A stretch of DNA of 64,000 bases from Escherichia coli. Its GTDB lineage: Bacteria > Pseudomonadota > Gammaproteobacteria > Enterobacterales > Enterobacteriaceae. Under the pieces are notes generated by a model. That model made no database searches. It saw nothing but the letters and a program-made list of their open reading frames with translations, and was not told the DNA's origin. The stretch is taken from assembly GCF_013122565.1 (NCBI RefSeq), contig NZ_CP053258.1. One strand, written 5' to 3'. Positions 1 to 64,000 of this stretch are shown here, piece after piece (within the stretch, counting starts at the first letter, position 1; each line of letters starts with the position of its first letter). The translations under genes were made by a program, and so were the position numbers.

Positions 1-1051
1 CAATTAATTTAAATCTTATTATTTGATTAACAAAGCATCATCATTACTGCATCTTATTCTCTATATCTTTTACGTCGGGGTAGATTCTTTATGGTCATTA
101 CGGGCAGGCGACATTTCATTATATTACCATTTGCATTCACGCTTGTAACCCTTAAGAGTTATATAAAAAGGAAAGAGTTCTTGCTCATGGTATTACTGAG
201 ATCGGATTAACCATGAGGTTAGCTATATAGAGAGCTTTGGCTTTGCGACAATTGGCTTAAGCAGCCACATTATGCCTGGCTTATCGTTGAAAGGGAGAAA
301 GAAGAGCAAAACGGTTTGGCAAGCTTTCATTCCCATCTAATAGCAATCACCGCTATACATCATCCCTTAACGTATTCTGGTCTTCATAAAAATGTTATTC
401 TAAATTAAAGATTGTAATGATTTTAATAATGTTGTTATTATTTTGCAACAAATCAATATAACACAATGATTATTCGCGATTTTTTATTAGTTAAGAGGAA
501 TTGTTTTTACAGATTGCGCTACAATTCCGCTCATTTCTCACCACAGGAAAAGCTGAAGTAATCTTAAATGACTGTATTAACCCTTTTCTCCGCTGCCAGC
601 ACTCTTAAATATCGTTGTTTTATTCTTATAAAAACGGCTTTTTTGACATAAAAAGTAATAGGTTCAGCCATTATGCAGAATTTACAACCTGAGAAAATCG
701 CAAAAAACACTCTTATTCAGAATAAAACTCTGTTTATCATCTTTCGGTAAGCATTAAATTACTATATTACCGTTCAACATGAGTATGAATGAAAATTCAG
801 TTGTTATACATGTGATGAATGTCATATATTGTGCTCATCGATTGCAGGACATCGCTATTCTTTTAGAGATACAGATATCACGCTGTTACTCTCTAATATA
901 AAGAACACGCAAAGATTAGTTGTGTTACTGCAGTTGTTATGTCGCATATGGAATGCCCATTGTTACATCTTTAGTAAAAAGCTTTATTCACTTTCAAAAT
1001 TTTTACTCCATGAAGATAGGCTGTTTTGCTGCAAGCAATTGAGTTAGTGCA

Positions 1052-1675
1052 ATGAACAAGAACTTACTAACAAGGGTAATTATCATTTCGGATGATCTAT
1101 ATTACCTTCAGGGATTAAGTGCAAAACTAGGTCACCATTATCGTTTTTTTATTGAGTGTTTTTTTTGTTCTCAAAATGCATGCAATAATGACCTAAGTAC
1201 ACTTAGATTTGACAACCGCTTTACAAAAAACGTACTTCTTGTCGCAGTGGATGACGTAAGTATACTTGCAAAACTGCCAGATTTGGCCAGGTTTTTAATG
1301 ATTGTTTCACTAAGAAAGATGAAAAACAGAAATATCTTCTTTTCACTTTCAGAGCAAACATTCATTAGCCGATATATAAAATTGAATAAACTCATTACTT
1401 TGATTAAAAGTACTGATAAAGACCAGCAAGTCAGGCAGGTGACTCTGACAAGGTATGAGTGGGATATCTATTACTTATTTTTTAAGATAGATAACAAAAG
1501 AATATTGCACACCCTGCTAAAAAAGGATGTCAAGTATATTAGTCACTATAAAATATCAGTTTTTAATAAGTTTGAAATTGCTTGTGATAGTGATGGCTTT
1601 TACATTTTCAAGGCACTTATACAGTTAAGGAGATTTACCCGTTTTAAAAACGTCAGATTGTATCAATTGCATTAA
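1052..1675 (+). CDS. Putative LuxR-family (FimZ/EcpR-like) transcriptional regulator immediately upstream of the fimbrial operon; the receiver-like N-terminus appears degenerate
   Basis: 207-aa ORF. C-terminal segment LTRYEWDIYYLF...KDVKYISHYKISVFNKF resembles a LuxR/FixJ-type HTH. Very AT-rich codon usage. Position directly 5' of the fimbrial major subunit gene. No similarity search was run. Confidence 0.45.
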   Translation: MNKNLLTRVIIISDDLYYLQGLSAKLGHHYRFFIECFFCSQNACNNDLSTLRFDNRFTKNVLLVAVDDVSILAKLPDLARFLMIVSLRKMKNRNIFFSLSEQTFISRYIKLNKLITLIKSTDKDQQVRQVTLTRYEWDIYYLFFKIDNKRILHTLLKKDVKYISHYKISVFNKFEIACDSDGFYIFKALIQLRRFTRFKNVRLYQLH

Positions 1676-1717
1676 TTAACTCGTTCTATATTAACTCTAA
1701 ATTTCAAGGATATTAAT

Positions 1718-2278
1718 ATGTTTTCTACTTTCAAAAAAGCAGCTCTGCTGGCAGCTATTGCATTACCTTTTTCAACTATGGCTGCGCCTACAGTCACTTT
1801 TCAGGGTGAAGTAACCGATCAGACCTGTTCCGTAAATATCAACGGTCAAACCAATTCAGTAGTATTGATGCCGACCGTAGCCATGGCTGACTTCGGTGCA
1901 ACTTTAGCTGATGGTCAGAGCGCAGGCCTGACGCCGTTTACGGTTTCTGTGTCTAACTGCCAGGCTCCAACTGGTACAGATCAGGCAATCAACACCACCT
2001 TCCTGGGCTACGACGTTGACGCTAGCACGGGTGTTATGGGAAACCGTGATACCAGCAGCGATGCGGCGAAAGGCTTTGGCATTCAGTTAATGGATTCCAG
2101 CACTTCTGGTAACCCAATAACTCTGGCTGGCGCGACTAACGTACCGGGTCTGACCCTGAAAGTTGGCGATACCGAAGCCAGCTACGACTTCGGTGCGCGT
2201 TACTTCGTTATCGATAGCGCTGCTGCCACTGCCGGTAAAATTACCGCTGTCGCAGAATACACCCTGAGCTACCTCTAA
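1718..2278 (+). CDS. Fimbrial major subunit (type-1/FimA-like pilin) of a chaperone-usher pilus
   Basis: 186 aa with an N-terminal signal peptide (MFSTFKKAALLAAIALPFSTMAA). FimA-like mature N-terminus TVTFQGEVTDQTCSV and a second Cys forming the conserved pilin pair. C-terminal beta strand ending AVAEYTLSYL. Confidence 0.8.
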   Translation: MFSTFKKAALLAAIALPFSTMAAPTVTFQGEVTDQTCSVNINGQTNSVVLMPTVAMADFGATLADGQSAGLTPFTVSVSNCQAPTGTDQAINTTFLGYDVDASTGVMGNRDTSSDAAKGFGIQLMDSSTSGNPITLAGATNVPGLTLKVGDTEASYDFGARYFVIDSAAATAGKITAVAEYTLSYL

Positions 2279-2342
2279 TTAATCTACTGGCTGGCAGTAA
2301 ATGTCAGCCAGTATTTCTTTGCACAATTAATAGTGATTTTTC

Positions 2343-3065
2343 ATGGACATGGAAAAGATAAGAATGAACATTTTTGCATATTTACTGGTACTTGTATTTT
2401 CCATGAGCATGAGCAGCAGCGCGTTTGCCAGCGTGGTAATGACCGGAACCCGTATTATTTTCCCTGGTGACGCAAAGGAAAAAACCATCCAGTTGCGAAA
2501 TACCAGCGATCAGCCCTATATCATTAATATCCATGTTGAGGATGAACGTGGTTCTGACAAGAATATACCGTTTATGCCAACCCCGCAGACATTTCGCATG
2601 GAAGCTGCCGCAGGTCAGGCGTTACGCCTGCTCTACACTGGTGATAATTTACCGCAGGATCGCGAGTCTGTTTTCTGGTTTAGTTTCAGTCAACTACCTT
2701 ATCTGAATAAGAACGATAAAAGTCAGAACCAGCTCATCCTGGCCCTGACTAATCGAGTCAAAATTTTCTATCGTCCCAGCTCAATTGTCGGTAAATCCAG
2801 TGACGCGCCAAAAAACCTGACTTACCAAGTAAAACAGAACCGCATTGAAGTGACGAATCCCACGGGCTATTACGTCGTGATTCGCGCCGCTGAACTGCTT
2901 AATAACGGTAAAAAAGTCCCCCTCGCGAATTCCGTCATGATTGCTCCTCAAGGCAAAACTGAATGGACACTACGCACTGGCATCAGCGTCGCTCCCGGTG
3001 CGCAGATTCATTTAGTGACCGTCAATGACTATGGCGTAAATGTCACGTCTGAGCATGCCTTATAA
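2343..3065 (+). CDS. Periplasmic fimbrial chaperone (PapD/FimC family)
   Basis: 240-aa ORF containing a signal peptide and PapD-like motifs (RIIFPGDAKE..., LPQDRESVFWFSF, RVKIFYRP). The true start may be an internal Met (MNIFAYLL...). Confidence 0.85.
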   Translation: MDMEKIRMNIFAYLLVLVFSMSMSSSAFASVVMTGTRIIFPGDAKEKTIQLRNTSDQPYIINIHVEDERGSDKNIPFMPTPQTFRMEAAAGQALRLLYTGDNLPQDRESVFWFSFSQLPYLNKNDKSQNQLILALTNRVKIFYRPSSIVGKSSDAPKNLTYQVKQNRIEVTNPTGYYVVIRAAELLNNGKKVPLANSVMIAPQGKTEWTLRTGISVAPGAQIHLVTVNDYGVNVTSEHAL

Positions 3066-3117
3066 GCTCTTTCCCCTTTTTTGAGCGGTATCCTTTTTCA
3101 CGCACGAGTATGTCGAG

Positions 3118-5640
3118 ATGAATAAATCCGTTGTGTCAATTTCTGCGGCAATATTGGTTTTACTCTGCCAGCCGGTTATGGGGAAAGAAATCTCACCCGC
3201 TACACCGTCAGATGAAGATAACTACACCTTTGACCCGCAACTCTTTCGCGGCAGCAGATTTAGTCAGTCGTCATTGGCAAAACTGACAACTCGTGAGTCT
3301 GTTGCACCGGGTAATTATAAAATGGATATCTACACCAATAATAAGTTGTCAGGCAGTTGGAATGTCACGTTCAAAGAAGCCGCTGATGGTCGCGTTCTGC
3401 CCTGCCTGACGCCTGAAGTCGCGGACGCGATAGGCCTCAAAACAGGGGAAGATAAGGGTGAAAAAGATCCGGTCTGTACCTTTGCTCAGGAACTCGCTCC
3501 CGGCATCACCAGCCAGACACAGTTGTCACAACTACGCCTTGACTTGTCGGTGCCTCAGAGTCAAATGATTAGTCGCCCTCGCGGCTATGTCCCCCCCAGC
3601 GAGCTGGATACCGGAGCATCGCTGGCGTTCATGAATTATATTGCCAACTATTACAACGTTGCCTATTCAGGGCAGAATGCTCATAGCCAGCGTTCGCTAT
3701 GGGCATCATTTAATGGTGGCATCAACCTTGGTGCCTGGCAATATCGTCAGTTATCCAACATGACCTGGGATAATGACAAAGGGAATCAGTGGAACAATAT
3801 TCGTAGCTATTTGCAACGCCCGCTGCCCGCCATAAATAGCCAGTTAATGATGGGGCAGCTTATCACCAGCGGAAGATTTTTCTCTGGACTCAGTTATCAC
3901 GGCGTTAGTCTCGCGACCGATGAACGTATGCTGCCGGACTCCATGCGCGGCTATGCGCCGACTATTCGCGGCGTGGCCGCAACAAACGCCAGAGTCTCGG
4001 TAATGCAAAACGGTCATGAAATATATCAGACCACCGTGGCTCCTGGCCCTTTCGAGATAAACGACCTATACCCCACCAGCTACAGCGGCGATCTGGATGT
4101 CACCGTTACGGAAGCTAACGGCGCAGTCAGTCGTTTCAGTGTCCCCTTTTCAGCCGTACCAGAATCGATGCGTCCAGGAACTTCCCGTTATAACGTGGAA
4201 GTAGGTAAAACGCAGGATAGTGGTGATGACTCGATGTTTGGTGACCTTACCTGGCAGCACGGGATGACTAATACGCTGACATTTAACAGTGGTTCGCGTA
4301 TCGCTGATGGCTACCAGGCGCTGATGCTGGGCGGAGTCTATGGCAGTTCGCTGGGGGCATTTGGGGCAAACCTCACTTGGTCCCATGCGCGTGTTCCCGA
4401 AAGCGAAGCGCAGAGTGGTTGGATGTCGCAATTAACCTGGAGTAAAACTTTCCAGCCTACTTCAACCACCGTCTCCCTGGCAGGTTATCGATACTCTACC
4501 AGCGGCTATCGTGATCTGGCTGATGTGCTGGGAGAGCGTCATGCTGCCAGCAATAAACAGTCATGGGACTCCAGCCAGTGGCGTCAACAGTCGCGCTTCG
4601 ATCTTACGTTAAGTCAGAGCCTTGCGAATTACGGCAACCTGTTTGTGTCAGGTTCAACACAGAACTACCGTGGCGGCAAAAGCCGTGATACACAGCTTCA
4701 GTTAGGTTACAGCAATAGCTTTAGCCATGGCATCAGTATGAACCTTTCCGTCGGACGCCAAAGAATGGGCGGCTATAAAGACAATTCTGATGATATGCAG
4801 ACGGTAACATCCCTTTCATTCTCATTCCCACTTGGCGGCAATGGACCTCGTGTACCAAGTCTTAGCAACAGCTGGACCCATTCAACTGACGGTAGCTCGC
4901 AATTACAAAGCTCGCTAACCGGAATGCTTGATGAAGCACAGACCACCAACTACAGCCTGAACGTCATGCGCGATCAACAATATAAGCAGACGACGCTTAG
5001 CGGAAACATGCAAAAACGTTTTTCACAAACTACCGTCGGATTGAACGCATCGAAGGGCCAGGATTACTGGCAGGCTTCAGGTAACGTACAAGGCGCGATG
5101 GCTGTGCATGGTGGCGGCATTACTTTCGGACCTTATCTGGGTGAAACGTTCGCCCTGGTCGAAGCTAAAGGCGCAGAAGGTGCAAAAGTCTATAACTCCA
5201 GTCAGCTGGAAATTAATGACAGTGGCTATGCGCTTGTTCCGGCAGTAACGCCCTATCGATACAACCGTATATCTCTCGATCCACAAGGAATGGATGGCGA
5301 TGCCGAGTTGGTCGACAGTGAAAGACAGGTAGCACCGGTTGCAGGTGCGGCGGTGAAAGTAATTTTCCGTACCCGTCCTGGTAAAGCGTTGCTGATTAAA
5401 TCCCGCATGGCAGATGGTTCGGAACTGCCAATGGGAGCCGATGTGCTGGATGAGAATAATACAGTCGTCGGTATAGCCGGTCAGGGGGGGCAAATTTACC
5501 TCCGCACAGAACAGACAAAAGGCCACTTGTCAGTTCGCTGGGGTGAAGGTGCTAACGATAGCTGCCAATTGCCCTTTGATATCAGCGGGAAGGACAGCAA
5601 TAGCCCTATCATCCGCCTGAATGAAACCTGTCAGTCTTGA
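3118..5640 (+). CDS. Outer-membrane fimbrial usher (FimD/PapC family)
   Basis: 840 aa with a signal peptide, of typical usher size, placed between a chaperone gene and an adhesin gene. Gln/Ser/Asn-rich beta-barrel composition. Confidence 0.9.
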   Translation: MNKSVVSISAAILVLLCQPVMGKEISPATPSDEDNYTFDPQLFRGSRFSQSSLAKLTTRESVAPGNYKMDIYTNNKLSGSWNVTFKEAADGRVLPCLTPEVADAIGLKTGEDKGEKDPVCTFAQELAPGITSQTQLSQLRLDLSVPQSQMISRPRGYVPPSELDTGASLAFMNYIANYYNVAYSGQNAHSQRSLWASFNGGINLGAWQYRQLSNMTWDNDKGNQWNNIRSYLQRPLPAINSQLMMGQLITSGRFFSGLSYHGVSLATDERMLPDSMRGYAPTIRGVAATNARVSVMQNGHEIYQTTVAPGPFEINDLYPTSYSGDLDVTVTEANGAVSRFSVPFSAVPESMRPGTSRYNVEVGKTQDSGDDSMFGDLTWQHGMTNTLTFNSGSRIADGYQALMLGGVYGSSLGAFGANLTWSHARVPESEAQSGWMSQLTWSKTFQPTSTTVSLAGYRYSTSGYRDLADVLGERHAASNKQSWDSSQWRQQSRFDLTLSQSLANYGNLFVSGSTQNYRGGKSRDTQLQLGYSNSFSHGISMNLSVGRQRMGGYKDNSDDMQTVTSLSFSFPLGGNGPRVPSLSNSWTHSTDGSSQLQSSLTGMLDEAQTTNYSLNVMRDQQYKQTTLSGNMQKRFSQTTVGLNASKGQDYWQASGNVQGAMAVHGGGITFGPYLGETFALVEAKGAEGAKVYNSSQLEINDSGYALVPAVTPYRYNRISLDPQGMDGDAELVDSERQVAPVAGAAVKVIFRTRPGKALLIKSRMADGSELPMGADVLDENNTVVGIAGQGGQIYLRTEQTKGHLSVRWGEGANDSCQLPFDISGKDSNSPIIRLNETCQS

Positions 5641-5655
5641 TACAGAGAAAACCCG

Positions 5656-6990
5656 ATGTCTAAATCGACTTTATTACACATTCTGATTAGCTCCATCATA
5701 TTGGTGGCACTAATACAATCATCCGCTTGGGCTAACTGTACAAACACACAGATAGGTCAAACTGAAGATGGTCGGACAGCGCTTATTGAGTTCGGAAAAA
5801 TTAATATGACCGACACCTATTTTGCGCCAGCAGGTTCACTCCTCGCGACAACGGTCGTACCTCCCACTAACTACACATCAGGTGGCGCGACAGGAAGCTC
5901 AGTATTGTGGGAATGTGATGCAACAGATTTGCCAAACATCTATTTTCTGGTCGCTACCAATGGCGACGACCGCGTGGGGGGCTTTTACGATGCAGGCGGG
6001 CCTGATGGTCTGAGTGATGTCTATGCCACCTGGTTCGCTTTTGTCGGTCTCAAGCAGACCATGGCGGGCGTGACGCTTGGTCGTTACTGGAAGAAAGTGC
6101 CCATCACCAGTTATGCCACTCAGGGAACTAAAATCCAGATTCGCTTACAGGATATCCCTCCTCTTCATGCTGAGCTTTATCGCATCAGTACGCTACCTGA
6201 TACATCAGCAACAACAAGTTGGTGCGGTAATAATAATACAGATGGTAGTGGAGTCGGATTCGCAAAACCTTCCGGTACAATCTATAACTGTGTTCAGCCC
6301 AATGCCTATATTCAGCTTTCCGGTACCAGCGGCATTTTATTTGGTCATGATGAGCCCGGCGAAGATAGTTCTGTTCATTGGGATTTCTGGGGTGCTGATA
6401 ATGGTTTTGGTTACGGAATGCGTTCGGCCAATCGACTCTACAACAATGCCACCTGCGTTGCCCGCAGCGCCACGCCGTTAGTATTGCTGCCGACAATTGC
6501 AGAAGCACAACTGAATGCGGGCATGGAAAGTACCGGTAATTTTAATGTCCGCGTCGAGTGTAGTAACTCGGTTCAATCAGGGATTAGCGATACTCAGACA
6601 GCATTAGGAATCCAGGTGTCTGAAGGTGCATATACAGCGGCGCAAAAACTGGGGATTATCAATAGCAACGGCGGCGTCAGCGCCCTGGTCTCTGATAATT
6701 ATGACGCAGCAGAGATGGCAAAGGGCGTTGGGATCTACATTTCTAACAGTGCTCACCCCGATACGGCGATGACGCTGGTTGGTCAACCGGGCATCGCGAA
6801 GTTAACCCCCGGAGGAAATGCAGCGGGGTGGTATCCTGTATTTGAAGGGGCAACATTAGAAGGTGCGACTCACCCCGGATACTCCAGCTATAGTTACTCT
6901 TTTATCGCCCGGTTGAAGAAACTGCCAAATCAGACAGTCAGTGCGGGAAAAGTGCGGGCAACGGCTTATATATTGGTGAAAATGCAATGA
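5656..6990 (+). CDS. Putative fimbrial tip adhesin (two-domain: N-terminal lectin-like domain plus C-terminal pilin domain)
   Basis: 444 aa with a signal peptide (MSKSTLLHILISSIILVALIQSSAWA) and several Cys pairs. Pilin-like C-terminus ...VRATAYILVKMQ. Located after the usher; its stop overlaps the downstream chaperone start (ATGA). Confidence 0.6.
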   Translation: MSKSTLLHILISSIILVALIQSSAWANCTNTQIGQTEDGRTALIEFGKINMTDTYFAPAGSLLATTVVPPTNYTSGGATGSSVLWECDATDLPNIYFLVATNGDDRVGGFYDAGGPDGLSDVYATWFAFVGLKQTMAGVTLGRYWKKVPITSYATQGTKIQIRLQDIPPLHAELYRISTLPDTSATTSWCGNNNTDGSGVGFAKPSGTIYNCVQPNAYIQLSGTSGILFGHDEPGEDSSVHWDFWGADNGFGYGMRSANRLYNNATCVARSATPLVLLPTIAEAQLNAGMESTGNFNVRVECSNSVQSGISDTQTALGIQVSEGAYTAAQKLGIINSNGGVSALVSDNYDAAEMAKGVGIYISNSAHPDTAMTLVGQPGIAKLTPGGNAAGWYPVFEGATLEGATHPGYSSYSYSFIARLKKLPNQTVSAGKVRATAYILVKMQ

Positions 6991-7676
6991 AATCCGTTTT
7001 GCTCCTCTTAACCGTCTTGTTCGTACAGTCAGTGGAAGCCGGCATCATGCCGGCTTCTTCACGGATTATTTATCGCGATGGCGATCGGGAAAAGACACTG
7101 ATGCTGGTCAATACCAATGACTATCCGGTACTGGTGCAAAGTTGGGTAGATAATGGTGAAGGTTCCCCAGAATCTGCTTCTCCCCCCTTTGTGGTGCTGC
7201 CACCGGTTTTCCGCCTGGCTGCGAGACGAACCCAGGGGTTGCGGATTATCTATAATCATGACCCACTTCCCCAGGATCGCGAATCTGCATTCTGGTTAAA
7301 TCTTTATGAAATGCCGCCAGAAACTCCCCATCAAGATCCCACACATTTAACGCTGGCAATGAATACGCAACTTAAAATCTTTTACAGGCCAAAATCTGTA
7401 ACTATGACGCCCCAAGAAGCTATGCGTAAAATAAGTTGGCATCTGGGTAACGACGGCAGCAGTAGCTATATTGAGCTTAATAACCCAACACCACTGAATA
7501 TCTCTTTCACCTCCATCAGCATTGGGGCTACAAAGGTGCAGCAAGAAAGCGATATGATGATAAAACCCTTCAGTCAACGACGGTACTGGTTAGCAAGTAA
7601 TAACGTTAGTGGTGTGGTTGCGGCGACATATCTCGATGATAATGGTGCACAGATAAAACAACAATTAGCGCAATAA
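6987..7676 (+). CDS. Second periplasmic fimbrial chaperone (PapD-like)
   Basis: 229 aa with a signal peptide and the motifs RIIYRDGDREKTLMLVN, LPQDRESAFWLN and LKIFYRPKS. Start codon overlaps the adhesin stop codon, suggesting translational coupling. Confidence 0.8.
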   Translation: MKSVLLLLTVLFVQSVEAGIMPASSRIIYRDGDREKTLMLVNTNDYPVLVQSWVDNGEGSPESASPPFVVLPPVFRLAARRTQGLRIIYNHDPLPQDRESAFWLNLYEMPPETPHQDPTHLTLAMNTQLKIFYRPKSVTMTPQEAMRKISWHLGNDGSSSYIELNNPTPLNISFTSISIGATKVQQESDMMIKPFSQRRYWLASNNVSGVVAATYLDDNGAQIKQQLAQ

Positions 7677-7821
7677 TGCTCTGAGTGGTATGTAAACTCA
7701 TCGCGATGGTTCAACGCTAACGAATAACCACTATACCCACCTGAAGTACCGGAAGTGGAGAAATGACAACATCTCTCCACTCCATTTTCCAGTCAAAACA
7801 CCTCAACGCAGCCAAAAATCG

Positions 7822-8613
7822 TTAACGAATTGAATATCCACCATCAATGACTAATAGTTGTCCATTGACATAATCTGAAGCGGCACTGGCGAGGAACACC
7901 ATTGCGCCCATAAGATCCTGTGCCCTTCCCCAGCGTTGAGCCGGTATACGCCCTTTTATTAACTCTTTTATTTTAGGGTTATTATAAATAATAGCGGTCA
8001 TTTCACTCACATAATATCCTGGGGCGATACCATTAATCTGAATATTATATTCCGCAAAATCATCGGCATACGCTTTGGTCAGCCCCGCTAAAGCATGTTT
8101 AGTCGCCGCATACCCTGGCGACCAACGTCCCCCATGAAATGACAATACGGAACACATATTAATAATTTTCCCTTTTCTTTGCGGGACAAATATATTCAAT
8201 GCGGCCTGGCTCATATCGAATGCAGCATTCAGGTTGAGATTAATCATCGGATCCCAGTCGTTTCGATTGAAATCGATAGGACGATTAAAGTTACACACGC
8301 CCGCGTTATTGACCAGAATATCTAACTGACCGAAACGCTCCAGACACCTATTAATAATGGTGCATGCTGCATCAGGTTTTGTTATGTCTATTGTCATAAA
8401 CTCAACTTCAACGCCTTCATGAGTTAAATGCTTTAAATATCTATTATCAGGCTCTTTGATGTCTACCAACAATAGATTAGCCCCTGCTTTGGCCAGAGCC
8501 GAGCATAAGCCTCTCCCCAGCTCACCCGCGGCCCCAGTTACGATGGCCACCTTGTTATGTAATGAAAAAAAATCCAATGAAAAATCTTCAATAGAAAAGC
8601 TCATATCACACAT
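7822..8613 (-). CDS. Short-chain dehydrogenase/reductase, KduD-like (2-dehydro-3-deoxy-D-gluconate 5-dehydrogenase paralog)
   Basis: 263 aa. Rossmann motif VAIVTGAAGELG, NNAG motif, catalytic Y-x3-K (SPGYAATKHA), and a C-terminus ASDYVNGQLLVIDGGYSIR closely resembling KduD. Start may be the Met three codons downstream. Confidence 0.8.
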   Translation of the reverse strand: MCDMSFSIEDFSLDFFSLHNKVAIVTGAAGELGRGLCSALAKAGANLLLVDIKEPDNRYLKHLTHEGVEVEFMTIDITKPDAACTIINRCLERFGQLDILVNNAGVCNFNRPIDFNRNDWDPMINLNLNAAFDMSQAALNIFVPQRKGKIINMCSVLSFHGGRWSPGYAATKHALAGLTKAYADDFAEYNIQINGIAPGYYVSEMTAIIYNNPKIKELIKGRIPAQRWGRAQDLMGAMVFLASAASDYVNGQLLVIDGGYSIR

Positions 8614-9291
8614 TGCTCCTTATGAGTAAGTAATATTTAAGGGATAATTTAAGTAATTTTTAGATTTCAATAAAAAAATATAAACATTAAAACTCAGCAT
8701 GAATAATAAACATCAAATCTTATATACATTTAAGTAGTGATGTATCACGTAAAAATATAGTCATCATAGATGTTATGCAGTACGCACAAAAAAACAGACT
8801 GGATTTGCTTGCTGATCTATAATCTTTATCTAAATTACTATTGGCGCTTTGGATAATAACATAAGCATATATTACCTCCTAGCAATAATAGACATAACCT
8901 CATATCAAGGTGTCACTGGTAAATAATCGGATAAAGGACAGTACCGGTCGGCACATAGAGCTTCTTCTATTTCACCAGAAGTGCACAGCAGGGAACTACC
9001 AATCACACGGTTAGTGTCATGGGTGGAGGATGCGTCCCGTTCTTTCCCAATAACGGGGATACGCAGTTTTTATCAGTACATGCAGAAAAACCCCTAATTC
9101 ACATCACTGCAGAAAGCATTTAATAGAAATATACATCGTTTAAGAATTTCAATTAAATCAAGATTATTCTTAAAAATCAGATAATTCACATTTGCATTTT
9201 TAGGAAATTATACTATAGTGCAATTAATGTTCTTGCCTTTATTTTGTAAGTAATACTGGATTTGTAATACACAACTAAGGTATAAAATGTA

Positions 9292-10104
9292 ATGATCTAC
9301 ATTATAAATGATGAAGTAAGATTCAACTCATCATCTAATAAGTTAACATCACTCCTTACATCAGAGGAAGTGATACTCACTTATCCTGCGGGAAAATGCT
9401 TAAAATTACTTTTAGATAACGCTTATAGTGTCGTATCGCACAATCAATTCTTTGAAAAAGTCTGGAGCGATAGCAGCGCTGAAGTCGCAACCAATACTTT
9501 ATATCAAAACATTTCGATGATAAGACGCTCCTTTCGTGAAATCAGCTCATCGACGATATTTAATGATATTATCAGAACGGTGCCGCGTAAGGGTTTTAAA
9601 ATCAATGAAGAAATCAACATAACTGTTCTCGACAATAATCATACTGAGAATGAAAGTGTTGAGAGTGAAGAGGATGGTACCCACATTGAAAATATAAATA
9701 AAAATCATGTTGCAAAAGATATTTTCACCACAAAGAATACATTACTTATAGTGTACTTTTTTGCGGCATGGGGGATAGTGTATATATCTTCTTATTTTTT
9801 CGATATGGCTTTTCAAAGCAAAGCTCACACTATAAAAAAAACAGATGCTTTCTCAAATTATGCTCAACATCCTACTCAGGAAGGGTGTAGCTATTTCTAT
9901 GACAATATATATTTTAATTCCGTAGACATGTTATCACCGATTATTGAAAAATTGCAGAAAATGGAAATTAACTGCAAAATACATCCTTACATTTACATTG
10001 CAACAAATGATAGCATGAGCGGGTTTTATGCTTTCACCTGTAGTCAGATGTTAAACTCTGAATCACCAAATAATTGTAATTCTCTCTATTATAAAGCGGA
10101 GTAA
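9292..10104 (+). CDS. Membrane-anchored ToxR/CadC/MarT-like transcriptional regulator (N-terminal OmpR-type winged helix, one TM segment, Cys-containing periplasmic domain); resembles E. coli YqeI
   Basis: 270 aa. Winged-helix signature ...FFEKVWSDSSAEVATNTLYQNISMIRRSF...IIRTVPRKGFKI. Acidic linker followed by a hydrophobic segment NTLLIVYFFAAWGIVYISSYFF. About 100-aa C-terminal domain with four or more Cys. A GG-containing RBS-like motif lies upstream of the ATG. Confidence 0.7.
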   Translation: MIYIINDEVRFNSSSNKLTSLLTSEEVILTYPAGKCLKLLLDNAYSVVSHNQFFEKVWSDSSAEVATNTLYQNISMIRRSFREISSSTIFNDIIRTVPRKGFKINEEINITVLDNNHTENESVESEEDGTHIENINKNHVAKDIFTTKNTLLIVYFFAAWGIVYISSYFFDMAFQSKAHTIKKTDAFSNYAQHPTQEGCSYFYDNIYFNSVDMLSPIIEKLQKMEINCKIHPYIYIATNDSMSGFYAFTCSQMLNSESPNNCNSLYYKAE

Positions 10105-10108
10105 TCAT

Positions 10109-10600
10109 ATGACTCAAAGATATTTTCTATTTGCGGGAATAATTTTATGTGCTTTTATTGCAGCAATTCTTAGCCATATTGCGTTTCATCATGCCAATGA
10201 ACCAGCAGAGCAAAACATATCATGTAATGCCCATGTTATTAATTTCACCGATCATACGAAAATGGATCAATACTTTTCGTTAAATATGATTTCTGAAAAT
10301 AATACAGGGAATATGTATCTCACGGGTGCTTACACGGTAAATGGGAAAAAAATGGGTTTCATCCGCCGATATGTGAGTTTTACATACAAGAAATTCCGTG
10401 ATACCGTTTATTTCACCACAGTTAAAATACAAAAAATACAAAAAGATGATAACATTAGTGATGAAATCCTTGAAAATATCACTTCTGATTTTTTCATAAA
10501 AGTAGACACCTCAATTAATTTTTATGTTACACGTCAAAATGATTACAACTACGTATTCTCTACAGGCAGGACACCACGCTTCATATGTATTTCCCACTAA
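10109..10600 (+). CDS. Small N-terminally anchored periplasmic partner protein (ToxS/FidL/YqeJ-like) of the upstream ToxR-like regulator
   Basis: 163 aa. Starts 4 nt after the upstream stop (coupled). Single N-terminal TM (YFLFAGIILCAFIAAILSHIAF) followed by an Asn/Thr-rich periplasmic domain. Size and arrangement match ToxS/FidL-type partners. Confidence 0.5.
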   Translation: MTQRYFLFAGIILCAFIAAILSHIAFHHANEPAEQNISCNAHVINFTDHTKMDQYFSLNMISENNTGNMYLTGAYTVNGKKMGFIRRYVSFTYKKFRDTVYFTTVKIQKIQKDDNISDEILENITSDFFIKVDTSINFYVTRQNDYNYVFSTGRTPRFICISH

Positions 10601-10700
10601 CAGTAGTGTTGATCATTGCGCTTGTCATCAGATAATAACCTTCTGATGGCTTTGTTTATATTTTAAGGCAATAAAAAACATTCCAATATTGGTTAATTAT

Positions 10701-12215
10701 TTATCTGTTTACATACCACTGATAAAACTCTGTCGCTTTCATTGGTTTTGCATATAAGTACCCCTGAACTAATGTCACGTTATTATGAATAAGATATTCC
10801 GCCTGGTGAGGAGAACTGACACCTTCTGCAATCGTTATCAAATTTAGTCGATTACTCAGCTTAATAATAATATCTAAAACTGGCGTTTCGTCTTCCGCTG
10901 TAGTGAGTGTGTCTATAAAGCTTTTATCTATTTTAAGATAATCAACAGACAACTTTTGTAGAAGGCCAAGGGAACAATATCCCGTGCCAAAATCATCAAC
11001 TGCAAATTCACAGCCATGGATCCTTAATTCATTTATTTTCTGTAATGCAAGATCAGTGTCTTCAACCAGATTGCGTTCGGTAATCTCAAGGACAATATTA
11101 AATTTATCAGATATTGCATTTTTAATATGTAAAACATCAGCAACAAAGTCAGGATGTGCAAGATGTTCCGCGGCAATATTTATCCCAAGGTGAAACGGTT
11201 TTTTCACTTTCCAGCTTTGTACATCCTGAATAATCAGTTCAAAGAGATGCTTAGTTAACGGTATTATTAAATTTTCCTCTTCTGCCGCGCGGATAAAAAC
11301 TACCGGAGATATATTTTTACCATCTTCGCGTTGCCAGCGCATTAACGCTTCAACCCCCAGACACGCTTTGGTTGTCGTGTCGCACACTGGTTGATAATGC
11401 ACAGAAAATTCTCCGGATGACATTCCTTTTTTAATTTCTTCTGCCAGCGACATTTTCCGTGACATCCAGTGCTGCCATAAGAAATAGAGAATAAAAGAAA
11501 GAATAATAGATAACGGCAAAATATAAAGCACATTGCTAATGATATAGGGATATAACGAAATCATCGGCGTAGTAACTGTAAGACGAGCCTGACTGTTCGC
11601 AGAATTAAAATCTCTTTTTAACATATATAACCTGTCATTATTATTTACACCACTAATAATTGCAGGCCCTTCAGTAAAGCGAAGAGAAAATGAATCATCA
11701 TTCTCATCATCAAGAACATCCATTAGATCATAGATATATCGTGACTCGACAATACTAAAAGCTGTCATATTATTCCCTAATGGCATAAGGAACACTATGG
11801 CTGTTTTACCTGGTACAAAACTTGTTCCGCTAATTGATACTATGCGTGATTCTTTATTTTTATTGTGAAAGCTCGTACCGTAAACATCGTTAACATTCAT
11901 TTTTTTGAAACCGCTAACTGAAGAACATATTTGGAAATTATTTTCTATAAGACCCGTTGTTCGAACATAGGGAGTCAATGCTCCGTTAGCAATCAACTGC
12001 TCCAGGATATCTTTGCAGGGTTTCATCACCAGAATAGAAGTAAGCTTTGTCGTATGCTGGACAATTTGCGTAACATTATCAAGCTGTTTTAACAGAATAC
12101 CGGCGGTAATTGTCGTATCTCTATTCATTTGAAATATTGACATAGCAAACGATAGTAACACCCCCAGAATGCCTGGTATTATAATGAGTACAAACATTTT
12201 TTTGTTGAATACCAT
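10701..12215 (-). CDS. pdeT: CSS-motif EAL-domain c-di-GMP phosphodiesterase (PdeT/VmpA-like), absent from K-12
   Basis: ORF 10701..12311. Probable start is the Met at 12215 (MVFNKKMFVLIII...), immediately before TM1. Periplasmic domain with CSS motif (QICSSVSG) and a second Cys, then TM2. EAL domain with intact EAL (GVEALMRW), LEITE and DDFGTGY motifs. The gene name is assigned from memory of the EHEC vmpA/pdeT locus next to dgcT. Confidence 0.75.
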   Translation of the reverse strand: MVFNKKMFVLIIIPGILGVLLSFAMSIFQMNRDTTITAGILLKQLDNVTQIVQHTTKLTSILVMKPCKDILEQLIANGALTPYVRTTGLIENNFQICSSVSGFKKMNVNDVYGTSFHNKNKESRIVSISGTSFVPGKTAIVFLMPLGNNMTAFSIVESRYIYDLMDVLDDENDDSFSLRFTEGPAIISGVNNNDRLYMLKRDFNSANSQARLTVTTPMISLYPYIISNVLYILPLSIILSFILYFLWQHWMSRKMSLAEEIKKGMSSGEFSVHYQPVCDTTTKACLGVEALMRWQREDGKNISPVVFIRAAEEENLIIPLTKHLFELIIQDVQSWKVKKPFHLGINIAAEHLAHPDFVADVLHIKNAISDKFNIVLEITERNLVEDTDLALQKINELRIHGCEFAVDDFGTGYCSLGLLQKLSVDYLKIDKSFIDTLTTAEDETPVLDIIIKLSNRLNLITIAEGVSSPHQAEYLIHNNVTLVQGYLYAKPMKATEFYQWYVNR

Positions 12216-12408
12216 ACATGTTTCCCCACGCATCAGGGTGATGCAACCTAAGAAATTATAGTACAATTGCCAGTAAAAGCGGGTGATAGCAGATTGATCA
12301 ATGATAAGCATTTAAGATCATATAGTACTATGATATTTCTGAAAATTGTTACGCAAGTCTGCGAATAGCTATTTAGCGCTTACCAAAATCACCCGCTAAA
12401 ATGCCGCT

Positions 12409-13767
12409 TCATGGTGACTCACAAAAATTCACCACATCCCTCACAACCACCTTATTACGCCCGGTCTCTTTCGCCTCGTATAGTGCGTTATCAGCCAGTC
12501 GATAGATCTCATTCGGGTTTAACGCATTTTCCTGAGTCACAACAGCGCCAATACTAATCGTCACTTTTTGTGGTATGGCGTATTCAGGATTATCGCCAGT
12601 TAAACGCTCAACATTTTCCCGAATCCTTTCCGCTAAAGCTTTCGCACGTTCAGTATCGATGTCCGTCAGCAAGACGCCAAACTCTTCGCCGCCGACGCGC
12701 GCAAAAAGGTCATCTGGCCGTATGCTTTTCCCAATGATATTCACCACTGTTTTTATCACCTGATCGCCAACCGGATGCCCCCAGGTATCGTTGACTTTTT
12801 TGAAGTGGTCGATATCCATAATCATGACGCAATAAGGCGTTTTTTTGGCTGATGCTGATTGAACTGTCAGTTCATTAAAAAAATAATTTCTGTTAAATAT
12901 ATTGGTTAAGGAATCGCGATGTGCAATGTCCTTTGTTACTCGTAGCGCACTGAATATATGGCACATAAATATTACCATAACGGTTAACTTACTGACTACT
13001 TCAATAGTGCGACTAATATACCAAGTGGACACGCTATACCTGCTCATAAATAACAGAGAGATATTGTACAGTACGGCACAAAAAGCAATCACCGTCACTC
13101 CATTCCAGATATCATAGCGTAAACCATTAAAGTATAGATTAACCGAAAGCAAGGTTAACCACATGAAAATCATTATGGTAACATATGATGTTTTCCAAAC
13201 CACCTGATCATTTTCATTGGTTAACTCGGCAATGTGTAAATTGTAGCTCTCATAATGACTAGAAAGTATGTGAGCAACTATCGGCCCCCCAACAACAAAA
13301 AACAAACTTATGCACAAAGTCATTTTTTTGGAAAATAAATTGCGCTGTTTTGTGTTTTCACTAACTTTACTCACCAATGCCAGAAATATTAATATGCACA
13401 AACTCATCTGACGAAACAAATAATAAATTGCAATGTCATTTTGAACAACACTGCTTGTCAAACGCCCCTCAATAATTTGCTGAATGATAATGACGGTTTT
13501 AACAAAGTAAATCAAACAACTCAGAAAAGCCAAACTAAGTATACAGTTTGAAAATTGCCTACGGTCATAAATGAAATACAACTGCATAAAAATAAATGCA
13601 ACAGTATCGATAAAAAATAAAGCAATCATTACCATCAGATAGGTTGATCGTGGAACAACTTCCTCAACGCCTGGCTGATTAAACCAACTATTCACCAAAA
13701 CCAAAGCAAGCCCAAACAATAAGCTCACTAATACAGTACTACTAATTCTCAAATAGTCTTTTTCCAT
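12409..13767 (-). CDS. dgcT: Diguanylate cyclase DgcT (YcdT): multi-TM sensor domain plus GGDEF domain
   Basis: Near-identical to K-12 YcdT from MEKDYLRISS... (the ORF extends 24 codons further upstream to 13839). GGEEF active site and RPDD I-site are present. Divergent from pgaA, as in K-12. Confidence 0.95.
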   Translation of the reverse strand: MEKDYLRISSTVLVSLLFGLALVLVNSWFNQPGVEEVVPRSTYLMVMIALFFIDTVAFIFMQLYFIYDRRQFSNCILSLAFLSCLIYFVKTVIIIQQIIEGRLTSSVVQNDIAIYYLFRQMSLCILIFLALVSKVSENTKQRNLFSKKMTLCISLFFVVGGPIVAHILSSHYESYNLHIAELTNENDQVVWKTSYVTIMIFMWLTLLSVNLYFNGLRYDIWNGVTVIAFCAVLYNISLLFMSRYSVSTWYISRTIEVVSKLTVMVIFMCHIFSALRVTKDIAHRDSLTNIFNRNYFFNELTVQSASAKKTPYCVMIMDIDHFKKVNDTWGHPVGDQVIKTVVNIIGKSIRPDDLFARVGGEEFGVLLTDIDTERAKALAERIRENVERLTGDNPEYAIPQKVTISIGAVVTQENALNPNEIYRLADNALYEAKETGRNKVVVRDVVNFCESP

Positions 13768-14119
13768 AAAGCTACACCAATCTGTAGGTTGTAGATCCCT
13801 TTCTATTATTAATAGATATAAGAACTGTACTGTTGTCAATATGAAATTCCGACCACAAACAATACCGATGATGATAGTTGCAGCCGCAATTATTATTACC
13901 TTAGTGCTTTATACATTCTTTGCGACAAGACAGGCTTGCAAATACTTATAAATGGTTATAAGGAAATCCTTATGAAACATTAATTCATAGATAGATTAGG
14001 AATAACAATTGAATCCGTGAGTACAGTAACGCTGCATTTCATCAGGACTTTCGAAAAATCCGATATCATGCATCGGAATTTACTGATTTAATTATTTTAA
14101 TCCTAATTTATTTTGAAAA

Positions 14120-14354
14120 AGGCATTGGGATTTATGCCGTATTCCTGAAGATCCTCATCATTGGAATGGATTTTCGGGCGACAAAAGGATTTTATATGGA
14201 CACTCTGCTCATCATTTCTTCTTCTCATCATCAACAATTCACGTCTCTCTTCCGCGTTTAATAACGGATTATGAGGTGCAAAAAATATCTTTCTTTTCAG
14301 TTACCTGTAATTAGATACAGAGAGAGATTTTGGCAATACATGGAGTAATACAGG
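14120..14354 (+). promoter_or_regulatory. pgaA 5' leader with multiple GGA motifs (CsrA-binding type), the last overlapping the SD and start codon
   Basis: Several GGA motifs are seen (ttgggatt, ttggaatggatt, aaaggatt, atatggaca, aacggatt, catggagtaatacaggATG). It is established that CsrA represses pgaA translation via its leader. Confidence 0.5.
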
Positions 14355-16778
14355 ATGTATTCAAGTAGCAGAAAAAGGTGCCCGAAAACCAAATGGGCTT
14401 TGAAAATTCTTACTGCCGCATTTTTAGCAGCGAGTCCCGCGGCGAAGTGTGCTGTTAATAACGCCTATGATGCATTGATTATTGAAGCTCGCAAGGGAAA
14501 TACTCAGCCAGCTTTGTTATGGTTTGCACAAAAATCAGCACTCAGTAATAACCAGATTGCTGACTGGTTACAGATTGCCTTATGGGCCGGGCAAGATAAA
14601 CAGGTTATTACCGTTTACAACCGCTACCGTCATCAGCAATTACCAGCGCGTGGTTATGCAGCTGTCGCCGTAGCTTATCGTAACCGGCAACAATGGCAAA
14701 ACTCGCTTACACTGTGGCAAAAGGCGCTCTCTCTGGAGCCGCAAAATAAGGATTATCAACGGGGACAAATTTTAACCCTGGCAGATGCGGGTCACTATGA
14801 TACTGCGCTGGTTAAACTTAAGCAGCTTAACTCTGGAGCACCGGACAAAGCCAATTTACTCGCAGAAGCTTATATCTATAAACTGGCGGGGCGTCATCAG
14901 GATGAATTACGGGCGATGACAGAGTCATTACCTGAAAATGCATCTACGCAACAATATCCCACAGAATACGTGCAGGCATTACGTAATAATCAACTTGCTG
15001 CCGCGATTGACGATGCCAATTTAACGCCAGATATTCGCGCTGATATTCATGCCGAACTGGTCAGACTGTCGTTTATGCCTACGCGCAGTGAAAGTGAACG
15101 TTATGCCATTGCCGATCGCGCCCTCGCCCAATACGCTGCATTAGAAATTCTGTGGCATGATAACCCAGACCGCACTGCCCAGTACCAGCGTATTCAGATT
15201 GATCATCTTGGTGCGTTATTAACTCGCGATCGTTATAAAGACGTTATTTCTCACTATCAGCGTTTAAAAAAGACGGGGCAAATTATTCCGCCCTGGGCGC
15301 AATATTGGGTTGCGTCGGCTTATCTCAAAGATCATCAGCCGAAAAAAGCACAGTCAATAATGACCGAGCTCTTTTATCACAAGGAGATCATTGCCCCGGA
15401 TTTATCCGATGAAGAACTTGCGGATCTCTTTTACAGCCACCTGGAGAGTGAAAATTATCCCGGCGCGCTAACTGTCACCCAACATACCATTAATACTGCG
15501 CCGCCTTTCCTTCGGTTAATGGGCACGCCTACGAGCATCCCGAATGATACCTGGTTACAGGGGCATTCGTTTCTCTCAACCGTAGCAAAATATAGTAATG
15601 ATCTTCCTCAGGCTGAAATGACAGCCAGAGAGCTTGCTTATAACGCACCAGGAAATCAGGGACTGCGCATTGATTACGCGAGTGTGTTACAAGCCCGCGG
15701 TTGGCCTCGTGCAGCAGAAAATGAATTAAAAAAAGCAGAAGTGATCGAGCCACGTAATATTAATCTGGAGGTTGAACAAGCCTGGACAGCATTAACGTTA
15801 CAAGAATGGCAGCAGGCAGCTGTCTTAACGCACGATGTTGTCGAACGTCAACCGCAAGATCCCGGCGTTGTACGTTTAAAACGTGCGGTTGATGTACATA
15901 ATCTTGCAGAGCTTCGTATAGCTGGTTCAACAGGAATTGATGCCGAAGGCCCGGATAGTGGTAAACATGATGTCGACTTAACCACCATCGTTTATTCACC
16001 ACCGCTGAAGGATAACTGGCGCGGTTTTGCTGGATTCGGTTATGCCGATGGACAATTTAGCGAAGGAAAAGGGATTGTTCGCGACTGGCTGGCGGGTGTT
16101 GAGTGGCGGTCACGTAATATCTGGCTCGAGGCGGAGTACGCTGAACGCTTTTTCAATCATGAGCATAAACCCGGCGCGCGCCTGTCTGGCTGGTATGATT
16201 TTAATGATAACTGGCGTATCGGTTCGCAACTGGAACGCCTCTCTCACCGCGTTCCATTACGGGCAATGAAAAATGGTGTTACAGGCAACAGTGCTCAGGC
16301 TTATGTTCGCTGGTATCAAAATGAGCGGCGTAAGTACGGTGTCTCCTGGGCTTTCACTGATTTTTCCGACAGTAACCAGCGTCATGAAGTCTCAATTGAG
16401 GGTCAGGAACGCATCTGGTCTTCACCATATTTGATTGTCGATTTCCTACCCAGTCTGTATTACGAACAAAATACAGAACACGATATCCCATACTACAACC
16501 CTATAAAAACGTTCGATATTGTTCCGGCATTTGAGGCAAGTCATTTGTTATGGCGTAGCTATGAAAATAGCTGGGAGCAAATCTTCAGCGCAGGTGTTGG
16601 TGCCTCCTGGCAAAAACATTATGGCACGGATGTCGTCACCCAACTCGGCTACGGGCAACGCATTAGCTGGAATGACGTGATTGATGCTGGCGCAACGCTA
16701 CGCTGGGAAAAACGACCTTATGACGGTGACAGAGAACACAACTTATACGTTGAATTCGATATGACATTCAGATTTTAA
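14355..16778 (+). CDS. pgaA: PGA (poly-beta-1,6-N-acetylglucosamine) outer-membrane export porin PgaA
   Basis: 807 aa; matches K-12 PgaA (MYSSSRKRCPKTKWALKILTAAFLAASPAAK...); TPR-rich N-terminal domain and C-terminal beta-barrel. Confidence 0.95.
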   Translation: MYSSSRKRCPKTKWALKILTAAFLAASPAAKCAVNNAYDALIIEARKGNTQPALLWFAQKSALSNNQIADWLQIALWAGQDKQVITVYNRYRHQQLPARGYAAVAVAYRNRQQWQNSLTLWQKALSLEPQNKDYQRGQILTLADAGHYDTALVKLKQLNSGAPDKANLLAEAYIYKLAGRHQDELRAMTESLPENASTQQYPTEYVQALRNNQLAAAIDDANLTPDIRADIHAELVRLSFMPTRSESERYAIADRALAQYAALEILWHDNPDRTAQYQRIQIDHLGALLTRDRYKDVISHYQRLKKTGQIIPPWAQYWVASAYLKDHQPKKAQSIMTELFYHKEIIAPDLSDEELADLFYSHLESENYPGALTVTQHTINTAPPFLRLMGTPTSIPNDTWLQGHSFLSTVAKYSNDLPQAEMTARELAYNAPGNQGLRIDYASVLQARGWPRAAENELKKAEVIEPRNINLEVEQAWTALTLQEWQQAAVLTHDVVERQPQDPGVVRLKRAVDVHNLAELRIAGSTGIDAEGPDSGKHDVDLTTIVYSPPLKDNWRGFAGFGYADGQFSEGKGIVRDWLAGVEWRSRNIWLEAEYAERFFNHEHKPGARLSGWYDFNDNWRIGSQLERLSHRVPLRAMKNGVTGNSAQAYVRWYQNERRKYGVSWAFTDFSDSNQRHEVSIEGQERIWSSPYLIVDFLPSLYYEQNTEHDIPYYNPIKTFDIVPAFEASHLLWRSYENSWEQIFSAGVGASWQKHYGTDVVTQLGYGQRISWNDVIDAGATLRWEKRPYDGDREHNLYVEFDMTFRF

Positions 16779-16786
16779 GGATAAAT

Positions 16787-18805
16787 ATGTTACGTAATGG
16801 AAATAAATATCTCCTGATGCTGGTGAGTATAATTATGCTCACTGCGTGCATTAGCCAGTCAAAAACATCATTTATACCGCCACAGGATCGCGAGTCTTTA
16901 CTCGCCGAGCAACCGTGGCCGCATAATGGTTTTGTGGCGATTTCATGGCATAACGTTGAAGACGAAGCTGCCGACCAGCGTTTTATGTCAGTGCGGACAT
17001 CAGCACTACGTGAACAATTTGCCTGGCTGCGCGAGAACGGTTATCAACCGGTCAGTATTGCTCAAATTCGTGAAGCACATCGAGGAGGAAAACCGCTACC
17101 GGAAAAAGCAGTAGTGCTGACTTTTGATGACGGCTACCAGAGTTTTTATACCCGCGTCTTCCCAATTCTCCAGGCCTTCCAGTGGCCTGCTGTATGGGCC
17201 CCCGTCGGCAGTTGGGTCGATACGCCAGCGGATGAACAAGTAAAATTTGGCGATGAGATGGTCGATCGAGAATATTTTGCCACGTGGCAACAAGTGCGAG
17301 AAGTTGCGCGTTCCCCGCTCGTTGAAGTCGCTTCTCATACATGGAATTCTCACTACGGTATTCAGGCTAATGCCACCGGCAGCTTATTGCCTGTATATGT
17401 AAATCGTGCATATTTTACTGACCACGCACGGTATGAAACCGCAGCAGAATACCGGGAAAGAATTCGTCTGGATGCTGTAAAAATGACGGAATACCTGCAT
17501 ACAAAGGCTAAGGTAAATCCACACGTTTTTGTTTGGCCTTATGGCGAAGCGAATGGCATAGCGATAGAGGAATTAAAAAAACTCGGTTATGACATGTTCT
17601 TCACCCTTGAATCAGGTTTGGCAAATGCGTCGCAATTGGATTCCATTCCGCGAGTATTAATCGCCAATAATCCCTCATTAAAAGAGTTTGCCCAGAAAAT
17701 TATTACCGTACAGGAAAAATCACCACAACGGATAATGCATATCGATCTTGATTACGTTTATGACGAAAACCGCCAGCAAATGGATCGCAATATTGATGTG
17801 CTAATTCAGCGGGTGAAAGATATGCAAATATCAACCGTGTATTTGCAGGCATTTGCTGATCCCGATGGTGATGGGCTGGTCAAAGAGGTCTGGTTTCCAA
17901 ATCGTTTGCTACCAATGAAAGCAGATATTTTTAGTCGGGTTGCCTGGCAATTACGTACCCGCTCAGGTGTAAACATCTATGCGTGGATGCCGGTATTAAG
18001 CTGGGATTTAGATCCCACATTAACGCGAGTAAAATACTTACCAACTGGGGAGAAAAAAGCACAAATTCATCCTGAACAATATCGCCGTCTCTCGCCTTTT
18101 GATGACAGGGTCAGAGCACAAGTTGGCATGTTATATGAAGATCTTGCCGGACATGCTGCTTTTGATGGCCTATTGTTCCACGATGATGCTTTGCTTTCAG
18201 ATTATGAAGATGCCAGTGCACCGGCTATCGCGGCTTATCAGCAAGCAGGCTTTAGCGGGAGTCTGAGCGAAATTCGACAAAACCCGGAGCAATTTAAACA
18301 GTGGACCCGCTTTAAAAGTCGTGCGTTAACTGACTTCACTTTAGAACTTAGTGCGCGCGTAAAAGCCATTCGTGGTCCACATGTTAAAACTGCACGAAAT
18401 ATTTTTGCACTTCCGGTAACACAACCTGAAAGTGAAGCCTGGTTTGCACAGAATTATGCTGATTTCCTAAAAAGCTATGACTGGACTGCTATTATGGCTA
18501 TGCCTTATATGGAAGGTGTCGCAGAAAAATCGGCTGATCAATGGTTAATACAACTGATCAATCAGATTAAAAGCATCCCTCAGGCTAAAGACAAATCTAT
18601 TTTAGAATTACAGGCACAAAACTGGCAGAAAAATGGTCAGCATCAGGCTATTTCTTCGCAACAACTCGCTCACTGGATGAGCCTATTACAACTGAATGGA
18701 GTGAAAAACTATGGTTATTATCCCGACAATTTTCTGCATAACCAACCTGAAATAGACGTTATTCGTCCTGAGTTTTCAACAGCCTGGTATCCGAAAAATG
18801 ATTAA
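16787..18805 (+). CDS. pgaB: PGA N-deacetylase lipoprotein PgaB
   Basis: 672 aa; lipoprotein signal (LTACIS); matches K-12 PgaB. Confidence 0.95.
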
Positions 18806-20123
18806 TCGCATCGTATCGTTTTTTATATTATGTCTGGTGTTATGCATACCCCTATGCGTAGCGTACTTTCACTCTGGTGAACTGATGATGAGGTTCGTTT
18901 TCTTCTGGCCGTTTTTTATGTCCATTATGTGGATTGTTGGCGGCGTCTATTTCTGGGTCTATCGTGAACGCCACTGGCCGTGGGGAGAAAACGCACCAGC
19001 TCCCCTGTTGAAAGATAATCCGTCTATCTCCATTATCATTCCCTGTTTTAATGAGGAGAAAAACGTTGAGGAAACCATACACGCCGCTTTAGCACAGCGT
19101 TATGAGAACATTGAAGTTATTGCCGTAAATGACGGTTCAACAGATAAAACCCGTGCCATCCTGGATCGCATGGCTGCACAAATTCCCCATTTGCGGGTCA
19201 TTCATCTGGCGCAAAACCAGGGGAAAGCCATTGCGCTTAAAACCGGAGCTGCCGCGGCGAAAAGTGAATATCTGGTGTGCATTGATGGCGACGCGTTATT
19301 AGACCGCGATGCGGCGGCATATATTGTGGAACCGATGTTGTACAACCCGCGTGTGGGTGCCGTAACCGGTAATCCTCGTATTCGCACACGTTCTACCCTG
19401 GTGGGTAAAATTCAGGTTGGCGAGTATTCCTCAATTATTGGTTTGATCAAGCGAACCCAGCGTATCTATGGAAACGTATTTACCGTTTCCGGTGTTATTG
19501 CCGCATTTCGTCGCAGCGCCCTGGCAGAGGTGGGTTACTGGAGTGACGATATGATCACCGAAGATATTGATATTAGCTGGAAGCTGCAGTTGAATCAGTG
19601 GACGATTTTTTACGAGCCTCGGGCGCTGTGCTGGATATTAATGCCTGAAACGTTAAAAGGGCTGTGGAAACAGCGCCTGCGCTGGGCTCAGGGCGGTGCA
19701 GAAGTATTCCTCAAAAATATGACAAGGCTATGGCGCAAAGAAAACTTTCGAATGTGGCCACTGTTTTTTGAATACTGCCTGACAACAATATGGGCCTTCA
19801 CCTGCCTGGTCGGTTTCATTATTTACGCAGTCCAACTTGCCGGTGTACCGTTAAATATTGAATTGACACATATCGCTGCGACACATACTGCCGGAATATT
19901 ATTGTGTACGTTATGTTTACTGCAATTTATTGTCAGCCTGATGATCGAGAATCGCTATGAGCATAATCTGACTTCATCGCTTTTCTGGATTATTTGGTTC
20001 CCGGTTATTTTCTGGATGCTGAGCCTGGCAACGACATTGGTATCATTTACACGAGTCATGTTGATGCCTAAAAAGCAACGCGCCCGTTGGGTAAGTCCTG
20101 ATCGCGGGATTCTGAGAGGTTAA
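18798..20123 (+). CDS. pgaC: PGA synthase (GT2 glycosyltransferase) PgaC
   Basis: 441 aa; GT2 motifs ([12 protein letters not shown]); start overlaps pgaB. Confidence 0.95.
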
Positions 20124-20124
20124 T

Positions 20125-20538
20125 ATGAACAATTTAATTATTACGACCCGACAATCGCCAGTACGTTTACTGGTTGATTATGTTGCCACAACCATCTTGT
20201 GGACATTATTTGCTTTGTTCATATTCTTATTCGCCATGGATCTGCTGACGGGTTATTACTGGCAAAGCGAGGCCCGAAGCCGACTTCAGTTCTATTTTTT
20301 GCTGGCAGTGGCGAATGCCGTCGTGTTAATTGTCTGGGCGCTGTACAATAAGCTGCGTTTTCAAAAACAGCAGCATCATGCAGCCTACCAATATACGCCG
20401 CAAGAATATGCAGAGAGCTTAGCAATACCTGATGAGCTCTATCAGCAACTACAAAAAAGCCACAGGATGAGCGTACACTTCACCAGCCAGGGGCAAATAA
20501 AAATGGTGGTTTCAGAAAAAGCGCTAGTCCGGGCATAA
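20125..20538 (+). CDS. pgaD: PGA synthase accessory subunit PgaD (c-di-GMP responsive with PgaC)
   Basis: 137 aa; two TM segments; matches K-12 PgaD. Confidence 0.95.
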
Positions 20539-20551
20539 ACACCCAAAACAA

Positions 20552-20570
20552 AGCCCGGTTCGCCCGGGCT
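20552..20570 (-). terminator. GC hairpin between the convergent pgaD and phoH genes; likely phoH terminator
   Basis: Inverted repeat agcccgg-ttcg-cccgggct with an A-run on the + strand (a U-run on the - strand). Confidence 0.4.
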
Positions 20571-20587
20571 CTGCACCGATAATACAC

Positions 20588-21652
20588 TTAACTGTATGCA
20601 TGTAGCGTACGTTGGCAAAGTGCCGAACGTACGCAATCCTCTTTACCGAATCGGACGATCCCGACCATTTCATCTTCTTCGAAACGTTCCAGTGCGTCAC
20701 TTAATCCGGAGCGCACGCCGCGAGGTAAATCGCATTGCGTGATATCACCGTTAACGATAACCGTCACGTTCTCCCCGAGGCGGGTTAAAAACATTTTCAT
20801 TTGCGCGGCAGTCACATTCTGCGCCTCGTCAAGAATGACAACTGCATTTTCAAAGGTACGTCCACGCATATAGGCGAACGGCGCAATTTCCACCTTCCCT
20901 ATTTCCGGTCGCAGGCAGTACTGCATAAAGGAAGCCCCTAAGCGCCGGACCAGCACGTCGTATACCGGGCGAAAATAGGGAGCAAACTTTTCTGCGATAT
21001 CTCCAGGTAAGAAGCCAAGATCTTCATCGGCTTGCAGAACTGGACGGGTGACGATAATCCTGTCGACATCCTTATGTATCAGGGCCTCTGCCGCTTTTGC
21101 TGCGCTGATCCAGGTTTTTCCGCACCCGGCTTCGCCCGTAGCGAATATCAGCTGCTTACTCTCAATAGCCTTCAGATAGTGCAATTGCGCTTCATTTCGC
21201 GCGAGGATGGGCGAAGTATCGCGACTGTCGCGGGCCATACCAATGGCTTCTACGCCGCTCATCTGCACAAGCGAGGTGACCGATTCTTCTTCACGCTGCT
21301 TATGGCTGCGCGAATCCCGTCTCAGCACACGTTTTGCCTCGCGACGAGCTTTGATCACTGCTTTTTGTCTTCCCATGGAGAGCACCTTGAGTTGTTTGTA
21401 TTCATCACACGCGCCGTTGGCAGCGCGATTATGCGCACGAACATCAGAGGGTTGGCTTCCTTGTAAGCCATAGTTTGCTTTTGGATAAAATGCCGAAAAA
21501 CGGCTACGCGCACCGTTTACGGCGTCGGTAACACATGAAAAGAAAGGATGAGGTTGAAAATGCAAAGTGACGAGATGACTACCGGAGGAGAAAACTCCGC
21601 GAGTGGTGGCGCGTTGATTATCTAAAACATGTCCAGTACAGGACGTTACCAT
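20588..21652 (-). CDS. phoH: PhoH, phosphate-starvation-inducible ATPase
   Basis: 354 aa; matches K-12 PhoH (MVTSCTGHVLDNQRATTRGVF...); Walker A GEAGCGKT. Confidence 0.95.
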   Translation of the reverse strand: MVTSCTGHVLDNQRATTRGVFSSGSHLVTLHFQPHPFFSCVTDAVNGARSRFSAFYPKANYGLQGSQPSDVRAHNRAANGACDEYKQLKVLSMGRQKAVIKARREAKRVLRRDSRSHKQREEESVTSLVQMSGVEAIGMARDSRDTSPILARNEAQLHYLKAIESKQLIFATGEAGCGKTWISAAKAAEALIHKDVDRIIVTRPVLQADEDLGFLPGDIAEKFAPYFRPVYDVLVRRLGASFMQYCLRPEIGKVEIAPFAYMRGRTFENAVVILDEAQNVTAAQMKMFLTRLGENVTVIVNGDITQCDLPRGVRSGLSDALERFEEDEMVGIVRFGKEDCVRSALCQRTLHAYS

Positions 21653-21800
21653 CCGCGATCTCCATAGTGACTGACTATCACTGCCGGGAACTTCCGCTGC
21701 TACTTAATAAGTACAACAGATCTCGCATTCATTGCAACAATATATTCACTTATATTTAACTATAAAACACCATTTTAGTGACATTAGTTTCTACTGGAAA

Positions 21801-21819
21801 GATGACAGAGTGATGACAG
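21801..21819 (-). promoter_or_regulatory. Pho box (PhoB binding site) upstream of phoH
   Basis: The + strand reads gatgacagagtgatgacag, which is the reverse complement of CTGTCATCACTCTGTCATC: two CTGTCAT direct repeats about 150 bp upstream of the phoH start. Confidence 0.6.
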
Positions 21820-21849
21820 AGATGAAAAAAGCTGTGTGCTTTCAGCAGG

Positions 21850-21995
21850 ATTCACATCAGGCATCAGTGCACGATCGCCGGATGCGGCGTGAACGCCTGA
21901 TCCAGCCTACCGACCCCGCACCGATTGTGGGCATGATAAGCAGCGCAAGCGCCACATCAGGCATCTGCGCACAAATGCCTTATCCGCCTAAAAAC
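21850..21995. repeat. Cluster of REP (repetitive extragenic palindromic) elements (BIME-like) between phoH and efeB
   Basis: REP-like palindromes gccggatgcggcgtgaacgcctgatccagcctac and gataagcagcgcaagcgccacatcaggcatc, plus a repeated ACATCAGGCATC motif. Confidence 0.6.
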
Positions 21996-21996
21996 A

Positions 21997-23268
21997 TTAA
22001 ACCCGCAATAACGCGCTTCCGAGATAATCATTCGCGTCCTTCACTCCCGGCAGCGCAAAAAAATAGCCGCCGCCGATAGGTTTAACGTATTCCTCCAGCG
22101 CTTCGCCATTGAGCCTTTTTTGTACTGTCAGGAAGCCTTTTTCCAGATCGTGCTGGTAGCAGACAAACAGCAACCCCATATCCAGTTGTCCGGAGTTGGT
22201 GACGCCCAGTGAATAACTGTAGCCACGACGCAGCATCAGGCTGGACTCACTCTCCGCCGTGCGGGGATTCGCCAGCCGGATATGGCTGTCCAACGCAATC
22301 ACCTTCCCTTCCGGGTCGCTGGCGTAATCAGGCACATCATGCTCATGCTGCATTCCCAGCGGCGCACCGGTTTGCTTATCACGGCCAAAAATCGTCTGCT
22401 GTTCTTTCAGCGGCGTTCTGTCCCAAAATTCCACTCGAAACTGAATCAAGCGTACTGCCTGATAGCTGCCACCGATTGTCCACGCAGGCTCCTGCTGATC
22501 TGCCGTTACCCACACCACTTTTTGCATCAACTTATCATTCTGGCTATCGGGATTGGCAGTGCCGTCTTTGAAACCCAGCAAATTAATCGGCGTCTCTTTG
22601 CCTTTACTACGCGCCGCGTGATCGGAAATAAACCCTTCCCGCTTCCAGCGCACACTGAGCAAATCCGGCGTGTGTTTGATGATATCGCGCAGCGCATGGA
22701 TAACCGTGTCCTGGGTGTTGGCGCAAATCTGTAGCAACACATCACCATGACATAACGCCGCATCCAGCGAGTCGTTGGGGAAACGCGTCATCTTCTGCAG
22801 CTTTTTTGGCATCTGTGGCGCAAGGCCAAAGCGCTCATCAAACAATGAGTGACCCACCGATAACGTGATGGTGAGATTATCGGGCGCAATGTAGCCGCCA
22901 AGAATGCCGGAATCGAGTGGTGGCAGGCGCGGATTTGGCGTTTCTGGTGCTGCTCCGCCCTGAGTCAGAAAAGCAAAACGCTGAGTCAACAAGCGAAACA
23001 ACCGCTCAAGATCGGCTTTATCGCTGGCAAGCACATCAAACGCCACCAGCATCATTGCGGCCTGTTGTGGCGTCAGGATCCCTGCCTGATGCTCACCATA
23101 AAACGGCTGTTTCTCATTGCGAGCATCCGGTGAAAGCGTACCCGGCGCACTTTGCGTTTTTTGTGCATGAGCGACCGGACAACTTCCCGCCAGCGCCAGT
23201 GCACCTATCACTTTCAGTAAACGTCGGCGTGACGGTTCATTCACGCCGTTTTCATCTTTATACTGCAT
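21997..23268 (-). CDS. efeB: EfeB, Tat-secreted DyP-type heme peroxidase/deferrochelatase of the EfeUOB ferrous iron transporter
   Basis: 423 aa; twin-arginine signal ([16 protein letters not shown]); matches K-12 EfeB (YcdB). Confidence 0.95.
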
Positions 23269-23273
23269 AACGC

Positions 23274-24401
23274 TTAATCCAGTCCCAGCACACCGCGAAG
23301 TTGCGCCAGATCTTCCGCCAGCGCAGTAATCGGTCCTTTCAGTGCATTCCGGTCGGCATCGGTCAATTTGTCGTAGGTTTCAAAACCGTCTTTAGTACGG
23401 TATTTCGCCAGAATGGTATCGACCTTTTTAAAGTTGGCATCGACTTTTGCCAGCAGTTCCGGGTTGGCTTTTTGCAGTTGTGGACGCAGCAAATCGACAA
23501 TTTTCTGCGAGCCTTCAACGTTAGCCTGGAAATCCCACAGATCGGTGTGGCTGTAGCGATCTTCTTCACCGCTAATTTTGCTGGCTGCCACTTCCTCAAT
23601 CAGTCCGGCTGCGCCGCCGACCACTTTTGAAGGTGGGAAAGCCAGTTCACTGATGCGTTTTTGCAAATCGACCACATCGGTATAAAGCTGCTCAGCGTAC
23701 TGATCCATCCCTTTGGTGGTGTTGTCGCCAAACAATGCTTTTTCCAGACGGTGGAAACCAGTGAATTTTGGGTCGGCGGCTTTTTGCTCGTAATCATCTT
23801 CACGGGCGTCAATGCTGCCATCCAGATCGGAGAACAGTTCAGCAATCGGTTCAATACGCTCATAGTGCTGGCGCGTCGGTGCATACAGTGCTTTCGCTTT
23901 TTCGATATCGCCTGCTTTAATCGCGTCGGTAAAGGCTTTGGTGTCGGTCACCAGCTGCGTGGTTTCCGCCATGACATACGCTTTATATGCAGTAATTGCA
24001 CCACCAAGACTTAACAGCGCATCACTTTGCGCCGCATCCGCCGTTGCCTCACCTTTGACGATCAACTTCCCTTTCGGGTTAGTCAGCAGACCGCAGGTCA
24101 TATCGTATTCGCCAGGCTGTAAATTCGCCGTCATTTTCTGGCTAAAGCCAGGGGCGATATTTTCCCGCTCTTCCACCACCATCACGCCTTTGAGGATCTC
24201 CCACTCCAGCGCCTTCTGGCTGTGGTTCTGAATAATGAACTGTGTTTTCCCGGCGTTAACCGTAATGGTCATCGGTTCGCACTGCTTATCCGTCACGGTC
24301 ACTTTGACCTGCGGCACATCAGCGGCGTTAGCCATAAAAGCAGAAGAAAACAGCGCAGCCACGCTCAACTGCAATGCGTTACGGCGGAAGTTAATGGTCA
24401 T
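23274..24401 (-). CDS. efeO: EfeO, periplasmic iron-binding cupredoxin/M75 protein
   Basis: 375 aa; signal peptide; matches K-12 EfeO (YcdO). Confidence 0.95.
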
Positions 24402-24458
24402 GACGAGACTATCCCTTTAAAGTATGTTGTAACTAAGCAAGAGTTTGCGTCGTATTTG

Positions 24459-25289
24459 TTACGCGGAGCGAGACGCTGTCGCCCCTGCGCGTGGTGGCAG
24501 AGCAAATGCCACCAGCGCCGGGATGAGATAAATAAACCAGACGGCGACTTCGCTGACGCTCGGCGCTTCCTGATAGCCAAAAATCCCTTCCATCAGCGTG
24601 CCAAACAGCGAGTGAGTTGAGAGCACCGCACTCATATCGAAGGCGATTTCCTGAAAGTGGTTCCACAATCCGGCTTCATGAAATGCGCGAATGGCACCAG
24701 CTGCCAGCCCTGCGGCGACGAAGAGAATAAACAGGCTGGTCCATTTAAAAAATGCACCAAGATTGAGGCGAATACCGCCCCAGTAGAGCAGGAAGCCTAG
24801 CACCACGGCAGTAGCAAGACCGAGCATTGCACCCAGCGGCGGCCAGATCCCGACATCTTGTTGAAATGCCGCCAGCAGGAAAAAGACCGACTCCAGCCCT
24901 TCCCTTGCAACGGCAAAAAAGACCATCATCACCAGCGCCCAGCCATGATGATTTCCACGCTGCAATGCGCTATCGACTGCCTGTTCCAGTTGCACTTTGA
25001 CGTTGCGCGACACTTTGCGCATCCAGAAAACCATCCAGGTAAGGATCACCACGGCGATCACCGCCACGATACCTTCAAACAGTTCCTGTTCTTTTTGCGG
25101 AAATTCGCCGGTGGTTTCGTTAATGAAGATACCCAAGCCCAGGCACAACGCAGCGGCAAGCAACACGCCAATCCACATCACACCAATCCATCGGCCTCGC
25201 TGGGTACGCTTAAGATAGCTGGCAATCAAACTGACAATCAGCGCGGCTTCAAGTCCTTCGCGCAACATAATGAGAAACGGAACAAACAT
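24459..25289 (-). CDS. efeU: EfeU, Ftr1-family ferrous iron permease; intact reading frame
   Basis: 276 aa from MFVPFLIMLREGLEAALIV... with two REGLE motifs (REGLEAAL, REGLESVF). A single uninterrupted ORF, unlike the frameshifted K-12 allele. Confidence 0.9.
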   Translation of the reverse strand: MFVPFLIMLREGLEAALIVSLIASYLKRTQRGRWIGVMWIGVLLAAALCLGLGIFINETTGEFPQKEQELFEGIVAVIAVVILTWMVFWMRKVSRNVKVQLEQAVDSALQRGNHHGWALVMMVFFAVAREGLESVFFLLAAFQQDVGIWPPLGAMLGLATAVVLGFLLYWGGIRLNLGAFFKWTSLFILFVAAGLAAGAIRAFHEAGLWNHFQEIAFDMSAVLSTHSLFGTLMEGIFGYQEAPSVSEVAVWFIYLIPALVAFALPPRAGATASRSA

Positions 25290-25346
25290 GCCACCCACCC
25301 TTAAACGTTTTTCTGAGTCAATCTATGCAAAGAAAAGTAAATCGCA

Positions 25347-25366
25347 GTGATAGCGATTATCATTAC
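25347..25366 (-). promoter_or_regulatory. Candidate Fur box in the efeU promoter region
   Basis: gtgatagcgattatcattac; its reverse complement TAATGATAATCGCTATC resembles the Fur consensus GATAATGATAATCATTATC. Lies 60-80 bp upstream of the efeU start. Confidence 0.5.
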
Positions 25367-25831
25367 GGCAAAGAAAAACACAAGCGGAATGTTTATAAAA
25401 TGATGTTGGAATGTAAACAAAGAGAGGTAATGCCAGGGGATATAAACGATTATTCCAGGGTAGAAAGATGGGATTGTTTGCAAAGAACCATGTGTTCTTG
25501 CCGGATGCCGCGTAAACGCCATATCCAGCCGACAAAACTGTCCAGACTCAATGCATCAGAGCTTCCATGTAAAACTGATAAGCGGGTGTATCAAGCAATT
25601 TCGTCCATCCGCGATTATCAAATCTAACTTTTTGCCCGGAACATAATAACAGCTCGGGTGTTGGTGGCGTCAAAATCGCTGAAGCGTTCCCCGAAGGCCG
25701 GGACAGCAGGGGGCGGCGGCGATTGGCCGCCCCCTGCGCGCTCCCTGCACCATTCAATTTATATGGCGAGGCACATTAAGGGAGCGCAACCCGCTGCTGA
25801 AGCCAAACAAAACCGCCGCAGGCTAAGTCCC

Positions 25832-27340
<1,509 letters not shown>

Positions 27341-27528
27341 CTAAAGTCTCCAAAAAATTATTATCGGCAATGTCGAAACTTGCCGTTATATCTGCCACCG
27401 GAACGGGGTAACAGAGTTTATGTTTTACCAGGGCGACCGTATCCTGCCGGAAGCGCTGGTTATTCACAATCGATTTAACACACCATTTACATTAAATTTT
27501 AGTGCTCAGCGACACTATTTTTCATCAG

Positions 27529-27736
27529 GTTGCACTCTCTCACATTTTTTGCGGTTGCACCTTTCAAAAATGTTAACTGTCGCAGAGAAAAAGTCTGAGT
27601 TATTTTTTTAATCCCTGTCATATCGATTTCTTTTATTAACATTTCATTCATTTTTAAGCTTGCTACGCAAGTCACATTTAACATGGTTGCACAAAGTTGC
27701 AACATCGTGGATATTTCACGATAACGTTAAGTTGCA
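27529..27736. promoter_or_regulatory. put control region with multiple PutA operator sites (GTTGCA) between the divergent putP and putA genes
   Basis: GTTGCA at 27529-27534, 27554-27559, 27686-27691, 27696-27701 (part of the palindrome GTTGCAAC) and 27731-27736. PutA's RHH domain is known to bind GTTGCA. Confidence 0.7.
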
Positions 27737-27762
27737 CCTTTCAGAACAACAGGAGTAATGGC

Positions 27763-30700
27763 ATGGGAACCACCACCATGGGGGTTAAGCTGGACGACGC
27801 GACGCGTGAGCGTATTAAGTCTGCCGCGACACGTATCGATCGCACGCCACACTGGTTAATTAAGCAGGCGATTTTTTCTTATCTCGAACAACTGGAAAAC
27901 AGCGATACTCTGCCGGAGCTACCTGCGCTGCTTTCTGGCGCTGCCAATGAGAGCGATGAAGCACCGACTCCGGCAGAGGAACCACACCAGCCATTCCTCG
28001 ACTTTGCCGAGCAAATTTTGCCCCAGTCGGTTTCCCGCGCCGCGATCACCGCGGCCTATCGCCGCCCGGAAACCGAAGCGGTTTCTATGCTGCTGGAACA
28101 AGCCCGCCTGCCGCAGCCAGTTGCTGAACAGGCGCACAAACTGGCGTATCAACTGGCCGATAAACTGCGTAATCAAAAAAATGCCAGTGGTCGTGCAGGA
28201 ATGGTCCAGGGGTTATTGCAGGAGTTTTCGCTGTCATCGCAGGAAGGCGTGGCGCTGATGTGTCTGGCAGAAGCGTTGTTGCGTATTCCCGACAAAGCCA
28301 CCCGCGACGCGTTAATTCGCGACAAAATCAGCAACGGTAACTGGCAGTCACACATTGGTCGTAGCCCGTCACTGTTTGTTAATGCCGCTACCTGGGGGCT
28401 GCTGTTTACTGGCAAACTGGTTTCCACCCATAACGAAGCCAGCCTCTCCCGCTCGCTGAACCGCATTATCGGTAAAAGCGGTGAACCGCTGATCCGCAAA
28501 GGTGTGGATATGGCGATGCGCCTGATGGGCGAGCAGTTCGTCACGGGCGAAACCATCGCGGAAGCGTTAGCCAATGCCCGCAAGCTGGAAGAGAAAGGTT
28601 TCCGTTACTCTTACGATATGCTGGGCGAAGCCGCGCTGACCGCCGCAGATGCACAGGCGTATATGGTTTCCTATCAGCAGGCGATTCACGCCATCGGTAA
28701 AGCGTCTAACGGTCGTGGCATCTATGAAGGTCCGGGCATTTCAATCAAGCTGTCGGCGCTGCATCCGCGTTACAGCCGCGCCCAGTATGACCGGGTAATG
28801 GAAGAGCTTTACCCACGTCTGAAATCACTCACCCTGCTGGCGCGTCAGTACGATATTGGTATTAACATCGATGCCGAAGAGGCCGATCGTCTGGAGATCT
28901 CCCTCGATCTGCTGGAAAAACTCTGTTTCGAGCCGGAACTGGCAGGCTGGAACGGCATCGGTTTTGTTATTCAGGCTTATCAAAAACGCTGCCCGTTGGT
29001 GATTGATTACCTGATTGATCTCGCCACCCGCAGCCGTCGCCGTCTGATGATTCGTCTGGTGAAAGGCGCGTACTGGGATAGTGAAATCAAGCGTGCGCAG
29101 ATGGACGGCCTTGAAGGTTATCCGGTTTATACTCGCAAGGTGTATACCGACGTTTCTTATCTTGCCTGTGCGAAAAAGCTGCTAGCGGTGCCAAATCTAA
29201 TCTACCCGCAGTTCGCGACGCACAACGCCCATACGCTGGCGGCAATTTATCAACTGGCAGGTCAGAACTACTATCCGGGTCAGTACGAGTTCCAGTGCCT
29301 GCATGGTATGGGCGAGCCACTGTATGAGCAGGTCACCGGGAAAGTTGCCGACGGCAAACTTAACCGTCCGTGTCGTATTTATGCTCCGGTCGGTACACAT
29401 GAAACGCTGCTGGCGTATCTGGTGCGTCGCCTGCTGGAAAACGGTGCTAACACCTCGTTTGTTAACCGTATTGCCGACACCTCTTTGCCACTGGATGAAC
29501 TGGTCGCCGATCCGGTCACTGCTGTAGAAACACTGGCGCAACAGGAAGGGCAAACTGGATTACCGCATCCGAAAATTCCCCTGCCGCGCGATCTTTACGG
29601 TCACGGGCGCGACAACTCGGCAGGGCTGGATCTCGCTAACGAACACCGTCTGGCCTCGCTCTCTTCTGCCCTGCTCAATAGTGCACTGCAAAAATGGCAG
29701 GCCTTGCCCATGCTGGAACAACCGGTAGCGGCTGGTGAGATGTCGCCCGTTATTAACCCTGCGGAACCGAAAGATATTGTGGGCTATGTGCGTGAAGCCA
29801 CGCCGCGTGAAGTAGAACAGGCGCTGGAAAGTGCGGTTAATAACGCGCCAATCTGGTTTGCCACTCCTCCGGCTGAACGCGCGGCAATTTTACATCGCGC
29901 TGCCGTGCTAATGGAAAGCCAGATGCAGCAACTGATTGGTATTCTGGTGCGTGAAGCCGGAAAAACCTTCAGTAACGCCATTGCCGAAGTGCGCGAAGCG
30001 GTCGATTTTCTCCACTACTACGCCGGACAGGTGCGGGATGATTTCGCTAACGAAACCCACCGTCCATTAGGGCCTGTGGTGTGTATCAGTCCGTGGAACT
30101 TCCCGCTGGCTATTTTTACCGGGCAGATCGCTGCCGCACTGGCGGCAGGTAACAGCGTGCTGGCAAAACCGGCAGAACAAACGCCGCTGATTGCCGCGCA
30201 AGGGATCGCCATTTTGCTGGAGGCGGGTGTACCGCCAGGCGTGGTGCAATTGCTGCCAGGTCGGGGTGAAACCGTGGGCGCGCAACTGACGGGTGATGAT
30301 CGCGTGCGCGGGGTGATGTTTACCGGTTCAACCGAAGTCGCTACGTTACTGCAACGCAATATCGCCAGCCGCCTGGACGCTCAGGGTCGCCCTATTCCGC
30401 TCATCGCTGAAACCGGCGGCATGAACGCGATGATTGTCGATTCTTCAGCACTGACCGAACAAGTCGTAATAGATGTGCTGGCCTCGGCGTTCGACAGTGC
30501 GGGTCAGCGTTGTTCGGCGCTGCGCGTGCTGTGCCTGCAAGATGAGATTGCCGACCACACGTTGAAAATGCTACGCGGCGCAATGGCCGAATGCCGGATG
30601 GGTAATCCGGGTCGCCTGACCACCGATATCGGTCCGGTGATTGATAGCGAAGCGAAAGCCAATATCGAGCGTCATATTCAGACCATGCGTAGCAAAGGCC

Positions 30701-31725
30701 GTCCGGTGTTCCAGGCGGTGCGGGAAAACAGCGAAGATGCCCGTGAATGGCAAAGCGGCACCTTTGTCGCCCCGACGCTGATCGAACTGGATGACTTTGC
30801 CGAATTGCAAAAAGAGGTTTTTGGTCCGGTGCTGCATGTGGTGCGTTACAACCGTAACCAGCTGCCGGAGCTGATCGAGCAGATTAACGCTTCCGGTTAT
30901 GGTCTGACGCTTGGCGTCCATACGCGCATTGATGAAACCATCGCCCAGGTCACTGGCTCGGCCCATGTTGGTAACCTGTATGTTAACCGTAATATGGTGG
31001 GCGCAGTGGTTGGTGTGCAGCCGTTCGGCGGCGAAGGGTTGTCCGGTACCGGGCCGAAAGCAGGCGGTCCGCTCTATCTCTACCGTCTGCTGGCGAATCG
31101 CCCGGAAAGTGCGCTGGCAGTAACGCTCTCGCGTCAGGATGCAGAGTATCCGGTCGATGCGCAGTTGAAAGCCGCATTGACTCAGCCGCTAAATGCACTG
31201 CGGGAATGGGCAGCAAATCGTCCAGAATTGCAGGCGTTATGTACGCAATATGGCGAGCTGGCGCAGGCAGGAACACAACGATTGCTGCCAGGGCCGACGG
31301 GTGAACGCAACACCTGGACACTGCTGCCGCGTGAGCGCGTATTGTGTATCGCGGATGATGAGCAGGATGCGCTGACTCAGCTCGCCGCCGTGCTGGCGGT
31401 GGGCAGCCAGGTACTGTGGCCGGATGACGCGCTGCATCGTCAGTTAGTAAAGGCATTGCCATCGGCAGTCAGCGAACGTATTCAACTGGCGAAAGTGGAA
31501 AATATAACCGCTCAACCCTTTGATGCGGTGATCTTCCACGGTGATTCGGATCAGCTTCGCGCATTGTGTGAAGCCGTTGCCGCGCGGGATGGCGCAATTG
31601 TTTCGGTGCAGGGTTTTGCCCGTGGCGAAAGCAATATCCTTCTGGAACGGCTGTATATCGAACGTTCGCTGAGTGTGAATACCGCTGCCGCTGGCGGTAA
31701 CGCCAGCTTAATGACGATCGGTTAA
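27763..31725 (+). CDS. putA: PutA, bifunctional proline dehydrogenase / P5C dehydrogenase and transcriptional repressor
   Basis: 1320 aa from MGTTTMGVKLDDATRERIK (N-terminal RHH domain). The ORF extends upstream to 27697, but an AGGAG SD precedes the ATG at 27763. Confidence 0.95.
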   Translation: MGTTTMGVKLDDATRERIKSAATRIDRTPHWLIKQAIFSYLEQLENSDTLPELPALLSGAANESDEAPTPAEEPHQPFLDFAEQILPQSVSRAAITAAYRRPETEAVSMLLEQARLPQPVAEQAHKLAYQLADKLRNQKNASGRAGMVQGLLQEFSLSSQEGVALMCLAEALLRIPDKATRDALIRDKISNGNWQSHIGRSPSLFVNAATWGLLFTGKLVSTHNEASLSRSLNRIIGKSGEPLIRKGVDMAMRLMGEQFVTGETIAEALANARKLEEKGFRYSYDMLGEAALTAADAQAYMVSYQQAIHAIGKASNGRGIYEGPGISIKLSALHPRYSRAQYDRVMEELYPRLKSLTLLARQYDIGINIDAEEADRLEISLDLLEKLCFEPELAGWNGIGFVIQAYQKRCPLVIDYLIDLATRSRRRLMIRLVKGAYWDSEIKRAQMDGLEGYPVYTRKVYTDVSYLACAKKLLAVPNLIYPQFATHNAHTLAAIYQLAGQNYYPGQYEFQCLHGMGEPLYEQVTGKVADGKLNRPCRIYAPVGTHETLLAYLVRRLLENGANTSFVNRIADTSLPLDELVADPVTAVETLAQQEGQTGLPHPKIPLPRDLYGHGRDNSAGLDLANEHRLASLSSALLNSALQKWQALPMLEQPVAAGEMSPVINPAEPKDIVGYVREATPREVEQALESAVNNAPIWFATPPAERAAILHRAAVLMESQMQQLIGILVREAGKTFSNAIAEVREAVDFLHYYAGQVRDDFANETHRPLGPVVCISPWNFPLAIFTGQIAAALAAGNSVLAKPAEQTPLIAAQGIAILLEAGVPPGVVQLLPGRGETVGAQLTGDDRVRGVMFTGSTEVATLLQRNIASRLDAQGRPIPLIAETGGMNAMIVDSSALTEQVVIDVLASAFDSAGQRCSALRVLCLQDEIADHTLKMLRGAMAECRMGNPGRLTTDIGPVIDSEAKANIERHIQTMRSKGRPVFQAVRENSEDAREWQSGTFVAPTLIELDDFAELQKEVFGPVLHVVRYNRNQLPELIEQINASGYGLTLGVHTRIDETIAQVTGSAHVGNLYVNRNMVGAVVGVQPFGGEGLSGTGPKAGGPLYLYRLLANRPESALAVTLSRQDAEYPVDAQLKAALTQPLNALREWAANRPELQALCTQYGELAQAGTQRLLPGPTGERNTWTLLPRERVLCIADDEQDALTQLAAVLAVGSQVLWPDDALHRQLVKALPSAVSERIQLAKVENITAQPFDAVIFHGDSDQLRALCEAVAARDGAIVSVQGFARGESNILLERLYIERSLSVNTAAAGGNASLMTIG

Positions 31726-31732
31726 ACAGGTA

Positions 31733-31760
31733 GCCGGAGGATGTTACAACCTCCTCCGGC
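31733..31760. terminator. Hairpin between the convergent putA and rutR genes
   Basis: gccggagg-atgttacaac-cctcctccggc inverted repeat followed by atcttt. Confidence 0.5.
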
Positions 31761-31764
31761 ATCT

Positions 31765-32403
31765 TTAACGTGGTCGAATCCCCTCAATAATAATCCGCTG
31801 CACGTTTTCAACCGTTTGAGTGAAAAATATCTCATCGCGCAACGTCGCGCCTGTCACCGCCTCCACCTGAGGGGCGAAATCGGCGTAATGTTGAGTGGAA
31901 GCCCAAATCATAAAAATCAAATGCTGCGGATCAATCGGCGCGAGTTTGCCGCTTTTGACCCAACCGGCAATCAGCGCCGATTTCTCATCAATTAATGCCT
32001 TCAAATCGCCCGTCAGTTCATCCATTAACAACGGCGCGCCTGCCAGCATCTCCATACAAAACAGACGTGAAGCCTGCGGATAATCGCGTGAGACTTCCAG
32101 CTTAAGACGGATGTACTCTTTGATCGCCGCCAGCGGGGCGAAATCTTCACGAAACGCTTTTAACGGTGCCAGCCAGATATCGAGAATCTGCCGCAGCACG
32201 GCAATATACAGCGCCTCTTTTGACGGAAAGTAATACAGCAGATTGGTTTTTGAAACACCCGCCAACTCTGCGATCTGCTCCAGCCGTGTGCCGTGAAAAC
32301 CGAATTGTGAAAAAGTGTCCAGTGCTGCGCTAAGAATCGCTTTTTTCTTCGCGCTTACTGCGCGCGAACGTTTACCCGTTGTTTTCACTGCGCCTTGCGT
32401 CAT
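31765..32403 (-). CDS. rutR: RutR, TetR-family repressor of the rut operon (pyrimidine utilisation)
   Basis: 212 aa from MTQGAVKTTGKRSR...; TetR HTH; matches K-12 RutR. Confidence 0.95.
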   Translation of the reverse strand: MTQGAVKTTGKRSRAVSAKKKAILSAALDTFSQFGFHGTRLEQIAELAGVSKTNLLYYFPSKEALYIAVLRQILDIWLAPLKAFREDFAPLAAIKEYIRLKLEVSRDYPQASRLFCMEMLAGAPLLMDELTGDLKALIDEKSALIAGWVKSGKLAPIDPQHLIFMIWASTQHYADFAPQVEAVTGATLRDEIFFTQTVENVQRIIIEGIRPR

Positions 32404-32509
32404 GCGCTCTCCCCTCTTGTAGATTGGCAACAGGATAGCAAAACCCCCGCCCGGCCTCGACCTTCTGCACTCTCATCGCGCACGGATGCATGTTTTATGT
32501 GCAACTGTT

Positions 32510-32525
32510 TTGACCGTTTAGTCCA
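32510..32525. promoter_or_regulatory. Candidate RutR operator
   Basis: TTGACCGTTTAGTCCA resembles the RutR consensus TTGACCAnnTGGTCAA. Lies between rutR and the rutA promoter. Confidence 0.4.
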
Positions 32526-32589
32526 CTTTTTTCCAGATATTTTATATAACCCAACATTAACACATTAATAACATTCACTTTTTAAAAAC

Positions 32590-32605
32590 TGGCATCCGCT
32601 TTGCA
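32590..32605 (+). promoter_or_regulatory. Sigma54 (-24/-12) promoter of rutA
   Basis: TGGCATccgctTTGCA matches TGGCAC-N5-TTGCA with the conserved GG and GC. The rut operon is known to be NtrC/sigma54-dependent. Confidence 0.65.
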
Positions 32606-32633
32606 AACAAGCCATTACGCGGCTGAAAAGGAT

Positions 32634-34474
<1,841 letters not shown>

Positions 34475-34485
34475 GGAGTTTAACG

Positions 34486-34872
34486 ATGCCAAAATCCGTA
34501 ATTATTCCCGCTGGCAGCAGCGCACCGCTGGCCCCCTTCGTTCCCGGCACGCTGGCTGATGGCGTGGTGTATGTCTCCGGTACGCTGGCTTTTGATCAAC
34601 ATAATAACGTGCTGTTTGCCGATGACCCAAAGGCGCAAACCCGCCACGTTCTGGAAACTATCCGCAAGGTGATCGAGACGGCGGGTGGCACGATGGCGGA
34701 TGTGACCTTCAACAGCATCTTTATTACCGACTGGAAAAATTACGCCGCGATTAACGAAATCTACGCCGAGTTTTTTCCGGGTGATAAACCGGCGCGATTC
34801 TGCATTCAGTGCGGACTGGTAAAACCTGACGCGCTGGTGGAAATCGCCACAATTGCGCATATCGCCAAGTGA
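34486..34872 (+). CDS. rutC: RutC, aminoacrylate peracid reductase (RidA/YjgF family)
   Basis: 128 aa, [22 protein letters not shown]... Confidence 0.95.
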
Positions 34873-34879
34873 GGCCGCG

Positions 34880-35680
34880 ATGAAACTTTCACTCTCACCT
34901 CCCCCTTATGCTGATGCACCCGTAGTGGTGTTGATTTCGGGTCTTGGCGGTAGCGGCAGTTACTGGTTACCGCAACTGGCGGTGCTGGAGCAGGAGTATC
35001 AGGTAGTCTGTTACGACCAGCGCGGCACCGGCAATAATCCCGACACGCTGGCAGAAGATTACAGTATCGCCCAGATGGCAGCGGAACTGCATCAGGCGCT
35101 GGTAGCCGCAGGGATTGAGCGTTACGCGATGGTCGGCCATGCGCTCGGTGCGCTGGTGGGGATGCAGCTGGCGCTGGATTATCCCTCGTCGGTAACTATG
35201 CTGGTCAGCGTTAACGGCTGGCTACGAATAAACGCCCATACTCGCCGCTGTTTTCAGGTTCGCGAACGATTACTGTATAGCGGCGGCGCGCAGGCATGGG
35301 TGGAAGCGCAGCCGTTGTTCCTCTATCCCGCCGACTGGATGGCGGCCCGCGCACCTCGCCTGGAGGCAGAAGACGCGCTGGCACTGGCGCATTTTCAGGG
35401 CAAAAATAATTTACTGCGTCGACTTAACGCCCTCAAACGCGCTGACTTTAGTCACCATGCGGATCGCATCCGCTGCCCGGTGCAAATCATCTGCGCCAGT
35501 GATGATCTGCTGGTGCCATCAGCATGTTCCAGTGAACTTCATGCCGCCCTGCCCGATAGCCAGAAAATGGTGATGCGCTATGGCGGACACGCCTGCAACG
35601 TGACCGATCCCGAAACGTTTAATGCTCTGTTACTCAACGGGCTTGCCAGCCTGTTACATCACCGTGAAGCCGCCCTGTAA
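34880..35680 (+). CDS. rutD: RutD, aminoacrylate hydrolase (alpha/beta hydrolase)
   Basis: 266 aa from [26 protein letters not shown]; the ORF extends 9 codons upstream. Confidence 0.95.
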
Positions 35681-35689
35681 GGAATTGCT

Positions 35690-36280
35690 ATGAACGAAGC
35701 CGTTAGCCCAGGTGCGCTTAGCACCCTGTTCACCGATGCCCGCACTCACAACGGCTGGCGGGAGACACCCGTCAGCGATGAGACGTTACGGGAGCTTTAT
35801 GCCCTGATGAAATGGGGGCCGACATCAGCTAACTGTTCTCCGGCAAGGATCGTGTTTATCCGCACTGCAGAAGGAAAAGAACGTCTGCGCCCGGCGCTTT
35901 CCAGCGCCAATCTGCAAAAAACCCTGACCGCGCCCGTCACCGCTATCGTCGCCTGGGACAGTGAATTTTATGAACGGTTACCACTACTGTTTCCCCACGG
36001 TGATGCCCGCAGTTGGTTTACCTCCAGCCCACAACTTGCCGAAGAAACAGCGTTTCGCAACAGTTCCATGCAGGCGGCCTATCTGATCGTCGCCTGTCGT
36101 GCGCTGGGACTGGATACCGGCCCGATGTCGGGTTTTGACCGTCAACACGTAGACGACGCTTTTTTTGCAGGCAGCACGCTGAAGAGCAATCTGCTGATTA
36201 ATATCGGCTATGGCGATAGCAGCAAACTTTTTGCGCGCCTGCCACGTCTGTCCTTTGAAGAAGCCTGCGGGCTGTTGTAA
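35690..36280 (+). CDS. rutE: RutE, malonic semialdehyde reductase (nitroreductase family)
   Basis: 196 aa, [25 protein letters not shown]... Confidence 0.95.
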
Positions 36281-36290
36281 GGAGCAAACC

Positions 36291-36785
36291 ATGAACATTG
36301 TCGATCAACAAACCTTTCGCGATGCGATGTCCTGTATGGGCGCGGCAGTCAATATCATCACCACGGACGGTCCAGCCGGGCGCGCCGGGTTCACCGCCAG
36401 CGCCGTCTGCAGCGTAACCGACACGCCTCCCACATTACTGGTGTGCCTGAATCGTGGGGCGTCCGTCTGGCCGGTATTCAATGAAAATCGAACGCTGTGT
36501 GTAAATACACTTAGCGCCGGGCAGGAGCCGCTTTCAAACCTTTTTGGCGGCAAAACGCCCATGGAACACCGCTTTGCCGCCGCCCGCTGGCAGACGGGTG
36601 TGACCGGATGCCCGCAACTGGAAGAGGCACTGGTTTCGTTTGACTGCCGTATCAGCCAGGTGGTGAGCGTCGGCACCCACGACATTCTGTTTTGCGCCAT
36701 CGAAGCGATTCATCGTCACGCCACCCCCTACGGGCTGGTGTGGTTTGATCGCAGTTATCACGCGCTGATGCGCCCTGCTTGTTAA
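36291..36785 (+). CDS. rutF: RutF, flavin reductase
   Basis: 164 aa from [19 protein letters not shown] upstream; the ORF extends further upstream in frame. Confidence 0.95.
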
Positions 36786-36805
36786 CCTCCTTAAGGAGAC
36801 GGCTG

Positions 36806-38134
36806 ATGGCAATGTTCGGTTTTCCTCACTGGCAGTTAAAATCGACCTCTACAGAGAGCGGCGTGGTCGCGCCGGATGAACGATTGCCGTTTGCTCAGAC
36901 GGCAATAATGGGCGTTCAACACGCGGTGGCGATGTTTGGCGCGACGGTGTTAATGCCGATTCTGATGGGGCTGGATCCCAATCTTTCCATTTTAATGTCG
37001 GGGATCGGCACGTTACTGTTTTTCTTTATTACCGGAGGACGCGTTCCCAGTTATCTCGGCTCCAGCGCGGCTTTTGTTGGTGTGGTGATTGCTGCAACGG
37101 GCTTTAACGGCCAGGGCATTAACCCGAATATCAGCATTGCGCTGGGCGGGATTATCGCCTGTGGGCTGGTTTATACCGTCATTGGCCTGGTGGTGATGAA
37201 AATCGGTACGCGCTGGATTGAACGGCTGATGCCGCCGGTGGTGACGGGTGCGGTGGTGATGGCGATTGGCCTGAACTTAGCGCCTATCGCAGTGAAAAGT
37301 GTATCGGCTTCGGCCTTTGATAGCTGGATGGCGGTAATGACAGTGCTGTGTATTGGGCTGGTGGCGGTGTTTACCCGTGGCATGATCCAGCGGTTATTGA
37401 TTCTCGTAGGATTAATTGTCGCCTGTCTGCTGTATGGCGTGATGACCAACGTTTTAGGGATGGGAAAAGCCGTCGATTTTACTCTCGTCAGCCATGCTGC
37501 CTGGTTCGGTTTGCCACATTTTTCCACTCCTGCTTTTAATGGTCAGGCAATGATGCTGATTGCGCCCGTGGCGGTGATTCTGGTGGCGGAAAACTTAGGT
37601 CATCTCAAGGCGGTCGCCGGGATGACCGGACGCAATATGGACCCATATATGGGGCGGGCATTCGTCGGTGATGGTCTGGCAACGATGCTTTCCGGCTCTG
37701 TCGGCGGTAGCGGCGTCACCACCTATGCTGAAAATATCGGTGTGATGGCCGTGACAAAAGTCTACTCGACGCTGGTGTTTGTTGCTGCTGCCGTCATCGC
37801 CATGCTGTTGGGCTTTTCACCGAAATTTGGCGCGCTGATCCATACCATTCCGGCCGCGGTGATTGGTGGTGCATCAATTGTTGTGTTCGGGCTGATTGCC
37901 GTCGCAGGCGCAAGGATATGGGTACAAAACCGTGTCGATTTAAGCCAGAACGGTAATTTGATTATGGTCGCAGTAACCTTAGTGCTGGGCGCGGGTGATT
38001 TTGCTCTCACGCTGGGCGGTTTTACGTTGGGAGGAATCGGTACAGCAACCTTTGGCGCGATTTTACTCAATGCGTTATTAAGCAGAAGGTTGGTTGACGT
38101 TCCACCGCCAGAAGTTGTTCATCAGGAGCCATAA
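36806..38134 (+). CDS. rutG: RutG, pyrimidine (uracil) permease, NCS2 family
   Basis: 442 aa from MAMFGFPHWQLKST... Confidence 0.95.
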   Translation: MAMFGFPHWQLKSTSTESGVVAPDERLPFAQTAIMGVQHAVAMFGATVLMPILMGLDPNLSILMSGIGTLLFFFITGGRVPSYLGSSAAFVGVVIAATGFNGQGINPNISIALGGIIACGLVYTVIGLVVMKIGTRWIERLMPPVVTGAVVMAIGLNLAPIAVKSVSASAFDSWMAVMTVLCIGLVAVFTRGMIQRLLILVGLIVACLLYGVMTNVLGMGKAVDFTLVSHAAWFGLPHFSTPAFNGQAMMLIAPVAVILVAENLGHLKAVAGMTGRNMDPYMGRAFVGDGLATMLSGSVGGSGVTTYAENIGVMAVTKVYSTLVFVAAAVIAMLLGFSPKFGALIHTIPAAVIGGASIVVFGLIAVAGARIWVQNRVDLSQNGNLIMVAVTLVLGAGDFALTLGGFTLGGIGTATFGAILLNALLSRRLVDVPPPEVVHQEP

Positions 38135-38142
38135 ACAGAAAA

Positions 38143-38175
38143 CCGCCGGGATTACCGGCGGTGATGGCTTTTTGA
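38143..38175 (+). terminator. Putative intrinsic terminator downstream of rutG
   Basis: ccgccgg-gatta-ccggcgg hairpin followed by tgatggcttttt. Confidence 0.4.
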
Positions 38176-38215
38176 CGAGCTTAAGAAAAAATGCATTCGT
38201 CATTGATTAACCCGG

Positions 38216-38389
38216 CTAGTTGTCGCTTTTGCCGTGACTGCTCTTGCCACCTTTTTTACCTGCTTCAGATGCGCGCTGCGGGTCATTCTTGAAATTACCC
38301 CCGCTGTGCTGTCCACCTTTTTTACCTGCTTCTGATGCTCTTTCGCGGTCTTCTGCAAAATTGCCGGAACCGCCTCGATGGTTTGCCAT
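38216..38389 (-). CDS. ymdF: YmdF, KGG-repeat stress-induced small protein
   Basis: 57 aa from MANHRGGSGNFAEDRERASEAGKKGG...; internal RASEAGKKGG repeats. Confidence 0.85.
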   Translation of the reverse strand: MANHRGGSGNFAEDRERASEAGKKGGQHSGGNFKNDPQRASEAGKKGGKSSHGKSDN

Positions 38390-38743
38390 TACTGACCTCC
38401 GTCTGGGTATAGACATCATATTGCATAGAATTAACGCGGCGTATGGCGGCTGCCATATTTTCGCTACGTGGGACTAAGCTTAGTGAACTGACGCGGGCAG
38501 ACCAGCGTTTGGTAATATCCTGCAACAGCTTCTTAGCGAGAATAGATATCATCTCCAACAATTATCCATAAGCCACTCTTATGATTAAAAAAACGCGATG
38601 AGATAAAAATGTGTCATTTTGCGACAAAATTACGTGCTTGTGAAAGTTGTTATAAATCAAATAAGTGGTTGTGAAATTTGCACTCTGAAAAGGACGTCTT
38701 ATCTTTAAATAAGTGGTAGCGAATCGCTACGGAATAGAGATAA

Positions 38744-39358
<615 letters not shown>

Positions 39359-39378
39359 TCTTCAACAGGAGGATACGC

Positions 39379-39606
39379 ATGCCAACTCAAGAAGCGAAAG
39401 CTCATCACGTCGGTGAATGGGCATCTCTGCGCAATACGTCGCCGGAAATAGCCGAGGCCATTTTCGAAGTCGCCGGGTACGACGAAAAAATGGCAGAAAA
39501 GATTTGGGAAGAAGGTAGCGATGAAGTGTTAGTCAAAGCCTTTGCTAAGACCGATAAAGATTCGCTTTTTTGGGGCGAACAGACCATCGAACGTAAAAAC
39601 GTTTAA
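39379..39606 (+). CDS. yccJ: YccJ, small protein co-transcribed with wrbA
   Basis: 75 aa, [37 protein letters not shown]...; GGAG SD. Confidence 0.9.
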
Positions 39607-39612
39607 CCAGCG

Positions 39613-39642
39613 ACTCCCCCGCTTCTCGCGGGGGAGTTTTCT
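39613..39642. terminator. Bidirectional rho-independent terminator between the convergent yccJ and agp genes
   Basis: actcccccgc-ttct-cgcgggggagt hairpin followed by ttttctgtt. Confidence 0.65.
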
Positions 39643-39643
39643 G

Positions 39644-40885
39644 TTATTTCACCGCTTCATTCAACACGCTATCAAACTTATCCATCGGGCAGAAACCGTT
39701 GGCATCTATCGGGCAACCGCTTAATTCCAGCGTCACGCGCTGCGCAGGTGCCTGCAGGGTTAACGCATCGGCATTACGTAACTGTTCCGCACTCTGGTAC
39801 ACATACTCGATTTTCATCAAATCGCGATTGGCTTTGCTGTCATGCCAACGCTGGAAAACGATTTTGCCGCCAATCGGCGTGCGTTCGTTCTGGTCATGCA
39901 ACTGATACGGTTTGAAATCCAGCGCCGTTAACAGAGAGGCTATATTGGAGTCGTGCCCAACTAACACCGTGATTTTCGGAGCACTGGCGCGATCGGTGAC
40001 CATGGCTTTGTCGATATAACTGACCAGCGGTTTCGCAACATTGCGCGCCACTTCCGGTGAGGTAAACAGGCTGTCCTGGTAACCGTTTTTCAGCTTCGAC
40101 AATACCTTCCACTGCTGGTCAGATTTGATTTCTCCCCAGGCCACCTGATCCATCGGAAAACCTTCGTAATATTGCAAAGTAAACGCATCTACCAGCGAGT
40201 TGCCGACTTTCAGCGGCCCGGAAACACCTGGTTCTTGTTGATACTTGGCGCTAAAGGTATTTTTGCCATCCACCAGCGAACACTGTTGTTTCTCTTTACA
40301 GGCAGGGGAATCTTTATAGTTAACGATTTTTTCCAGTAGCTGGTAGCTGTCGGTAAGCTGGAGTTTGCTGAGCTCTTTCTCCATTGCAGCCACCGCCTTT
40401 TCACTGAATGCGGCGGAATCATCGGTGATCACCGGGTTAAAGGTTGGGTCCATGGTGCCCATTTTTTCCTGGTGATGCACAGGAATATCACACCCCGGGA
40501 ATGCGCCGGTAATAAAGAACTGTGCGGTCGCAACGGTACGTTGCAGACTATTGGCATAGGCATAAACGGTGTCCGGCGGCGGGCATTCCCCCGATTTCAC
40601 CATCCCCTGCTCTGCCAGCCATTCACGCATGTAATGGCCCATATACACTTCGAGCACGCCACCTTTGGTGGTGAGTTGCCCACCAGGGACGTCCCATTCA
40701 GGCCATTTATTCGGCGTCGACTGCTCCAGCACGCTGCCATTATTGGCCAGCGGCGCACGTAAGTTATGGCGGCTCATCATGAGCACTTGCTGCAGCTGAT
40801 AGCCTTCCGGTACGGTTTGTGCCTGAGCGTTTGAAGCGAGTAAAACTATCCCTGCCACAGCTGCGGCGATTAGCGTTTTGTTCAT
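39644..40885 (-). CDS. agp: Agp, periplasmic glucose-1-phosphatase (histidine acid phosphatase)
   Basis: 413 aa from [29 protein letters not shown] active-site motif. Confidence 0.95.
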
Positions 40886-41175
40886 TCCTGGCACCTCTTT
40901 TGTTATCAATCACTAAAGAGTGTGACAGAAATATGACTTTTTTCCGGGAACAGGTTCGCAAAATGGCTTGTTGAACGGCTGTTTTTATATTCATCTTTAA
41001 AAACAGGCAAGGTTTGACGCAAACTATGCCTGATTAGCCCCTGCCTCGCGTACGCCGCTGATGATTGCACCTGTGGCTAAACAGAATATCTGCGGCGTTA
41101 CCAATACAGAGGCAATATTTACCAATAAAAAAGTGTGAGACTAATAACAATGGTTTTTAGCACATACCTTTGTCA

Positions 41176-42435
41176 TTAAATTGCATAACGATTTAAATAG
41201 TCGAGTTGCGCATTCATTTCCTTATTTTTTAACTTATAAGCCTGAGAAAAAAGTTCAGGAGGGAGGTAAACGTCATAATGATTGCCAGTGTTTATTAAAT
41301 AACCATACTCAAGATCTTCATCTGTTGAAAAGGATTCATTCCCTAAGGAGATTGATGCCACATTACTGTAAACAATAAATAATGAGCAAATGCTATCTGA
41401 AAGAGCAGTGAGGAAATTTTTCACCTCATTAACCCTCTGCTCTGGATCGGTGTCTAAAACAAGGCGTACCTTGTTATCATTAAATATAAATTCGGGTAAA
41501 TGCAGTATGCATTTTTTGTCATTCAAGCAACTATCAATAAATCCTTTTTTAAAATACAAAAAACTCCATGATAAAAAACTACCCTCCCCCTGGATTTTAT
41601 TATCAGATTGCAACTCAACGCCGAATAATGTCTTTACATCTTCCCTGAGATCATTGAATGCCGCATCAACAAGAGCCTCGATCGTTTGTTTATCAACCAT
41701 TTCAATGAATTCGTCGTAAACTTCCTTTTGCGTTTTATAACTGCCCAGTGCCCATGAATAATCGTGTTGTTTTAAAACCAGTATAGCTCTTAACAGACAA
41801 TATCCATCGCCATCTACAGGAGCATATTTTAATCCTAATGCCTGGTTAGTTTCACTCTGAATAAAAGATATACCAGATAAATCAATACCAGTATCTAAAT
41901 CAGATATTCCCGGCGTATTTATCCGTTCTGACTGGATACTCATATTTTCATCATCATCTAAACAATACTCAGAAAAAACATCATCACACGCATTAATGTT
42001 TTCAATATATTCCATAAAGCCATACCAATAATAACCTTTAAAATCTGTGATAGACTCTGAACCTCTGCCCGGCAAGGACACTCTAACAATATCAACATCT
42101 CGATCATGTTGTATAGTATATGTAATACCTCCTGAAACCCCTGAATAAATTTGTTTATCATTAGTACGCAATGTTTTCATAAATAATGATAAATCATTAT
42201 CATTCTGTATTTCCTCAAATTCTTTTTCTAGTGAATCGCATTCCAGGCATGGAATGTAGTCTTCAGCTTGTTGACGTCTGATTTCTTTATACAACCGTAT
42301 AAAACACACCAGTGTGTTTTCAAAAAGCGTGATTGAATATGTTTGATTTTTTTCGTACTCATTTTTTATATCGTTCCAGGCTTGCTTCAAATAATTATTT
42401 GCAGTGCAACTAATTCCATGTATATTACTACTCAT
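41176..42435 (-). CDS. yccE: YccE, uncharacterised protein
   Basis: 419 aa, low-GC, acidic; order and size match K-12 yccE. Confidence 0.8.
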   Translation of the reverse strand: MSSNIHGISCTANNYLKQAWNDIKNEYEKNQTYSITLFENTLVCFIRLYKEIRRQQAEDYIPCLECDSLEKEFEEIQNDNDLSLFMKTLRTNDKQIYSGVSGGITYTIQHDRDVDIVRVSLPGRGSESITDFKGYYWYGFMEYIENINACDDVFSEYCLDDDENMSIQSERINTPGISDLDTGIDLSGISFIQSETNQALGLKYAPVDGDGYCLLRAILVLKQHDYSWALGSYKTQKEVYDEFIEMVDKQTIEALVDAAFNDLREDVKTLFGVELQSDNKIQGEGSFLSWSFLYFKKGFIDSCLNDKKCILHLPEFIFNDNKVRLVLDTDPEQRVNEVKNFLTALSDSICSLFIVYSNVASISLGNESFSTDEDLEYGYLINTGNHYDVYLPPELFSQAYKLKNKEMNAQLDYLNRYAI

Positions 42436-42694
42436 ATATAGCGCCTATAAAATTTAATAAATAATGACGCCCCAGTTAAACTTAAAGTGCCTGGTTCCAC
42501 TATCAAAAATCGCTCACCCTTTTTCACCTGTTTAAAATATGTTCCCCCCCCCACCTTGAAGCGACCTCCTCTCCGCGATAATTTCAATAACATATTCTGT
42601 GTTGGCATATGAAATTTTGAGGATTACCCTACACTTATAGGAGTTACCTTACAGGGGTTCCTTCAATTTGTGTTGATTTACGCGAGATAACGCT

Positions 42695-43615
42695 ATGGAA
42701 TTAAAGGATTATTACGCCATCATGGGCGTGAAACCGACGGACGATCTCAAGACAATCAAGACCGCCTATCGTCGACTGGCCCGCAAATACCATCCTGATG
42801 TCAGCAAAGAACCGGATGCCGAAGCCCGCTTCAAAGAGGTCGCTGAAGCCTGGGAAGTGTTAAGTGATGAACAACGTCGCGCTGAGTATGATCAGATGTG
42901 GCAACATCGCAACGATCCGCAATTTAACCGTCAGTTCCATCATGGCGACGGTCAGAGTTTTAATGCCGAAGATTTTGATGATATCTTCTCGTCAATTTTC
43001 GGTCAGCATGCCCGCCAGAGCCGTCAACGCCCCGCCACACGCGGCCACGATATTGAAATCGAAGTGGCGGTATTCCTCGAAGAAACGCTTACTGAGCATA
43101 AGCGTACCATCAGCTATAACCTGCCGGTTTATAACGCCTTTGGCATGATCGAACAGGAAATTCCGAAAACGCTGAATGTGAAGATCCCGGCGGGCGTCGG
43201 CAATGGTCAACGCATCCGTCTGAAAGGCCAGGGGACGCCGGGCGAAAACGGCGGTCCAAATGGCGATTTGTGGCTGGTGATTCATATTGCGCCACATCCG
43301 CTGTTTGATATTGTCGGCCAGGATCTGGAAATTGTGGTGCCGGTTAGCCCGTGGGAAGCGGCGCTGGGTGCTAAAGTCACCGTTCCAACACTGAAAGAAA
43401 GCATTTTGCTGACTATCCCGCCTGGCAGCCAGGCCGGGCAACGATTGCGCGTTAAAGGCAAAGGTCTGGTGAGCAAAAAACAGACCGGCGATCTGTATGC
43501 GGTACTGAAAATCGTGATGCCGCCGAAACCGGATGAAAACACTGCCGCGCTGTGGCAGCAACTGGCAGACGCCCAGTCATCTTTTGATCCACGTAAAGAT
43601 TGGGGGAAAGCATAA
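42695..43615 (+). CDS. cbpA: CbpA, curved-DNA-binding DnaJ-like co-chaperone
   Basis: 306 aa; J-domain (DYYAIMGV...HPD). Confidence 0.95.
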
Positions 43616-43920
43616 TGGCTAATGTTACGGTGACTTTTACTATTACCGAATTTTGCCTGCATACCGGCATCTCTGAAGAGGAGTTGAATGAAATTGTCGG
43701 TTTGGGGGTGGTTGAACCGCGTGAGATCCAGGAAACAACCTGGGTATTTGACGACCATGCCGCCATTGTGGTGCAACGCGCGGTACGTCTACGTCATGAA
43801 CTGGCTCTGGACTGGCCGGGGATCGCGGTGGCGCTGACGTTAATGGATGATATTGCGCACCTGAAGCAGGAAAACCGCCTGCTGCGCCAGCGGCTTTCCC
43901 GGTTTGTAGCTCATCCGTGA
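43615..43920 (+). CDS. cbpM: CbpM, modulator of CbpA
   Basis: 101 aa from [18 protein letters not shown]; start overlaps the cbpA stop. Confidence 0.9.
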
Positions 43921-43927
43921 TGTGTGT

Positions 43928-44003
43928 TTGCCGGATGTGATGACGCATCCGGCAACTGCGCCATAATGCCTGATGCGACGCTAAACGCGTCTTTTCAGGC
44001 GCA
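43928..44003. repeat. REP elements between cbpM and torD
   Basis: gccggatgtgatgacgcatccggc and gcctgatgcgacgctaaacgcgtcttttcaggcgc palindromes. Confidence 0.6.
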
Positions 44004-44012
44004 CAAACGACG

Positions 44013-44612
44013 TTATCTGTTTTGGTGGTCGCACTCCACTAACACCAGCAATAACTGGCTTAGTGCCGCGTAAAAACCAAAGCTGTCATGCTGATGGCAA
44101 CGCGCAGCAAACTCTGGTAACCATTGCCGCAGCGCCGTCAGTGTTTTTTGCCGCAAACTGTCGATTCTTCGCGCAGGAACGGTCCCCTCTCCCAGCGAAA
44201 AATGCAGATGGCTGAGCAACTCGAGATAGATCGCCAGATGGTCTGCCGGTTCGTTGAAATTGCCGCTGGTTTCCATCCCTGCCTCAACTAACAAGCGTTT
44301 AATCTCTTGCTCGTCCTGTTTGTAGGCCGATGCATACGGCAGCGCAGCTTGTTTGTCGGTCATCAGAAACAGGCCGCAAAAGTCAGCGGCCAGTTCCAGA
44401 CGGGCATCGTCACGTACTGTCAGAGTGGCAATACGGTTTTCCAGCTCATTCACCGCCGCAGTGAGCGGCGGTTCGCTTTTCAGCAACGAAAACCATTCAG
44501 CCATCTGCGCACTGGCGATTTGCGTCAGTTGTTCATCGTCCAGTTCACAGGAGAACAACTGCGCCAGCCAGGCGTAAACACAGGCAATCTGTTGTGCTGT
44601 CAGCGTGGTCAT
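44013..44612 (-). CDS. torD: TorD, TorA-specific chaperone
   Basis: 199 aa from [20 protein letters not shown]... Confidence 0.95.
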
Positions 44613-47155
44613 GATTTCACCTGCGACGCGGGAACATATTCGCACTGCGCCACCATCTCCACGGGGCCGTTAAACGCCGTCACCTGCTCCACTGTTCCGT
44701 TGTACTTCTCAATTTCCACCAGCGTAGTGTGCGCACTGGTCGCCTGCGCCAGCTGCGAAGTACCGATGTCGATGGTCAACACGTTGGGGTTACCGTATTT
44801 GCACAGCGCACCAGGCTCGCCGCCTTTATCTGGATCGTACCATGCCCCTTCGTGAATTCGTGCCACGCCGGGTGCATAGCGGTCAGAAACCACTGCCCCT
44901 GCCAACACCTGACCGCGAGCGTTAAAGACGCGTACCACATCACCGTGACGAATACCGCGCGCGCTGGCATCCTGCGGGTTAATGAACACTGGCTCTTTAC
45001 CCGCTACCGTATATTGCTGACGCAGCGTTTCCGACTCACATAACTGCGAGTGAAGTCGAAAATCCGGATGCACAGATTGCAGATGCAACGGATACTTCTG
45101 CGAGCCTGGCCCACCGTGGGAGCGTTCGATTTTCTCAAACCACATCGGATGCCCCTGACAATCGTCGTAGTTCATATCGGCGATGGTTTTCGAGTAGATC
45201 TCAATCAGGCCACTCGGCGTGCCCAGCGGTTCGAGATCCGGATCTTCGCGGAATGCCTGGTGGCGAACAAACATCTGCGGATGGTCAAACTCGACGTACT
45301 CTTTGTTATTCCAGAAGTCATCAAACGCTGGCAGATGAACGCCGCGTCCTTTGCCTTGTTGTACACCTTCCTGCCAGATGCGTTTCAGCCAGCCCATTTC
45401 GTCCAGCCCTTCGGTAAAGGCTTCTTCGCGATTAAAGCGACGGCACAGCTCGCGGAAAATATCAAAGTCGTTGCGCGCCTCGAACTGCGGCGGCACCACC
45501 TGTTTCATGGCGATAATGCCACGGTTGGAGTGGTTGCCGTACTGGTCGAGATCGTTACGCTCAAACTGCGTGGTCGCAGGCAGCACGATATCGGCAAAGC
45601 GGCAAGTTGAGGTCCACTGGTTATCTATGGCGATAACCGTTTCCAGCTTGCGCCAGCCTTCAATAATGCGGTTGATCTGCTGATGGCGATGGAATGGGTT
45701 AGTTCCGGCAAAAATACACATTTTCAGTGGCGGCAGTTTTACCGATTTACCGTTCCAGTTGATCACTTTCCCCGGTTCGAGGATCGCATCGATAAAACGG
45801 GCAATCGGAATGGTGCTGCTGTAGCCTTTGTAATCACTGTTGTCGTGAACAGGCGGAATCGACGTAGAGCCGGAGAAACCACTCAGAATAACGCCTTTAC
45901 GCCCCGGCGTGCCTGCGCCGTTATAGTGCCAGCCAAAACCAAAGCCACCACCTGGCAGGCCAATTTGCCCCAGCATCGCCGCCAGAACCACAATCATCCA
46001 CGCCCACTGTTCACCGTGCTGCATACGCTGTACGCACCAGCCAGCAATAATCTGCGTTCTGTTCGCCGCCATCTGGCGCGCCAGCCCACGAATGGTTTCG
46101 GCATCAATGCCGGTCAGTTTTTCAGCCCATGCGGCATCTTTCGGCTGACCGTCTTTCTCACCCAGCAGGTACGGCAGGAACTGCTCAAAACCTACACAGT
46201 AGTTAGCGAGGAAGTTTTTGTCGTACAGGTTTTCACTGTACAGCGTATACGCCAGCGCCAGTTGCAGCGGCACGTCAGTTTGCGGGTTAACCGCTATGTG
46301 CTTCACATGCTCGCGCCCCAGATACTCATGGGTGGATGTGACAACCGGATCGATGCTGATGACCTCAATTTCACCGGCGGCGACTTTCGCTTTTAGCTGC
46401 TCGTAATATTCATAAACATCGTGATCCGGGCACCACCAGTTCGCTTGCTGGTTTTTCAGCAAATCGGAGCCCCACAGCACAATGGTTTTGCTGTTCTGCA
46501 ATACCAGCGGCCAGGAGGTTTGCTGTTCATACACTTCCATTGAGCCAACCACGCGCGGCAGGATCACCTGCGCAGCACCGGTAGAGTAATCTCCGCCCGT
46601 ACCAACGCTATTACCATGCAAGGCAATAGCTTTCGCCAGCATCCCCGAAGCGTTATGGAACATCCCCGTCGATTGCCAACCACTGGCGGTCAGCAAGGCA
46701 CTCGGCCCGTGAGTTTTCTGTACGCGTTCCAGTTCTTCATAGAACATGTCGAGGGCTTCATCCCAAATCACGCGCACAAAACGGTTATCACCGCGCTGGG
46801 AGGTATCGCTGAGATGGCGCTTACGCAGCCAGTCCACGCGTACCATCGGATAACGAATACGCGCCGCGTTGTGTACGTGATCCGGCAATCCGGCAATCAT
46901 TTTCGAGGGATATTTATCCAGTTCGAACGGTTTTGCCGCCACAAAGCGACCATCCTTCACCGTCGCGCGGATAGCCCCCCAGTGCGACCCGGTAAGAATG
47001 CCCTCTTTCGAGATGACAGCCTCAGTCGCCGCTTGCGCCGCAGTCGCACGGCGCGGCGTTAACAATGACGGCCCCAGCATCCCGGCGACGGTTAAGCCGC
47101 CGAGTTGTGCCAGAAAACGCCGACGTGATGCCTGAAAGAGATCGTTATTGTTCAT
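44609..47155 (-). CDS. torA: TorA, periplasmic TMAO reductase (molybdoenzyme)
   Basis: 848 aa; Tat signal [20 protein letters not shown]. Confidence 0.95.
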
Positions 47156-48327
47156 TATTTTTCTTCCTTCTTATCGCCGTGAGCCTTACCTGCGGTGTCA
47201 GACGCATTCATTTGCAGATATTTCAACAAGGTGCGTTCTTCACGTTTATCGAGGCTGGTAAAGCCAATCATGCCGTTGAGCGTGCCAATCCAGCCGTTAG
47301 CGTCAAAGTGAGAGATTTCCGGTGCGCCGTGGCACTGGTTACAGGTGCCGTTGTACAGCGAATCAGCATAAGCCCAGATCGGTTTGATATCGTTCACCAT
47401 GTCGCCTTTCTTCATCCACGCAGTGGCCTGCAACTTGCTCCACTCGGTATTGGTGTCGGCAACGGTGGTTTTCTCCAGCGTTTTCACCTGCTGCTGCACA
47501 TCACCACGAATCGAGGCAACAAAGATGCGTTTACCTGGGAATTGGGTGAGTACACGCTGACGTCCGGCACTTTCTGTCCAGCCGGTAATTTCAATTTGCA
47601 GCCAGTCGCCGTCACGTTTAAGGACTTTCACTTCCGAAGCAGGCAGCAGAGAACCAGAGGCTTCTTTATCACCTTTCGCCGCATAAATCGGCTTAATATC
47701 AATAGAGTACAGCGTGTCACCACTGTCATTAGCACTGGCGCGCAGCTCATCGAACTGCTTACGGAAGCCGCTACTCATATCCGGCAACTGGTGGGCAATA
47801 CCTTTATGACAGTCGATGCAGGATTGATTATCTTTCGCTGCCACCTTCATCTGACGTGCCGCTTCAGGATGCTGCTTCGCATGATCCATCGCGTCGTAGT
47901 TATGGCAGGAGCGGCAGGTTGCCGAGTTGTTTTCTTTCATTCGCGCCCATTCACGCTCGGCAAGTTCCGCGCGTTTGGCTTCGAATTTTTCAGGTGTATC
48001 AATGGAGTGAGCAATAAAGGTCTGGTAGATATCATTGCTCGCTTCCAGTTTGCGCTTCACCATGCCTGGAATATCCGGCGGGATATGACAGTCATGGCAT
48101 TCAGCTCGCACGCCGGAGGCGTTCTGGAAATGCACCGACTGTTTATATTCTTCATACACCGGTTGCATACTGTGGCAACTGACACAAAATTCGGTTGTGC
48201 TGGTGACTTTGATCCCAACGTGTGGCAATACAATCAGCGCAATGCCAATCACAATCCCAATAGCGACCAGCGCCAGTACCGACCAACGAGCACTGGGTCG
48301 GCGTAGCGCGTTCCAGAGTTTCCGCAT
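47155..48327 (-). CDS. torC: TorC, pentaheme c-type cytochrome
   Basis: 390 aa from MRKLWNALRRPSARW; five CxxCH motifs (CVSCH, CHDCH, CRSCH, CIDCH, CNQCH). Confidence 0.95.
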   Translation of the reverse strand: MRKLWNALRRPSARWSVLALVAIGIVIGIALIVLPHVGIKVTSTTEFCVSCHSMQPVYEEYKQSVHFQNASGVRAECHDCHIPPDIPGMVKRKLEASNDIYQTFIAHSIDTPEKFEAKRAELAEREWARMKENNSATCRSCHNYDAMDHAKQHPEAARQMKVAAKDNQSCIDCHKGIAHQLPDMSSGFRKQFDELRASANDSGDTLYSIDIKPIYAAKGDKEASGSLLPASEVKVLKRDGDWLQIEITGWTESAGRQRVLTQFPGKRIFVASIRGDVQQQVKTLEKTTVADTNTEWSKLQATAWMKKGDMVNDIKPIWAYADSLYNGTCNQCHGAPEISHFDANGWIGTLNGMIGFTSLDKREERTLLKYLQMNASDTAGKAHGDKKEEK

Positions 48328-48375
48328 AATAGCCCCTGTAAAATTATGGTTTAGTGAAGCGATCTTAATGAGCAA

Positions 48376-48438
48376 ATATGAACAGCGGCACTGGTCAGCA
48401 TGAACGGCTTACGGCAGAATATGAACAGATATGAACAG
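48376..48438 (-). promoter_or_regulatory. Four tor boxes (TorR binding sites) in the torR-torC intergenic region
   Basis: The + strand carries atatgaacag at 48376-48385, 48419-48428 and 48429-48438, plus a degenerate catgaacgg at 48399-48407. These are reverse complements of the tor box CTGTTCATAT. Confidence 0.75.
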
Positions 48439-48456
48439 AATGAGTAAAACCCTCTG

Positions 48457-49149
48457 ATGCCACATCACATTGTTATTGTTGAAGATGAGCCGGTTACCCA
48501 GGCGCGATTACAATCCTACTTCACTCAGGAGGGGTATACCGTTTCCGTTACGGCGAGCGGTGCCGGGCTACGGGAAATTATGCAGAATCAGCCGGTGGAT
48601 TTAATTCTGCTGGATATCAACTTGCCCGATGAAAATGGCCTGATGTTAACCCGCGCCCTGCGAGAACGCTCAACGGTGGGGATTATTCTGGTTACCGGAC
48701 GCAGCGATCGGATTGACCGTATTGTCGGGCTGGAAATGGGCGCAGACGATTACGTCACCAAACCGCTGGAACTGCGCGAACTGGTAGTACGGGTGAAAAA
48801 TCTGCTCTGGCGAATCGACCTCGCGCGACAGGCGCAACCGCACACTCAGGACAACTGCTATCGCTTTGCGGGTTATTGCCTGAATGTGTCGCGCCATACG
48901 CTGGAGCGGGATGGCGAGCCGATTAAACTGACCCGCGCAGAGTATGAAATGTTGGTGGCATTTGTGACCAATCCGGGCGAAATTCTCAGCCGTGAACGTC
49001 TGCTGCGTATGCTCTCTGCGCGTCGGGTGGAAAACCCTGACCTGCGCACCGTCGATGTGTTAATTCGTCGTTTACGCCATAAACTCAGCGCGGATTTACT
49101 GGTGACGCAACATGGCGAAGGTTATTTCTTAGCCGCTGATGTGTGCTGA
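48457..49149 (+). CDS. torR: TorR, OmpR-family response regulator
   Basis: 230 aa, MPHHIVIVEDEPVTQARLQSYF... Confidence 0.95.
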   Translation: MPHHIVIVEDEPVTQARLQSYFTQEGYTVSVTASGAGLREIMQNQPVDLILLDINLPDENGLMLTRALRERSTVGIILVTGRSDRIDRIVGLEMGADDYVTKPLELRELVVRVKNLLWRIDLARQAQPHTQDNCYRFAGYCLNVSRHTLERDGEPIKLTRAEYEMLVAFVTNPGEILSRERLLRMLSARRVENPDLRTVDVLIRRLRHKLSADLLVTQHGEGYFLAADVC

Positions 49150-50150
49150 TAAAAATAGACCGGACGAAATCCCCCTGGCGACAGCGAGCGGCGGATATGT
49201 TCACGGTCGGCATTTTTCGGCGTCAGAACTAAAATCGGTGGGCTGACATTATCAGACACCGGTTGCCCCTGTAATTGCCTGATGGCTTGCTCAACCGCCA
49301 GTTCCCCCTGCCAGACCATTTGATCGCTGGCAGCCATAATCACTCTTCCCCGCTTCAGCCCGCGATACACCTGATGTGAAAGATAAAACGACACCACGGT
49401 AAGCGGCGTTTTCAGGTTACGCCCTTCCCCCATTGCCGCCTCTGCCGCAATGGCCGTTCCGGCAACGACGTCGATTTCTGGATGGCGTTCCAGCATCTCC
49501 TGCAACAGGTTACGCTGGATTTCAATATCGTTATCACCAAGCGCAATATCAACAATACGCACCGGGCTTCCGGCAATGGCTGCGCGAAAACCCTCGACCA
49601 TCTCTTTACTGCCCCCGGCGTTATCGGGTCCGGGCATCAACAGCACGTTCAGTGGTTTACCGTGCGCCCATTGCACCAAATATCGCCCAGGTTGATAGCC
49701 CATCTGAAACCAGGGCACACCAACGCGGCTTTTCACCTGGGGATCATCAAGAGCATTTACCAGTTCGATCACCGGCAGATTTGCTACCTGCTTTTGCAGA
49801 TCGGGAAATGAGGTCGTGCTACTACCGAGTAAAATGGCCTCTGCGCCCCACTGTTTACACTGGTCGATTTGTGCTTGCTGGGTAGCCAACTGGCTGTAGC
49901 CGCCTGCCTCCAGCACTTTTAAATCCACACCGTAGCGGCGAGCAGCCTCCTGCATACCATAGTTCAACGATAACCAGTATGAATCTTTCAGGCTGGGATA
50001 AAGCGCGCACAGTTTCCATGCGCGTTTGGCTTTAAGCGGCATAGAGGCTTGCACCGTGAAATGCTGCGCATCATGCCAGCGCAACAGGTTATCAGCCGAA
50101 AATGCCGGCAACATGAAAAGGGAAAGAAGTAAAAATAGCAGTACGCGCAT
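49122..50150 (-). CDS. torT: TorT, periplasmic TMAO-binding protein
   Basis: 342 aa; signal peptide; 3' end overlaps torR by 28 bp (convergent). Confidence 0.95.
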
Positions 50151-50232
50151 GATAGCCTCATCAATAATAAGGCTTTATGCTAGATGCATTCCGCTTTGCG
50201 ACTCAACATTTTTCACCTTAAGTGCACCGACC

Positions 50233-52977
50233 GTGAATTTAACCCTGACCCGAAGACTCTGGATGGGCTTTGCCCTGATGGCGCTGTTAACCCTGACCAG
50301 TACCCTGGTGGGATGGTACAACCTGCGCTTTATCAGCCAGGTGGAAAAAGACAACACTCAGGCATTGATTCCTACCATGAATATGGCACGCCAGTTGAGC
50401 GAAGCCAGCGCCTGGGAACTTTTCGCCGCGCAGAACCTGACCAGTGCCGATAACGAAAAGATGTGGCAGGCGCAGGGGCGAATGCTCACCGCACAAAGCC
50501 TGAAGATTAATGCGTTGCTGCAAGCGTTACGGGAACAAGGTTTTGATACCACCGCTATTGAACAACAGGAGCAGGAGATCTCCCGTTCGTTACGTCAGCA
50601 AGGGGAACTGGTGGGGCAGCGTTTGCAACTGCGCCAGCAACAACAGCGACTCAGTCAGCAGATAGTCGCCGCCGCCGATGAGATCGCACGCCTGGCGCAA
50701 GGTCAGGCGAATAATGCGGCAACCTCCGCCGGAGCGACCCAGGCCGGGATTTACGATTTGATCGAACAAGATCAGCGTCAGGCTGCTGAAAGTGCACTCG
50801 ATCGGCTGATTGATATCGATCTTGAGTATGTTAACCAGATGAATGAACTGCGCCTTAGCGCTCTGCGGGTGCAGCAAATGGTGATGAATCTGGGGCTGGA
50901 GCAGATCCAGAAAAATGCACCAACGCTGGAAAAGCAGCTCAATAATGCGGTGAAAATTCTGCAACGTCGGCAAATACGCATTGAAGATCCGGGAGTTCGT
51001 GCGCAGGTCGCAACAACGTTAACTACCGTTAGCCAATATAGCGATCTGTTGGCGCTGTTCCAGCAGGACAGTGAAATCAGCAATCACCTGCAAACTCTCG
51101 CCCAAAATAATATCGCCCAGTTCGCGCAGTTTAGTAGCGAAGTCAGTCAGCTGGTCGACACCATTGAGCTGCGCAATAAGCATGGACTGGCGCATCTGGA
51201 AAAAGCCAGTGCACGCGGGCAATACAGCCTGTTATTGCTGGGGATGGTTTCACTTTGCGCACTGATTCTGATCCTCTGGCGCGTGGTTTATCGCTCAGTC
51301 ACGCGTCCACTTGCCGAACAAACGCAGGCGCTGCAACGCTTACTGGACGGTGATATCGACTCCCCTTTCCCGGAAACCGCTGGCGTACGGGAGCTGGATA
51401 CCATCGGGCGGCTGATGGATGCGTTTCGCAGCAGTGTTCATGCACTGAATAGCCACCGCGAACAGCTGGCGGCGCAGGTCAAAGCGCGTACAGCTGAATT
51501 GCAGGAACTGGTGATAGAACACCGACAGGCACGGGCGGAAGCAGAAAAAGCCAGCCAGGCAAAATCGGCGTTTCTGGCGGCGATGAGCCATGAGATCCGC
51601 ACACCGCTGTACGGTATTCTCGGCACCGCACAGCTACTGGCAGATAACCCCACACTTAACGCCCAGCGTGATGATTTGCGGGCAATTACTGACTCTGGTG
51701 AATCGTTGCTGACCATCCTCAACGATATTCTCGATTATTCCGCTATCGAAGCAGGTGGCAAGAATGTTTCGGTCAGCGATGAGCCCTTTGAACCGCGCCC
51801 GCTGCTGGAAAGTACCCTGCAATTAATGAGCGGACGGGTGAAAGATCGCCCGATTCGCCTGGCAACGGCAATTGCCGATGATGTACCGAGCGCGTTAATG
51901 GGCGATCCGCGACGTATTCGTCAGGTTATAACCAACCTGTTGAGCAACGCCCTGCGTTTTACTGACGAAGGGCAGATCGTTTTACGTAGCCGCACTGATG
52001 GCGAGCAATGGCTGGTCGAAGTGGAAGACAGCGGCTGCGGTATTGATCCCGCGAAACTGGCAGAAATCTTCCAGCCATTTGTGCAGGTAAGCGGCAAACG
52101 CGGCGGCACCGGGCTGGGGCTGACTATCAGTAGCCGTCTGGCCCAGGCGATGGGCGGCGAACTGAGCGCCACCAGCACGCCGGAGGTTGGAAGCTGTTTT
52201 TGTTTACGCTTGCCGTTACGTGTTGCCACGGCACCCGTGCCAAAAACAGTCAATCAGGCGGTACGTCTTGACGGTTTACGTTTGCTGTTAATTGAAGATA
52301 ACCCGCTAACCCAGCGAATTACCGTTGAGATGCTGAACACCAGTGGTGCGCAGGTTGTTGCTGTTGGCAATGCCGCGCAGGCTTTAGAGACACTGCAAAA
52401 TAGCGAACCGTTTGCTGCCGCACTGGTGGATTTTGATCTGCCGGATATCGACGGCATTACGCTTGCCCGACAACTGGCACAGCAATATCCGTCGCTGGTT
52501 TTGATTGGCTTTAGCGCCCATGTCATTGACGAAACGCTGCGCCAGCGTACCAGTTCATTATTCCGCGGGATTATCCCTAAACCGGTGCCGCGTGAAGTGC
52601 TCGGTCAGTTACTGGCGCACTATCTCCAACTGCAAGTCAATAACGATCAATCGCTGGATGTATCGCAACTCAATGAAGATGCTCAGTTAATGGGGACGGA
52701 GAAGATCCACGAATGGCTGGTATTATTTACACAACATGCCCTGCCGCTTCTCGATGAAATCGACATTGCCCGCGCCAGTCAGGATAGCGAGAAAATAAAG
52801 CGTGCCGCGCATCAGCTAAAAAGCAGTTGCTCGAGTCTGGGAATGCGTATCGCCAGCCAGCTATGCGCACAACTGGAGCAGCAGCCATTATCTGCCCCCC
52901 TTCCACACGAAGAAATTACACGCAGTGTTGCCGCTCTTGAAGCATGGTTGCATAAGAAAGACCTGAACGCGATTTGA
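50233..52977 (+). CDS. torS: TorS, hybrid sensor kinase
   Basis: 914 aa from a GTG start ([13 protein letters not shown]...); HisKA (AMSHEIRTP), receiver and HPt domains. Confidence 0.9.
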
Positions 52978-53048
52978 ATCAATATCAGCCAGTTAAGAAC
53001 AACTAGAATAGTGGCATTTGGTATGCAACTTAACGGACTGGCAAAATC

Positions 53049-54122
53049 ATGGCAGAGAAAAAAAGAACCCGCTGGCAGCGGCGGCCAGGCACGACGGGCG
53101 GCAAATTACCGTGGAATGACTGGCGCAATGCCACGACCTGGCGTAAAGCGACGCAATTATTACTGTTGGCAATGAATATTTATATTGCCATCACGTTCTG
53201 GTATTGGGTGCGCTATTACGAAACGGCAAGTAGCACGACATTTGTCGCCAGACCGGGAGGTATCGAAGGCTGGCTACCGATTGCCGGTCTGATGAATCTG
53301 AAATATAGCCTTGCAACAGGTCAGTTACCGTCCGTCCACGCCGCCGCGATGCTGTTATTGGTCGCTTTTATCGTCATCAGTCTATTACTCAAAAAGGCCT
53401 TTTGCTCATGGTTATGCCCGGTTGGTACGCTTTCTGAATTAATCGGCGCTCTCGGTAACAAACTATTTGGTCGGCAATGTGTCCTTCCCCGCTGGCTGGA
53501 TATTCCTCTGCGCGGCGTGAAGTATTTGCTGTTGAGTTTTTTTCTCTATATCGCGTTATTGATGCCCGCTCAGGCGATTCACTATTTTATGTTGTCGCCC
53601 TACAGCGTGGTGATGGACGTTAAAATGCTCGATTTCTTTCGTCATATGGGGACCGCGACATTAATCAGCGTGACCGTTTTGCTGATTGCCAGCCTGTTTA
53701 TTCGCCATGCCTGGTGTCGTTATCTTTGCCCATATGGCGCGCTGATGGGCGTGGTTTCGCTATTATCGCCGTTTAAGATTCGTCGCAATGCCGAAAGTTG
53801 TATCGACTGTGGCAAATGCGCAAAAAATTGCCCATCACGGATCCCGGTCGATAAATTAATTCAGGTACGAACAGTGGAATGTACCGGCTGTATGACTTGC
53901 GTAGAGTCATGTCCGGTAGCCTCAACATTGACCTTTTCACTGCAAAAACCTGCAGCAAATAAAAAAGCCTTTGCGTTGTCTGGCTGGTTAATGACGCTAC
54001 TGGTTCTGGGGATTATGTTTGCGGTGATTGGTTACGCAATGTATGCGGGAGTATGGCAAAGCCCGGTGCCGGAGGAATTGTACCGACGCTTAATTCCACA
54101 AACGCCAATGATTGGTCACTAA
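53049..54122 (+). CDS. yccM: YccM, polytopic membrane 4Fe-4S ferredoxin-like protein (NapH/MauN-like)
   Basis: 357 aa; Cys clusters CIDCGKCAKNCP and CTGCMTCVESCP. Confidence 0.9.
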   Translation: MAEKKRTRWQRRPGTTGGKLPWNDWRNATTWRKATQLLLLAMNIYIAITFWYWVRYYETASSTTFVARPGGIEGWLPIAGLMNLKYSLATGQLPSVHAAAMLLLVAFIVISLLLKKAFCSWLCPVGTLSELIGALGNKLFGRQCVLPRWLDIPLRGVKYLLLSFFLYIALLMPAQAIHYFMLSPYSVVMDVKMLDFFRHMGTATLISVTVLLIASLFIRHAWCRYLCPYGALMGVVSLLSPFKIRRNAESCIDCGKCAKNCPSRIPVDKLIQVRTVECTGCMTCVESCPVASTLTFSLQKPAANKKAFALSGWLMTLLVLGIMFAVIGYAMYAGVWQSPVPEELYRRLIPQTPMIGH

Positions 54123-54169
54123 ATTAGCAACAAGCGGAACATCACCTCGCACGGGTGATGTTCACAAAA

Positions 54170-54343
54170 TCACATTATTTTGATTTTGACATCATAACTT
54201 TCAAGCCCGGTCATTTTTTCTCGTGCGGTGAAGCGAATTTCAGAGACTTCTTTCCCTGTATTCTTGTTCAGCTCGGCGATTTTTTGCGCGATAAAGTCGG
54301 CGATTTCCGTTTCGGCTTGTTTTTTTAACTCTTCAATATTCAC
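54170..54343 (-). CDS. gnsA: GnsA, small protein (overexpression increases unsaturated fatty acids)
   Basis: Reverse-strand translation gives VNIEELKKQAETEIADFIAQKIAELNKNTGKEVSEIRFTAREKMTGLESYDVKIKIM (57 aa, GTG start). It is missing from the ATG-only ORF track. Confidence 0.85.
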   Translation of the reverse strand: MNIEELKKQAETEIADFIAQKIAELNKNTGKEVSEIRFTAREKMTGLESYDVKIKIM

Positions 54344-54563
54344 TGTTAACCTCGTCTGGTCTTGAAAGACAGCAACACGCCAGTAAGGTGTTGGTTCCCG
54401 GTACCCTGGTCAGGTAAGAAATGTTATAAGCCATCTCCCCGAAAGATTCAATAATCAACAGGTTATCGCTTACTATACATACAGCGTTGAAGAAAAATAA
54501 GGCAGATATAAAAAAGGCTCCACGAGGGAGCCTGATATTATTTTGTGAAATCCAGCGGCGCAT
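54333..54563 (-). CDS. ymcE: YmcE (Sfa)-like small membrane protein
   Basis: 76 aa from MRRWISQNNIRLPRGAFFISALFFFNAVCIV... within ORF 54333..54596. Position between cspG and gnsA matches K-12 ymcE; name from synteny and length only. Confidence 0.5.
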   Translation of the reverse strand: MRRWISQNNIRLPRGAFFISALFFFNAVCIVSDNLLIIESFGEMAYNISYLTRVPGTNTLLACCCLSRPDEVNSEY

Positions 54564-54735
54564 GGTCAGTGCGTATTTGCAGCGCGACGTTATCAAAGGT
54601 GATCATCGTCGATTTACAAAAAATACACTTAGCGCCCAAAGGGTTTCGCTCCGTCACATCGAATGCCGATGTACGGTACTGTGAACCATGACAATATGGA
54701 CAGCGGAAATGGAGATGTTGAGTAATAACGGCAAC
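54538..54735 (-). CDS. Possible small zinc-ribbon protein (YmcF-like) immediately downstream of cspG
   Basis: ORF 54538..54798 carries CPYC-x20-CIFC. Its ATG lies inside cspG, so a GTG start just after the cspG stop (giving about 65 aa) is more plausible. Confidence 0.3.
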   Translation of the reverse strand, partial: VAVITQHLHFRCPYCHGSQYRTSAFDVTERNPLGAKCIFCKSTMITFDNVALQIRTDHAPLDFTK

Positions 54736-54736
54736 C

Positions 54737-54949
54737 TTAGAGCGTAACAACGTTCGCTGCCGCGGGGCCACGTTGCCCCTGCTCAATAGAAAATTCAACT
54801 TTCTGATTTTCGTTCAGCGTGCGGAATTCATTGCTCTGGATGGCGGTGAAATGGACGAAAACGTCTTTGCTGCCATCATCAGGAGTGATAAAGCCAAAAC
54901 CTTTATCTGCGTTAAACCATTTTACTAAACCAGTCATTTTATTAGACAT
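54737..54949 (-). CDS. cspG: CspG, cold-shock protein
   Basis: 70 aa, [34 protein letters not shown]... Confidence 0.95.
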
Positions 54950-55234
54950 ATTTTACTTCCTTCATTTTGGGCCTTTCGGCAAACAGGGCTTTAATACAGA
55001 AACTACTTAGTGTTCAGGAGAGAGACTCAAAAGAAGGGGATAATGCCTGATAATGAGAACTGCTTTAGTAAACTACTTTGTATGCTGTCTGTCTTTCAAA
55101 CCGACGCAGCTATTAACGCATGATAATTGAGATTAAGCAAATTTTATTTTAGCCGTCCGGCGGTCTTAAATATCGCTGGCTTTATTTTATTAACCCCGTA
55201 TAGTGCAGCGCAGTATTTTCAGTAAGGAATTTGT

Positions 55235-55447
55235 TTGTCCCGTAAAATGACAGGAATTGTCAAAACCTTTGATCGCAAAAGCGGCAAAGGATTCATTATC
55301 CCCTCCGACGGTCGTAAAGAAGTCCAGGTCCATATTTCCGCATTCACTCCCCGCGACGCAGAAGTGCTTATACCAGGATTACGCGTGGAATTTTGTCGCG
55401 TAAATGGCCTGCGAGGACCAACAGCGGCAAATGTTTATTTGTCTTGA
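55235..55447 (+). CDS. cspH: CspH, cold-shock-like protein
   Basis: 70 aa, [33 protein letters not shown]... Confidence 0.9.
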
Positions 55448-56745
55448 TGGAGAGCGCACGCCGGTATGCGTGCTTCATTCACGATTTGCGTAAAACCGGC
55501 CAACGAACACATGCCCTGCGCATTTCGCTCTTCACATCCTGCCAGGGTCAGTTTCACCTCTCCGGGCGGCGTATTTAATGACAGCGGCGTTTTATCACGC
55601 ATCTGCTGTAAAGTCTGGAAGACCAGCGAAACCTGAATCCACTGGCTGTTATCGCTTAGCCGACGCCAGCGTTCAAACACCAGTTCTCCACCTGGCGGCG
55701 TGTTATCCGGCTGACCTGGAAGCGTCCAGTTGAGCTCCAGTGCGCCGCCGAGATTTGCCAGATTAGTATCGTGTCCGGCGATAAACAGCACTGCTGTGGG
55801 TAATGTCACACCATACGCCTGTTTTTGCGGTGGATGGGGCGTCAACGCTGCCATGATCAAATCCAACAACGGGGTGGCGCGGCTGCGGGCAACCTCTGGC
55901 GTGCGTTGTAGTAAATAAAATTGCGCGTTATGCAAACTTAGCAAGGTGTTCCACTGGTGTGAATCAGTGATCCTTCCCCACCCCGGCTCCGGCATTCCTT
56001 GTGCCTGTTGCAGGAGAAATATCTCCGTCAGCATTGATGCTAGGCTTACCGCACCGGTTAATGAGACATTGTCGGCGCTCACCTTGAGTTCCGATGGTAA
56101 TGCCTGCGTTAATGAACAGCTTTCGTCCTGTTTCTCACGGTTAAGGCACAATTTTGATTGCGGAAAATTAAGCACCCGTTCCAGTTCGCGAAACGCCGTT
56201 TGCCGATGCCCGGTAAAGTCAGCAATTGATCCTCCTGCCCTGCTGAGGATCGCGTCAGTCACGTTCGCGTTATCCAGTTGGCAAACGCCAGTTTTTAGAG
56301 GATTAAATAACGGATCGGGACTGGACGTATCTGCCTGGGTATGTACGGTTATTGCACAGTCAGGTGCCAGCCCGGCGGCGAAGGCTTCGCCTGTTTTACG
56401 GGTACGCTCGTCGACATCAGCAATAATCGCGACCTGACCAAGCTGCGGGCAGCCCTTTTTCGTCAGCAATCCGTCGGCTACCAGACGCTGGCGTTGGTAA
56501 TGTCCGAGATAGGCGATCAGCTCACCACCGCGCGGTGTCAGCCAACCCAGTTTTACCGGCCAGGTTGGCCATGCGTCTGGGGTGACATCCTGCATCAGTT
56601 GCGTGGCCTTGGTTGGTGCACGCACACCATGACGACTGACAATCACCACACTTTCCAGCTTCAGCTCCGGCTCACTCTGAGCGAATGCAGATTGCGGGGT
56701 TAACGGAATCAGAAGAGATAAAAATGGGATCAAGATCGCTTTCAT
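55435..56745 (-). CDS. appA: AppA, periplasmic acid phosphatase/phytase
   Basis: From [29 protein letters not shown] motif. The C-terminus appears to differ from the K-12 protein as I recall it, and the 3' end overlaps cspH by 13 bp. Confidence 0.9.
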
Positions 56746-56824
56746 CGATATGTTTCCGCTTTTCATATCCGACATTATTGATTGCCTGATACGACGCTAA
56801 TGCGCCGCATCAGACTTACGTTCG

Positions 56825-56917
56825 TTAACTTTTCAATCGCGGGTCCAGCCATACCAACACAAGGGTGGAGAGCGAACACATCAACAAAATGCCGACGAAC
56901 CAAAGTAAATACCACAT
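56825..56917 (-). CDS. appX: AppX (YccB), small subunit of cytochrome bd-II
   Basis: Reverse-strand translation MWYLLWFVGILLMCSLSTLVLVWLDPRLKS (30 aa); not in the ORF track because of its size. Confidence 0.8.
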   Translation of the reverse strand: MWYLLWFVGILLMCSLSTLVLVWLDPRLKS

Positions 56918-56929
56918 TGTTCCTGCTCC

Positions 56930-58066
56930 TTAGTACAGCTCGTTTTCGTTACGGCGGAGAGTTTCTGTTGTCATGCGCCCCCACATTTTGTAGTAGCTCC
57001 AGAGAGTGTAGAGCAACACAATGGGCAAAAATATCAGCACGATTACCAACATAATGCTCAGCGTCAGCTGGCTGGAAGTGCTGTCCCACAACGTCAGGCT
57101 GGAGATTGGACTCACGCTTGACGGCATGACAAAGGGGAACAGCGTGATGCCTGCCGTGAAAATCACGCCAAATTGCATCAATGACGCCATCAAAAATCCC
57201 CAACCCGGGCGACCACGATAAATCGCCATCACCGTCAGTAATGGGCAGAAGAACCCCAGCAGCGGGAAGATCCACAAAACGGGCGACTCGACAAAATTAT
57301 TCATCCAGGCACCAGGTAGCACTGCCACCAGTTTCATTAACGGATTGGAAGGACCGTTAGCATCCTGGGCGAGCAGTACAAAGCCATCAATACCGACCCA
57401 CAGCCAGTAACCCGCCAGCAAAAAGCAGAGCATCACCAGCAGTGCGGCGCGTTTGGTCGCCAGCTGTGAACGCAGATGAATCGCACCAACAGTTTTTAGT
57501 TGTAACCAGACGCCACCTTGCAAAATCACCATCCCAAGGCTGAGCAATCCGCACAATAAAGGGAATGGCGTCAGCAGTTGCCAGAAGCTGCCGAGATACT
57601 CCACGCGTAATTGCGGTGTGAAGGCAAACGGCACGCCGAGCAGCAAGTTGCCGAAGGCGATACCGAAGACTACCGGTGGCACCAGACTGCCGATGACCAG
57701 ACCGGCATCCCACATTTTACGCCAGCGTGCATCGGCGATTTTTCCGCGATAATCAAAGGCCAGCGGGCGGAAGAACAGCGAGCACAGCACCAGGATCATC
57801 GCCACATAAAAGCCGGAAAACGCCGCTGCATACACTCTGGGCCAGGCGGCAAATAATGCCCCACCAGCGAGGATCAACCAGACCTGGTTGCCTTCCCAGT
57901 GCGCACCAACGCTATTAATCACTATCCGGCGTTCATCATCATTACGCGCCACCAGCGGCAGCAAACAGCCGATCCCCATGTCAAATCCGTCGGAGATCAT
58001 AAAGACCACCAGGATCACGCCAATCAGCAGCCACCAGATGAAGCGCAATGTTTCATAATCAAACAT
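56930..58066 (-). CDS. appB: AppB (CbdB), cytochrome bd-II oxidase subunit II
   Basis: 378 aa, [24 protein letters not shown]... Confidence 0.95.
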
Positions 58067-58077
58067 GATTTTCTCCT

Positions 58078-59622
58078 TTACCCCTGTTGCTGCGTCGGTT
58101 GTTCACTCTGCATCGCGCTCGGCCCCAGACGGGCATATTTCTGCATCAGGTAGACTTCGGCGATTAAGAACAGGGTGTAAAGCCCTACGATCATGATCAG
58201 TGAGAAAGCCAGTTGTCCTGTGGTTAAAGCGGAGTGCGCGGAGTATGTCGGTAAGATGTCCTGTATCGCCCACGGCTGACGACCAAACTCGGTCATAAAC
58301 CACCCGGCTTCAATCGCAATCCACGGCAACGGCAAACTCCAGAGCGCCATTTTCAGCACCCAGCGATGCTGGTCGATTTTGCCACGCAGCGTCTGGACAA
58401 GCGCAATCAGCATCACCAGTAGCAGCAGAGAACCACAGCCCACCATGATGCGGAAACTCCAGAATACCGGCGCAACCTGAGGTATCGCGCCACGCATCGC
58501 CGCCTGGTACTGTGCAGCTGTGACATGGTTCATATCCGGCGCATAGCGGGAGAGCAACATGCCGTAACCAAGGTCGCCTTCCAGCTCCCGAAATGCCTGC
58601 AACACATGTGGCTCACGATTGCCTTGCGATATTTCCTGCATTAACAGCCAGGCCATACGTCCGCGTTGCAAGCGTGGGTAGGTTTCAGCCATCAAATTCT
58701 TCAGACCCGGCACGGGTTTATCTAATGAGTGAGTGGCGAGGATCCCTAGCAGCGCGGGAATTTTGATGGCAAAGGCGTTACGCTCTTGATCCTGTTCCGG
58801 CCAGGCAACCACATGGAACGGTGCAGGTGCAGGTTCCGTTTGCCACTCCCCTTCCATCGCCGCCAGTTTTACCGGTTGTACTTGCGCGACTTCATACGCA
58901 GAACTGTCTCCGAGTTGCAGGGTACCGATAATCGCCAGAGTACCGAAGACGGAACCGATGGCAAACGAGCGTAATGCGACATCGCGCTCCCGTCCGCGCA
59001 GTAAATACCAGGCGCTGATCGCCATAATAAACATTGCCCCGGTCACGTAGCCCGCCATTACGGTGTGCACAAATTTCACCTGGCTGACCGGGTTAAAGAC
59101 CAACTCGCTGAAACTGGTCATCTCCATACGCAGGGTGTCGATATCAAAATGCGCACCGGTCGGGTATTGCATCCAACCGTTGGCATTCAATATCCACAAT
59201 GCAGAGAGATTTGAACCGAACGCCACCAGCCACGTCACCAGCAGGTGCTGGTATTTATTCAGCCGCTGCCAGCCGAAGAAGAAAAGCCCGACAAAGGTGG
59301 ATTCGAGGAAGAAGGCCATTAATGCTTCCATCGCCAGCGGTGCGCCAAAAATATCGCCCACATAGTTGGAATAGAATGACCAGTTAGTACCAAACTGAAA
59401 CTCCATCGTCAGGCCGGTAGCCACGCCAAGAGCAAAGTTGATACCGAAGAGCTTACCCCAGAAGCGCGTCATATCGCGGTAGATTGTTTTGCCGGTGACC
59501 ACGTAAATGGTTTCCATGATAGCCAGCAAAAAAATCAGCCCCAGGGTAAGGGGTACAAATAAAAAGTGATACAGCGCGGTCAGAGCAAACTGCCAGCGCG
59601 ATAAATCAATGACATCCCACAT
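58078..59622 (-). CDS. appC: AppC (CbdA), cytochrome bd-II oxidase subunit I
   Basis: 514 aa from [24 protein letters not shown]. Confidence 0.95.
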
Positions 59623-59755
59623 GCGCACTCCTGTAGGCGAAGAGAGAAAAATAACCCGATAATGGTAGATCTCCCTCTTTATCCTGAAACTCTACGACCA
59701 GAGGTATTCGCCGATTGCGATATTCATAAGCCTGAAAGCGATACTTACCGTCTTT

Positions 59756-60613
59756 TTACGTCGGTGCAGCTTCCGCCAGCCACTGACATACCTCGCTAAG
59801 CCGCTGCGCAGAGTCGACCAAATCTTCTGGTGCCGCCAGTACTACTTCCGGTATCGGGCAGATTTCATAACTTTCCAGTAACGGGCCTTTTAAGGTGTCC
59901 GTACAGCGTAAATGCCAGACATGGCGTAACCCCGTGGCGTTGATATAGCTCTCGCCATAGCCAATGGTACGAATCTGAATATTTCCCGGCCCACAGAGAC
60001 GTGAGAGAAAAAGCCGATCAGCCTCGCTGATGGGTAATTGCGTCAGATTAATGCTGTGCGGCTGTGCGTCGGGGTTACGTACATGTGCCAGTAATTCATG
60101 CGCCAACGGTAGGCCATTCATCAGGCCATCAATGGGCGGCGATAACAGCGAATCTGTCGGCAAGAGATTTTGCGTTGCCGCCTGCCACAACGCCAGCGGC
60201 GCGCAGCCAGCCTCCAGTTTGTCCTCCAGCAACTTTTCGCCGCGACGTCTGCGCACCCGCCATAATCCGCAGAAGATCGCCTCCTGTATTTCACTTTCAC
60301 TGTCGTCAGCCTGCTGAATGCGCACTGACACTTCCCCTTCCCCGAGAAGCGTATTGATAAAGTGACGATCGTCGGCGTTGAGATTTAACAGATCGACTGC
60401 CAGCACCTCGCCCAACGGCGGCTGGCGTTCGCTTAGTTGATGTTGTAACTCGTTTAACAGCGCAATCACCTGCGGGCTGTGAGCACATTGCTCCAGGGCC
60501 GCCATACTCGGTTCATCATTCACCTGACAGGTGATCGGCAGTGGATTCATGCTGAAACTGTCATCGTTCGGTTGCGTTCCTGGCCCCAGCAGATGGAAAA
60601 AAGTTTCGCTCAT
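59756..60613 (-). CDS. hyaF: HyaF, hydrogenase-1 maturation protein
   Basis: 285 aa from [20 protein letters not shown]. Confidence 0.9.
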
Positions 60614-61008
60614 GAGGCACGCTCCTGCTGCGGTTCGACAAGCCCGCGCATCAGGTTTATCAGTTCCGCCCACGGGTGAATACCATTCAGCACGCCGCGA
60701 TAGTTTCCGCCGGTAAACACTAATGTGGCGGGAAAGCGAAAGACGCCAAAGCGATCGCCGATGGCTTCGCTCTGCTCAAGGTCAGCAATCGCCACCTGCC
60801 ATGTGTAGTCGGGAAACTCGCGCAGTAATTCGCCAATCATTACCGGATTATCGCTGACCTCTGGCGTGCGTTTCGGGTCACTGCTTAATAACACCATGCC
60901 GTCTGGCGCTTGCGTAAGCCAGTCGTCAAGACGGGATTCACTGACCGGCGTCCAGCCGCGCGCCAGCATTCGTTGCCACAACGCATCAAATGGCGTGTCG
61001 TTGCTCAT
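60610..61008 (-). CDS. hyaE: HyaE, hydrogenase-1 chaperone-like protein
   Basis: 132 aa, [22 protein letters not shown]...; overlaps hyaF and hyaD. Confidence 0.9.
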
Positions 61009-61592
61009 CCCTGCTCCTCCTGTGTCATCCGGTACTGGCGCAAGCGAACGCCTTCGTAATTTTCCATCGACAGACAGTCATAATTGAGGCAGCGCGATTC
61101 ATTAGCCGGTTGCGGCACAATTCCCCATGCAGCCAGTTGCGCCAGCGCCGATTGTTCCGCGGCGGGCAGTTGCTCCCGCGCCAGTTCGCTCAGGCTGCCG
61201 CCGTAGTCGTCAAGCATCGCGGGTTGCAGACCGACGAGGGCAATACGTGCTGGCAAATGACCACGTATATCCGCCAGCGCCAACACTTCAGAGAAACTGT
61301 TCTGGTGCAGGCTCATTTTCTTCGCGCTGAGATAAGCCGGAATGCGTTCTCCGGCATAGGTTCGCAGCGTTCCAGGTTCCAGCCCGTAGTCAATGGCATC
61401 GAGAATCAACAGATGACTGGCGCTTTCGACATACCCCAGCAAGTTCAGTCCCTGAGTACCGCCATCGACAATCTCCATATACTCGGGCCAGTAGTAATGG
61501 GCATACAACCGTTCCGCCACCCGCACGCCGAAACCTTCATCGGCCCACAGCAGGTTGCCCAGCCCCATTACCACCACGCGTTGCTCGCTCAT
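61005..61592 (-). CDS. hyaD: HyaD, hydrogenase-1 maturation protease
   Basis: 195 aa, [25 protein letters not shown]... Confidence 0.95.
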
Positions 61593-62296
61593 GAACGCTC
61601 CTTGTTACTTATTTTGCCAAATTTGTGGCTACGGTAGCCGTTGACCATAGTGGAGATCACCGTGTCGTCGGACATGATGTCTTCACGCAGCGCCATGTAG
61701 ACATGACCGATCACAAACGCGCCAATCAGCCACATCCCCAGCCGATGCCAGCTGTGAATGTCCATTGAGTTGCCACCCGTCCAGTAGAAAAATTCCACCA
61801 CATAACGGAACGGCGCAAAAATAGCGTACTGGCTGTGTTCGCTGTACAGCGCAAAGCCGGTGATGATCATAAAGACCGACATCAGGAAATAGCCGAACAT
61901 CGCCGCCTGGGCGATGGGGTTATGGCCTATATCGGCACTCGGACGTTTTGCCAGAAACAGATACCAGCGGATTTCATACCACACGCCCTGCCACCAGCTT
62001 TTACGCCATACCGGCACGATAAACAGCTCGCGGGAGTAACGATTGCCAACAAAAGCCCAGTAGATCCGCATCAGCAAGACCACGGTAAAAACCATCCCGG
62101 CGCTGAAGTGAATTAACCTGATGTAGCCCATATAAAACAGATACGTCGCCTCGCCGCTGACGGAAGGTAGCGGCTTGCCGATAAAGTAACCGGTGACCAT
62201 CAACACCGCCATGCATAACACCGTCAGCCAGTGCCAGATGCGGACTGGCGCTTCAAAGACATAGTGGCTGACAACGTTGTCGCTTTTCTGTTGCAT
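61589..62296 (-). CDS. hyaC: HyaC, hydrogenase-1 b-type cytochrome subunit
   Basis: 235 aa membrane protein, [23 protein letters not shown]... Confidence 0.95.
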
Positions 62297-62314
62297 GATG
62301 ATTCTCCTTCGCTG

Positions 62315-64000
62315 TTAACGCACCTGCACGGAGATCAGCTCGCTACCGTCGTCGCCCAGCACGTGTGTTGAACAGGCGAGGCACGGATCAAAGCTGTGCA
62401 GAGTACGCAGGATCTCCAGCGGTTGCTCGGGGATCGCCATTTTGGTGTTCATCAGCGCCGCTTCATAAGCGCCAATCTGCCCTTTGGGATCGCGCGGGCT
62501 GGCGTTCCAGGTGGTCGGCACCACGCACTGGTAGAGATCAATCTTGCCATCGCGAATGGCGGCCCAGTGGCCTAACGCCCCGCGCGGCGCTTCGGTAAAA
62601 CCGACACCACGGCACTCTGTCGGCCAGGTTGTGGGTTCCCATTTTTCCGTGGAGGCGGTGGCGAGATTGCCGTTTTTCAGGTTAGTCATCAGCTTGTTGA
62701 AGAAATACTGCAACTTACCTGCGGCCCACTGTGCTTCGTGCGCGCGGCACAAAATGCGGCCCAACGTTGACTGGATACCGGAAAGCGGCAGGTTCAGCGC
62801 CGACATCATGCGATCGACCGACTCAACGGTCGCAGCATCGCCTTTGTGATAAGCGATTAACGTGCGTGCCAGCGGCCCCACTTCCATCGCGTTACCGCGC
62901 CAGCGGGGCGCTTTGATCCACGAGTAGCGTTCCTGTTCATTCAGCTGCTGAATGTTGGTATCGCTGCCTTTGACATCGCCGGGGTTGTACCAAGGGTCGG
63001 TAATGCCATCGAACGGATGACGCCCGACCTGATCGTTGGGATAACGATACCAGGCGTGATCGACAAACTCCTGCACCTGCTGCGGATCAACCAAATCCAC
63101 TGGCAGCACATTGTTGAAGTCGCCGTTAATCACCGCGCCGCCAGGCATCAGCAGACTTTTCTCACCAAAGTCGTTGGCAATATCCGGGAATGCGCCGTAG
63201 CTGAGGACACATTTATCAGAAAGACCCGTGCCGATTTCGCTCCACGGTTTGTTGAACTGACCAATGGCTAAGGCGTCGGGGATCATCACGTTGTTAATGA
63301 AATCCGCCGTGCGGGTGATAATCGACTGCACCAGGTTCAGGCGTTCCATATTGACCGCCCCGACCGCGCCGCTTTCGTCAATGTTAATGGCGCAAGGCAT
63401 CCCGCCGACAATCCAGTTTGGATGCGGGTTTTTACCGCCAAAGACCGCGTGGATTTTGACAATTTCACGCTGGAAATCGAGAGCTTCGAGATAGTGGGCA
63501 AAGCCCATCAGGTTGGCTTCTGGCGGCAGTTTGTACTGCGGGTGCCCCCAGTAGCCATTGCGGAAGATCCCCAACTGCCCGCCTTCAACGAATTTCTTCA
63601 GGCGGTTTTGTACGTCGAAGAAATAGCCAGGGGATGATTTCGGCCAAGAGGAGAGACTTTGCGCCAGTTCGGAGGTTTTTCGCGGGTCGGCTTTCAGCGC
63701 ATCTAACACGTCGATCCAGTCCATCCCGGCGAGCTGATAGAAGTGCACCAGATGATCGTGGCACCAGAGCGTTGCCAGCATAATGTTGCGGATGATATTG
63801 GCGTTGTCCGGCACTTTAATACCGATGGCATCTTCGATGGCGTAAACCGAAGCCAGAGCGTGTACGCCAGTACAGACGCCGCAGATACGTTCAACGAACG
63901 CCCACGCATCGCGCGGGTCGCGTCCTTGCAGGATGATCTCCAGCCCGCGAAACATGGTGCCGCAGGAGACGGCATTGGTGATCACATTCTGATCGTTAAT
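62315..64000 (-). CDS. hyaB: HyaB, hydrogenase-1 large subunit (N-terminus beyond window end)
   Basis: C-terminal 556 aa are present, with the NiFe-hydrogenase C-terminal motif DPCLACSTH. The ORF runs off the window edge. Confidence 0.9.

Follow-up and report, generated by a model that had tools for sequence, protein, structure and literature searches.

Among the genes of Escherichia coli, infC and pcnB are translated from an AUU initiation codon, and this rare codon lowers and regulates their initiation. In infC, the AUU serves the autoregulation of an independent start by IF3, a factor which discriminates against AUU and is itself cold-induced. The small gene ymcF shares this rare initiation codon and, together with its paralogue ynfQ, sits in the best-studied cold-shock loci. 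In K-12, ymcF (b4723, YP_009518761.1) has 62 codons (189 nt), lies between cspG and ymcE/gnsA, starts with an ATT located 10 nt past the cspG stop and is followed by a terminator. Its paralogue ynfQ (b4724), found in the Qin prophage, encodes a 62-aa protein sharing 65% identity with YmcF; it starts with an ATT 10 nt past the cspI stop (UGAGG) and is directly followed by a terminator. The Qin module cspI-ynfQ-ynfR-ynfN-gnsB thus parallels cspG-ymcF-ymcE-gnsA, with the differences that its carrier is a phage or prophage, where it follows the lysis cassette, and that ynfR and ynfN stand in place of ymcE. Ribosome profiling published by Zhang et al. in 2018 in Mol Cell is said to be the source of the evidence for cold induction and of the name 'cold shock small protein'. 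The expression of ymcF varies jointly with that of cspG in RNA-seq lists (PMC10920338; PMC11728337), ynfQ has been tabulated as cold-shock induced (PMC11228462) and the cspG 5' UTR has been demonstrated to be a cold-responsive RNA thermometer (PMC13271884). In our literature search, 'ymcF' appeared in gene lists only, with no function described for YmcF, while VanOrsdel 2018 deals with YnfR and with a different 'YnfQ' name and not with YmcF.

We analyzed here a stretch of 64,000 nucleotides of E. coli contig NZ_CP053258.1, hereafter the window. A preliminary description of this DNA had pointed to a small frame of 86 codons at 54538-54798 on the minus strand, which is the strand of cspG, had read in it two CxxC pairs forming a four-cysteine zinc ribbon, which might belong to a nucleic-acid-binding factor, and had guessed that it could correspond to K-12 ymcF. 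The frame is real and uninterrupted, it encodes both CPYC and CIFC, and the guess proved right. Indeed, RefSeq ymcF (b4723) occupies exactly the same position in K-12 and in near-identical genomes, and the Pfam family PF23641 ('YmcF-like') matches the protein over its full length, residues 1-62 falling on profile positions 1-62 with 162 bits for a cutoff of 27 (E = 3.7e-48). The frame is ymcF, a gene already annotated in K-12 and present in Pfam and in NCBI naming, and hence not a discovery. The analysis establishes the gene identity, its coding status, the position of its start, the conservation of its cysteines, the anatomy of the operon and the phage paralogy. We consider it likely that ymcF is a conserved gene for a 62-residue, zinc-ribbon-like protein with four cysteines, that it comes second, after cspG, on a transcript inducible by cold, and that its translation from AUU would be coupled to that of cspG. 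The locus is built from the following features:

54538-54726, minus strand: ymcF coding sequence, 62 codons plus TAA (stop at 54540-54538), at the position of K-12 b4723 and of PGAP ymcF
54737-54949, minus strand: cspG coding sequence, the upstream cistron, with a Pfam CSD match
54727-54798, minus strand: upstream extension of the mechanical 86-codon frame, outside the gene, of a length that varies between genera
54724-54726, minus strand: ATT (AUU) used as a non-canonical start codon, as annotated in K-12
54735-54739, minus strand: UAAGG, in which the cspG stop (54737-54739) is fused to the core of the ymcF Shine-Dalgarno sequence, 8 nt before the ATT
54691-54702, minus strand: predicted first metal knuckle, CPYC, codons 9-12, with Tyr11 at 54694-54696; C9 and C12 are invariant and C11 nearly so
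54616-54627, minus strand: predicted second metal knuckle, CIFC, codons 34-37, inside an invariant GAKCIFCK block
54683-55105, minus strand: cspA-type thermoregulator (Rfam RF01766), covering the cspG 5' UTR, the cspG coding sequence and the first ~14 ymcF codons
54509-54533, minus strand: predicted intrinsic terminator AGGCUCC-CUCGU-GGAGCCU followed by U6 (hairpin 54533-54515), which begins 5 nt past the ymcF stop

Identity, extent and coding status of ymcF

Within the window, ymcF lies directly downstream of cspG and upstream of ymcE/gnsA, in the same layout as in K-12. The surrounding 1.4-kb region shows 99.6-99.7% identity to E. coli chromosomes, ymcF being annotated in those that are 99.7% identical, and is carried by 5379 of 5426 complete E. 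coli genomes; homologues of the protein are widely named 'cold shock small protein YmcF'. Compared to K-12, the protein differs by a sole residue change, C11Y, which replaces by CPYC the CPCC found in K-12 and in nearly all relatives. At the nucleotide level, the differences also include a synonymous change at R18 and a G instead of an A 3 nt before the ATT, and the ATT itself is common to K-12, strain PapM-32-1 and the window.

Regarding the extent of the gene, the preliminary description requires several corrections. It had proposed an ATG start inside cspG, or a GTG just after the cspG stop, leading to products of 86 or about 65 aa. The mechanical frame begins with TTG, its sole in-frame ATG is codon 41 of the real YmcF and the in-frame codons following the cspG stop read AAG GTT GCC GTT ATT, a GTT having, as it appears, been taken for GTG; the actual product counts 62 aa, from the ATT. 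Similarly, the spacer between the CxxC pairs, given as 20 residues, has 21. As for the overlap with cspG, it holds for the open frame, the 5' part of which extends over the last 62 nt of cspG in another frame because no stop codon occurs there, but not for the conserved and annotated coding sequence, which is free of any overlap.

To this locus we compared 80 loci from species-representative genomes (out of 190 found), making 81 loci with the window. Nucleotide diversity over ymcF codons 2-44 reaches 0.155, 0.092 and 0.498 at codon positions 1, 2 and 3, respectively, and the pairwise dN/dS is ~0.085, a substitution pattern indicating that the protein is under clear purifying selection, with a coding signal far above chance. 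In the alignment of homologues, protein conservation starts at the codon aligned with the ATT. Upstream of this codon, the frame stays open for 3 to 81 codons depending on the genus, several loci having a stop 3-9 codons upstream, and the extension is thus not conserved. Moreover, in 16 loci with ATT or ATC at the start, there is no in-frame ATG, GTG or TTG from the upstream stop to the conserved HFRCP motif. Because of this variable upstream frame, of the onset of conservation at the ATT and of these 16 loci, the comparison identifies AUU (AUC in Salmonella and Siccibacter) as the start codon and the 86-codon form as an accident of the E. coli sequence. Both the 86-aa form and the GTG start were hence rejected, the extension not being conserved and the codon being GTT.

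If translation began within cspG, from the TTG at 54798 or from another TTG or GTG upstream, the product would be a protein of 70-86 aa encoded in part by DNA overlapping cspG. The E. coli frame is indeed open over 29 codons upstream of the ATT, with TTG or GTG at -72, -60, -45 and -24 nt, and longer versions exist in some database entries, such as the 71-aa proteins of Citrobacter. However, the extension measures just 3-9 codons in Kosakonia, Yokenella, Trabulsiella and some Citrobacter, which, along with the 16 loci devoid of any canonical upstream start, the conservation from the ATT-aligned codon and the annotation of 62 aa in both RefSeq and K-12, makes such a long form very unlikely. We give still less weight to a non-coding region that would owe its conservation to the cspG 3' UTR, to the terminator or to an STnc220-like 3'-derived small RNA, a reading we regard as extremely improbable. 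It is true that the Rfam cspA model runs 54 nt beyond the cspG stop and that Rfam STnc220 corresponds to the ymcF 3' end plus the terminator, with 102 bits in Salmonella (S. enterica subsp. diarizonae, L014 2647-2726) and a weak match of 34 bits, below gathering, in the window (54500-54580, minus strand). Yet codon-periodic substitutions combined with a dN/dS of this order are the pattern of a protein, standalone copies initiated by ATG possess their own AGGAG Shine-Dalgarno sequence where csp is absent, the junction has no conserved RNA structure and a small RNA processed from the 3' end is compatible with coding anyway. The STnc220 region possibly represents an RNA derived from the 3' end of the csp-ymcF transcript.

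The cspG transcript, its surroundings and the phage module

The cspA-type thermoregulator was matched with 158 bits (gathering score 78, E = 7.8e-43), and the match begins where the 156-nt cspG leader would begin. After ymcF, hairpins equivalent to that of the window, with compensating changes, are found in Citrobacter, in Salmonella and in the phage copies. Because a thermoregulator covers the cspG leader and coding sequence and a terminator immediately follows the ymcF stop, cspG-ymcF has the appearance of a single bicistronic transcript inducible by cold. For the standalone, ATG-type copies, no cspA-type thermoregulator was found upstream, even at E <= 1. In Enterobacter hormaechei (L074 713-4196), such a copy is placed between two genes, one on the opposite strand whose translated frame alone makes it a look-alike of cytochrome bd subunit I (appC/cydA-like), the other resembling, by eye, a GntR/aminotransferase-type regulator; the 380-nt region upstream of this ymcF likewise contains no cspA-type thermoregulator.

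Several observations concern the neighboring genes. ymcE (Pfam YmcE_antitoxin; 54333-54563, minus strand) starts within the last 9 ymcF codons and runs through the cspG-ymcF terminator, an arrangement shared by the 21-codon ynfR in Qin and in phages. Full-length YmcE was encountered in Escherichia only, the gene being frameshifted in loci L007 and L034. Elsewhere in the window, cspH (55235-55447, plus strand) and appA (55435-56775, minus strand) overlap tail-to-tail, with 13 nt in common; what lies between cspH and appA in K-12, namely the etk-etp-gfcEDCBA group 4 capsule operon and an IS1D, is absent here; strain PapM-32-1 has the same cspH-appA layout. The appA frame of the window ends with ...ACALHQDK, whereas K-12 AppA ends with ...ACSL.

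In lambdoid phages (Tritos, HannyBb, mEp460, 2H10 and others), the same csp-ynfQ module is located just after the lysis cassette, and the ATT of the phage copies is likewise 10 nt past the csp stop. By this comparison, the chromosomal cspG-ymcF-ymcE-gnsA cluster is the counterpart of a phage accessory cassette. In five of nine phage records, the ynfQ/ymcF homologue is unannotated, likely because of its ATT start; in phage HannyBb (L085 2501-2689), a frame on the opposite strand was called instead, and our search of PHROGs returned no family for ynfQ/ymcF. An unrelated small zinc-binding family, YnfU (PF23499 / NF038384), also recurs near csp genes, ynfU being upstream of cspB in Qin (K-12, L003 4806-4976) and upstream of a pair made of csp and a YmcF-like gene in L086 (61-231).

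The four cysteines and the C11Y allele

The zinc-ribbon reading of the preliminary description fits the family. Indeed, conservation of the four cysteines across Enterobacteriaceae, which it had proposed to check, was confirmed: C9, C12, C34 and C37 are invariant in 30 homologues as well as in the most distant members. In the same 30 sequences, H6, P10, G14, Q16, R18, S20, D23, N28, P29 and the GAKCIFCK block are also invariant. What the most divergent members still share is limited to the four CxxC cysteines and to the GSQYR and NPxGAxCIFCK blocks; they have A, K, T, H, R, S, Q or N at position 11, and Q, L, G or S takes the place of H13. The protein of the window possesses the CxxC-x21-CxxC core and the HFRCP...GSQYR...NPxGAKCIFCK signature, with C11Y as its sole deviation, at a position that is variable in distant members. 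Of the 41 hits at E <= 0.001 obtained in a profile search of 1.84 billion representative proteins, two are spurious repeat proteins and the genuine matches are short proteins of the YmcF type; this search returned no remote homologue outside Enterobacterales-like sequences, and the named relatives of YmcF belong essentially all to Enterobacteriaceae.

The AF2 model of YmcF has a core with a pLDDT of ~90, and the top neighbors retrieved with it in a structure search are all zinc ribbons, through a similarity that is weak and generic. The best of them are the TFIIE-alpha zinc finger (1vd4), the TFIIB N-terminal ribbon, ribosomal eL43, Rpb12 and the rubredoxin-like domain of LapB, with which the model would have in common two CxxC knuckles flanking a small beta-hairpin core; weak Pfam matches to Zn_Ribbon_TF were also obtained. 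Other relationships were considered and found no support. A Rieske [2Fe-2S] protein is matched by a box II-like CPCCHGSQY only (E = 0.17-0.6), the second motif being CIFC with no CxH box and H13 being variable; the relation to the UvrA zinc finger amounts to the resemblance of a short CPxCHG motif; the ECs_2282 family (NCBIfam NF047912) reaches 17-20 bits for a cutoff of 37; and comparison with the YnfU family (NF038384 / PF23499) by hhalign gives a probability of 0.7%. Regarding the C-terminal tail (residues 48-62; 54541-54585, minus strand), it is predicted to be disordered and its sequence is variable. Nonetheless, 76 of 83 copies have exactly 62 aa, and the terminus [DE][FLYC][RKTH]K is present in 57 of 83, which hints at a terminal short linear or docking motif.

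The C11Y allele results from the change of codon 11 (54694-54696) from TGT to TAT. The 33-mer carrying TAT is absent from the 5426 complete E. coli genomes, 3943 of which contain the TGT version, and the exact protein with tyrosine (WP_157942097.1 / QJU27887.1) is on record from 3 contigs, for at least 1000 with the K-12 allele; it is also found in Escherichia sp. MOD1-EC7003 (L005). This is thus a rare natural variant at a cysteine conserved in the clade, and the change is probably tolerated since position 11 varies freely in distant relatives.

The AUU start codon and the upstream csp gene

At the aligned start codon, ATT or ATC is present in 46 of the 81 loci, and its distribution follows the upstream gene. 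When a csp gene lies directly upstream, ending 9-10 nt away, the start is ATT or ATC in 40 of 41 loci, including the window, whereas ATG is used in 34 of the 40 loci without an adjacent csp (30 at the aligned codon and 4 a few codons away), notably in Klebsiella, Raoultella, Enterobacter, Leclercia, Lelliottia, Silvania and others, many of them with a stronger AGGAG. Fisher's exact test yields p = 1.6e-15 if the loci are treated as phylogenetically independent, which they are not, and this value hence overstates the evidence. The exceptions are L021, with ATG despite an upstream csp, L035, L042, L050 and L076, with ATT but no csp, and the distant L087, which starts with ATC beside a phage tail-fibre gene and has no csp either. 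In Klebsiella and Raoultella, just the last ~12 csp codons (..PAVVNVVAKRG and the stop) are kept before the ATG-initiated ymcF, which looks like a loss of csp followed by a change of the start codon.

In the loci with an adjacent csp, every csp stop is a TAA or TGA with GG right behind it, placing UAAGG or UGAGG 8 nt before the start. In a 20-sequence alignment of the junction, T[AG]AGG is invariant and the spacer has a fixed length and a varying sequence. Most genera have a gap of 10 nt between csp and ymcF, which puts ymcF in the +1 frame; the gap is 9 nt in Kosakonia, where the two genes are in frame, and L086 has 13 nt. As the start is AUU or AUC with an adjacent csp and usually AUG without it, the start codon tracking csp adjacency suggests that translation of ymcF is coupled to that of csp. 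No conserved RNA structure was found at the cspG-ymcF junction (consensus energy of -1.4 kcal/mol, single-sequence z-score of -0.58), so that such a coupling would not be structurally enforced by occlusion. ymcF differs from infC in the position of its AUU, located 9-10 nt past the stop codon of a cistron translated at a very high level, and in the replacement of this AUU by AUG where that cistron is absent.

We thus propose a transcript that would start with the cspA-type 5' UTR thermosensor, continue through cspG and ymcF and end at the terminator 5 nt past the ymcF stop. Translation of ymcF would occur from the AUU 10 nt past the cspG stop, by means of the UAAGG overlapping this stop, ribosomes that finish cspG presumably re-initiating or being handed over at the weak AUU. 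Synthesis of YmcF would in this way be restricted to times of CspG synthesis, with a low and fixed ratio between the two proteins. In YmcF, the residues C9, C12, C34 and C37 most likely hold a single metal ion, probably zinc, and our guess is that the target of YmcF in the cold is RNA, or else a partner associated with the ribosome or with RNA.

The AUU could also be an IF3-sensitive, or simply weak, independent start keeping YmcF scarce, in a protein binding iron rather than zinc for a rubredoxin-like redox or Fe-sensing role. The five loci L035, L042, L050, L076 and L087, where ATT or ATC occurs without csp upstream, would fit such a start, and the cold induction of IF3 could be put forward as an argument for IF3-dependent control rather than re-initiation, but the start codon follows csp adjacency very strongly. 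For iron, one can invoke C11, H6 and H13, three further residues that are conserved in the Escherichia-Klebsiella clade and could serve as ligands, the resemblance of the CPCCHGSQY segment to the Rieske box II CPCHGSQY and a 2026 review modeling the paralogue YnfQ as rubredoxin-like with Fe2+ (PMC13348028). However, distant members have a wide variety of other residues in place of C11 and H13, C11 is a tyrosine in the window, Rieske box I is missing and the profile E-values against the PDB are of 0.007-0.6, and altogether we judge this alternative unlikely. Fusion of CspG and YmcF, by programmed frameshifting or stop read-through at CUC-UAA-GG, can be conceived from the E. coli sequence, in which the ymcF frame, at +1, runs without interruption past the cspG stop and a Shine-Dalgarno-like element is present at the stop, superficially as at the prfB frameshift site. 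Yet ymcF is not in the same frame relative to csp in all genera, the gap being of 9, 10 or 13 nt, and this virtually excludes such a fusion; besides, standalone copies exist and CUC to UCU is a poor slippery pair, and we attach next to no probability to it.

Returning to coupled translation from AUU, we tentatively extend it, as a possibility to which we lend less than even weight, to the family as a whole. AUU or AUC would be a re-initiation device tying a zinc-ribbon partner to Csp translation in a fixed low ratio in the cold, lineages that lost csp would have compensated with AUG and a stronger Shine-Dalgarno sequence, and YmcF/YnfQ, a factor present in lambdoid phages too, would be linked to Csp and directed at RNA or the ribosome. 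A true AUU start means that standard rules for calling open reading frames, like the preliminary description and most phage annotations, miss this gene or give it a wrong size. The switch from AUU or AUC to AUG upon the loss of csp makes the locus a good natural test case for the tuning of start codons by translational coupling, and this context-dependent AUU start is one aspect that might repay experiment.

Follow-up and report, generated by a model that had tools for sequence, protein, structure and literature searches.

A gfc-free junction between appA and cspH in Escherichia coli: a common, old variant of the group 4 capsule locus

The 64,000-nucleotide stretch of an Escherichia coli chromosome analyzed here (the window) carries appA and cspH as abutting convergent genes, with nothing of the gfcABCDE-etp-etk group 4 capsule (G4C) block between them. 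We conclude that this arrangement is a common and very old alternative form of the locus, also found in sister Escherichia species, and that it is largely ordinary rather than a fresh deletion. On balance, we favor a reading in which the locus has long existed as two alleles and the window carries the one without gfc (the E allele), which arose by a small ancient loss of 12-13 nt where the cassette had probably never been present. That gfc is often missing was already known. The part that may be new is only the genus-wide, apparently long-lived coexistence of two junction haplotypes; no published account of the junction structure or of gfc across the genus was found in the literature searched.

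The appA-cspH junction and its surroundings

The gene for the cold shock-like protein CspH occupies 55235..55447 on the + strand and encodes 70 residues from a TTG start to a TGA stop, ending ...AANVYLS*. The product matched the NCBIfam equivalog NF012008 at 176 bits (cut-off, 141), and the gene is annotated as cspH in close genomes in RefSeq. Its divergent neighbor, cspG (54683..55105, - strand; ORF 54737..54949), has a cspA-type thermoregulator 5' leader (Rfam RF01766, 158 bits). The periplasmic acid phosphatase/phytase gene appA lies on the - strand at 55435..56745 and encodes 436 residues; the start at 56745 is the one used by RefSeq in close relatives, and the open frame extends upstream to an ATG at 56775 (ORF 55435..56775, -). 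It is the last gene of the appCBXA operon, with appX (cbdX), appB, and appC upstream at 56825..59622 (-), as mapped from the annotation of strain PapM-32-1, with which the window is collinear; the listed appB ORF is 56930..58066 (-). AppA matched the equivalog NF007552 at 839 bits (cut-off, 585) over residues 1-432, and AppA structures in the PDB, 1DKL and 7Z1J among them, aligned to residues 23-432 with E of ~1e-275. With a full-length match above the cut-off and its C-terminal cysteine retained, the protein belongs to the AppA-family phytases/histidine acid phosphatases. The solved structures all end ...ACSL, and the window protein keeps ...IPAC; this cysteine is presumably the one that forms a disulfide in the solved structures.

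The original prediction held that the gfc-etp-etk locus is missing here and that the two convergent genes overlap by 13 bp at their 3' ends. Both statements were borne out. The open reading frames leave no gfc gene between appA and cspH, the only gfc-like DNA in the entire window was one spurious 34-nt match, and the window is collinear with two annotated gfc-free genomes (L001 and L012). The antiparallel overlap spans 55435..55447 (TTATTTGTCTTGA) in a phase that aligns the third codon positions of one frame with those of the other. The same overlap occurs in PapM-32-1, in APEC E19019, and in the non-coli sequences L003-L006 and L022, and RefSeq itself annotates it in the first two. The K-12 interval had been put at ~9-10 kb; it measures 9047 bp from stop to stop and contains etk, etp, gfcE-A, and IS1D, and that of strain O45:H2, which is without the IS1, measures 8275 bp. 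Comparison also upheld the statement that the AppA C-terminus departs from that of K-12, which ends ...IPACSL. The placement of a deletion junction in the last appA codons survived in part: a small deletion there fits, but it is most likely not the deletion of gfc.

The sole stretch consistently different between gfc-free and gfc-bearing chromosomes is a 20-nt core at 55439..55458, which on the + strand reads TTGTCTTGATGGAGAGCGCA, the reverse complement of TGC GCT CTC CAT CAA GAC AA. Its portion at 55447..55458 (-; TGC GCT CTC CAT, now Cys-Ala-Leu-His of AppA) is, by the spacer comparison given below, a probable relic of the ancestral appA-cspH spacer. A short hairpin (GCACGC-N6-GCGTGC) in the appA 3' coding region spans 55456..55473.

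The best match to window positions 40000-64000 among complete E. coli genomes was PapM-32-1 (98.6% over 24 kb), a baboon isolate from The Gambia of the novel type ST8532. The cspH-side flank was 99.2% identical to K-12 and 98.3% identical to an APEC B2 strain. The window is from a rare E. coli lineage with local flanks that are K-12-like, not B2-like, and its assignment to phylogroup B2 was not supported. Its 20-nt core is identical to that of an APEC O2:K1:H4 B2 strain. Elsewhere in the window, ~400 bp between efeU and putP (25424-25831) could not be aligned to PapM-32-1, whose efeU-putP interval is ~2.5 kb and contains a 1329-nt hypothetical gene.

Gfc-free and gfc-bearing alleles in Escherichia

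When 601 bp across the junction were used as a query, 1675 of 5426 complete E. coli genomes (31%) gave a single unbroken match; the gfc-etp-etk block was present in 3742 of the same genomes. Because the two counts sum to 5417 of 5426, the two states are close to mutually exclusive and complementary. Clark and Maresso (2021, Infect Immun; PMC8281228) reported the G4C in only 15 of 195 B2 strains, so that ~92% of this phylogroup is without the operon, with E2348/69 an exception; we confirmed gfc at the appA-cspH site of E2348/69. This strain (L010, L009) looks recombinant around gfc, with appA of a non-B2 type and the appB/appC and cspH flanks of the B2 type. The tor regulators are damaged in both B2 strains: torS is frameshifted in E2348/69 and APEC E19019 (L012), torR of the latter has an internal stop, and a prophage lies between torS and torT of the former; the torS frame of the window is intact. 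Outside E. coli, the E allele was carried by at least five Escherichia lineages: L003, L004, E. whittamii (L005), Escherichia sp. E1V33 (L006), and L022. The flanks of L003-L006 are 86-95% identical to K-12, and their AppA tails read C-(S/T)-L-(H/Y)-QDK.

Alleles were compared over the stretch between the conserved CCGGCx of appA and ATAAACATTTGCC (antisense of cspH), in the K-12 orientation. Every E allele has exactly 20 nt between these anchors: TGCGCTCTCCATCAAGACAA in the window, PapM-32-1, and the APEC B2 strain, TGCTCTCTCCATCAGGACAA in L006, TGCACTCTCTATCAGGACAA in L003, TGTAGCTTACATCAGGACAA in L005, TGTAGTTTACATCAGGATAA in L004, and TGCAGTTTATATCAGGATAA in L022. The window has all the features of this class, that is, the 20-nt core, the 13-bp overlap, and an AppA tail of the form C-x-L-(H/Y)-Q-(D/E)-(K/R). 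All gfc-bearing (G) alleles examined read TGCAGTTTGTAA-TGCAY, then about 8.2 kb ending ...CATA or CTGT, then TTAAGAGAG; the cassette sits in the ancestral spacer just after TGCAY and leaves both appA and cspH intact. The two boundaries are common to the G alleles of E. coli phylogroups A, B1, and B2, of the cryptic-clade assembly L020, and of E. albertii.

The E alleles themselves fall into two types. Type 1 (window, L003, and L006) carries xCT CTC, and type 2 (L004, L005, and L022) carries AGY TTA, within TGY AGY TTA YAT, in which the Ser-Leu codons are kept. The two types are of equal length and differ at 3-4 of these 6 nt, more than simple divergence predicts. Type 2 would fit the loss of 13 nt in one step, the loss of the entire cassette, or conversion of a type-1 allele by a co-resident G allele. 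The two substitutions noted among the E alleles are synonymous in both the appA and the cspH frame, and the differences between E and G at the cspH end are all synonymous in cspH. In E. coli, the states at sites 55439, 55441, and 55446 and the codons of the appA tail go with the allele whichever flank background surrounds them: E2348/69 has a B2-type cspH flank yet G-type sites, and the window has a K-12-type flank yet E-type sites. Neither GCTCTCCAT nor the E-type states at 55439/55441/55446 occurred in any G allele examined. Some E. coli AppA proteins (P0121) end ...ACALHQER, not ...HQDK, implying that the leucine codon at the cspH end is CTT instead of TTG, closer to the state of the outgroup OG77 described below.

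The G allele is not a recent arrival. E. albertii has gfcABCDE-etp-etk between appA and cspH with the boundaries seen in E. coli, and its gfc genes are 81-93% identical to those of E. coli, as compared with 88% for the flanking appB; L020 is also gfc-positive, with gfc at 84-94% and appB at 91%. Because gfc identity is similar to that of appB, the cassette has co-diverged with the species, and a recent transfer between E. coli and E. albertii or L020 was ruled out by the same figures (81-94%, close to flank identity). On these comparisons, the gfc-bearing allele is as old as the genus crown. E. albertii AppA is uniformly 432 residues long (G type; 14 listed full-length proteins), and a cryptic-clade cluster has the 436-residue E-type form. 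One non-coli species holds both alleles, G in L020 and E in L022. Upstream, 28 SNPs are scattered evenly over 11.3 kb (99.75% identity); downstream, 4 allele-specific sites lie within the last 9 nt of cspH and are followed by 524 bp of 100% identity. Acquisition of the L022 E allele from a more distant species was ruled out, with no flank SNPs found beyond the 8-nt core. The pattern is that expected of two old allele classes whose flanks have been homogenized by within-species recombination; either long-term maintenance or repeated exchange among species may lie behind it.

The cassette does not have the character of a mobile island. The secondary IS1 of K-12 is the only mobility element annotated in the appA-cspH interval of the G alleles, and the cassette G+C content (0.43-0.54) is like that of the flanks. 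A target-site duplication was sought and was unconvincing, with only 3-nt CAT/ATA repeats at the ends. The chromosomal position of the full seven-gene gfcABCDE-etp-etk set varies among genera. It lies in Citrobacter freundii (L013, 8247-15912) between dcuSR-like genes and dsbD/cutA, and in Enterobacter hormaechei (L014, 8211-15902) between ligB and yicC/rph, with no mobility genes visible around either. GfcD identity for these two is 80-81%, and coding DNA identity only ~72%. A donor with cspH-gfc-appA synteny was not found, these closest non-Escherichia cassettes being at unrelated loci. A 317-bp Nocardioides antri contig (L007) that is 98% identical to E. coli appA is almost certainly assembly contamination.

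Origin of the gfc-free allele

Two deeper outgroups, OG77 (SRR26188688; L016/L017) and OG79 (SRR33454298; L021), encode AppA proteins 77% and 79% identical to that of the window and are equidistant from all Escherichia sampled (75-81% DNA identity). Their gene order is appCBX-appA, a stop codon, a spacer, and convergent cspH, with no gfc and no overlap. The appA gene ends ...TGC (A/G)G(T/C) TTG TAA, that is, C(S/G)L-stop, before a spacer of 8-12 nt. The OG77 junction reads ...TGC GGC TTG TAA, then the spacer CGCTCTCTTCAT, then the cspH stop; that of OG79 reads ...TGC AGT TTG TAA, then TGCACTCT, then the cspH stop. AppA homologues of other genera also end two residues after the cysteine (...ACGL in Kosakonia and ...ACAL in P0149). 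Since the outgroups and the other genera share this end, the K-12 C-terminus with its TAA is ancestral and the window tail is derived. The G alleles retain TAA-TGCAY exactly as in OG79. At the cspH end, the E haplotype TCC TGA is that of OG77, and the G haplotype is TCT TAA.

The last appA codons of the window resemble the outgroup spacer more closely than they do the ancestral coding end. TGC GCT CTC CAT is identical at 9 of 12 positions to the OG77 spacer (CGC TCT CTT CAT) and at 7 of 8 to the OG79 spacer, as against only 6 of 12 for ancestral TGC-AGT-TTG-TAA. For the type-1 E 12-mers together, the corresponding figures are 8-10 of 12 (the 10 being reached in a sister species), 7-8 of 8, and only 6-8 of 12. 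This match to the spacer argues for a loss of 12-13 nt that took the stop codon with it, gfc having probably never been inserted there; the never-occupied step draws on ~9-12 nt of similarity to a spacer seen in only two outgroup contigs. OG79 suggests a route. Its appA end and spacer form an imperfect tandem 12-mer, TGCAGTTTGTAA|TGCACTCTTTAA, with 9 of 12 positions identical and TGCA repeated, and this repeat may reflect an ancient duplication of the end of appA; the second TAA of the tandem overlaps the cspH stop as TTAA (L021, 1490-1530). Microhomology at the junction would be the TGCA repeat in an outgroup-like ancestor.

The events may be reconstructed as follows. The ancestor would have had appA ending ...Cys-Ser/Gly-Leu-TAA, a spacer of 8-12 nt (TGCACTCT or CGCTCTCTTCAT), and the cspH stop on the other strand, with neither gfc nor overlap. 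The G allele, now carried by K-12, most E. coli, and E. albertii, would have arisen when the 8.2-kb gfcABCDE-etp-etk segment was inserted into the spacer after TAA-TGCAY, bringing along a promoter region of its own as well as the etk terminator. The E allele would have lost ~12-13 nt, and the appA stop codon with it; the lost piece was most likely one unit of the imperfect tandem 12-mer (TGCAGTTTGTAA|TGCACTCT...), removed through the TGCA microhomology. AppA would then read through the former spacer (Cys-x-Leu-His/Tyr) and three antisense cspH codons (Gln-Asp-Lys) to a new stop, a TAA inside cspH, which would account for the 4-residue tail and the 13-bp overlap. Both alleles would have persisted across Escherichia species, with flanks homogenized by within-species recombination up to the ~20-nt core. 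Loss of one 12-mer unit would be the most economical origin of the window allele.

The literal form of the original prediction, a recent strain- or lineage-specific deletion of gfc with its breakpoint in the last appA codons, draws on the 9 kb present in K-12 and on an AppA C-terminus that departs from K-12 exactly at the junction. Distribution and junction sequence together refute it, leaving it next to no chance. B2 strains with ~2% different flanks have exactly these 20 nt at the junction, which recurs in 1675 genomes overall, and junctions of the same length occur in species 8-14% diverged; rather than being confined to a lineage nested within gfc-bearing relatives, the form is found in 31% of E. 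coli and five non-coli lineages. Alignment of the junction to K-12 and to gfc-bearing strains further showed that no pair of breakpoints within a G allele would yield it unless extra sequence were added. The reverse polarity, in which the overlap is the plain ancestral state and insertion of gfc cut off the HQDK tail of AppA and supplied a new stop, was suggested by the first four non-coli species representatives, all of which have the overlap and the tail. We consider it very improbable, and it was dropped: OG77 and OG79 have the K-12-type end (C-S/G-L-TAA) and a spacer without gfc, other genera end AppA at Cys+2, the G alleles keep the OG79 form of TAA-TGCAY, and E. albertii has a co-diverged gfc at the same site.

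A more serious competitor is an ancient deletion of gfc. The cassette would have become fixed in the Escherichia ancestor, and one old deletion of ~8.2 kb, which began at the final base of the appA stop, reached the stop of cspH, and took the cassette and the residual spacer, would have made an E allele that then persisted or moved between species. We regard this as possible but unlikely. It accommodates the G allele of E. albertii, the earliest-branching species sampled (14 of 14 listed full-length AppA proteins of 432 residues), the Ser-Leu codons that type-2 E alleles share with G alleles, and the 3-nt ATA repeat that flanks the segment in L020, for which the predicted product ...AGT TTA TAT... 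equals L022 up to that point. An undeleted empty site, moreover, was not seen among the Escherichia genomes sampled, which include few non-coli genomes. The lack of such a site also counts against the small 12-13 nt loss, as do the shortness of the spacer similarity, the equally good fit of type-2 alleles to a 13-nt or a whole-cassette deletion, the need for 3 substitutions in 6 nt or gene conversion to unite types 1 and 2, and the saving of one polymorphism carried through speciation if E arose from G after the E. albertii split. What weighs against the large deletion is the sequence at both edges. The type-1 motif xCTCTCYAT matches the outgroup spacer and is missing from both ends of every G allele examined; the deletion endpoint would need to coincide exactly with the right boundary of the cassette; and the last 9 nt of cspH in the predicted product show 3-4 mismatches to each actual E allele, also in the case in which the adjoining 524 bp match throughout. 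That end of cspH, TCC TGA, is the one found in OG77 and not the TCT TAA of the G alleles.

A broader proposal may also be considered. The presence or absence of gfc, as the inserted cassette or the 12-nt slippage allele, could be an ancient trans-species polymorphism older than the separation of E. coli from E. albertii and the cryptic clades, maintained by balancing selection, with linked divergence erased by recombination except over ~20 nt. Both alleles are present in E. coli and in the species of L020 and L022, gfc co-diverges with its hosts, and the E cores differ by species; the allele-specific sequence amounts to only ~20 nt, and the non-coli genomes were few. We therefore advance this proposal tentatively. 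Balancing selection could come, for instance, from phages or hosts acting on the O-antigen capsule, or from its exclusivity with capsules of group 2.

Gene ends, the AppA tail, and relation to known systems

The claim that neither gene has room for a terminator of its own stands, as no consensus intrinsic terminator fits or was detected at the junction. A consensus scan found no terminator-like site on the + strand from 55180 to 56376 or on the - strand from 54900 to 57000, and folds around the junction were no more stable than shuffled sequence (z-scores of -0.5 to -1.2). No intrinsic (Rho-independent) terminator was thus identified at the gene ends. A structured RNA at the junction was also rejected, Rfam finding only the cspG leader. 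The hairpin at 55456..55473 is followed on the appA strand by the T-rich AGTTTGTAAT in gfc-bearing alleles and by GCTCTCCATC in the window. This 6-bp appA 3'-end hairpin has a T-rich tail in the G and outgroup alleles, and the terminator scan called it in O45:H2, not in the window. The G cassette additionally places the etk terminator (an 11-bp stem and a T-run) 8 nt from the appA stop. In the E allele, the appA and cspH transcripts presumably end inside each other's gene, by Rho, with some mutual antisense. AppA function is probably unaffected by the tail, because the added residues lie beyond the last structured residue and the disulfide cysteine is kept.

For the window itself these results mean little, since the strain has the capsule-free form of a well-known variable locus. 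They bear on several other matters. The K-12 form of the AppA phytase (...ACSL), the laboratory and industrial one, has the ancestral C-terminus, and about one-third of E. coli make a protein four residues longer. Because the empty site probably did not arise as a deletion scar, "loss of G4C" in ExPEC may be a misnomer. The two forms apparently coexist across Escherichia species and would be a compact test case for the long-term maintenance of capsule presence and absence. Finally, the terminator-less convergent overlap is a natural system for mutual antisense between the stationary-phase gene appA and cspH.

Among known systems, small deletions by slipped-strand or microhomology events, in which a stop codon is lost and an ORF grows into its convergent neighbor, offer a close parallel to the proposed origin, the E allele looking one tandem 12-mer unit shorter than the OG79 outgroup; here such an event is deduced from the sequence only, and an extra 1-nt difference in spacer length must be assumed. 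Like the G4C-negative E. coli, which include most B2/ExPEC strains (PMC8281228), the window is without the gfc/ymcDCBA-yccZ-etp-etk genes. It differs from G4C-negative B2 strains in that its flanks are not B2-like, and that study scores whether the genes are present without describing how the junction is built or its history across the genus. The window has the same flanking genes, in the same orientation, as the appA-etk-etp-gfcEDCBA-cspH arrangement of K-12, EPEC, and EHEC (PMC8592465, PMC3366997, and PMC4368438), whose insertion boundaries are identical in K-12, O45:H2, E2348/69, the cryptic-clade strain, and E. albertii. Compared with that arrangement, the window is without the 8.2-kb cassette, the original appA stop, the TGCAY start of the spacer, and the etk terminator, and instead has the 4-residue AppA tail and the 13-bp overlap.
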